NCBI GenBank assembly: GCA_033442325.1
Contig: JAWQFM010000001.1
Location: forward strand, 3,204,235 to 3,268,234
DNA: 64,000 nt
Direction: 5' to 3'
Source of the DNA: Salpingoeca rosetta
Taxonomy: Eukaryota; Protista; Choanoflagellata
This document shows positions 1 through 64,000 of this stretch, one piece after another. Both the position numbers and the translations under genes were made by a program. Within the stretch, counting starts at the first letter, position 1; every line of letters starts with the position of its first letter. The notes beneath the pieces were generated by a model. The model did not search any database, was not told the origin of the DNA, and saw only the letters and a list, made by a program, of their open reading frames with translations.

Positions 1-429
1 CAAGCTAAGTCCCCCAGAGCGGGACGAGCTTTCTCGCCAGCTGAAAGATCTGCTGCGAAAGGGCTTCATCAGGCCGTCATCCAGCCCATTTGCAGCCCCT
101 GTGCTCCTGGTCCGCAAAAAAGATGGCAGCATGCGGTTCTGCGTGGACTTCCGGCGCCTCAACCACATCAGCATCAAGGATCGTTATCCCTTACCAGATA
201 TGCTGTCTGTCTTGGCAAAATGCGCCGGCCACCGCCTGTATACGACACTGGACCTCTGTTCAGGATACCACCAGCTCCGAGTACACCCGCAAGATGAGGA
301 CACGACTGCCTTCGTTTGCGATGACGGCCAATTCGCCTGGCGAGTTATGCCATTTGGTATTGCTAACGGCCCACCTGTCTTCCAAAGGCTCATGGACCGT
401 GTCACTGCCGACATCCCTGGAGTTCTTGT
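1..429 (+). mobile_element. Ty3/Gypsy LTR retrotransposon pol fragment (reverse transcriptase N-half), interrupted by Copia insertion
   Basis: Frame 2 reads KGFIRPSSSPFAAPVLLVRKKDGSMRFCVDFRRLN...YPLP...TTLDLCSGYHQLRV...TAF...VMPFGIANGPPVFQRLM, the canonical Gypsy RT motifs. Similarity stops at ...DIPGVLV, where YxDD should follow. Confidence 0.93.
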
Positions 430-748
430 TGTTGACATCACTGTTCCAGTGTCAATGCTTGCTGAGTCAGCAAATTCTGCTGTAAACGTTTCTGTGCACG
501 TGCGCCCAGAAACGGGCGTTTCTGGTTGTTTTGCCACGTGGCACTTCTCTCTCTCCTCCAGTTTTCTGTCTATGTGTGAGAGTGTCTCTCAGTTCATGTT
601 CATTCATCCTACTCAAGTAAACACACACAACTTCCCCTTGCCAAGACAATCTCCCACACAACACACAGCACACTCTGCACACACACATACACACACACAC
701 ACACACACAAGTCTCCAACAACAGCACCATCACCATGAACTTACAACA
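430..748 (+). repeat. 5' LTR of Copia element (~319 bp)
   Basis: Starts TGTTG (430) and ends CAACA (744-748), a 5-bp terminal inverted repeat. It begins at the point where the Gypsy RT breaks and is immediately followed by a PBS-like sequence. No partner LTR is visible. Confidence 0.75.
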
Positions 749-759
749 GATTATGAGAC
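749..759 (+). promoter_or_regulatory. Primer binding site complementary to the tRNA-Met anticodon arm (half-tRNA priming)
   Basis: GATTATGAGAC directly abuts the LTR end. Its reverse complement GTCTCATAATC contains the CAT anticodon loop, analogous to the GGTTATG PBS of copia/Ty5. Confidence 0.7.
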
Positions 760-3700
760 CCAGTCCAATTAGCGCAGACGGCATCAAGGTCTTCGCTGGC
801 GCTGAGCAGGATGCCAACCTCTTCTTCATCACCGTCGAGGCCAAGCTCATCGCCGCTGGCATCGACGCTGGCATCATCGCCGAGGGTGGTGCTGACCACC
901 AAGGAGACGGGCAGGCTCCAGCAGCTGCCTCATCGCCGAGCCCAAGCACCCACGGTGCTTCGGGTCCCCGCACTCGCTCCCGCGCTCAACGCGGCCCGCG
1001 CCGCACTGGCGTCCGCCACGACGCGGGGGACCACGACGACGATGACGACGACGAGGGCGATGGCGACGACCACGGCGCTCAGCCATCTTCCTCCTCTTCC
1101 TCTCTCCCTTCTTCCGCCACTCCGAGCGGAGGAGCGCAGGTGGCGTCCCGAGCCTCTGGCCTGCTGGATCCCCGTGATCCACAGGTTGACGCAGCCATCT
1201 TCGCGTTCCTCCTTGGCGTCCTGACGGGACACCCGCTGCGGCTGGCCATCACCGACAACCGTGGCCGCTCCGGTGTGCTTGCGCTGCGCCGCCTCCGCGA
1301 GCGCTACATCCGCAGCGGCAAGGACCACGTCAGTCGTCTCAGGCAGCAGCTCTCCTCGACCACCTGGTTTGCCCACGGACACCGTCGACACGTTCATGTC
1401 CCGCATCACGGACATCAACTCGCAGCTCCTTGCTGCCGGCGTGTCCATCCCGGAGGACGACCTGCGCACCCTCGTCCGCAATGAACTCCCCGCGGAGTTT
1501 GATGTGGCGATGCGGTTCATGGAGCGCGAGGACCCGCCGCCATCGCTGTCCAAGATGACGGCGGACCTCATCCAGGAAGAGCGCCGCCTGCATCGTCCCA
1601 AGAAGCGCACGCCTGTGCTCGCCATCGGTGGGCCAGGCTCTGGCTCCTTCGCTGCATCGCCAATGCACGCTGGCACGTCGCCCTCCGACACGAGCGGTGG
1701 ACCATGCTGTCCACCTGCAGAGCGCGTGACTTGCGCGTTCTGCAACTTCCGCGGCCACTGCGCGCAGCAGTGCCGGCAAGCTGCAGGCGGCCAAGCGCTA
1801 CCACGTCATCGACGTGCGGCAGATTCCTGGCTACGCTGCGCAACCACGGCACCGCCAACGGCAAGCGGGCCAGGATCCTCTCGCCCGCAGCACGGACGAG
1901 CAGCTTCCTTTCGAAGAAGGGCGGCCGTCGTCAGGCAGCGGGCGCTTCGGCGGGGGAGAACTGTCGCCATCTACCACGATGCCGTCAGTGCTGCAGCCGG
2001 AGGGCGAAGAGGGCCACGCCATCGGACCAGTGCNNNNNNNNNNNNNNNNNNNNNNNNNNNNNNNNNNNNNNNNNNNNNNNNNNNNNNNNNNNNNNNNNNN
2101 NNNNNNNNNNNNNNNNNNNNNNNNNNNNNNNNNNNNNNNNNNNNNNNNNNNNNNNNNNNNNNNNNNNNNNNNNNNNNNNNNNNNNNNNNNNNNNNNNNNN
2201 NNNNNNNNNNNNNNNNNNNNNNNNNNNNNNNNNNNNNNNNNNNNNNNNNNNNNNNNNNNNNNNNNNNNNNNNNNNNNNNNNNNNNNNNNNNNNNNNNNNN
2301 NNNNNNNNNNNNNNNNNNNNNNNNNNNNNNNNNNNNNNNNNNNNNNNNNNNNNNNNNNNNNNNNNNNNNNNNNNNNNNNNNNNNNNNNNNNNNNNNNNNN
2401 NNNNNNNNNNNNNNNNNNNNNNNNNNNNNNNNNNNNNNNNNNNNNNNNNNNNNNNNNNNNNNNNNNNNNNNNNNNNNNNNNNNNNNNNNNNNNNNNNNNN
2501 NNNNNNCTAGGCCATCGCAGCAGCGCGGCCGTTGACGCCATCCGGCAGCAGATCGCCCAGGCCTCTTCCAAGCACATCGTCACCTGTGGACCATGTGCGC
2601 TTGGCAAGAGCACGCGCGCCTCCATCCCAAAGCAGTCTGCTCCACGTAGCGCTGGGCCATGCCAGCTGCTCTACGCCGACATCGCCGGTCCGCTGGAGGA
2701 GACGTCGCTGCGAGGTGCACGCTACGCGCTGACCTTCATCGACGACTGCACGCGTTTCGCCTGGACGTTTCTCATCCGGCACAAGAACGACGTCGGTGCG
2801 GCCCTGGAGCAGCTGCGCAAGGACCGTCACGTCATCAACGCGCTCCGAGGCGCCACGCTGCAGACGGACAGCGACGCCGTCTTCAAGAGCCAGGACTTCA
2901 CCGACCTGTGCCTGGCCTTCGACATCAAGCAGCGCTTCTCGCCACCGCACTCGCAGGCCAAGAACGGATCCGCGGAGCGCACCTTCCGCACCCTCTTTGA
3001 GACGGCGCGCACGATGCTGTTTGCTGCGGACCTGGACAAGCCGTTCTGGGGCTTCGCCGTGCAGCACGCCACGCTGCTGCACAACATCGCGCCACGCAGG
3101 AGCCTCAAGGACAAGTCACCGTTCGAGGCCCTGACTGGGCACGCCTTTGACGTCAGCCTGTTGCGCGTCTTCGGCTCGCCGACCTACGTGCATGTGGAGA
3201 AGAGCAGCACGCGGCACAAGCTTGACCCACGCTCACGCGTCGGCGTCTACGTCGGCTTCGCCGAGGAGGACCAGGCCCACGTCGTCTGGATGCCGGACAC
3301 GCGACGCGTTGTCCACACCATCCACGCTCGCTTCGGCGCCATCAAGAACAAGGACGCCGCCTCCTCTCAGCAGCAGCAAGAGCACAACAGCGGTGCCTCT
3401 GCTTCGCATGCCAATAAGACCGCTCAGCGTTCAACCGAGGACAGTGCCACCGGCGCTCCCACTGCACCACGTGCGGGGGAGCCGCAGCTCCAGCCACGCG
3501 CCCTTGGCGGCTCCGTCTGGGACCAGCTGCTGTTGTCCGAGACCCTCGGCGACAAGGACACCTCTGGTGGCTCAACCACCACGTGTCACGTTGCCACCAG
3601 CGCTGCTGGTACGGGGGAGAAGACATCAGCAGTGGGTGGTCATCTACCAGACATCGCTGTTGGCAGTGTTGCCACGTCAGCTGAGCCAGCCACCGTCAAG

Positions 3701-4994
3701 GAGGCGCTTGCCTCGCCAGACTCTGAGGAGTGGCGCCAAGCCATCCTGGACGAGTTTGCGGCAATGCAGGCCAATGACGTCTACGACGTCGTGCCTCGCG
3801 CTGACCTTCCCAAGGGCCACAAGCTGCTCCGCAGCATGGTCATCTTTCGGAGGAAGCGTGACGACCAGGGCAAGGTGATCAAGTACAAGGCGCGCTGGGT
3901 TGCCAAAGGCTACTCCCAGGTCCACGGTGTCAACTACACGGACACCTTTGCCCCGACGGCTACCATCGCAGCCATCCGCACCATGCTCGCCATGGCCGTC
4001 GCGCGTGGCATGGACATCCAGCAGATGGACGTCAACACGGCGTTCCTCAACGCGCCCGTGGATCACGAGATCTACGTCCAGCCACCGGCCGTCGACGGCA
4101 TCTTCTCGCCGAATACGGTCCTGCGCCTCAAGCGCGGGTTGTATGGCCTGAAGCAGAGCCCGCGCCTGTGGAACCACACGCTGGACGCCTGGATGCGCGA
4201 GCAGGACTTCATCGCCACAGCCACGGATGCCTGCATCTACCGCCGCACCTGCAAGGGTGGCAAGGTGATGTGGGTTGCCGTCTACGTGGACGACCTGCTC
4301 ATCTTCGCCGACAGCGACAGCGACATGGCCGCGTTCAAGAAGGCCATCTCCAAGCGCTTCAAGATGAAGGACCTGGGCAGCCCAGACATTTGTCTCGGCA
4401 TCAAGGTGCAGCACGNNNNNNNNNNNNNNNNNNNNNNNNNNNNNNNNNNNNNNNNNNNNNNNNNNNNNNNNNNNNNNNNNNNNNNNNNNNNNNNNNNNNN
4501 NNNNNNNNNNNNNNNNNNNNNNNNNNNNNNNNNNNNNNNNNNNNNNNNNNNNNNNNNNNNNNNNNNNNNNNNNNNNNNNNNNNNNNNNNNNNNNNNNNNN
4601 NNNNNNNNNNNNNNNNNNNNNNNNNNNNNNNNNNNNNNNNNNNNNNNNNNNNNNNNNNNNNNNNNNNNNNNNNNNNNNNNNNNNNNNNNNNNNNNNNNNN
4701 NNNNNNNNNNNNNNNNNNNNNNNNNNNNNNNNNNNNNNNNNNNNNNNNNNNNNNNNNNNNNNNNNNNNNNNNNNNNNNNNNNNNNNNNNNNNNNNNNNNN
4801 NNNNNNNNNNNNNNNNNNNNNNNNNNNNNNNNNNNNNNNNNNNNNNNNNNNNNNNNNNNNNNNNNNNNNNNNNNNNNNNNNNNNNNNNNNNNNNNNNNNN
4901 NNNNNNNNNNNNNNNNNNNNNNNNNNNNNNNNNNNNNNNNNNNNNNNNNNNNNNNNNNNNNNNNNNNNNNNNNNNNNNNNNNNNNNNNNNNNNN

Positions 4995-7900
4995 CTTCGC
5001 CCGGCTCTCAAAGCCATCGTATCCGACATGCGGAATGGCCGACTTGAGACAACATCACACGTAAGTCTCAACATGGTTGCGTATGCCATCGCCCGTGTGT
5101 AGTGCGCCGCGCTTGCTGTGCCTGAAACCCTGAGATTTCGCGCTGTGGACTTATGTACCATCTGGTGACGTTTTTTGTATGGTGACGCAGCGTACGCGGC
5201 GTCCAGGGCGCAAGCCTCGTGATCGCAATGGACGTGGCGATTGTGGCAAGAGCACCAAGCAGGGAAAACGTGGGCAGAAGCGACGCGGTCAAGATCAGAA
5301 CAAGAACCCAAGGTTTGCTCTTGCATAGCCTGCCTGCTGCGCTATGTTGCATGCGTTGTGTTTGTGCTGCGTGAACCGCTTGCCGTCTGCACCTGTGACT
5401 GAACCCTTGTCGCTTGGCCCTGCGCCCGCTCACACTTTGCCCTCTTCCAACTGCAATTATCGATGTTGGTGCACAACAGGGTGGCGGTCCTGATGCCCTT
5501 CAAGCGGCTTGGAGTGGAGCTGGAGCGCTCAAAGGTGCTGGAGATGTGCAGGTATGGCCGACAATGCGCTGAACTGCCTGACTGCTTCCTTCACTGCACC
5601 ATGCACCCTTCATCCCACTCTCGCACTTCATGCGAGGTTCGTGCCCGCGTGCGCAATCACACGCTCATGCATGCGCACACCCGCCCTGCCTTGTCACGCA
5701 CATCCACGCTTGACGCAGGTATGCTGGGCAGATGAAGTGCACTGCAACCACGGCACTCTACCTGCACATTCTGCGCACTGCGGAACAACACCACCGGGAA
5801 ATCCTCTCCACTCTGGCGGACCTCGCCCAGACCACAAGAAAGGAAATTGTGGAGCGCAAGGTCGCCTTCCGCGAGGCCCAGGAGCGTGCCGAAGGCGTCG
5901 AGGACCTCAAGAAGAAGAAGAAGAAGAAGGACCACAAGAAGTCCCGAGCGGCGTCGCCGTCTGACAACCCGTGCAAGAGGGCAAAAGGTGCAGCAGCAAC
6001 AACAGCAGCCACAGCAACAGCAGCCGCAGCAACAACACCGCCCGCCACTGCAACAACAGTCACAGCAGCAGCCACAGGCAAATCCCCAAGACCTGCCTAC
6101 TGCTTCCAGCACTTGGCGCCACAGCTGACAGCAGACAAGCTAAGCAACCTCTTCACCACACTGCGCAACCACAAAAAACATAGCCAGCATCCGATGCTGT
6201 CAATCCTCCGACAGCACGGCGTGGGGATACCGGACCCACCGAAATGGATGACGGCCACCATGGTATGTCTGTGCGCATGCTTGCGTGTTTGCCTTGTCTG
6301 CTTGATGACCCTCCTCGCATGCCTGCTGTTGCTACATCATGCATCGCGGTGTGTGTCCCCGCTCGACCAACGCGACACACACAACCAACTCATACACACA
6401 CAACCCAAACCAACTCACACGCGTGTTTGCACGTGCTCATCTTCACCACTTAGGCATACAAGCTGCTGAACCTGGCGTCCAAAGAGTTCACCCCGCTCCT
6501 CCAACGGGATCTCAAGAACAAGGCGAGAGCTGCTCAACGGCAACTGAAGAAGGTGGCGGAGCACCATGACGAAGGCGCGCGCTTCGCATGTGAGCACACG
6601 GCCGAGCTGGCCCTCTACATCGGCGCCGCGCAGCATCTTGCGAGGACCCTTGCACCGCCCGACACCGACTTGACCTCGTTCAAGATATTCCCCACATTCA
6701 CAAACAAGCACCCTTTCATACAACTAGATGCAGGACTACTACGGTACCTGACCTGCTGCAAGTGTGGCCGCCTCGGCCACTCCCAGCGCCAGTGCCGACA
6801 GCCTGCCGCAGTGCGACCACAGCCAAGGCAAGCTCTGTCCCTCCTCGATTTCCTCGGAGCAGACGTGGCCAGGCAGTTCCGGAAGCGTCGCGTCACGTCC
6901 ATCAGGACGGACGGCTACACGGCATACCTCCTAGTGGAGCCCAGCGCGCGCCGCGACACCGTCTGCGACACCAGCCCCATCACACCCGTGGTTGGGGTCG
7001 ACCCAGGCACCCGCATCCCGCTTGCCTGCGTTCGGATCCAAGATGGCAAAAAAATGATTGTGTCGCAGAAGCGAATAGTGAACCAGCTTTATACGGGGCG
7101 GGGACGGCGACACCACAAGCCAACGGCGACAGTGCCAGCAAGGTCAGGGGGTAGCGACGAGGGTGGGGAGCAGGGAGGGGCGATGGGGAAGGGGGAGACG
7201 GGGTCACGCAGGAAGAAGAGGGAGCGGGGCAAGCGGACGAAGAGGGAGAGGAGCAGGCGCAGGAAAGAGAAGGCACGGATTGAGAAGGAGGAGCAGCTGA
7301 GACGACAGCAGCAGGAGGAGCAGGGAGGCAGGGACAAGGGAGAGGGGCAGGAAGGNNNNNNNNNNNNNNNNNNNNNNNNNNNNNNNNNNNNNNNNNNNNN
7401 NNNNNNNNNNNNNNNNNNNNNNNNNNNNNNNNNNNNNNNNNNNNNNNNNNNNNNNNNNNNNNNNNNNNNNNNNNNNNNNNNNNNNNNNNNNNNNNNNNNN
7501 NNNNNNNNNNNNNNNNNNNNNNNNNNNNNNNNNNNNNNNNNNNNNNNNNNNNNNNNNNNNNNNNNNNNNNNNNNNNNNNNNNNNNNNNNNNNNNNNNNNN
7601 NNNNNNNNNNNNNNNNNNNNNNNNNNNNNNNNNNNNNNNNNNNNNNNNNNNNNNNNNNNNNNNNNNNNNNNNNNNNNNNNNNNNNNNNNNNNNNNNNNNN
7701 NNNNNNNNNNNNNNNNNNNNNNNNNNNNNNNNNNNNNNNNNNNNNNNNNNNNNNNNNNNNNNNNNNNNNNNNNNNNNNNNNNNNNNNNNNNNNNNNNNNN
7801 NNNNNNNNNNNNNNNNNNNNNNNNNNNNNNNNNNNNNNNNNNNNNNNNNNNNNNNNNNNNNNNNNNNNNNNNNNNNNNNNNNNNNNNNNNNNNNNNNNNN

Positions 7901-8743
7901 NNNNNNNNNNNNNNNNNNNNNNNNNNNNNNNNNNNNNNNNNNNNNNNNNNNNNNNNNNNNNNNNNNNNNNNNNNNNNNNNNNNNNNNNNNNNNNNNNNNN
8001 NNNNNNNNNNNNNNNNNNNNNNNNNNNNNNNNNNNNNNNNNNNNNNNNNNNNNNNNNNNNNNNNNNNNNNNNNNNNNNNNNNNNNNNNNNNNNNNNNNNN
8101 NNNNNNNNNNNNNNNNNNNNNNNNNNNNNNNNNNNNNNNNNNNNNNNNNNNNNNNNNNNNNNNNNNNNNNNNNNNNNCGCACTGCGGTGCGTCTGCTGAC
8201 CGAGACGTTGCTGCGCAAAGACTATCGCTGCGAGGTATGGTTCCATGTAGGCGAGCGTGTGCGTGTGTATGTGAATGCGTGTGTGTAAATATGTATGCGT
8301 GTATGCGTGTGTGCACGTGTGAATGCGTGTGTGCATGTGTGTATGCGAGTGTGCATGTGTGTACATGTGAGTGCATGAGTTTGTGCGTGAGCGCATGTGT
8401 GTGTGTGTGTGTGTAAATGCGTATGAGTGAGTGTAAATTGTATATATGTGTGTGTGTGTGCATGTGCGAGTGCATGTGTGCACACGTGTGTGTGTGTGTG
8501 TGCATGTGCATGTGCGAGTGCATGTGTGCACGTGTGTGCACGTGTGTGTGTGCTGTTCCGCAATCTCACCGCAATCGATGCGCCCGTGCCTTGTGGGTGT
8601 GCAGGTCCCTGGTGGAGGAGGCAAACGGTGAGCTTGGTCCGTGGCGTGGGTCCTCCGAGCCGGACGGTCCTGATATGGATAACGGGCTGGTGACAGTGTC
8701 GCGCCGCATGTGTCGCGAATGGAGCATAGCAAACGTGGGATGA
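4995..8743 (+). CDS. Fanzor1-like (eukaryotic TnpB) RuvC endonuclease, multi-exon, 5' end and middle in gaps
   Basis: Phase-consistent GT-AG exons 4995-5060, 5191-5312, 5480-5551, 5719-6262, 6454-7355(gap), 8178-8234, 8605-8743. Motifs: FKIFP..FIQLD, SIRTDGY (6898-6918), RuvC-I VVGVDPG (D at 7000-7002), Zn-finger half plus RuvC-III HCGASADRDVA (8180-8212). A 1-nt slip at ~8214 gives AKTIAAR, which splices in frame to SLVEEANGELGPWR...stop. Confidence 0.82.
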
Positions 8744-8799
<56 letters not shown>

Positions 8800-8830
8800 T
8801 TGTTGTTGTTGTTGTTGCTGCTGCTGCTGC
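8744..8830. repeat. (CTG/TTG)n trinucleotide microsatellite
   Basis: Directly visible after the Fanzor stop codon. Confidence 0.95.
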
Positions 8831-8962
8831 GTTCATCTTCGTGCTGCTGCTCTTGTTGTCGTGGTTGTTGCAGATGACTGCCGTTGCTTGTTCAAGCAGA
8901 ATCCCCTCACTAACGCCCCTCACACAAGTCTCATGCACGTGTGATGAACCTTGCCTTACACA

Positions 8963-9150
8963 GCATCGGCACCATCTGGGCCTCTAGCCTGGATGGTCTG
9001 GCGGCACACTCTGGTGCTCCAGAAGGGCTCACGCGTTCTTCTGGACCCGGATGAGGTCGCCATCCTTCCTGTCGGTCCGTTGGGCTGGCAGGAGGAAGGT
9101 ATGTTGTGGGGGTTACCACGCCACTCGTTGTCGGTTCGGGTGCCATGCAT
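8963..9150 (+). ncRNA. Candidate Fanzor omegaRNA scaffold (structured RNA)
   Basis: Hairpins 8971-8997 (11 bp), 9018-9045 (11 bp) and 9065-9095 (14 bp), enclosing stem 8999-9005/9056-9062 and possible closing stem 8963-8973/9139-9148. Many G-U pairs work only on the + strand. Lies just 3' of the Fanzor ORF. Confidence 0.45.
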
Positions 9151-9828
9151 TCAGTCAGTCAGACAGCCAGTCACGCCCTGTGTTGTGGTTGTGAACGATG
9201 GCATCAGAATGGACCCAAACTCGTCGCTCACGCATACACACGCACATGCACACACACGCACACGCGCGCGCACGCACACGCACACGCACATGCACACGCG
9301 CGCACGCACACGCACACGCACATGCACACGCGCGCACGCACACACACACACACACACATGCACACGCACACATACACGACGCACCTGGTTGAACGGACTG
9401 CGACTCGCACCGTTCCATGACTCTGGACGCTCCAACCAACAAACTCGTGGAACTGCGCCGGAACGGATGTCTCCCGCGTGCTGGCGTCCGCCTTGCTCTT
9501 GCCCTCGCCTTCGCCCTCTTCATTGTCTCTCCGCTCATCTGTTCGTGCGCTGGATATGATAACAATGATGCGTGTTCCATGCCGTCGTCCTCTTGCTCTC
9601 TTGCTGGCCGTGCGATTCGCGTGCCTGGCCATTCGTTGTCGCTGCTTGCGCTTGCTTTGTCGCCTCTCCTTCTCTCCTTCATTGCTTGCTCTGGTGATTA
9701 TCCTTCTTCCCCCCCGTTTTTTTTTCTTTTTGCGATTCGATGGGTGCGCAGACCGCGGTCATGCGCAGTTCAAACCTCGTTCTGCGTGTCGCCCGCGGTC
9801 ATTGTTGCTGTGCTGAGGAACAAAGACG

Positions 9829-11454
<1,626 letters not shown>

Positions 11455-11850
11455 CAGCAACCAGCGTTGTGTGTTGTTGTCGTGTCGTGTTACATTCCAT
11501 CACGTTGTTGCAGGAGAGCGTGCGTACACGGGAGGAGAGGGTTGTGTCTTGTATTGCTTTTTTCAGAACATAAACGGGGGTGGGGGAGTGCACAGCCAGT
11601 GAAACTAGAACAGACAACAACCAGAACACGATCCAAGGGCATCAACCGCGAGGGAGCCACGATGCGCGAGAAGTGGCCGCGTAAGCCTTCATGCGTTGGG
11701 GACAAAAGGGAGAAGGAAGACAGAACATCACGGGGTTGAGAGATTCAAACACGGTCAATTGAATGACTGCATAGGCAAGGAAGAAGGAAAAGCAGCTGCG
11801 AACGTGTGCGCCGGCTGCAAGATTCGGGTGCCTCGGGGAGCTGAGCGAGC

Positions 11851-14800
11851 TTAGGCCTCGTCGTCCGCCACTGTTGAGAGAAGATGACGCGACACACAGG
11901 GGAGGTGACAAACAACGTGTAAGCGCCAGTCACCAACAAACGCGCACGCGTTCACATGGAACGCAAGCAAAGGCAACAACATGACACACACACACACACA
12001 CACGCACACACACATCCCGCCTCGGCCCTCTGCCCTCCAATACAGACGAGTGCGACAAACGTACTGTATTCGGACTTGTCGAGGGTGGCGGGCATTTCCG
12101 CAATGTCAACGTCGAAGCGGCCCTGTGTCTTGTTGAGAATCTCAGCCTCCTCGGGCGTGGACACAAAGGTGATGGCGAGACCCTTGGTGCCAAAGCGACC
12201 AGCACGCGCAACCTGAAATGTAACAACCACAACGCCCCCGCGGTGATAACGTGTGGTGAGGCGAACGAAAGCAGACAACGTACACAAAAGCAGACAAGAC
12301 ACACAACGCTCGCAAAGTACAGCGTAATCTCCGAACAGCGTATCAGATCACAGCAGCCCCCGTCGTCGGCTTTGGTAACTTACGCGATGCAGGTATGTGT
12401 CGGTGTCCTCGGGCATGTCGTAGTTAATGACAATGTTGACGCGCTCAATGTCCATGCCGCGGCCGAACACATCCGTGGCCACGAGGATGCGGGCCTTGAA
12501 GCTCTTAAACTCGCGGTAGTTCTCCAGACTGCACACACCAACAGCAACACACACACGCACACACACATGGTCCATAGTTAGCACAAGCGACACACGCACA
12601 CACACACACACACACACATCCGGCCATGCTGGTGGGATCAAAGCAGCGGTCACAAACTCAGGGGCACCATCACCACCAGCCAAGACTGACCGGTGCTCCT
12701 GGCGCATGCCACCGTGGATGGCCTTGACGGGGAAGTTCTCCTGCTCGAGGAGCTTGGCGAGGACGCGGACGCGGGCCTGGGAGCTGAGGAAGATGACAAC
12801 CTGGTTGAACTCAAGCGCATCCAGGAGGTCGAGCAGCTTGCGCGTCTTTTCGTCCTCAGTCAGCTTCACGTAGTACTGCTTCAGGCTGCGAAGCTTGAGC
12901 TTGGCGTCGTCGTCGACGCACACCTCCATTGGCTGTCGTGTTGACGAGAATGTGCCAGTTTGGTGAGTGAGCGAGTTGGGGCGGAGCATGACCCAGGCTC
13001 GTCTGCAGGACGCGCAATGCAGCACACACGCAAACGCACACACACACACACACAGAAGGACAACCACAGACACGCGCGCGTACACGACAAACCCACAAGT
13101 ACAACCACTCCCAAACACACACATACACGTACGTTGTTCATAAACTTGCGGCAGAGGCCACGGGTCTCCTTGTCGAGGGTGGCGGTGAACATCATGACTT
13201 GCTTGTTGCGGGGGCACTTCATGTGAAGGGCCTGCACCTTGCGGCGCATGTCAAGGCCGTCGGAGCCCTTCTCTGTAACGTTGCATACAAAAGGGGGAAT
13301 TGGTGGTGTGAATATGACGGCAAGTTGGCACGAAGGGGGCGAGTGCCAAGACGGCACTGTGATGAGGAACCAGCAGCTACAAAAGGGCAACAGAACGTCA
13401 CAAGGCGTGGACGTGCACCACATCAACATTCCCCATGCACTGATCTTTGCAACAGAGGGCAACGAACCGATGGAGCGGGCGTCGGGCTTGAGAACCTTGT
13501 CGCACTCGTCAATGACAAAGAACTTGACGTTGCCAAGCTTCAGGTGGCCCTCCTCCATGAGATGGTACAGGCGGCCAGGGGTGCCCACAACGACGTGCTG
13601 TAATCAGCAACCAAGGGCAAGGCAAGGCGGTCGGGGGAGTGGGAGGAGGGGTGAGAACATGCGGTGAAGGTGACGCTCATTGGATTGAAGCGCAATGGAT
13701 CAAAGTTGTGCCTCCACCACACAGACAAGCAAGAGCGTCAACCGTACCGGTGGGTTGCGGAGCTTCTCAATGTTGGAGGAAAGCTTGATGCCACCGTAGA
13801 AGACCTCACTGCGGACAGTGGGGCTCATGTGTGCGGCGAAGCGCTCAAACTCCTTGTGGATCTGATCGGCCAGCTCGCGGGCGTGGCAGAGGACGAGGCA
13901 GCTGACCTCGCCATCAACGGGCTTGAGCTGGTCAAGCACGGAGATGACAAAGACGGCAGTCTTACCCATACCACTCTTGGCCTGGCAGATGACGTCTGTG
14001 CCAATCAGCGCCTGAGGGATGCACTCCTGCTGGACTGTTGTGTTGGACACGAACACACGCCGGGGGGGGGAGGGGGTGAGCCACAACAACGCAAAACGAA
14101 GCGAGTGGGGGCAAAGACAGCTGCTGTGGCAGCTGTGGTGTTCAGTCGGCATTACCGAATGCAACGAGCACAACACAGGCGCAACGTAAACAAATACAAA
14201 CCACACACACACACACACGTACCCTCAGAAGGGTGCTCGAAACCGCAGTCGCGGATGGCGCGCAGCAGCTCGGGCTTGAGGGAAAAGTCCTTGAAACCAG
14301 CGCTGTGGAGACCAGAGTAGGAGCCCTTGACGTCCTTTGGCTTCTCGGCCTCGAGGTCGGCAACGGTCGTCTGCTCGACGTCCTCGTCGTAGCCGGTAAG
14401 AACTTCGTCCTCAACCTGGCGAAACGAAGGAAGGAAGGGAGGAAGGCCGAGTCGTTGCGGGATATTCGTGGGTTGTTGATGGTGATAATGGTGTTGTGGA
14501 AGACGGGGAGAAGAGGGTATGTTTGGGTGAGATGAAAAGAGGGACAACATAGATGAGAGAGAAGGGAAAAGATGGAAGCGGAGGGCGGCGTCGAGGCTTG
14601 GATGGTGCCGCCTCGTAGCGAGTGGGGAGAGGGCAGTTCAGTGTTGTGTCAGTGTTGGCATAGCTGGTGCTGTTTCAGTAAACGGTTGCTGATGGCGTCT
14701 TTCTTTCATTCAGCGCGTGCGGGACGTATCGTCTTGCTGTGGTTGGTGTGTGACAGCCAGCAGGTGCGTGCTTGCACGTGAAGGGAAAAAGAACAAGGAC

Positions 14801-15801
14801 ACCAAGAAAGGGAGGATGACGTGCACGTGGTTGTGGCAGCACACGACACGACATGCCAAATGAATGGGGTGCGGGCGGGGGAGGGGAGAGGAGACCGACA
14901 GAGGGTAAGAGAGAAGCAGCAGGCGTGTGTTGGAAAACGGTGCTGTTGTGGTGGTTACTGCGCATGCGCGCACGCCCACGCCGCGCCACACCACGCACAT
15001 TGGCTTTTGAGGCAAGGAGAGGACGAAAGAAGCGACGTGCACTCAATGGACACGGGCCAGCATCGTGACGTCCTCCTCGTCTTGATTGCAGCACCACCAT
15101 GCATGCAAGCATGCCGGTGCGGTACAAAGCCCACGAACAGCGTGTCCAGCAATCGCAACCGCTGAGCCTCACACGGGAGAAAGTGGGAAAACGAAAGAGG
15201 AGAAGCAACGGTTGGTCCCTGCCGTGCGCGAAAGAAGAAAGAAAGCGCTCTGGCACACACAATGCTGGTGCTGTCAAGGGTATGCGTGCAGCTGTCATGG
15301 TGTGGTGACTGTTGATGTTGTGGCTGGTGTTGCGACCGCGACTGGTGCTGTTGAGACCGCTGCTGCCGTGAGGTATATATATATATGCTGTGGCGGTTCA
15401 GCGATTCAACATCGCCATTCAACATGTTGGATGATGCAGGAGGCAGGTGACAAGCTGCTGCCGCGGCCCACCCGTTAAGCCCAATGTAGGCGGGGGGGGG
15501 GGGGGCGTCGCGTTTCAACGGATTGGCACAGCTATCCGCACTCTGGACCGCCGACCAACATTGTCTTCCAACCTCACCATCATCACCACCATCACCGTGG
15601 TCATCAACATCCAACAACCATCAACATCGGTGCTGTGTCCGCGAATCACGGTTTCGCCCGCCGCCCGCGACGAGCAAAGGAGCAACAGAGAGGTACGAAG
15701 AGGAGGAAGAGGGCAGTGCGTGGCGATATCTTTGGAGGAGGAGAAGCGGGGTGCTGCTAGCCCTCATCATGGTTGTCTTCTTCACTTACAACGTCAGCCA
15801 T
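11851..15801 (-). CDS. DDX39: DECD-box RNA helicase UAP56/SUB2
   Basis: [74 protein letters not shown]. Inferred 12-nt first exon 15790-15801 (MADV|GTAAGT) and last exon 11851-11870. Confidence 0.93.
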
Positions 15802-16078
15802 GGTTGGTGTGCTTGGAAGCGGGGGGGGGGGTTGGTGAGGTCGAGTGGTGTCGTCGGGTGTCTTGCGTTGTCTTTGTGTGTGCGTGGTTTGTGGCACTGG
15901 CGGTGGCGGTCGTTCACCTGCACTGGTTGGTTTGCCTTTTGCCTGAGCTTGTTTTGTATCACTGGAGGGCGACTTTTGGTGCTCCAGCAATAGCGGAGAA
16001 ATTTAAAGGTATCATTCACGAAACGCAAGGACTTCCACTGGCAGAGAGACGACAGCCGAAAGTCAAACAAACGAAGAG
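15802..16078. promoter_or_regulatory. Probable bidirectional promoter between UAP56 and ribophorin I
   Basis: 277 bp separate two divergent start codons. Depends on the inferred UAP56 first exon. Confidence 0.5.
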
Positions 16079-16516
16079 ATGTGGCGGAACAGTGGAGTGT
16101 GGGCTGTGCTGGCAGTGGTGCTGGCTGTGGGTGCTGTGGGCACTGGCGCTTCCTTGGTGAACGAGGATGTGACGCGGACCATCAACGCACAAACGCACCT
16201 GACCAACGTGGAGGCCAAGGTGACGGTGAAGAACACCGGATCTGCTGCCGTCCACGCGTACCAAGTCTCGGATGCCAACATTGACGGCGTCCTCGCCTTT
16301 GTCTCCGCCAAGGTGTGATGTCGTCTTGTCTGTGTATTGTGTGTGTGTTCGTGATTGTATTTGTGTGTTTTATGTGTGTGTATTTGCGTGTGTATATTTG
16401 TGTGTATTTGCGTGTGTATACTTGTGTGTGTGTGTATACTTGTGTGTGTTTGTGTCCGTCAAGCTTTTGGGTTGTCAGTGACACAATCATGCCAACACAC
16501 TGTGCAAAACACATCC

Positions 16517-16571
<55 letters not shown>

Positions 16572-19432
16572 CACGCACCACTCACACACAACACTCACGC
16601 ACATTACACATGACACACATGCAGTTTGAGGATAGTGACGATGAGCTGCCCGTGCGTGATGGTGCTGTGCAAGTGAACATCGCTGCCGGCAAGAGTGTGA
16701 ACCTTGTCATCACCCAGGTGTACACCCACGCCCAGAAGCCGTTCCCCACAGAGTAAGTGGGGGTGTTGTGGTGTGTCTTGCGTGCTTATGTGTGTGTCTT
16801 GCATGCTTGTGCGTGTTTGTGTGTATTTGGCTTGTTTGTGTGCTTGTGTGTGTGTGTTGGTGGGCGGAATACTGCAGGGTGTTAACTATGTTTGGTTGGG
16901 TGTTGGTATTACACTGCTGCGCCCTGCATCTGTGCTTTGGGATTTCGGCGACACCTCACAATGCTGTGCCACCACCACACGCCAACTGCATGGCTTGGGT
17001 CATGCAGGATTCATCAGAAGGACGATCAGCTTGTCAAGTTCACTGGAAACCTGTACTTTGCCTCCGAGTATCCCACCACAACGCAGAAGACGTCCGTTGT
17101 GGTGCCGGGCCGTCTCGAGTCGTTTACAAAGGTGCGTGCCTATGTGTTGTGTGCGTGTATGTGTTGTGCGTGCCTATGTGTTGTGTGTGTGTGTGCGTGT
17201 GTGTGTGTTGTGCGTGTGCGTGTGTGTGCTGTTCAACACACAAGAAGCGATTCCTGTGTTACTGTGCATGAATGTGAGCAACGGTGTCAGCAAGACCCCT
17301 GGCGCTGACTCTTTCAACAACTCACTCCTCTTGCTTCCCAAACCCGTTCATTTACCGCGACCAAAAATCACTCCTCACCACAATCACAACCACACACACA
17401 CACACGCGCACACACATCCACGTGCAGTCCAAGCCGTACTCCAACAAGGGCCAGGAGCTGTCGTATGGCCCATACACGGATGTGAAGGCCAACGCACACA
17501 AGGACCTCAGCGTGCACTTTGAGAGTTACACGCCGTTCCTGACCGTGACCAAGTTGGTCCGCGAAGTGACCGTGTCGCACTGGGGCTACGCGTCCATCTC
17601 CGAGGACATCACCATCGTCCATTCCGGCGCCAAGCTTGTGGTGTGTGTGTGTGTTCGTGTTGGTGAGAGTGAGTGAGACAGTGAGACAGTGATACAGTGA
17701 GACAGTGGGAGAGATGGAGGTGCTTGGGATTGGGGGATTTTAGTATCGATGGTGGGTGAACACATGATCATGTGAATGAGAACATGAAGCGGGTGTGCGC
17801 GCGGGGTTTTGTGGAGACAGCATTTTCGTCGCATCTTTGGTTTGCTGGTGTCCTGATATTCACACCCACGCACACACCAGGGGGAGTTTTCGCGCCTTGA
17901 TCTGCAGCGGGATCCGCGTGCTGGGCGGACAGCGCTGCGGTCGTTCACGACGCGTCTGCCGGCAGCGGCTTCCGGTGTCAACTACCGTGACGTCATTGGC
18001 AACATCTCCACAAGCAACCTCCGCGTATGTTGCGTGTCCTCGCATTTGCTGCATTTTGCGTTGTGCGTTGTGCTGCTGTTTGCACCGTGCTGTGCATTGT
18101 GCTTTTTTTTTCTCTTGGCCTCACGATGCATGCGTGACTGTTGTTATTCTGGCGTCGTTGTGTTTTGGCAGGAGGAGGAGGATGCGGTGATCGTTGAGAT
18201 CCAGCCCCGTTTCCCGCTGTTTGGCGGCTGGAAGACGCAGTACTCGCTCGCGTACGACGTTCCATCCGGCGAGATTCTCAGCACTGAGGGCTCCACCTAC
18301 GTCATGTCCACCCGCTTTGTGGTACGTGCATGCGTGCATGTGTGTGTGTGTGTGCATGCGTGTGTGTGTGTGTGCAGTGTTGGTTTCATCCCGTAGCGCA
18401 CTCCATCGGTACATCATCGTGTGCGCTCTCCATCGGTACATCATCGTGCGCGCTCTCCCATCTGCATATCCCTCTCCGCACCTCCCCCCTCTCTCCATCT
18501 GCATCTCTCTATGCCTGCCTGTTTCTCACCTTGAGAGCACCTTCAACCTTCCAATCTCTCCTTGTGCAAACACTCCTCCCCCCTTTCGCTCCCAATGCCA
18601 CGCCTTCGCCACGCCAGGGCCACGTGTTTGACAACCAGGTTGTTGATGAGGCCGAGGTGCGCGTTGTCCTTCCAGAGGGCGCCGCTGACGTGCAGGTCAA
18701 CACCCCGTTCCCCGTCGACGAGCAGTCTGAAGACGTACGCTGCTTTGCCCCTGCTTCCTGCGGTGTTGTGTGCGTTTGTACACGTGTGTACNNNNNNNNN
18801 NNNNNNNNNNNNNNNNNNNNNNNNNNNNNNNNNNNNNNNNNNNNNNNNNNNNNNNNNNNNNNNNNNNNNNNNNNNNNNNNNNNNNNNNNNNTGCGCTGTT
18901 GCCTGGTATTGTTTTGACTGACAGGTGAAGGTGACGTACTTTGACACGACCGGCCGCTCCGTCATTGTTCTCAAGAAGGCAAACCTGGTCGAGGAGCACA
19001 TGCAGGTCAGAACGTGTACATGTGTGTTCGTGAGTGCATCTGTGTTTGTGTCTGTGTGTCTGTGTCTGTGTCTGTGTGTCTGCGTCTGTGTGTCTGTGTC
19101 TGTGTACCTGTATGTGCCCATGCATATATGTGTGCGTCAGCTGAGCGTGCTTGTTGTGTCCCCGTAATGTCTCCCCGCTCGCATGTCGTTGATGCATCCA
19201 CTCACCTCGCACCATCCTACACCACCATCGCCCACCACCTTGCAACCCTGCCCTCTTCCGCCATCAACTCCAGGACTTTACTGTGTCGTACACGATGCCT
19301 GCCGGCTCGACTGTGCGCGAGCCGCTCATGGCTGTTGCCTTCTTCTTTGCCCTCTTTGTCGTCGCCATTGTTCTCAACCGCGTCAGCCTCAGCATCGCCC
19401 CTGACGTGCAGGCCGACAAGAAGAAGCAGTAA
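16079..19432 (+). CDS. RPN1: Ribophorin I / OST1 oligosaccharyltransferase subunit
   Basis: Signal peptide; LSYGPY, VSHWG..SEDITIVHSGAKL, YRDVIGNISTS, PRFPLFGGWKT, VVLPEGA, TYFDTTGR motifs; C-terminal TM helix ending ADKKKQ* (dilysine ER-retrieval signal). Confidence 0.93.
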
Positions 19433-19591
19433 ACCTGTTCCCACTCTGATGAGACATGAATGCACCAGCTGAACGAGCAGGTGGAGGTGGGAAGAAGGGA
19501 GGCGGGGGCAGGCGCATTGCCGAAAAGGGTTGACAGAGCAGGCAGTTGAGCCACATTAGCTGACAGGCCATCACTCCACAGTCAAGTTCCC

Positions 19592-19640
<49 letters not shown>

Positions 19641-19643
19641 GCG

Positions 19644-19681
<38 letters not shown>

Positions 19682-19684
<3 letters not shown>

Positions 19685-19843
19685 GTACATCACACGGTGA
19701 CTCAAAGTGTGTCAAAGGGAAGCAAACGCGAGTTAGTTTCCACACGGGCAAAACAACGAAAGTGTGTACATCACACGGTGACTCAAAGTGTCTCAAAGGG
19801 AAGCAAACGCGAGTAAGTTTCCACACGGGCAAAACAACGAAAG
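19682..19843. repeat. 81-bp tandem duplication (2 copies, 2 mismatches)
   Basis: TGTGTACATCACACGGTGACTCAAAG...CAACGAAAG at 19682 and 19763, followed by a decayed partial copy. Confidence 0.9.
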
Positions 19844-20792
19844 GGTGCACGGGATTGTCAAGGAAGCACGCAGGTTCAAGACACAGGCATTCGACACAAC
19901 AGGACAACACAGCCACACAAGTGTTGAATCACATCACAACAAACAGCATCTAATCAACATGTGCCAAATGGTGGCAGCGAACAACNNNNNNNNNNNNNNN
20001 NNNNNNNNNNNNNNNNNNNNNNNNNNNNNNNNNNNNNNNNNNNNNNNNNNNNNNNNNNNNNNNNNNNNNNNNNNNNNNNNNNNNNNNNNNNNNNNNNNNN
20101 NNNNNNNNNNNNNNNNNNNNNNNNNNNNNNNNNNNNNNNNNNNNNNNNNNNNNNNNNNNNNNNNNNNNNNNNNNNNNNNNNNNNNNNNNNNNNNNNNNNN
20201 NNNNNNNNNNNNNNNNNNNNNNNNNNNNNNNNNNNNNNNNNNNNNNNNNNNNNNNNNNNNNNNNNNNNNNNNNTTCCCCTCTTTTTTTCTTTTCTCCACC
20301 CCACGTGGTGTAAGGGTAAAACTGGGCTCGGAGGCCAAAGGGCAGATTTGACTTCCCCAGCCTCTGGAGGACGGCCAAAAAATGTCTCGTGGGTTCTTTC
20401 GCCGGCCTTGGCGTTTGTGTGTGTTAGAGTGGGCATCCACACACTGCACAAGGGGTGGAAGGCTTTCTGGCATCTTTTCCCGTGGGCTCTGGCCGAGTGT
20501 GAGTGTAATTGAGAGTGTTTGTTTGAGTGTCTGTGTGTTGGGGGGGGGGGGGAGGGTCACAGGGAGGCAAGTGGAAAGGTTGGCTGTTGAGTGGCTAATG
20601 TTGGCTGTTGTCACAGCTCCGTTGCTCGAATGGCTGTGACACATTACACACACACACACACACACATGAACACACACACATGAACACATGAACACCGCTA
20701 ATGCCACTAATACCACAAATTCGCACACACACACACACACAACCACACACAACCACACGCAAACACACAATACAAATGCCCTTCTTTGACAG

Positions 20793-24953
<4,161 letters not shown>

Positions 24954-25450
24954 TTCGGTTCGACTCGGGCTGTTTATCGCGTGATGCACAACGCCTCCAC
25001 TCGTGTCTTCTTCGACATGTGCATGTGTCAGTTTGTGAGTGCATGAGTGAGAGTGGATGTGTGTGTGTGTGTGCGTATGTGCTCTGTTGCGCTTTGCTTT
25101 GTTGCTTGTTTGCTTTGTTTCGCGTGTTGGCTGCTTGTGCGTGGTGGTGCAGCCAGGAGCACTGCAATGGTGCTTTCTGCTATCACAACACGATGCATGG
25201 GGATGATTGGTTGGTTTTATTGTTGCGCGTACACGCGCGTGCTGGAAAAGGAAAGACGAACACAAACTGCCAAAAGGCTGGAAAACGGAAATGATGACGC
25301 GTGTCGTGGTGGTGGCGTGTGTGTGTGTGTGAATACATGTGGCGTCTATGTGTGCGTGTGCATGTGTGTGTGCGTGTGTGCATGTGTGTGTGCGTGTGTG
25401 CATGTGGGCGTCTACGTGTGTGTTTGTGTGTGTGTGTGTGTGTGTGTCGG

Positions 25451-25678
25451 TTAGAAAGCGAGCATGGAGAGCGCGATGAGAGCGGCAACGACGACGACGG
25501 CAGAGACGCGCGTGTGTTCAGCGCCGCTGGACACCGACTTGGAGCAGCTGCGGCACGCCTGGTCGATGCAACATGGCATGGCGTCATGATGGTGGCACCC
25601 GAGTACGCAAAAGGGTGAGCGTGAGCAATGACAGGACAACCGTGCAGGGAAGCAGGCAGGCACATGACGTACACATAC

Positions 25679-25741
<63 letters not shown>

Positions 25742-27770
25742 ACACACACACACACACAGACACACACACACACACCCACGCACACACACACACCCACACA
25801 CCCACACACACACACACACATACACACACACACACATACACATACACACAGACGCACACGCACGCACACAATCACACACCAACAAACACGAGGCGTCACA
25901 CACCTCGTCTGTGTATGAGGAGCGGCTGTTGCCAAAATGGGAGTGCGTCTCTTCCGTTGCTGGGATGCTTGGCGGCGTGTAGATGTTGTTGTCGTCGACA
26001 CACGGCAGGTTGGTGGTGGTGGAACACCCGTCCAGCTCATCCGCGTCGCACAGGCGGTCGTTCTCCGTGTACTGCGATGGGAACCCGCTCGTCGAGTAGT
26101 CTGTGGTGCGGATGGCGCCAAGCTCGCACCGGTCGAGGGTGATGGTCGGGCACGTGTTTGAGCGCTGCACGAGCGCATCGAGCAAGTCCTCGTAGTCGAC
26201 AGCAACATCCTGCAGGTCGGAGGCGAGGATGTCAATGCCAATGACGCCAATCAGCCGCGCGGGGGAGAAGCGCGTGTCGTACACGGCCTTGGACGCCGTC
26301 GTCAGCTGTGGAGGGGGAGCATGGTGGTGGTGGTGGTGGATTGAGATGAGGGTGCAGGCTTCTTTGTGGCATGTGATCGCGAAAGCAACACGACACACTT
26401 TTACACAGACACAGACTGACAAGGCAGACAAGCAGACGGACAAGGCAGACAGACACAGACACACACGGACACAGACACGAACACAGACACACACACGAAC
26501 ACACACACACACGGACACACACACACACACACACGGCAACAACAACAGCCACAAGACAGAGGGACGGACCACGCCAGCGCCGGAAGCATCCTCGTAGGGC
26601 TCGACCCAGACAACGGGGGATGAGGTGGTGGCGCGCAGCGACGCAAAGTAGTCGTAGTAGTTGCCCATCTGCTGGCGGAGGTTGATGTTGTACTCCACAG
26701 GCGACCACGTGCCATTGTGGTTGCAGGCGAGTGCCTTTGGAATCGTCTCGTCAGCGCCGGTGCCAAACGAGAACGTGAACAGCACGGCGCGCTTGCCAAC
26801 AGCGGCCTCCAGCGCATCTTGCTCATCGTCCACAAAGTCGAGGAACGCGTTGCCCTCCAGGCCGGCCGTGATCATGCCGTCAGTCATGAAGAGGATGGCC
26901 GTGTGGCAGTTGGACGTGCGCTCGCCCGTCTGTTTCAGCACGCTGAAGGCGACCTGGAATGCAGACTCAAAGTTGGTGCTGCCGTCTGGGTTGAAGTTGG
27001 CAAGGAGCGTGCGGAGCGTGCCCACGTTGTCTGCGGTGGCCTGGACCAGCGAGCCGCATGGAATGGTGGTGCCACACACCTACCGAGCGGGAGTGGGTTT
27101 GTGGGATGGAGGGGGAGGGAGGAGTGAGTGAAGGAAGCAAGGAGTTTGGACCATTGCCTTTGACGGAGTGCAAAGGAAAACGCTCAAATCAATTCAGACA
27201 CGGGACATGCGACAACACCCACCCACAGACCCACCACACACATACAGGCATAAACACACACACACAAGCACACACACAAATACACGCATAAACACACACA
27301 CAAGCACACACATACACACACACGCACGACAAAACACTCAAGTCAACCTGGCTGGCGGAGGTGTCAAAGACGACGATGGCGACAAAGTCTGCAATGGTGA
27401 GCGTCTCGAGAACAGTTTCTGCTGCGTCCATGGCTGTCTCCCAGCGGTTGTTCGTCGCCATGGATCCAGACCGGTCAAGCACAATCACAATGTCCTTTGG
27501 CCCGCTCGTCGCGGCCACATACCACGGCCGCAGGCGTGGGTCGTCTGTGTTGTGGGTGGGTGGACGTGTGTTAGTTTGTGTGTGTGTGTTAGTTTGTGTT
27601 GTGGGTGGGTGGTTGTGTGTGTTGTGGTGTGTGTTGTGTGTTGTGTGCGTGCGTGCGTGCGTGCGTGCGTGTGGGTCGTGTGTGTGTATGTGTGTGCGTG
27701 CGCGTGTTGGTGGGTGCTTTGTGCATCACATCCGTTCCGCGTGTCACGAACACAGGAGCAAACCAACAAA

Positions 27771-27820
<50 letters not shown>

Positions 27821-27860
27821 AGACACACACACACACACACAGACACACACACACACACAG

Positions 27861-27897
<37 letters not shown>

Positions 27898-28675
27898 CAA
27901 AAAGACCGCCTTCTTCGGCCGCGTACATGCGTTGCAGTCTTGCTGTGGGACGCCGGGGTAAATACGGTAGAAGCCACTGCTGGTTCCGACGTACTGCCAT
28001 TTGGTGGCCGTATCTGTGTTCTCCGACGTGCCACCGTTGATGGAGATGAAGGTGTTGTCGAGCTGGCGGGTCCAGCACGCTTCCTGACGCACATCATCGT
28101 CAAACGGCGTGGAGGCAGTGCGCATGACCGAGCTGGAAAAGTCCAGGCGGCGGTTCTCCGTCTTTGAGCGGCAGCCGCCAAACGTTGAGGCGCAGGTTGA
28201 TGTTAGGAGCTCAGACTCACATGCCGCCACATCCGACGCGCAGCTTGCCTGCATGGGAATAGCAAGTGGGCCAAAAGGCAAAGGGGACAGCGCATGTGTG
28301 ACAAGTGAGTCGTGGTTGAAGAAAATGTAACGACACACCGTTGGGTCCATGCACGCGTACACACATAAGCATACACACACACACACACAGCCTCACGCAC
28401 ACACACACACACACATGCACAACCTTACGCACGCACACACACACACATGCACATGTACAAGCTCACACGCATGCATACGCTCAAACGCATGCACGCACCG
28501 AGCCGCAGTAAGCGTCGTCGTACAATCCACGAAGAGCCGTTGCAAGCTGTTCCACTTCCTGTTCACGCGCTTGAAGGAGGTTCAACAGCGTGGTTTGGCC
28601 ATGCACGTCCACGGCCACCATCAAGACAACAGTGGCTGTGCACAGGGCCAAGCCCGCAGCTGCTACCGCGCGCAT
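25451..28675 (-). CDS. alpha2delta/CACHD1-like VWA + dCache membrane- or GPI-anchored protein
   Basis: Signal peptide (MRAVAAAGLALC..); WQYVGTSSGFYRIYPG, YDPRLRPWY..SGPKDIVIVLDRSGSM (MIDAS DxSxS), ILFMTDG, WVEPYEDASG, LIGVIGIDI; hydrophobic C-terminal tail. Confidence 0.88.
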
Positions 28676-29237
28676 GATCCGTCACTGCTGCTGGGAGGCA
28701 AGGCGAGCAGCAAAGCAAGGAACGAAGCACCGATGCAACAAGACAGCAACAAGGAGGAGAACAAGTGGGTGTGGTGTGGCTGCAGTTTGGATCCGTGCAT
28801 GGGGTGTTGGTTACGTCTTGCGTGAGCGAAAATGTATCGAAGATTATGCAATAAATCGGCAACCACTGGGAGGGCGAGTGATGAGTCAGCAACAACTGGC
28901 AGGACTCTGCTCGCTCGGCAAACACAAACAACACCAGAAGCATCACGGAAGCACTGAGTGTTGTCTGTTGTGGTGAAGGACTACTTCCCCTTCCTATCTT
29001 GCCTTTCCTGGCCTGCCTATTTCTGGTTGTGCGTCCTCTAACCCCGCAACACACAGCAGCACAATCACGAAGCAGTCGAGTAGCGCGATTTATTCTCAAC
29101 AGCAGAGCAGAGGCGGAGATGAGGGGGGCAATCGCACACACGCATGCACACACACACGCACGCATGTGTGTACAGACACACAAACAAACACACATGCACG
29201 CATACTTGTTCCTCACTGTGCCCCTCGCTCCCCTCTT

Positions 29238-33738
<4,501 letters not shown>

Positions 33739-34476
33739 CGTTGTGTGTCTGCAACGTGCTGGCTGTCCTCTCCACCCCCCAAACGCCAAACGCAACCACC
33801 TGTCAAACTTGACACCACCAAAAACACACGCACTCTCTGTAAGCACAAAGCACAAAGCACAGAACGCAGCGTGCGTCATTTCGCCTTGCATCAACCAACC
33901 TCCGACAACGACCTGACCTGCACTCCACACGCGCTTATCAACGAGTGAGCCAACCCACGCGCCCAACAGCCATCATGAGGTACATTGAGCACGCATGCGC
34001 ATATATGTGTGTGTGTGCATGTGTGTGTGCATGTGTGTGTGCGTGTGTGTGTGTGTGTGTGTGTGGTGTTGTGTTGTTCATGTCGCCACCACCATACACC
34101 CTTCTTTCTGTCTCTGGTTGGCGTGCTGCTTACGGCGATTGTGATCGTAACAGTAACATTAATGGTGTGGTGTGTTAATGTGTGGTGTGTGGTGATCTTT
34201 GACAATCAGTGTGGTCGTGAAGTTGGTGCCACACCATGTCGGGAGGGCGGTGATGGCACACAGGCGGCTGGCATGCTCGGTGCGCCGCCTGTCTCATCCT
34301 TGTTCCCGCCGCACACCAGCCATACCCACAACGTATACCTTCCTCATCCCTTTCTTTTTTTTTCTCGTCAAGATCGTCGTGACCTTCGTTGTGACTCCTA
34401 CCCAATAACTTGCCTTCCTTCTAACTTTCAGCAACCCTCACCTCACCACACGGCCCCTCGACACCTCATCTGTACG

Positions 34477-34750
34477 ATGGCACGACCGTGCGGTTCTTTG
34501 TACGGTTCCCTTTCCTCCCTTCCTGGCGTGCGTGCGTTCAAATTGCAGTGATCAAGACAAGAAGCCTGTTCTCACCTTCGTCACCGGCAACCCCAACAAG
34601 CTTCGGGTGCGTTTGTCAATGCAACTGCAATGGTGGCCGGGCGCCGTTGCTCGATTTGTGTCGCATGCAGTACACTTTCACTCGTCCCTGTGCCGCTCGT
34701 CCCACATTGTTTGCACACCCTGTGGTCTCAGGGGGGAGTGGGGGGGGTGG

Positions 34751-34806
<56 letters not shown>

Positions 34807-36094
34807 NNNNNNNNNNNNNNNNNNNNNNNNNNNNNNNNNNNNNNNNNNNNNNNNNNNNNNNNNNNNNNNNNNNNNNNNNNNNNNNNNNNNNNNNNNNNNN
34901 NNNNNNGTGGAGCAGGAGGTGCAGCAGATTGTGGGCGATGACTTTATGTTCCAGCTGCAGAACGTGGCTGTGGATCTTCCCGAATATCAGGGCGATCCCG
35001 CACACGTCGCCGCTGAGAAGTGCAAGGCCGCTTACCAGCAGGTGCGCAATCTGATCTGCTTGTACTTGCTGAGTTGTGTAAATGATATGTATGTGTGTTG
35101 TGTTGTGTGCATGTGAGTGTGAGTGGAAGTGATTGTGTAGCTGCTGCGCGCACGTGTGTGTATGTGTGTGTGTATGTGTGTGTGTGTGTGTTTTAATGCG
35201 CGTTCCTGAATGTAAGCCTTGCTCACACCAACACTGCATGACACGGCGTGCAGGTCAAAACACCCGTCATCGTTGAAGACACCAGCCTCTGCTTCAACGC
35301 CCTTGGTGGCCTGCCCGGCGTCTACATCAAGTGCGTTCCACAGACACGTGTACACTCGCTTGCCCTGATGCACACACGTACAAGTGTGTGTATGTGTGTG
35401 CGTGAATTGCGCACGAACGCGGCAAGTGGCATGGCCTCATTTTCAGAGTGTTGACTGCTGCTGCCGCCACTGCACAGGTGGTTCTTGAAGGGCGTTGGCC
35501 ACGATGGCCTGAACAAGATGCTGGCCGGTTTTGATGACAAGACCGCATATGCACAGTGCATCTTTGCCTTCCAGCCCGGCGAGGGCGTGGAGCCCCTCCT
35601 CTTTATCGGCAGGACCGACGGCAAGGTGCTGCAGCAGTGTCACCACCACCAGCGCAGGCTCACACACAGCCACACAGCCACACAACCGCTCACAAACATC
35701 TTCCACCACTACCACCACCACCACCACCACCACCACCACCATCATCATCATCACACATAAACAATCATACAAATGCATCTCACTCCTCACACACATCGTG
35801 CATCTCGCGCACTTCACGCATCTCACACGCTCTCACCTCCCACCACAACATACCACCAACCCCCCAACCCCCACCATGCAGATTGTGCCTGCGCGCGGGC
35901 CGACCCACTTTGGCTGGGACCCCGTCTTCCAGCCCGACGGCTTTCACACCACATATGCGGAGATGGAGAGCGATGCAAAGAACGCCATCTCCCACCGCGG
36001 ACGCGCACTGGCCAAGATGGCCGAGTTCTTCAAGAGCCACGCACGGGAGGTCTCTGAGCGCATGACGCTGGAGAAGGACTGGACCACCTCCTAA
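34477..36094 (+). CDS. ITPA: Inosine triphosphate pyrophosphatase (HAM1 family)
   Basis: [61 protein letters not shown]. Confidence 0.95.
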
Positions 36095-36315
36095 ACACAC
36101 CGAAACTCCCTCTCACCAATACCACCACCATCATCATCACCGGCGCCGCCGCAACCAATGAGTGCAATGCACCATGGAGCAAAGCATGCTGTGAGTTGTT
36201 GATTGATTGATTGGTGGTGGTCGTGGTGGCGATGGCGATGGTCACGTGGGCCCATAATCACATCAGCTGACGCAGCCCGATGCAACCCCCCTCCTATTTT
36301 CTCCTTGCAATGGAT

Positions 36316-36427
<112 letters not shown>

Positions 36428-36743
36428 GTGGAACCGCTGAGTATTAAACGATGTGATGCGAGACAACTTGTGAGCGCGCAACTCACCACCTCTTGGCAAG
36501 CAATTGGCCGGTCCATTTGCATGGGGTATTGTACAATCCAAGGAACACGCCACGTGTTGCAGAGTCGATCAACGAGCAAAACAAGGGCAGAAAGAAGAGA
36601 AGAGAGAGGGTGTACAAGGAAGTAAATCCAACACAGTGCCAGGAACACATGTTCACAAGCAACGCTAAAAAGCAGGAAATAACGGCAGTTGAATGAATGG
36701 AGGTACAGAAAGTCCTCCCGTCACACCCACCCACCCACACACA

Positions 36744-36857
<114 letters not shown>

Positions 36858-36873
36858 AAAGACGCCACAGTGG

Positions 36874-37645
36874 CTATGCGGTGGTAGCAGCGGTGGTGGT
36901 GAGTGCCTCGAATTTTGCTGCAATGGAGAGCACGCGATCACGCGACGGCTCCCGTTCAACACCGGATGCTGTTGCCGAATGCTCCTGTCGTCCATTTGTC
37001 GCCACCACAGGTTTCGGTGCTGTTGCAGGCTTTGGTTTTGTTGGAGGGCCAGCGGCTGTCTTCTTGGCGGGGCTGGCTTGCTTGGTCGGCGTTCTTGTGA
37101 TGGACTTCTTGCTTCGCGACGCTGAGCCTGGTTTCCTCTTCGTTGGTGTGCGTGGCTTGCTGGATGATGATGATGATGATGATGGCGCACGTGCGCCTGT
37201 GGCTCGCGGCCTGCTTTGTTTCTGTTGCTGCTGGGAGGTCGTCGTGTCTCCTGCTCTCTTGTTCTTGTTCTTGTTCTTGTTCTGCTGCTGTTGTTGTTGT
37301 TTTGCCTTTGGGGAAGTTGACGATGCAGCCATGCGACGGAAGAGGCGTTTCTTCATCTTTGCAAGATGGCCGGAAGATACTTCCGCTGCAGAGGAAGAAG
37401 AACAACAACAGCGTCATAGGCGGGTGTGGGTGAGTGAATGGCGCCATGGCAGACCAGGCAGGGAGAAGGCGGTCATGGGTGCACGCATCACAGAACAAGA
37501 CGTGGCCAGTTTGCAACTGACGGAGCAGTGGCAGAAAGACGGCAGCAAGCATGTGCGTACGCACGCGAACACCAATCAGACACAAGCAGACAGGAAGGCA
37601 GACAGGAAGGAAGGCAGGCAGAGAGGCGCACACACACACAGAGGC

Positions 37646-37678
<33 letters not shown>

Positions 37679-37858
37679 GGCAGGCAGGCAGGCAGACAGA
37701 CAGACAGACAGACAGACACACACACACACACAGACAGACAGACAGACAGNNNNNNNNNNNNNNNNNNNNNNNNNNNNNNNNNNNNNNNNNNNNNNNNNNN
37801 NNNNNNNNNNNNNNNNNNNNNNNNNNNNNNNNNNNNNNNNNNNNNNNNNAGACAGACA

Positions 37859-37914
<56 letters not shown>

Positions 37915-39587
37915 GCTGGCGTCGATGACAGCGTCTCTGCTGGTGCCGACAACCACCTCTGCTTTCTGCTTCCGCGTTCGCTTGTGCGAGGCAGAGGATG
38001 GCTGTGTTGTGCGTCGCGTTCTGGTGGCGGTAGTGGCGCTCCGGCGTCGGCCAGCGGATGCTGGCGCCGATGTCCCGTTGGCCCGACTTGCGGGCGAGGG
38101 GCGGTTCTTCAGAACGCGTGCTGGTGTGTACGGAAACACAGCGTCGCCGCTGCTTGCATCATGGCTGGCCCTGCTTGCACGCCGAGCAATTGAGGACTTT
38201 GTCTCGCGCGGTGTCTGTGATGCGGACTGCGGGCGGCTGCTGCGTCGCGATGACGATGGGCCCTTGTTGGCGGACGCGGGCGCTGTCGTTGATGAACGGC
38301 GCCGGTTCTGGCGGTGTACGTGTTTGAGAGGACGAGGACGAGGGGAGCAGAGAGAGTTGGCGTGGGAAAAGTGACAAAGGTACAGTTCCAGACTAGGGGG
38401 AAGTACGATTACCGGGCAGACGCCGGTACACACAGGCACAGACGGACACAGGGTGAGCGCGCGCGCGCGTGCGCGTGTGTGTCAGACACAGGCCTAGACA
38501 GACACACAGGCACACAGACACACAAGACACCTGGCTGGTGGGCGTCTTGGCTGGCTGAGATGAGCGTCGCTTTGCCGCACTTGCGGGCGCCGAGGAAGTG
38601 GAAGGTGTGCGGGACGGCGGGGTGGCAGCAGTGGACTTGCGACGGGCACTAGATGGGCGCTTCCCACCGGCGCGTGCAGCAGACGCAGACGACGGTCGCT
38701 TTGGCGTTGTGGCGGCTGAGCCCGGCTTGCTCGTAGTCGATGGTCGTCGCTTCACGGGGCTCTTCCTGGCCTTTGGTCCTGTGTTGGTGCCTGATGATCC
38801 ACCCAAGGACACCTGGTGTGTGAAGGTTGGTGCGCATGTACGTCGCCGCCATGCGGTGGTTGCATGGGAGCGGGTGGTTGGAAAAGGTGGTGCACACCAC
38901 GAGGAGATGGGGAAAAGGAGAAGGTGATGTAATACATGTGAGGTCATTGATGTGAAGCAAGAACGAGGGCAGCATAAGCTTGTGAGTGCATTTGATAGAG
39001 GGGAAAGGCCAAGGCCACTACAGCAGCTTGAGCGGTGGCCGGGGACAAGGGCAGCACCTTGTCCATGGCAACAAAGACGCCGTGTCCTGGAGGACAGGAG
39101 AAGTAGCGTTCGCCGCCAGTACTTCCGTCATTCTTGCCGTCTGGTGCGTCCAGTTCGACTCCACAGAACTTGGTGGCTGGTGCGAGGAGAGGTGATGGCC
39201 ATTGTTTGTTATGGTTGGTTGGTTGGTGGCGTGCATGCTTGTGAGCAAGCAAGTGTAGAGCGCAAACATGAACAACACAGGCCAGCAGACACAAAGACAG
39301 AGGTCCGCAGATACACAGACACACACACGGACACACAGACACGGACAGACACGGACAGACACAGACAGACACATACACACACAGACACACACACACACAC
39401 ACGGACACGACAGACACAGACAGACACAGACAGACACACACGCACGCACGCACATACATACATACATCTCTACAAACGTACGCTTCTTGCTGACGCGAAG
39501 GCGGCCAAAGTATCGCAGCGTTCCGTCACCTTTGCCGTCCACAACAACGCGAGACCCGACCGCCTTGCGGAAGCGGTCCTCCTGCAT
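36874..39587 (-). CDS. CAP-Gly domain protein with long basic S/T/P/K/R-rich tail (putative microtubule-associated protein)
   Basis: VGSRVVV..GTLRYFG..|[33 protein letters not shown] (GKNDG motif); downstream exons are low-complexity and basic. Confidence 0.8.
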
Positions 39588-40254
39588 CAGGGCATAAGCA
39601 GCAGTGACAGACGACTGAGCAAAGACCTGTGCATCCACGATCGCGAAGCAGAAGACACCAAGCCAAGCTAGCAAGCCAACCATCCACTAACCAACCTGCA
39701 CCACGGTTGGCATGCTCTTGTTTTGCGGTCCTGTTGCGCAATTTAATTTGCGGCGATCCTGGTTCTGGCGTTTTGTGTTTGTGTTCTTCACTCGAAACTC
39801 CTCCAACCCCGCCTTCCTCCCACCTCCCTGCCCTTCCCGGTTCTCCTCCTTTGCCTTGGTGGGTGGACGAGAATGAAGAGTTCAATAATACGTGGGCAGC
39901 GGGCAACAAGCGGTGGCGTGGTTGCAACGCGCATGAACAACCCACAGCGTCAGCAGCACTACTATCACAAAACCAAGCAAGCGAGCAGACGAGCACGCAA
40001 GAAAAGGGGCTATGGAAAGAGGGTGGTGATTGGCGAGTGAGCAACAGGAACATGGACACACCAGACGCAGTAGTCAGTGGAAGGAGACGACTCTCAATCC
40101 TATTTCGCACCAACCAGGTGCACACCCGATGCACACCGAGCTTGAGCTACGGACGCATCAGCGCACAAAGCAACAAGAAGCGCATATAGGGCATGATATC
40201 AACAGCAGCAGCAACAGCGTAACAGCTGCACGGCAGTGATGAACAGGTAAAACT

Positions 40255-40338
<84 letters not shown>

Positions 40339-40673
40339 CGCGCAGCAGATAGGAGGGAATGCGACGTAACACATGTTGAAATGAGAATGAGAGAGAGAGA
40401 GAGAGAGCAAGGAGAGGAGATAGGAGGAGGGAGGTAAGCTGCTAACAGCGAAGAATGAGCAGGGGTCGTAGGTCAGCAAAGGCTCACTCATGTCAACCAA
40501 AGCAGGGCGAGAAAGGGTTCAAGGAGCAACAGGATTCAATGTCTAGAAGAAAGGAAGGGACCACGTTTGGGAATTGGGAACGCGTAAGGCATTTGCAGCG
40601 ATCATCAACGCCACTCTCCCACAATGCCAGCAAAACAAGCCGGGACTAAGAGGGAAGGGACAAAGGGGGGTGC

Positions 40674-40752
<79 letters not shown>

Positions 40753-40973
40753 AAGTTCAGAGAGGAAGGCGCCACGATGCATTCCTAGGGGAGAGATGTG
40801 GCACACTGGTGTGACAAGCTTTGGCCCAGCAAAGCAGAAACAAAACCACCCTTAAGACAAGGGACAAACCACCAAACAACACGAGAATACACAACAATCA
40901 AACCACACCGGCATGTATACAATGGCCAGAGCGTCGCTCTACATAGGGAATGCTGTTGCACACCACTGTGCAG

Positions 40974-41135
40974 TCAGCCAAAGATGTCATCAATCTCGTC
41001 CTGGATGCTGGACGCCGCCAAGGCATTGAGGAATGAGTGCGATGACGACGACGACGATGTGAGCGGTTCTCGTCGTCGCGTGACGCCAGTAGTGTCGCTG
41101 CCATTCGCGGTAGTAGACGAGCTTGCAGGCACGCC

Positions 41136-41177
<42 letters not shown>

Positions 41178-42992
41178 GATGATCCATGGCGGCGGCGGCG
41201 GGCGGCGTGGGTGCTGCGGCTGTGAGAGGATACCAGAGGGAAAGCGCGTGCTCTGCCGCGAAAACAGCTGGCCGTACGGGCGAAGGCCAAGGCCAGGGTG
41301 TCCCATGGACTGCTCCTGCGGTATGGTTTCGCTGAACATGGTATCCACCAGCGCCGCCTGTTCGTCCACCGGCCATTTCCCTGCGACCTGTGGGCTGTGC
41401 GTGCGCAGGGGCGAGAGCGATGTGGATACAGAGAGCGTTGGGGATGTTGGCGAAGGCTGCTGCTGGTGCCCAGAGAGGCGGCCCGTGGCAGACAGCGACC
41501 GGCATGACGAGTCCCCGATGGCGACGGCGGCGTTCGACAGGCGTGCTCGCGTGCCCCCCTCCTGTGCCCACCTGCGCGCATTGGGTGGCGGCGCAGCTGC
41601 CAGCGAGGACGAGCTTGCATCACGCTTCTGCCCGCCTTCCCTCAGCGCTGCCCGCATGGCGTCGTGCGTTCCCTGCAGCTCAGGTGATACATGTACGTCC
41701 CGGGTGGCCTGAGACGCAAATCGGCTCACGTGCGACGAAGGCTGCTGCTGCTGGGATTCTTGCTGTGAGGCTGATGGGGAGTGGCGTGCGGCTTCGTCCT
41801 CGGCAACAGACACACCAGGCACAGCATCTGGCGACTCCCTGTTGGCGTGGCTGATGCCAATGCCGGCGTCGTCTTCATCCTCCTCTTCGCGTTCATCCTC
41901 GCGCTGCAGCGCTGTGTCCACCGCGCCTTCTTCCTCCTTTGCCTCGGCTCGTTGCTCTCGTTGCTGCGCGGCACCTGCTTGCTTCTCCACTGCAGTCGTC
42001 GCCGCCGCTGGCTGCTGCTGCTGTTGTTGTTGGCGTGAGCGCGGGCGGCGCTTTGCCCTTGCCGTTGGCCGACCGGCAACACGACCATTCTCTGCGCCCC
42101 GCAACTCCGTTCGCCCGCGAGGACTCGATGGCACGGGCCGCAGCATAAACGGCTGCTGCTGTGGCTGCTGCTGCTGCTGTTGCTGCTGGCGGTGCCCGGC
42201 AAAGGGCCGCCACTGCAAGGACGATGACGGCAGGCGCGATGCAGCCTGCTGCTGGTGCTGTAGCAGTTGTTGCTGCTGCTGTTGCAGCTGCTTGTGGAAG
42301 CGCCTAAAGTCCTGGTTCTGCTGCTCCTCGGGTAGCTGCTGCTGCTCGGCGTGCAGGTGCAGAATGTCCAGGCTCGAGAGCTTCTCGTAGTTGATGGGCT
42401 GCAAGTTGCCGAGCGAGGCCGCATACGCCTGCTGCTGCATCTCCTGGTGCTGCTGCTGTTGGCGGCGCAGGCGCTGCTGCAGGGGCGTGAGGGAGGAGGC
42501 GTCGCCAGATGTAATGGACACCGATGAGGGCGAGGTCGACGATATGGAGCGCGCAGACGACATGTCCGTGTCCATCTCCGAGGCCGAGCCGCGCCGAGCA
42601 GGGCCTGCCTTGAGCAGCTGCTGGTGCAGGGTTGGCGTTGGCTGATGCGAGCCTGCGCTTGTGTCGCCGTCGCTCGTGTCGCTCTCCGCCATCATGACAG
42701 ACATGCGACGGCCTCCCGCGCTGGTTGTCGGCTCCGCTGCCGTGCTGTCCTGGCTGTCCTCGTTCTCCAGCATTGCGTGCGAGTAGCCAAGCGGCGCCAA
42801 CCACAGCGCAGGCGGTGCCGGCGGTCGCGACAGCTCCTCGTTGAACTCGTCCGTTGTGTCCGAGTCGGTGCCATCGTCGTACTGGTCCCTGCTGCTCGCA
42901 TCAACGCCGCCCATGCCACTGCTGCCCGTGGCTGCGGTGGCCAGCATGCGCATGGCCCCTTCCCTTCGCACGCGTCGACCTTGTGCATCAAA

Positions 42993-43025
<33 letters not shown>

Positions 43026-44999
43026 AGCGTCGCCATCGTCAAATGCTTCAATGCCGATGCTCGACTGTTGGTGCTGGTGCTGGTGCTGGTGGTGGTGGTG
43101 GTGCACCTGAGACCCGCCGCCGCTGTGCGACCACAGTCCGTGCCTGCAGAGGCCCAGACACACGGTTGCATGCGGGTGCGCGATTGGAGGAAGGTAAGCA
43201 GAGTGAGAACTCAGGTTGGGATGCGGTGCGGTGCAGATCAGCCGCGAGCGTGCACAGCAACATGCCAAACCCCCAAAACTGGAGCGTGGGAGCCCAATAG
43301 GCACACACAAGAGACACACAGGGACACAAAGGCACGGTGACTGCACCTTTGCTCGGCACACGACTGCGCATGCTTACCTAAACTGTTTGTGGCCCATGGT
43401 GTTGATGGCTTCGTCCGACGACCACGGCGCAAGGCCTGCGGTGCTGCGCTGGCCGTTCTTGCGTGTGCGGGCTGGCGGGAAAGAGGAGACAGTGCGCGTG
43501 CGGCGAAGACCGCGCCAGAGGGACGAGACGCCGTCCGGCCGCGAGTACTTGGGGATGCGGCGCAGCGACGTATCCTGCAACGCACAGCACAGCAGGCAAA
43601 CACGGTGTGGGTGTATGTGTATGTGTGTGTATATGTGTGTGTATATGTGTGTACGTGTATGTGTACGTGTATGTATGTGTGTATGTGTGTGTGTGTGTGT
43701 GAGGGAGTGCTCAGAAGTTGGGATCAAGGCATCGGCGAATAGACTTTGGGTGGAGAATTGGAGCATTTCCGTGAAGAGGCCCGACAGGAACGATGAACGC
43801 GTCTTCAAGTACGATAGCAAAGAAGCAACGCACCTCTCCAAGCAGTGGGGTTGTGTTGCCGACGTTGACGAGGCGGCGGAGGGGAATGCCGTCGATTCGC
43901 TCGTGAATGATAATAAAGTCAAGCAGGTCGCTCAAAAGGAAGAACTGCAGGGAAGCAGCATCAACAAGACATGCGAGGGGGAGTAGGTGAGGGTAGCTGT
44001 TGGCTGTTGGTTGATCGAGAGAGAGTGTGCGTGCATGCGTGCGGGGGTGTGCACACACGCATAAAACGCATAAGTGTGTACACATGTGCGTCAAGGTTCA
44101 TGCACACGAACAAGCAGCGTACCGTGAGTTCCGGCAGGTCCTCAAAGTAGAAGTATCCCGCATCGTTGACGGGGATGCGCTTGTGCATCACGCGGATGGC
44201 GCTCATGGACGAGATGACAAACAGCGCGTCCTGCTCCTGCGGCGACGACTTGTCCGCAAACCGAAACTGCTCCGTCGTCAGCGCAGGACATTGGCATGAT
44301 GATGAGGCAATGAATGTGTGTGTGTGTGTGTGCCTGAAGTGCAGCTGACTCTGTTCCAAGCGTCAAGCAGCCATGAATTGCATGTGCAGAACATGCGGCA
44401 CATTTGCACGCACCAAAAAATCTCCTGGTTGGCACCAGTGGCCTGAGAAGATGTGCTCGGCTTGGCTGCGGGAGCACGACAGCGGCAGTTTGAGATCAGC
44501 CTCGCGCTGTGTGGTGGTGGGGGGACAAGATGGAGCGGGGCGACGGAGAACACAAGGTGAGCTGGGCTGTGCAGATTCGGGCCTCGCGCAGGCTCAACGC
44601 CGGTGACACAGGCCTCAACACGAACACGCGTGCGTACAACTTTTCTTTTCTCTCACTTTCACGCTGGCTCTTTCACACACAGACGCGCACACCCACATGC
44701 TCTCTCTCTCTCTTTTCTTCTCGCACCAGGGCGTTGTTGTCGGCTATCCTTGGGCCAGGTGGAAGCCAGCAGCGACATGTGTTCTTAAGCGTCACATGCA
44801 CTGCACGCGGATGAAACACGAGAGCACCATTGTTGTGAGCGCTTGCGCTAGATGAAGCAGTGGCAGGCTGAGAGGAAGTGCGCGCACACACACATGCACG
44901 AGTACTTGCACAAGCACACACCTGCACACACACACGTACGTGTTAACACGCACGCAAACACATGCCAGCACATGGAGCATCCCGCACGCACTCTCTCTC

Positions 45000-45051
<52 letters not shown>

Positions 45052-47300
45052 GCCGTCGCGCTCCCACATTGGGCGAGCAAATCCTTCGCGCTGCAGCTTG
45101 AACACGAGGTCTTCGAGTGTCGCGCCATGAAGGTGGCGTGCCGAGCTGGAGTCGAGCCGGTACCCGCGCTGTGCACCAAAGTAAACAGCAAGCACGTCAT
45201 GCAGCCAAGGCTCCAGTGAGTGGAGACGACCAAGGGGGCCATGAGGGCAATGTGAAAGCACAACGCAACACACACAAGACAACAACAAAAAAAAAACATA
45301 CACACACGCAGCACACCACCAACACAAACAAACACAACATCACGCAACACACTACCTCATCGTGGATGATGGGGATGGCAGTGACGTGAAATTTGAGGCG
45401 GGGGCACTGTGAGAGCACGCTGTCTGTTGAGAAGCGACGTGTCTTGACGCTGTGACAGTCCACCCACGTCATCAGCACCTCCTGGTTCACGTGGTCAAAC
45501 TGTCGAATGATGCCCGGCCACAGCTCTGCAGGGATGAAGGGAGGTGTGCGTGTGCGCGCGCGCGCGTGCATGGGTTGTGGCGAGAAGTGAGTGAAAGCAG
45601 GCGAAGCACAATGTGAGCTGACAGCACGACAACGCAGCGGCTTACATCATCACCACCACCACCACCACCACCACCACCACCACATGCGTTAATGTGTGCA
45701 CGTACGGCCGTCATGAAAAGCGACTGCCAGCTTGTAGGCCGATCCAATGCCCGGGGCGTTGAACCAGAGCGTGTACTTGAACTTGTCTGCGTTGGCAGGT
45801 GTAGTCTTCTGCTTGCTTGGGCTGTCTCTGCAAGGCCGCAGTGTGAATGGTCGGCGATGTTAGAAGAGTAGGCTGAGATTGAGAGCGAGAGCGAGAGCGC
45901 TGAACAACTCGCAAGCAGCGCACCACAGATCAAGCAAACACGGAAGGGAAGGCGAGCACGACACACACATGTGCATGTGCAGTAGCACACGAAGGCCACC
46001 GTGCACAGCAGCAGCAGCAGCAGCAGCATTATTCACACCACATGCATGCGTGCAAACAGAACACACACGCACGCACGCACACACACAAACATACAAACAA
46101 ACAAACAAAACAAAACAGGCTTACGGTGGCGTGGCGTTGATGATGAACTCGCCAACTTCACCACCAGCTTTGAGCATGATGTGGATGGAGCGGTTTGGCA
46201 AATTCTCGGTGAGCCAGGGCGTCTTATCTTTGTTGGGGCGCCGTAGCAAACCTGCAGGCACCTTGGCCGGCTGTGCGCTGGCAAGCTTTGTCATGGCTGC
46301 CTTCATTTCCAGTGATGGCGTGCCCATGTGTGTGGTTGTGGCCGTGGCGGCAGGTGTGGTTGTGGTAGTTGCAGGGGGTGTGGTTGTCGAAGCAAATGCC
46401 AGGGACGAGCGTTGCGCTGTTGTGACCATGAACGCGAAGCTGGAGTAGGGCAGGAAAGATGATGTATGTGGTTGGAGGCTCAGCGTCGTGAAAGCGAAGA
46501 GGCGTGTGTTTGGATGTGTGCTTCAAGCTGAGTGAAGCTTGGCTGAAGCAACTCAACGGATACGCGGGAGAGGTTGGGTGATCAGCAGGTGCGGGGGTGG
46601 AGCTGGTGTGGGGGGACAAAGGCCACCCGCCCGCAGGCGGCGGCGGCGGTGGCTGCGGTGAACGGGGAGCCCTGTGCAGGCCGGAGCGCGTGAAATGAGG
46701 CGGTTCAGGGGTGCGGGCTGCTGCCGACGTTGTGTGTAGCGACAAGTTGGGGAGAGCGACTGGCGGAGCTGCTTGTCGAACATCGATTGATCGAGGGCGC
46801 AGCACACTGTTAGAAACGTGGCGGGCAGCGCCAGCAAAGGACAGCAGGAGCGTGTATGGCACCGGGAACAGAGGGGTTGTTAGTGCACACGTGAGTCGTG
46901 TGCGTATGTGCAAGAGTGCGTGCATGTGAGCATGTGAGCGGGTGAGCGTGCATGCATATGAGCGTGCGTACGGGCCTGTGCGTGCATGTGAGCGCGAGGG
47001 TATTTGTGTGCGTGCATGCACTCACTCACACACCCACACTCTCACTCACTCTGACCCAAAGCAGGGCGCACGCAAATGGGCAGGTTGACAGCGCAAAGCA
47101 TCGATCGCATGAGAGCACTCACGTGAACTGCTTGGCCTGGAACAAAACCGCGAGGGCGGGAATAGGGTGGCTGGGTGGAATGAAAAAAGGTGGCAAAGGG
47201 TCGATGGATGGTCCTTTGCCATTTGGGAGCTGGGTGCGTGCTGTGGGGTTGGGGGCCAGCAGTGATGGATGGGCAACGTCAACCGTGAGCGGTGAGCGGT
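40974..47300 (-). CDS. Multi-exon protein with two probable degenerate SH2 domains and a long disordered Q-rich C-terminus; 5' end uncertain
   Basis: PWLTENLPNRSIHIMLKAGGEVGEFIIN..GYRL..TLEDLV and LFVISS..VMHKRI..GYFYF..FFLLSDLLDF..GIPLRRLV resemble SH2 patterns; ~2.2-kb terminal exon ending at 40974. Confidence 0.55.
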
Positions 47301-47496
47301 GAGCAGCGTGTGGCGTGTGGGGTGTGGGTTGTCTTGAGGAGAAAGCGAATTGGAAGCTGGCACCACTCACAAAGATCTCAACGACCAATAGACACACATT
47401 CACACACAAGCACACTCACACAAGCACACACAAGCACACACACACACACAAGCACACACACACACACACACACACACACAAGCACACACACACACA

Positions 47497-47592
<96 letters not shown>

Positions 47593-48708
47593 AGCACACA
47601 CACACACACACAAGCACACGAACGTTGGTCACAGTCACTCACCACGGGAAGGTGCCACGAACAACACCAACGAACCGCTCGACAGTCGGGATAGGAACAG
47701 AAAACCCGCAAACAACAAAGAGAATGAAGTAGGCCAATCCAAAGAAGGGAGCGCGGCACACGCACACCCCAGATACACGCACGCAAAAGCAGGCGACCAA
47801 GACCACTCAAGAAGAAGTGTGCAGGCGGTGAGCAAGAGCAGAAGCAAAAGCAGCACAAAGGAGCAAAAAGAGAGAAGAAGAGGGAAGAAATTTTTTTTAT
47901 GGTGTGTGTGGTGGGGTGTGCGGTTTCTCAGAATCGGGCCCGAAGAGGGGAAATTTGGCTCATGGTCGAAAGTCGAAAGTGCCCTTGTTGGACAAATCGC
48001 CGTTATCTTGCATAAATCCTCGCAGACGTGCAGCAAACATGTAGCATGCAAAATGTGTTGATTGTCTGCGTGGTGGTGGTTTGCCTTGGTGTGCAACAAC
48101 CATGCAGAACGACACCCCAACCCGCCCCATATGTCCACGCATGTCATTCATCACGCCCGCCGCGTCACTGCTCTGGATGAGCGAAAGGGACTTTCTTTGC
48201 ATGTTGTTGCTCACGTACGCTCGCGAGTTGCGAGTGTTGCGGCTGTCGTCTTGTGCATGTGTGGCAAGAGACGTGTGGGGTTTGCTCAACTGTGGCGTGG
48301 AAGCGTTTACTGTTTAGAAATGCAACTCGGGCGGGTTCCAAAAAACGACACACACACACACACAACACACACACAGGGCATTGACTCATGTCAGACACAA
48401 CACACATACAGACACACGCACACTGACGGACGGGCAGCGTTGGTGACTTTGGTTGGACGACCAATAAACGCCGCACGAGCAATGGTGTGCTCCAAGTCAT
48501 GTGTAGAATCAAGGAACAGTGACGTGGCACCAGACAACATGCAGCGCGCAAAGAGCAAAACTGCACACCAAAAGCGAGCAAGCAAGCAAGCAAGCAAGCA
48601 CGGCATGTGGTGGTGTTTGCTATTTGAATTTGGTGTTGTTGGTGAGGGTGTGGTGTTTCAAATCAGCATGCAAAGATGCAGACGCCATCAATCAACGTCA
48701 ACGCAGCA

Positions 48709-53973
<5,265 letters not shown>

Positions 53974-54096
53974 CGTTCATGCGACAGCACAAACTGCCAT
54001 GTTGTGGATAATGAAAACTAATTGAAGATTTCGCTATTCTTCCAGAAACGCCGGGAAAAGTTCAAAAACGAGAAACGACAACGACAACGACCACCA

Positions 54097-54196
<100 letters not shown>

Positions 54197-54198
54197 CA

Positions 54199-56485
54199 AT
54201 GGAGCGCGGTGGCGGCGGCGCCGCTGTGGACCGCATGCTGTTCGCTTACAGACGGGATGCAGTTTCTGCCGCCAAGGCCGTTCAACAACAGCAACAGCAG
54301 CAACAGCAGCAGCAGCAGCAGCAGCAAGCCGGCGACGATGAAGCAGGGTTAGCGCTACAGCAATCTGACGATGCGTTTGATGTTGTGTGCTTGTGGAAGC
54401 AGGCGCTGGAGAGGCAATTCGGGCGCGAGCATCGACACACCAATGCAAGGGCGAGAGAGCTCGCCAACCACGCACTCAAGTTCAACGACGTTTGCGCAAC
54501 GCTGACCTCGGCCTGGCTGGCACGAGGAAAGCCATCGCATCTCCTCGTAACCTGCGACAGCTGCGTTGACATGCTGACGTTGGCCAGAACCACTTGCGAG
54601 GGCCTGTCAGGACTTGAAGCGCCATCGCACAACGACACAAACGCAGACACTGGTAACCTGGGCGCTGCAAAAGCCAAGCTCACATCCGCGCTTCAGCAAG
54701 CCCTTGTTCGCCGCGTGCAGGTGTTTGCCACCGCCGGGCACATGCTCCATCTCCTCCCAGACGCTATGCGCGACCTGGTCTTGGCTGTCTCCGCGGCACA
54801 CCACGGCACTGACGCAACAGCCCTTCTCCTTGAAATCGACGCGGCAGCCATCCCACACTGGTTTGCAGCGAGCAGCAGCAACAGCAGCGATGACAACGAC
54901 AGCAGTGACAACGACGAGAACAAGGTCGCATCAGCTCAAGCTGCAACCGCGTTTGTGACAGAGTATGCAGGGCTGATGTGCAATGTGTTGAAGCAAGCCA
55001 TGAGCACGCTGTTCCACCGCCCACCACGCAAGTGTTTGGCGCCGACCGCAGCCATCACACAGCTGGCGGCGCATCACGCCTTGTTCAAACTGCACGCACA
55101 CGTACAGCTTGCTGCAGACCCCAAACACAGCCAGAACAGCAAGAACAAGGACGTGAGCGGCACCTTGCGCACGTGGGCGAAGGAACTTCGATCCTTCCTC
55201 GACGCAGCACTGCGCAGGGCTCGTGAGCAGGATGCATTGGACGCCACTGCCCAGTCCCTTGCAGAAGCGCTGCTCTTCTTGCACGGCATGTGCATGCTGC
55301 ACGCCGCCAGCAACGGCACCGAGGAAGATGATGGCAACGGCAATGGCAAGCGCCCCACAGCCACCCTGTTTGCTGGTGCGTGCGGTGTTCTTGAGCGGAT
55401 GTGTCTCGCGCTTCTGACGCACGCCGGGCGTGAATCCATCGCCGAGGAGGCAGCACAAGCCATGCAAGCCCAGCACGCCCACATTTCCAGGCACAGCGAA
55501 CGCGCCGAGAACGTTGTCGATGAGGATCAGGGGCAGCGCATTTTCTCTCACGCACAAGAACACCAACACAGTGGCGCAGATAATGGACAGGATGGCAGCA
55601 AAACTGTGGCAGCAACGGCCCCCGAAAGTAGTCTGGAGCAGCTCTTGTGTGACATTGACTTGTTGGTGCAGTCCGTCTCCAGCAGTCCCGCGCCAACACA
55701 AGCAATTCTCGATACGGCCACTACTATCGCCACCGCACTCGAAGCCTTCGGCCCTCAGCACGACCTGTCCACCGCTCTTCTCTCGGATGTCATCACAGGC
55801 ACTTCCAAGGCCCTGGCCCTCGCATATGGTGAGGGGCGTGTATGTGTGTGGGAATTTGTAGCTGCGTGTGTGAATTTGTCGCTCCTTTACGTCGGTAACT
55901 GAGGTGCACGGCATGTGCATGCTGCACGCCGCCAGCAACCGGCACCGAGGAAGATGATGGCAACCGGCAATGGCAAGCGCCCCCACAGCCACCCTGTTTG
56001 CTGGTGCGTGCGGTGTTCTTGAGCGGATGTGTCTCGCGCTTCTGACGCACGCCGGGCGTGAATCCATCGCCGAGGAGGCAGCACAAGCCATGCAAGCCCA
56101 GCACGCCCACATTTCCAGGCACAGCGAACGCGCCGAGAACGTTGTCGATGAGGATCAGGGGCAGCGCATTTTCTCTCACGCACAAGAACACCAACACAGT
56201 GGCGCAGATAATGGACAGGATGGCAGCAAAACTGTGGCAGCAACGGCCCCCGAAAGTAGTCTGGAGCAGCTCTTGTGTGACATTGACTTGTTGGTGCAGT
56301 CCGTCTCCAGCAGTCCCGCGCCAACACAAGCAATTCTCGATACGGCCACTACTATCGCCACCGCACTCGAAGCCTTCGGCCCTCAGCACGACCTGTCCAC
56401 CGCTCTTCTCTCGGATGTCATCACAGGCACTTCCAAGGCCCTGGCCCTCGCATATGGTGAGGGGCGTGTATGTGTGTGGGAATTT

Positions 56486-56532
<47 letters not shown>

Positions 56533-58894
56533 TAGCTGTGTGTGTGTGGGGGGGGGGGTTGCTGTCGCAGTGTTGGTTTGCCGTGAGGCACCAGGTTGTG
56601 CATACACACGCGCGCTGGAACTGCCACGAAACATGTAGTGATAGTGAGTCCACCACCTAACGCCATGACCTTGAAATGCGTGATGTGCACTGCACTCGGT
56701 CCATGACTACGTACAGGCCGTGTGTTGCAGAGCAAGGAGCGAAGCGGCACAGACGCGCCTGTGTGGTGCCGTCTTGCCACGGCAGTGAACCAGCTCTCTC
56801 AACACTTGTGCGACGCTGCTGATACGAAAACCACCGCGTGGCTGTGCCAGGTTGGACATGGTGTTGTCTCATTCCTCTGTGTGTGTGTGCTTGTGTGTGT
56901 GCTTGTGTGTGTGTGTGTGCTTGTGTGTGTGTGTTTGTGTGTGTGTGTGTGCTTGTGAGTGTGCGTTCGAGTGATGTGCGCTTGGTTTGTGTGCTGTTTG
57001 CCAGATGTTTGCGTACACGTGCGTGCAAGTGTGCGCATTGTGTCGTGTCTAAATTGGCCCGGCATTTCTTGCAACAATGCAGCACTGTGTCGAGCCGAAA
57101 CGTTGCGTTCTGTTCATGAGCAGCCGCCAAACCGCCCGCCTTACCACTAATGTGCCATCCACACCAACACCACACCGTACTAAACACGGATTCAGGCTCT
57201 CTGTGGGTTTGTCCGAGCAACTTGGCCCATCGTTACTGCTGCAGGTGCGATTTTCACTTCCCAACGTGTTTGCGGTCACCAATGTGGCCCAATGCCATGA
57301 TGTGTTGCGTGGAACGCGTGCGGCTTGCATTCGCGCGGTTGCGCGCGCGTGTGTGGTTGTGAACATTTCGATGCTGGTGCAATCGCTCACGCCAAAGTTT
57401 TTCGTGCACGCGCCGCAGAAGACGGAGGCGATGGCGCCGCCGGTGAAAGCCTTTCTCGAGGCATTGCCTGCATGCACCTCTGCATCACCACAGACAACCG
57501 CTCATGCTTGGCAGAGGTTGGCTCATACACGATTCACACGTGTGTGTGTGTGAGTGAGTGTGTGTGTGTGAGTGTGGTTTGCTCGTGTGAGAAAGCGCGC
57601 GTGTATGCCTTCCCGCTTTGTTTTCCCTTGTACTTGTACACGATGCGCTCACTCACATTCGTCCAAATCGTGTTCATGCTGCAGGATAATGTGAGCACGC
57701 TGCTGTCCATGTTCGACACACTCGCGTACAACACTGCCCTTGAGCTCTACCGATCGCGCCATCGTCGGCAGCGCCAACAGCAGCAGCAGCGCCACGAACT
57801 TCCTCTGTTGTGTGCGGTGCTCTCGTACTCCGCTGCTGTGTGCACCCACCAATCACCGGCAAGCGCCTCTGCAATCAAGCACAGGGCAGCACGCCGTGAT
57901 CTCATGACAAAGGTGTGTGTGTGTGTGTGTGTTTGTGTGTTTGTATGTGTGTGTGCAGTCAGCGAGCAGACAGCGCATGTCGTGCTTATACCCATCACCG
58001 CTGTGCTGCTTGTGTGCATTGCAGTTTGTGCTTGGCCGCCATTGCGCTCCTCTCAGCTCACCTCCGATTACACCGTACACCACCACCCTCGCCGATTGCT
58101 TGCGCACCCCCCCCCAAAACCAACCACTACCACATCACGCATGCATATCTGCGGCTGCAGCTGGCGTGTCGAACGCACGGCCAAGCAAAAGGCACTGCGA
58201 TCAAGGCTGTGCTCGCGTGCATGGGGCGAACTGACCAGCAGGCGCGACTGTGCGCATGCGAAGATGCGGCTCTAGTCTGGTCTCATGTGCTTTCTGCAAA
58301 CACCTCGCTCATAGCGATTGACACCGGTACATCAGACGCGCCTTGCCAACAGGAGCGGTTTCGCCTCGCATGGCAAACGCATGATGACACCACGGTCGCA
58401 CCACAGCCAACGGCACCACTTCTTCCTCACCTGCTCAGGCAATTCCTCACTGATGCGGTAGGATGCACACATACATGTGCAATTTTGCACGTGCGTGTGT
58501 CTGCTTGCACTTTGGCGGTGGAGGTTGAAATGTTGCACCTGTGTGGGAGAGGTGTGCGCGCGGTAACAAGCCATCTTTTTGTTGTCAACGGCTGAGTGTT
58601 TTGCTCAACCCATTCAATGCATGCGCGTGTGTGAATGATCAACAACAGCCCGGTCCCAGCATTGCCGCTCTACTCGAGACACTGGCGCACCACAACCCAA
58701 AGGTGCACGTGACGGCACACACGCATGCGTACATGTTTGCTCGGCTGCGTTGCTGCTGATGCTTTGCTGTATCGTGTGTTGGTCTACTTGCGTATGTTTG
58801 CGTGTGTGTATGTGTGTGTGTGTGTGCGCGTGCGTGCGTGTGTGCGCGTGCGTGTGGGTGGGCGGGTCTACATGTGTGTGTGGGTGGGTGGGTC

Positions 58895-58933
<39 letters not shown>

Positions 58934-61900
58934 GCAGGGGTCCACTCTGTGTGTGTGTGTGTGTGCGTTGCGGCGGGTGTGCCTGCGCTGTAGCTTGGGT
59001 TTGTTTGCACATGTCTGTTGTCAATCCACTTGCACTTGGATCCAGTCCACCCACCTTGCACTCATTGCGCCCACGTTCCATTTCACCTGCGTCGCCACCA
59101 TGTCCATCACCGTCACTGTACAGGCTGGCGCGTCCCGGGGTGCATTCATCCTCCTGCTTGTAGTGCTCGAGCACGCGTTGGGCGCGAGCGAGGGAACACG
59201 TGGCGGTCGTGTCGACGATGCAGTCCCAAGCATCACTTTGAACACCTTGACCAACGTTGTGCTGAACATTTTCCACTACAGGTGCGTTGGTGTGGCAGCT
59301 GTCTTGCGCTTGTGACATCGAGCGGGTTTGTGTGCCTCCTGCTGTCGTCACATGTGCCACTGTTCTGCGACTGACGTACTCCAACACACACACACACACA
59401 ACACACCCCCCCCCCGCCATTCACAACGTACTGCTGGTACTTGTTCATTCCTATTCTTTCATCTGCTCCGCTGCGTTGACACACACACACGCACACGCAC
59501 ACTTGTGCACCAACGATTGCGTTGCAGGCTGCAGTTGGGTGTGCCAAAGACCACGGCTATTGCGGAGAGCTTGCTGTCCTCGTCCCTCCATGTGGTGTTT
59601 GAGAGTCTCTTAAAGCATATGGACACTCTGCTTGCTGCAATGTCACCGTCGTCGCAAGGCGTCACTGTCTCAACCAGCGCTGCGCGGGCCCTGCTTTTTG
59701 CTGATCCGACAACCGGTCTTGAGCCCAAGCCTTCGTCTGGCCTGGCCCCAGAGCTTTGCGCCTCCCTGTGCCTTCTCTTTGCCAGCAACTACGACGCGAC
59801 AAACATGGTCCGCACCCTCATGTTTGTGATTTGCCAGCGAATTGATTGCAGTCAACTGCAGACACGCACACGCACATGCACATATGTACGTGTCCGTATG
59901 TACACCCATGTGAAGCACGCCCACACGCTCACAAGTGCACACGACCACACGCTCACAAGTGCACACGACCACACGCTCACAAGTGCAAACGCATACGCAC
60001 CCTCTCTCCCCCCTGCCTCTTTCTCTCTTCCTCGCGACACACACACACATGTAAAATACATGTCTCACTTATGTGTCTGCTTTCATGGAGCACCCGTTCT
60101 TACATGACATGCTTGTGCGTTTCACTATTCAGGGGCTGTGGCTGAACCAGTTGCAGTGCGTGATGCAAGATAAGGAGGAGGGGTGTCACGATGACTACGA
60201 TGAGACTGCTGTCGTGTTCTCCCTGCTGCACAGACACTGGCTCTCCCTCTGTTCCACACTGGGCATCACCAGCAACCACAACCACAGCAGCAGCTTGAGC
60301 AGCAAACGCAGTGAAGACAATGTGACGACAGCACATGGTGTCGCAAACACCGCCCGCAATGCAGCTGTTGAGGCGCTCACCGCTGCTGAGGATGAGCTGG
60401 ATGCGTGTGTACAGCAGCTTGAAAGTGACGCACCGCACGTTGCCTTGCATTCGCTGCTCGCACGCGTGGAAGCGGGCACCTCCTTGCAGGCCACGCTGGA
60501 CGCGACGCGGTGGCGAACAGTGTGTGCTTTTGGCCCTCTGGTTAACACGCGCGCGGTGCTGCTGCTGGGGCGGTGCTACGAGCACATGGGCTGGGTCAGT
60601 CATGCCACAGCGTGCTTTCGCCGCCTGCAAACGCAAGCAGGCCGTCTCAGCAGCAGCGGCGTAGACGCTCTTGCCCGCTCCCACATGGCCGACGTGCTGC
60701 TGTGGGCTGGGCGCGTTGACAGCGCACGCGAGGTACTTGACACACCAGCACGTCACGTCGTCGAATGCCCCACGCTTCCAGCACCGAGCAAAGACAACGC
60801 GACTGTCTCACCAACTGCACCAACATCTCCGCCCTCATCCGCACCGGAGCCCATCGCCTCCATGGCAGCGTGCACTCGGGCCGAGGTGCTCACACGCATG
60901 GGGGAGGCGACAGGTGCTGCGCTGTGCAGCTGCATTGCCACAGCAGCGGCAGCCGTTGTGAACACGCAACAACGTGTCAGCGCCATAAGGAACAGCTTGG
61001 CACACGACTGCTTGTCCACCTCTTCTCGTGGTGATGGACAGCCTCCCACGGGATGTGACGCGCACAACCAACACCTTCTTCCATCTTGGCTGAGACTGCT
61101 TGCGGCTCGTGCACGCGTGAACGTGCACAACGCACTCTCCCACCAGGACACAGACTCTGGCGATGCAGTGGACGCCATGACCGCTGAGGTGAACAAGCTC
61201 AACATTGCAGACAGCAACCACCAGCAGCAGCGGCAGCATGAGGGGCAGGTGCAACCCATCCAAGAGCAGCAACAGCGTCGACAACAGCCACATTGCGGCC
61301 AGCGTCGCACGGAACGCAAGGAGGGGCGACGCGACACGACAAAGACGAACGAAGCGACACAGCGCCGGAGGAAGGCGGGCAAGAAGTGCACACCGCACGA
61401 CGCGAATGATGATGCCAGTGTGAGCTGTGACAATGAGAGTCTGGGAAAACGCGAAGCTGCGGCCGCCTTTGACGCTGATGTGCGTCGCAAAGCGCTGTCG
61501 AAGATGCTGGTGAAGGAGCTGAAGCCGATGCTGAGGTCAAAGGGACTGAAGGTGTCGGGGTTGAAAGCAGAGCTGGTGGAGCGATTGTTGGAGGCGGAAG
61601 CAGAGGAGGTCGATGCCGCCGCCGTCGCCGCTGCTGCTTCTGCTGCTTCTGCCGTTGCAGATGCTAACGCAGATGATGCAGAGGTACAAGAGGAGGAGGG
61701 AGGAGAAGAAAACGGAGGAGGAGCAGAAGAAGGAACGGGGAGCGAGGCGTGTAGTGACAATGACGGTGAAGCCTGCGAAGACTGCCTTGATGGCAGCGAT
61801 GATGTGATGCAGCGCCCACAACTCGAGCTGGAGAAAGAGGAGCGGGACACGACTTATGCAGAACACATGCGCAGCAGCCGAGTCCCTCTCTGCAAGGAGG

Positions 61901-64000
61901 ATACAATGCACTGGCTGCAGCAGCACGCCAACCACCCTCTCGTAACCGTGACACCTTCTCCCGAAGCAGAGTCAAACACGGAGCCGCCCCCAGCGCAGGA
62001 GGTGCGTGTGTATCTGTGTGTGCGCATGCTTGCGTGCGTGCGCATGTACGTGTGTGCACGTGCTTGCGTGTGTGTGTGTGAGTGTGTATGTGTGTGTGTG
62101 TGCTCTTCACGTTGTCACGGTTGACACCACGCCAACCTTCTTTCAGCGTCCCCAAAATTGTTACTGCCACTTGTACATCAACACTTCGCACGCAAACACA
62201 CACACACATACACTCACACACACGCACACATACACGTTTTGAGCAGGTCATTGCGCAACAGTGGAAGGCGGTGAATCAGCATTTTGCCTGGCGAGTTCAG
62301 GCTTCCGCTCAGACGAACAACAAACGCAAGCACTTTCAAGCAGCAGCAGCAGTAGCAGATGTGTGCGGACAAGATGCGTCTGTGAAGCAGATTGCGGCAA
62401 GTTTGCCGGTGGGCGTGGCGCTGTGTACGGTGTCGCGCCTTCAAGAAAGCACGCTGTTGCTGTCACGGGTTGTTCGGAGATGTGACGGCCAAGTGGAGAG
62501 CATTTCAGTGCCAGTGGTCGCCGACACCTGCGATGCATGGGGACACCAGGACGATGAAGACGCCATGAGCTGCGAGGAGGACGGAATTGCGAGCGGACCA
62601 GACGCGGTGATGGGCACTGCGGGCCGTCGAAGAAAACCGCCAAAGCTGGAGCTGTTCAAGCTGGAGGAGGAGGATGAGGAGGACGAGGACGAGGAGAAAG
62701 AGGGGAATGAGTGCGCTGGGTGTGCGGAGGTGGGAGAGGACACAGAAGAGACAGTGCAGACGAGGGTACGTCGCAACAGCAGCAGCAGCAGCGGCAGCGG
62801 CAGCAGAAGGCGAATGAGAACACGTCGAACGTCAAGGCGACGCGTGTGTGAACAAGGGCTGCGGAGCGTCGTGGAAGGTGACATCATGGGCAGCAACGAG
62901 GGGTCAGCCGACATGAAAGTCACACAGTTTGGTCACGTGCGCCGGCGCTTTGAACCCCTCGTGGCGACGGCAACGACATGCCAACGGCCTCGTCAACCGA
63001 GGAGCACGAACAACCGTACCACTGCCCGTGGTAGCGATGGCGATGGTGATGCTATTGCTGATATGGTTGTGCGCATGGCTGGCATCATTCAGGACAACAA
63101 GGCGTCGATTGCAATGGACGGCAGCACGCCGGAGGGCCGGCGGCGGTGGTGGCAGACGCGTCATGCACTCGACGCACGACTGCAGCGCTTGCTTGAGGAG
63201 ATGGATGAAGGCGTGCTTGGCCCGCTACGTGGCCTGCTTGGGGGCGAATACAGGAACCCTCAGCTCAACAACTTCATCGACGATAAGGTGTCACAATTTG
63301 ATGTCATTAATGTTTTGCTGTCTGGTGAAAATCAGGAAGCGCATCCTTTGGCATTGTGCTCATTCCATACCTGGTTGTCCATATGTGGTTTTCTGCGTTT
63401 TACGTGCACCGGCACGTCTTTTTGAGTGCCGTCATGTTGACATCAGTGTGTTGCGTTTGTTTATTTGTTCTTGTTTTGTTTTTGTTTTGTTTTTTGGCCC
63501 TGCTCACACTCACAATGCTACTGTTGTGGTGTTGTCACAGGTGATCAAGCTTGAACAAGAGCTCGGCGTGCCTCAGCTCCAGCGGCCGCTGTTGCGTGCG
63601 CTGGTGTCCACTGTGACGGAGGATGCGTGTCGAGGTCGAGCGTTCAGTGCTCAGAGATGGTCTCGCGTGGCACATGGCCGCCTGCTTCACACCACAGTTG
63701 ACGATGCACAGGTGAGGGAGGATTTGTGGAATGGGTACTGGCATGATGCGAACATGTGACGTGGCTTCCGTGTCAATTCATGGCCTTGTTTCGCTCTGCT
63801 AACCGTATTGAACCATTTTGCTTGGGTGTTGTTTCCTCGTTGGCACCCAGAACAACCTCGCCCCTGTGTTCTCGAGACTACACACCGACGCCCGCGCGTT
63901 TGCTCACGAGGTGAACACCATCCTCTGCTTGGCATGGCCGGGGGTGGAAGTGTGGTTGCCTGTGCTGCTGCTTCTCCTTGCACAAGTTACCTTCCTCTAA
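54199..64000 (+). CDS. ESPL1: Separase (peptidase C50), multi-exon, continues beyond window
   Basis: Long helical N-terminal exons, then LLLSR and RRWWQTRHALDARLQRLLEEMDEGVLGPLRGLL, the separase WWxxRxxLD motif. The catalytic His/Cys are not within the window. Confidence 0.8.
55281..56487 (+). repeat. ~580-bp near-identical tandem duplication (55281-55859 / 55906-56487)
   Basis: The copies appear identical except for three 1-nt insertions at the start of copy 2; a 46-bp junction separates them. Confidence 0.92.

Follow-up and report, generated by a model that had tools for sequence, protein, structure and literature searches.

No RNA-guided DNA nucleases of eukaryotes other than Fanzors are known, and what Fanzors do biologically is still an open question (PMC10432273). 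Fanzor1 is represented here by the Spizellomyces punctatus protein SpuFz1 (PDB 8GKH; Bao & Jurka 2013, PMC3627910; Saito et al. 2023, PMC10432273), and the motif published for the family reads D-X(125,275)-[TS][TS]-X-X-[C4 zinc finger]-X(5,50)-RD (PMC3627910). Two Fanzor2 families from Salpingoeca have also been tabulated (Bao & Jurka 2013, PMC3627910). Tethering of an end-processing nuclease to a programmable-type DNA cutter is familiar from engineered exonuclease-Cas fusions such as TREX2-SpCas9 (PMC13370227). The locus described here, in a 64,000-nt stretch of Salpingoeca rosetta DNA (the window), shares that arrangement, but it is natural rather than man-made and is known from sequence and RNA. 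Positions 4995–8743 probably represent the 3' two-thirds of a 15-exon EXO1-Fanzor gene that exists in four copies, carried on a ~16-kb repeat and expressed as one mRNA; the copy in the window is most likely dead. Full-text searches returned no paper in which Fanzor and XPG occur together, and no title or abstract among papers on Fanzors, exonucleases and fusions appeared to have a natural fusion as its topic.

An earlier note on this DNA had proposed a hidden, spliced Fanzor1 gene over this interval. Re-splicing, coordinates and motif positions confirmed its seven exon segments, five GT-AG introns, listed motifs and two catalytic Asp codons. The proposed extent stood for the Fanzor part only; what had been taken for the first exon ends an EXO1-like module upstream, and the complete gene is a 15-exon fusion that has its 5' half beyond the interval. 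The gene is also only partly hidden, since public annotation lists the sister copies PTSG_12014 and PTSG_04012 as hypothetical proteins and PTSG_12014 has a precomputed PF07282 match. The programmability that the note ascribed to the endonuclease stands as a prediction. The features of the locus are as follows.

1814–4415, forward strand: Ty1/copia-type retrotransposon pol (integrase, SH3-like, RVT_2), from Pfam matches
4995–5060, forward strand: 3' part of exon 8, which extends the EXO1-like module C-terminally (ending LRPALKAIVSDMRNGRLETTSH)
5191–5312, forward strand: exon 9, Arg/Lys-rich, NLS-like linker; AG/GT flanks, open frame, junction reads on both sides
5480–5551, forward strand: exon 10, where the Fanzor module begins (VAVLMPFKRLGVELERSKVLEMCR); open frame and RNA
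5719–6262, forward strand: exon 11, helical and REC-like, with low-complexity Lys and Ala/Thr runs; within annotated PTSG_04012
6454–7355, forward strand: visible part of exon 12, with FKIFP..FIQLD, IRTDG, RuvC-I VVGVDPG and a K/R/E-rich insertion; runs into the gap
6751–6801, forward strand: CCHC zinc knuckle inside exon 12
7356–8177, forward strand: assembly gap, content read from the paralogs on contigs C8 and C12
8178–8234, forward strand: visible part of exon 14, with zinc-finger CTHC and RuvC-III DRD (Asp 8204–8206); frame shift, one C absent near 8214
8605–8743, forward strand: exon 15, stop TGA at 8741–8743; identical to exon 15 of the C8 copy
8744–9801, forward strand: untranslated 3' portion of the repeat unit, with a structured stretch at 8940–9115

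The five visible introns are each bounded by GT and AG, and the seven segments form one open frame, the first five (4995–5060 to 6454–7355) contributing 568 open codons. For the roughly 300 linker codons, freedom from stops has a chance expectation of roughly 2e-5 by our own estimate. The frame carries IRTDG, GVDPG and, within HCGASADRDVAA at 8180–8215, HCGASADRD; the catalytic Asp codons are both GAC (7000–7002 and 8204–8206). Exon 8 was assigned by comparison with positions 100–165 of its counterpart on C8, from which 4995–5060 differs by one mismatch. Pfam returned nothing significant for exon 11 and the visible 300 residues of exon 12 beyond a weak CCHC match.

Three further copies in the S. 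rosetta genome, ~98% identical, bridge the assembly gap. Its flanks, which the earlier note had taken to be linked, are collinear in the paralogs on C8 and C12 (window 7355 corresponds to C8 index 21782, and 8178 to 22873), and the 822 N of the window have counterparts of 1090 bp in C8 and 809 bp in C12. In order, this counterpart comprises the remaining 243 nt of exon 12 (ending FGRDCRVFFGD), intron 12, a 156-nt exon 13 (ending VEEFRTTKYSLCCAWPNRIDEQTR), a tandem-repeat intron 13 and the first 14 nt of exon 14 (zinc finger/RuvC-III); annotated PTSG_12014 shares the junctions of this region. Exon 13 supplies the RuvC-II Glu in VEEFRTT and the first zinc-finger cysteines (Cys-Cys), as had been predicted for the gap. 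At the 1-nt slip near 8214 the window reads GCTGCGCAAAG, without one C of the GCTGCCGCAAAG found in C8 and C12. At this site, RNA reads aligned to the C8 copy contain no indel with a frequency of 10% or more, which agrees with the suggestion that the slip may be a sequencing error.

Homology of the encoded protein to solved Fanzor1 proteins is supported through a transitive link. Across 1.84 billion representative sequences, the sole non-self match of PTSG_12014 (P0001) was P0003 (E 8e-4), whose family matches the solved SpuFz1, PpFz1 and GtFz1 at 5e-51 to 4e-34 (SpuFz1, 8GKH, at 5e-51). Alignment of the PTSG_12014 and P0003 families with hhalign gave 95.5% (E 1.6e-8). PTSG_12014 scored 25.7 bits (E 1.3e-5) against PF07282 (TNB, Cas12f1-like), 0.6 bit short of the 26.3 cut-off, and the paralogue on contig C2, 56% identical, scored 28.7 bits, above it. 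A phmmer search of PTSG_12014 against PDB sequences found nucleocapsid zinc knuckles only. The top 50 Foldseek matches were all Cas12f, Fanzor, TnpB or other Cas12 proteins, with E down to 4e-5 and TM 0.2–0.29, from a poor structure model (pLDDT 56.6, TM about 0.25) whose input alignment included Fanzor1 relatives. The nearest ESM Atlas clusters were TNB+DUF8286 (score 0.94, 175 shared features). Together with the P0003 link, the hhalign alignment and the Foldseek list, this supports the earlier reading of the gene product as a predicted spliced TnpB/Fanzor1-type RuvC nuclease of a choanoflagellate.

The likeness to Fanzor1 extends to individual motifs. Both have the TDG..GxDPG arrangement of RuvC-I, FGDW/C followed by VDEFRT[ST] with a relocated Glu, and a zinc ribbon followed by DRD. 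Both also have introns, occur in multiple copies and contain a basic NLS-like stretch. In alignment with Fanzor1 relatives the columns of T175, G177, D206 and P207 (IRTDG, VVGVDPG) are nearly invariant. The RuvC-II Glu lies in VEEFRTT in exon 13 of C8, C12 and C10, and in VDEFRTT in the C2 family. Checked against the Bao-Jurka motif, the D-to-TT spacing of 232 residues (published range 125–275), the TT and the RD fit, whereas the zinc-finger spacing deviates: TT-x4-CC..x15..CxxC stands in place of [TS][TS]-x2-CxxC, an adjacent Cys-Cys replacing the first CxxC. RuvC-III reads DRDVAAAKTI rather than the usual DRDxNAAxNI, and both Asn are absent. The S. rosetta protein further differs in its CCHC knuckle, in a ~120-residue K/R/E-rich insertion, in its in-frame fusion to an EXO1-like nuclease and in its size, about 1140 residues compared with 400–700 for Fanzors (PMC10432273). 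The missing Asn residues and the altered first Cys pair would suit a Fanzor module that serves for targeting, whether RNA-guided or by plain DNA binding, and is devoid of RuvC activity, leaving the XPG part as the sole working nuclease. We consider this very unlikely, given that all three catalytic residues (D820, E1049 or E1050, and D1085 in composite numbering) are conserved in both diverged families.

The protein is also distinct from the Salpingoeca Fanzor2 proteins. TnpB-type ORFs of that kind occur in the same organism on contigs C14 and C29 and score 56–57 bits against PF07282, but they have an LLPRF-type RuvC-II strand and RDANAARNIL. They reach 9.4 bits with a Fanzor1-family profile, compared with 24.6 bits for the EXO1-Fanzor protein, and phmmer found no match between the two.

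The full gene is clearest on contig C8 (1604561–1610941, minus strand), where 15 exons encode about 1140 residues. On a C8–window composite, every exon is GT-AG flanked and 1140 codons are open in one frame. The protein begins with an EXO1-like 5' nuclease (XPG_N, XPG_I, H3TH), continues through the basic NLS-like linker and ends in the divergent Fanzor1-type module. The latter comprises a WED/REC part with the CCHC knuckle insert, the RuvC-I Asp, the relocated RuvC-II Glu in VEEFRTT, the CC..CxxC zinc ribbon and RuvC-III DRD. Residues 1–390 form a complete XPG_N/XPG_I (EXO1-like) nuclease; its domains were seen on the C8 copy, and the window contains the last 22 residues of the module only. 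Pfam scores on C8 were 26.9 and 33.6 bits for XPG_N and 63.9 bits for XPG_I, all above cut-offs, and among solved structures the XPG_I exon has its best match in human EXO1 residues 145–184 (PDB, E 9e-9). Exon 7 searched alone had no match in PDB or Pfam. In line with EXO1 and the wider Rad2/XPG group, the protein contains the acidic motifs AIDIS, VFDG, EADAQ, SDDSD and GCDY as well as an H3TH-like GIG segment. Where EXO1 usually has a C-terminal tail for partner binding, however, this protein has a Fanzor nuclease, and its gene is carried by a dispersed repeat.

RNA data indicate that the gene is expressed and spliced as a single mRNA. RNA-seq reads cross 12 of the 14 splice junctions directly (introns 1–11 and 13), including those of exons 8–9 and 13–14, and the exon 14–15 junction is seen by read ends, with 72 and 54 reads running from exon 14 into exon 15. 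Transcript contigs of 2280 and 3289 nt cover XPG and Fanzor exons, single contigs reaching over exons 7–12 and 1–12. The contigs spanning both halves are compatible with additional shorter transcripts. Public gene models suggest another arrangement, a stand-alone Fanzor1 gene with an internal Met start beside a separate EXO1-like neighbour: PTSG_04012 and PTSG_12014 begin at Met codons in exon 11, and RNA depth varies along the gene. Those annotated starts, however, fall at assembly indels or gaps. Exons 1 to 15 run without a stop codon through phase-compatible junctions, and both the junction reads over exons 7-8-9-10-11-12 and the single contigs over exons 7–12 and 1–12 join the two halves. 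The XPG-then-Fanzor order is also kept in the family on C2 and C7, which is only 30–56% identical (46% conserved from exon 10 into exon 11). A stand-alone gene is thus quite unlikely, and the fusion is the preferred reading.

The fusion gene occurs in four copies of ~98% identity on the dispersed repeat. In the window a copia element, whose pol scores 33.3 bits (rve), 64.6 bits (SH3_retrovirus) and 182.2 bits (RVT_2) with Pfam, separates exon 8 from the unseen 5' exons and adjoins exon 8 over a gap; the other copies carry no copia sequence at exon 8. The copy in the window is probably non-functional in view of this insertion, the 1-nt deletion and the lack of visible 5' exons. Defects were also found elsewhere: indels in exon 11 of C8, loss of the ATG in C12 and gaps in C10. 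With a defect in each assembled copy, an antisense transcript over exons 12–14 and no relatives of the conserved C-terminal block in metagenome or viral contigs, the whole family might be decaying pseudogenes, transcribed but non-functional, and its Fanzor resemblance a relic. Against this, pN/pS among the copies is 0.05–0.38 at an intron divergence of about 2.3%, and all splice sites and catalytic residues are retained. The indels are of the homopolymer type typical of assembly error, and RNA reads are intact at those in C8 exon 11, about 90% of them at three of the sites and between roughly half and three-quarters at three more. We therefore regard decay of the whole family as unlikely.

In the mechanism that we propose for the fusion protein, the Fanzor module would make a double-strand cut, presumably RNA-guided, and the tethered EXO1 module would then resect the 5' ends. 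Resection would push repair towards homologous recombination, by which the element could be copied or retained. That S. rosetta has such an active "cut-and-resect" selfish module, joining an RNA-guided Fanzor cut to its own EXO1 resection for homing or retention of the 16-kb element, is a tentative and somewhat doubtful proposal. If true, exonuclease-fused genome editors would have a precedent in nature. A natural in-frame EXO1 fusion, on one mRNA and in two diverged families, would suggest how elements steer repair after cutting, and would give a ready-made design for recombination-favouring editors. The window copy itself, being damaged, is of smaller value.

The four copies of the ~16-kb unit share sharp ends. 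The 3' end is sharp at about 9801 (ending GCCCGCGGTCA) and falls at the same base in all four copies and in three fragments that are solo 3' ends. A search for terminal inverted repeats between the repeat ends gave 12–13-nt chance matches only. A 10-bp repeat flanks the C8 copy but not the others, and a target-site duplication is not claimed. Upstream ORFs within the 16-kb unit included no transposase, and UTP20_N fragments lie there on the opposite strand. Rfam searches identified no guide RNA, giving chance matches and microsatellite artefacts well below gathering scores, and comparison with the C2 family found no conserved 3' segment. Apart from the sense mRNA, an antisense transcript overlaps exons 12–14. 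The stretch at 8940–9115 is strongly structured (fold z -5.6) and lies about 690 nt from the repeat end.

The seven-segment Fanzor1 gene that the earlier note placed at window 4995-8743 proved to be part of a bigger gene: its Fanzor exons stood, but its first exon is the tail of exon 8 of a 15-exon EXO1-Fanzor fusion. Reading and splicing of window 4500-9300 bore out the seven exon segments, the GT-AG joins and the aspartates at 7000 and 8204 (codons 7000-7002 and 8204-8206). The window has 57% G+C and nine N gaps. Its first five segments (4995-7355), with AG..GT flanks throughout, gave 568 open codons in a single frame when spliced.

4995-5060, + strand: exon segment, the final 66 nt of exon 8
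5191-5312, + strand: exon segment
5480-5551, + strand: exon segment
5719-6262, + strand: exon segment
6454-7355, + strand: exon segment
8178-8234, 3' of an 822-N gap: HCGASADRDVAA, frame lost afterwards
8605-8743: segment with terminal codon TGA

At 6751-6801 (+ strand) a retroviral-type CCHC zinc knuckle (CCKCGRLGHSQRQC) is inserted, separating the FIQLD strand from the IRTDG strand. The knuckle of the C10 copy scored 22.4 bits, above the Pfam cut-off; the diverged C2/C7 family lacks this motif.

Searching the genome of the window in six frames yielded three more copies, 98-99% identical in amino acids and located on contigs C8, C12 and C10, and a relative on C2 (34% identical). At family level the gap flanks were collinear and in frame, C8 and C12 being continuous there; window 7355 corresponds to C8 index 21782, and window 8178 to C8 index 22873. 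The 822 N are bridged by 1090 bp in C8 and 809 bp in C12, in the following order.

Part 1: exon 12 end, ..FGRDCRVFFGD
Part 2: intron, 161 nt
Part 3: 156-nt exon, CVHKGRGGG..KIVEEFRTTKYSLCCAWPNRIDEQTR
Part 4: intron 13 of ~90-bp tandem repeats, C8 index 22343-22858 (locus L007 7143-7658)
Part 5: beginning of exon IATCTHCGASADRDVAAAKTIAAR

The RuvC-II Glu and the missing Cys residues, expected by the earlier note within the gap, are present in this paralogous sequence. Intron 13 measures 516 nt in C8 and 261 nt in C12, and the assembly gap at 7356-8177 likely arose because of its tandem repeats. The 1-nt slip at ~8214, suspected of being erroneous, is a deletion within a CC run (GCTGCGCAAAG versus GCTGCCGCAAAG in the slip-free paralogues); RNA reads aligned to the C8 gene carried no indel at ≥10% at this site. 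The C8 exon-12 translation matched two Salpingoeca rosetta proteins, PTSG_12014 (485 aa, 100%) and PTSG_04012, which the public annotation calls hypothetical or CCHC-type domain-containing. Our exon 12-13-14 junctions are exactly those of PTSG_12014.

We take Fanzor1-type homology of the protein to be established; its link to solved Fanzors is transitive, by way of a distant relative. PTSG_12014 just missed the cut-off of PF07282 (Cas12f1-like TNB; 25.7 bits, E 1.3e-5, cut-off 26.3 bits), and the C2 paralogue, 56% identical over this block, exceeded it within one exon (28.7 bits). Exhaustive phmmer searching of 1.84 billion representatives returned a single non-self match, P0003 (E 8e-4), with the motif order ..TTDG..GLDPG..YGRDCTVYFGDWS..VDEFRTSRICNAC..DRDANAAANI. 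The P0003 family profile matched the solved Fanzors SpuFz1 (8GKH, 5e-51), PpFz1 (1.4e-39) and GtFz1 (4e-34), and profile-profile comparison by hhalign joined it to the fusion-gene family (95.5% probability, E 1.6e-8), supporting the Fanzor identity first proposed from sequence. A Fanzor1-family profile gave 24.6 bits for the spliced protein versus 9.4-9.6 bits for S. rosetta Fanzor2-like ORFs. The nearest ESM Atlas clusters, drawn from fungi and giant viruses, were of the TNB+DUF8286 kind (score 0.94, 175 features in common). With the weak AlphaFold model of PTSG_12014 (pLDDT 56.6), the top 50 Foldseek matches in the PDB consisted entirely of Cas12f, Fanzor, TnpB and other Cas12 structures (TM 0.2-0.29, lowest E 4e-5). 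The protein is an outlier among Fanzor1-type proteins, from which it differs in its TT-x4-CC...CxxC zinc finger, in its RuvC-III motif (DRDVAAAKTI), and in carrying both a long insertion of charged residues and the CCHC knuckle. Collections of metagenome and viral contigs, searched with the conserved C-terminal block, yielded no relatives.

In C8, exons 1-7 and the remaining, 5' portion of exon 8 lie ahead of the first exon of the earlier note, in phase and with GT-AG flanks, beginning at ATGGGCGTACCAGGA.. (MGVPGLINL..). These exons scored above the Pfam cut-offs for XPG_N (26.9 and 33.6 bits) and XPG_I (63.9 bits), and their best solved match was human EXO1 residues 145-184 (E 9e-9). They encode AIDIS, VFDG, EADAQ, SDDSD and GCDY, acidic motifs which we take to be the active-site motifs of the nuclease family. 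C8 exons combined with exons 9-11 of the window give a composite of 3423 nt (1140 codons), whose only stop is at the end. The XPG-then-Fanzor order recurs, collinear, in the C2/C7 family.

Raw RNA-seq reads (two runs) and contigs (two further runs, probably RNA) were aligned to the C8 gene (L025, C8:1604961-1610960). Among the joints listed, CT..AC joints (GT..AG on the gene strand) were found at each predicted intron 1-11 and at intron 13; the intron 12 junction follows the public gene model. From exon 14, 72 and 54 reads run on into exon-15 sequence. Both modules are covered by a 2280-nt contig (exons 7-12) and a 3289-nt contig (exons 1-12, intron 4 retained), and the read strand pattern was consistent with a stranded library of a minus-strand gene. 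Exon 11 of C8 has six indel sites, where the RNA has window-like, in-frame letters: in ~90% of reads at three sites (e.g. 47/52) and in between about half and three-quarters of reads at the remaining three. This suggests either assembly error in C8 or RNA from another copy. Fanzor exons 12-14 are also crossed by a spliced transcript in antisense (L025 160-1600, equivalent to window ~7000-8190, minus strand). One of its joints, 162->728, has 39-44 reads and shows GT..AG when read on the strand opposite to the gene; a second is at 880->1164. Over L025 1201-1400 antisense coverage is deeper than sense coverage.

Each assembled copy is blemished.

C8 copy: exon-11 indels
C12 copy: ATG lost; gap in exon 5
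C10 copy: large gaps
Window copy: Ty1/copia pol adjoining the gap before exon 8; 1-nt deletion

In our judgement the window copy is defective, and C8 is the strongest candidate for one that works. Contig C1 is N from 9804 bases before the window to its start, either as an assembly gap or as withheld sequence, and exons 1-7 of the window copy are not visible. Comparison of the copies gave pN/pS 0.05-0.38 and an intron divergence of ~2.3%; these values, from small counts, fit purifying selection.

A sharply bounded unit of ~16 kb is common to the copies; its 5' segment has at least 10 copies, and its 3' end has the same terminal base in three solo fragments. Searches of the unit for TIRs, a reproducible TSD and a transposase found none. 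The window's unit starts 13.46 kb before the window, ends at 9801 and is ~7 kb longer than that of C8. Inside it lies a gap-interrupted Ty1/copia-type pol ORF (1814-4415, + strand; integrase (rve), SH3-like, RVT_2). UTP20_N (U3 snoRNP protein 20) fragments, at 6570-6962 and 7813-8166 (+ strand) of locus L011 (C8:1608000-1617999), lie in the upstream part of the shared unit, opposite in strand to the fusion gene, and appear to be a piece captured from a host gene.

If it works as TnpB and Fanzor do, the C-terminal module would cut DNA where element-encoded RNA directs; the EXO1 module tethered to it would resect the 5' ends, which could bias repair towards recombination. No guide RNA was found, and Rfam matches were artefacts only. 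A multi-hairpin stretch at window 8940-9115 (+ strand; -90.7 kcal/mol, z -5.6 versus dinucleotide shuffles) is a possible RNA element, ~200 nt past the stop codon and ~690 nt short of the repeat 3' end, not at the element end.

Bao & Jurka 2013 (PMC3627910) give only two Fanzor2 families for Salpingoeca rosetta; Saito et al. (PMC10432273) name choanoflagellates under Fz2 and give a Fanzor size of 400-700 aa. A full-text literature search found no paper combining Fanzor with XPG, and no title or abstract among Fanzor, exonuclease and fusion papers had a natural fusion as its subject. Fanzor2/TnpB-like ORFs (PF07282, 56-57 bits) with SIDPGVR, LLPRF, DEAWTSKTCGRCG and RDANAARNIL motifs occur at two other loci.

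L023 (C29:220000-228999), 4030-5259, - strand: Fanzor2/TnpB-like ORF
L022 (C14:433000-440999): Fanzor2/TnpB-like ORF

Just upstream of the latter ORF, L022 1-700 holds XPG_I-like remnants (APGEADHQLAAM, SSDSDML), which hint that pairing of a 5' nuclease with Fanzor recurs in a second Fanzor lineage.
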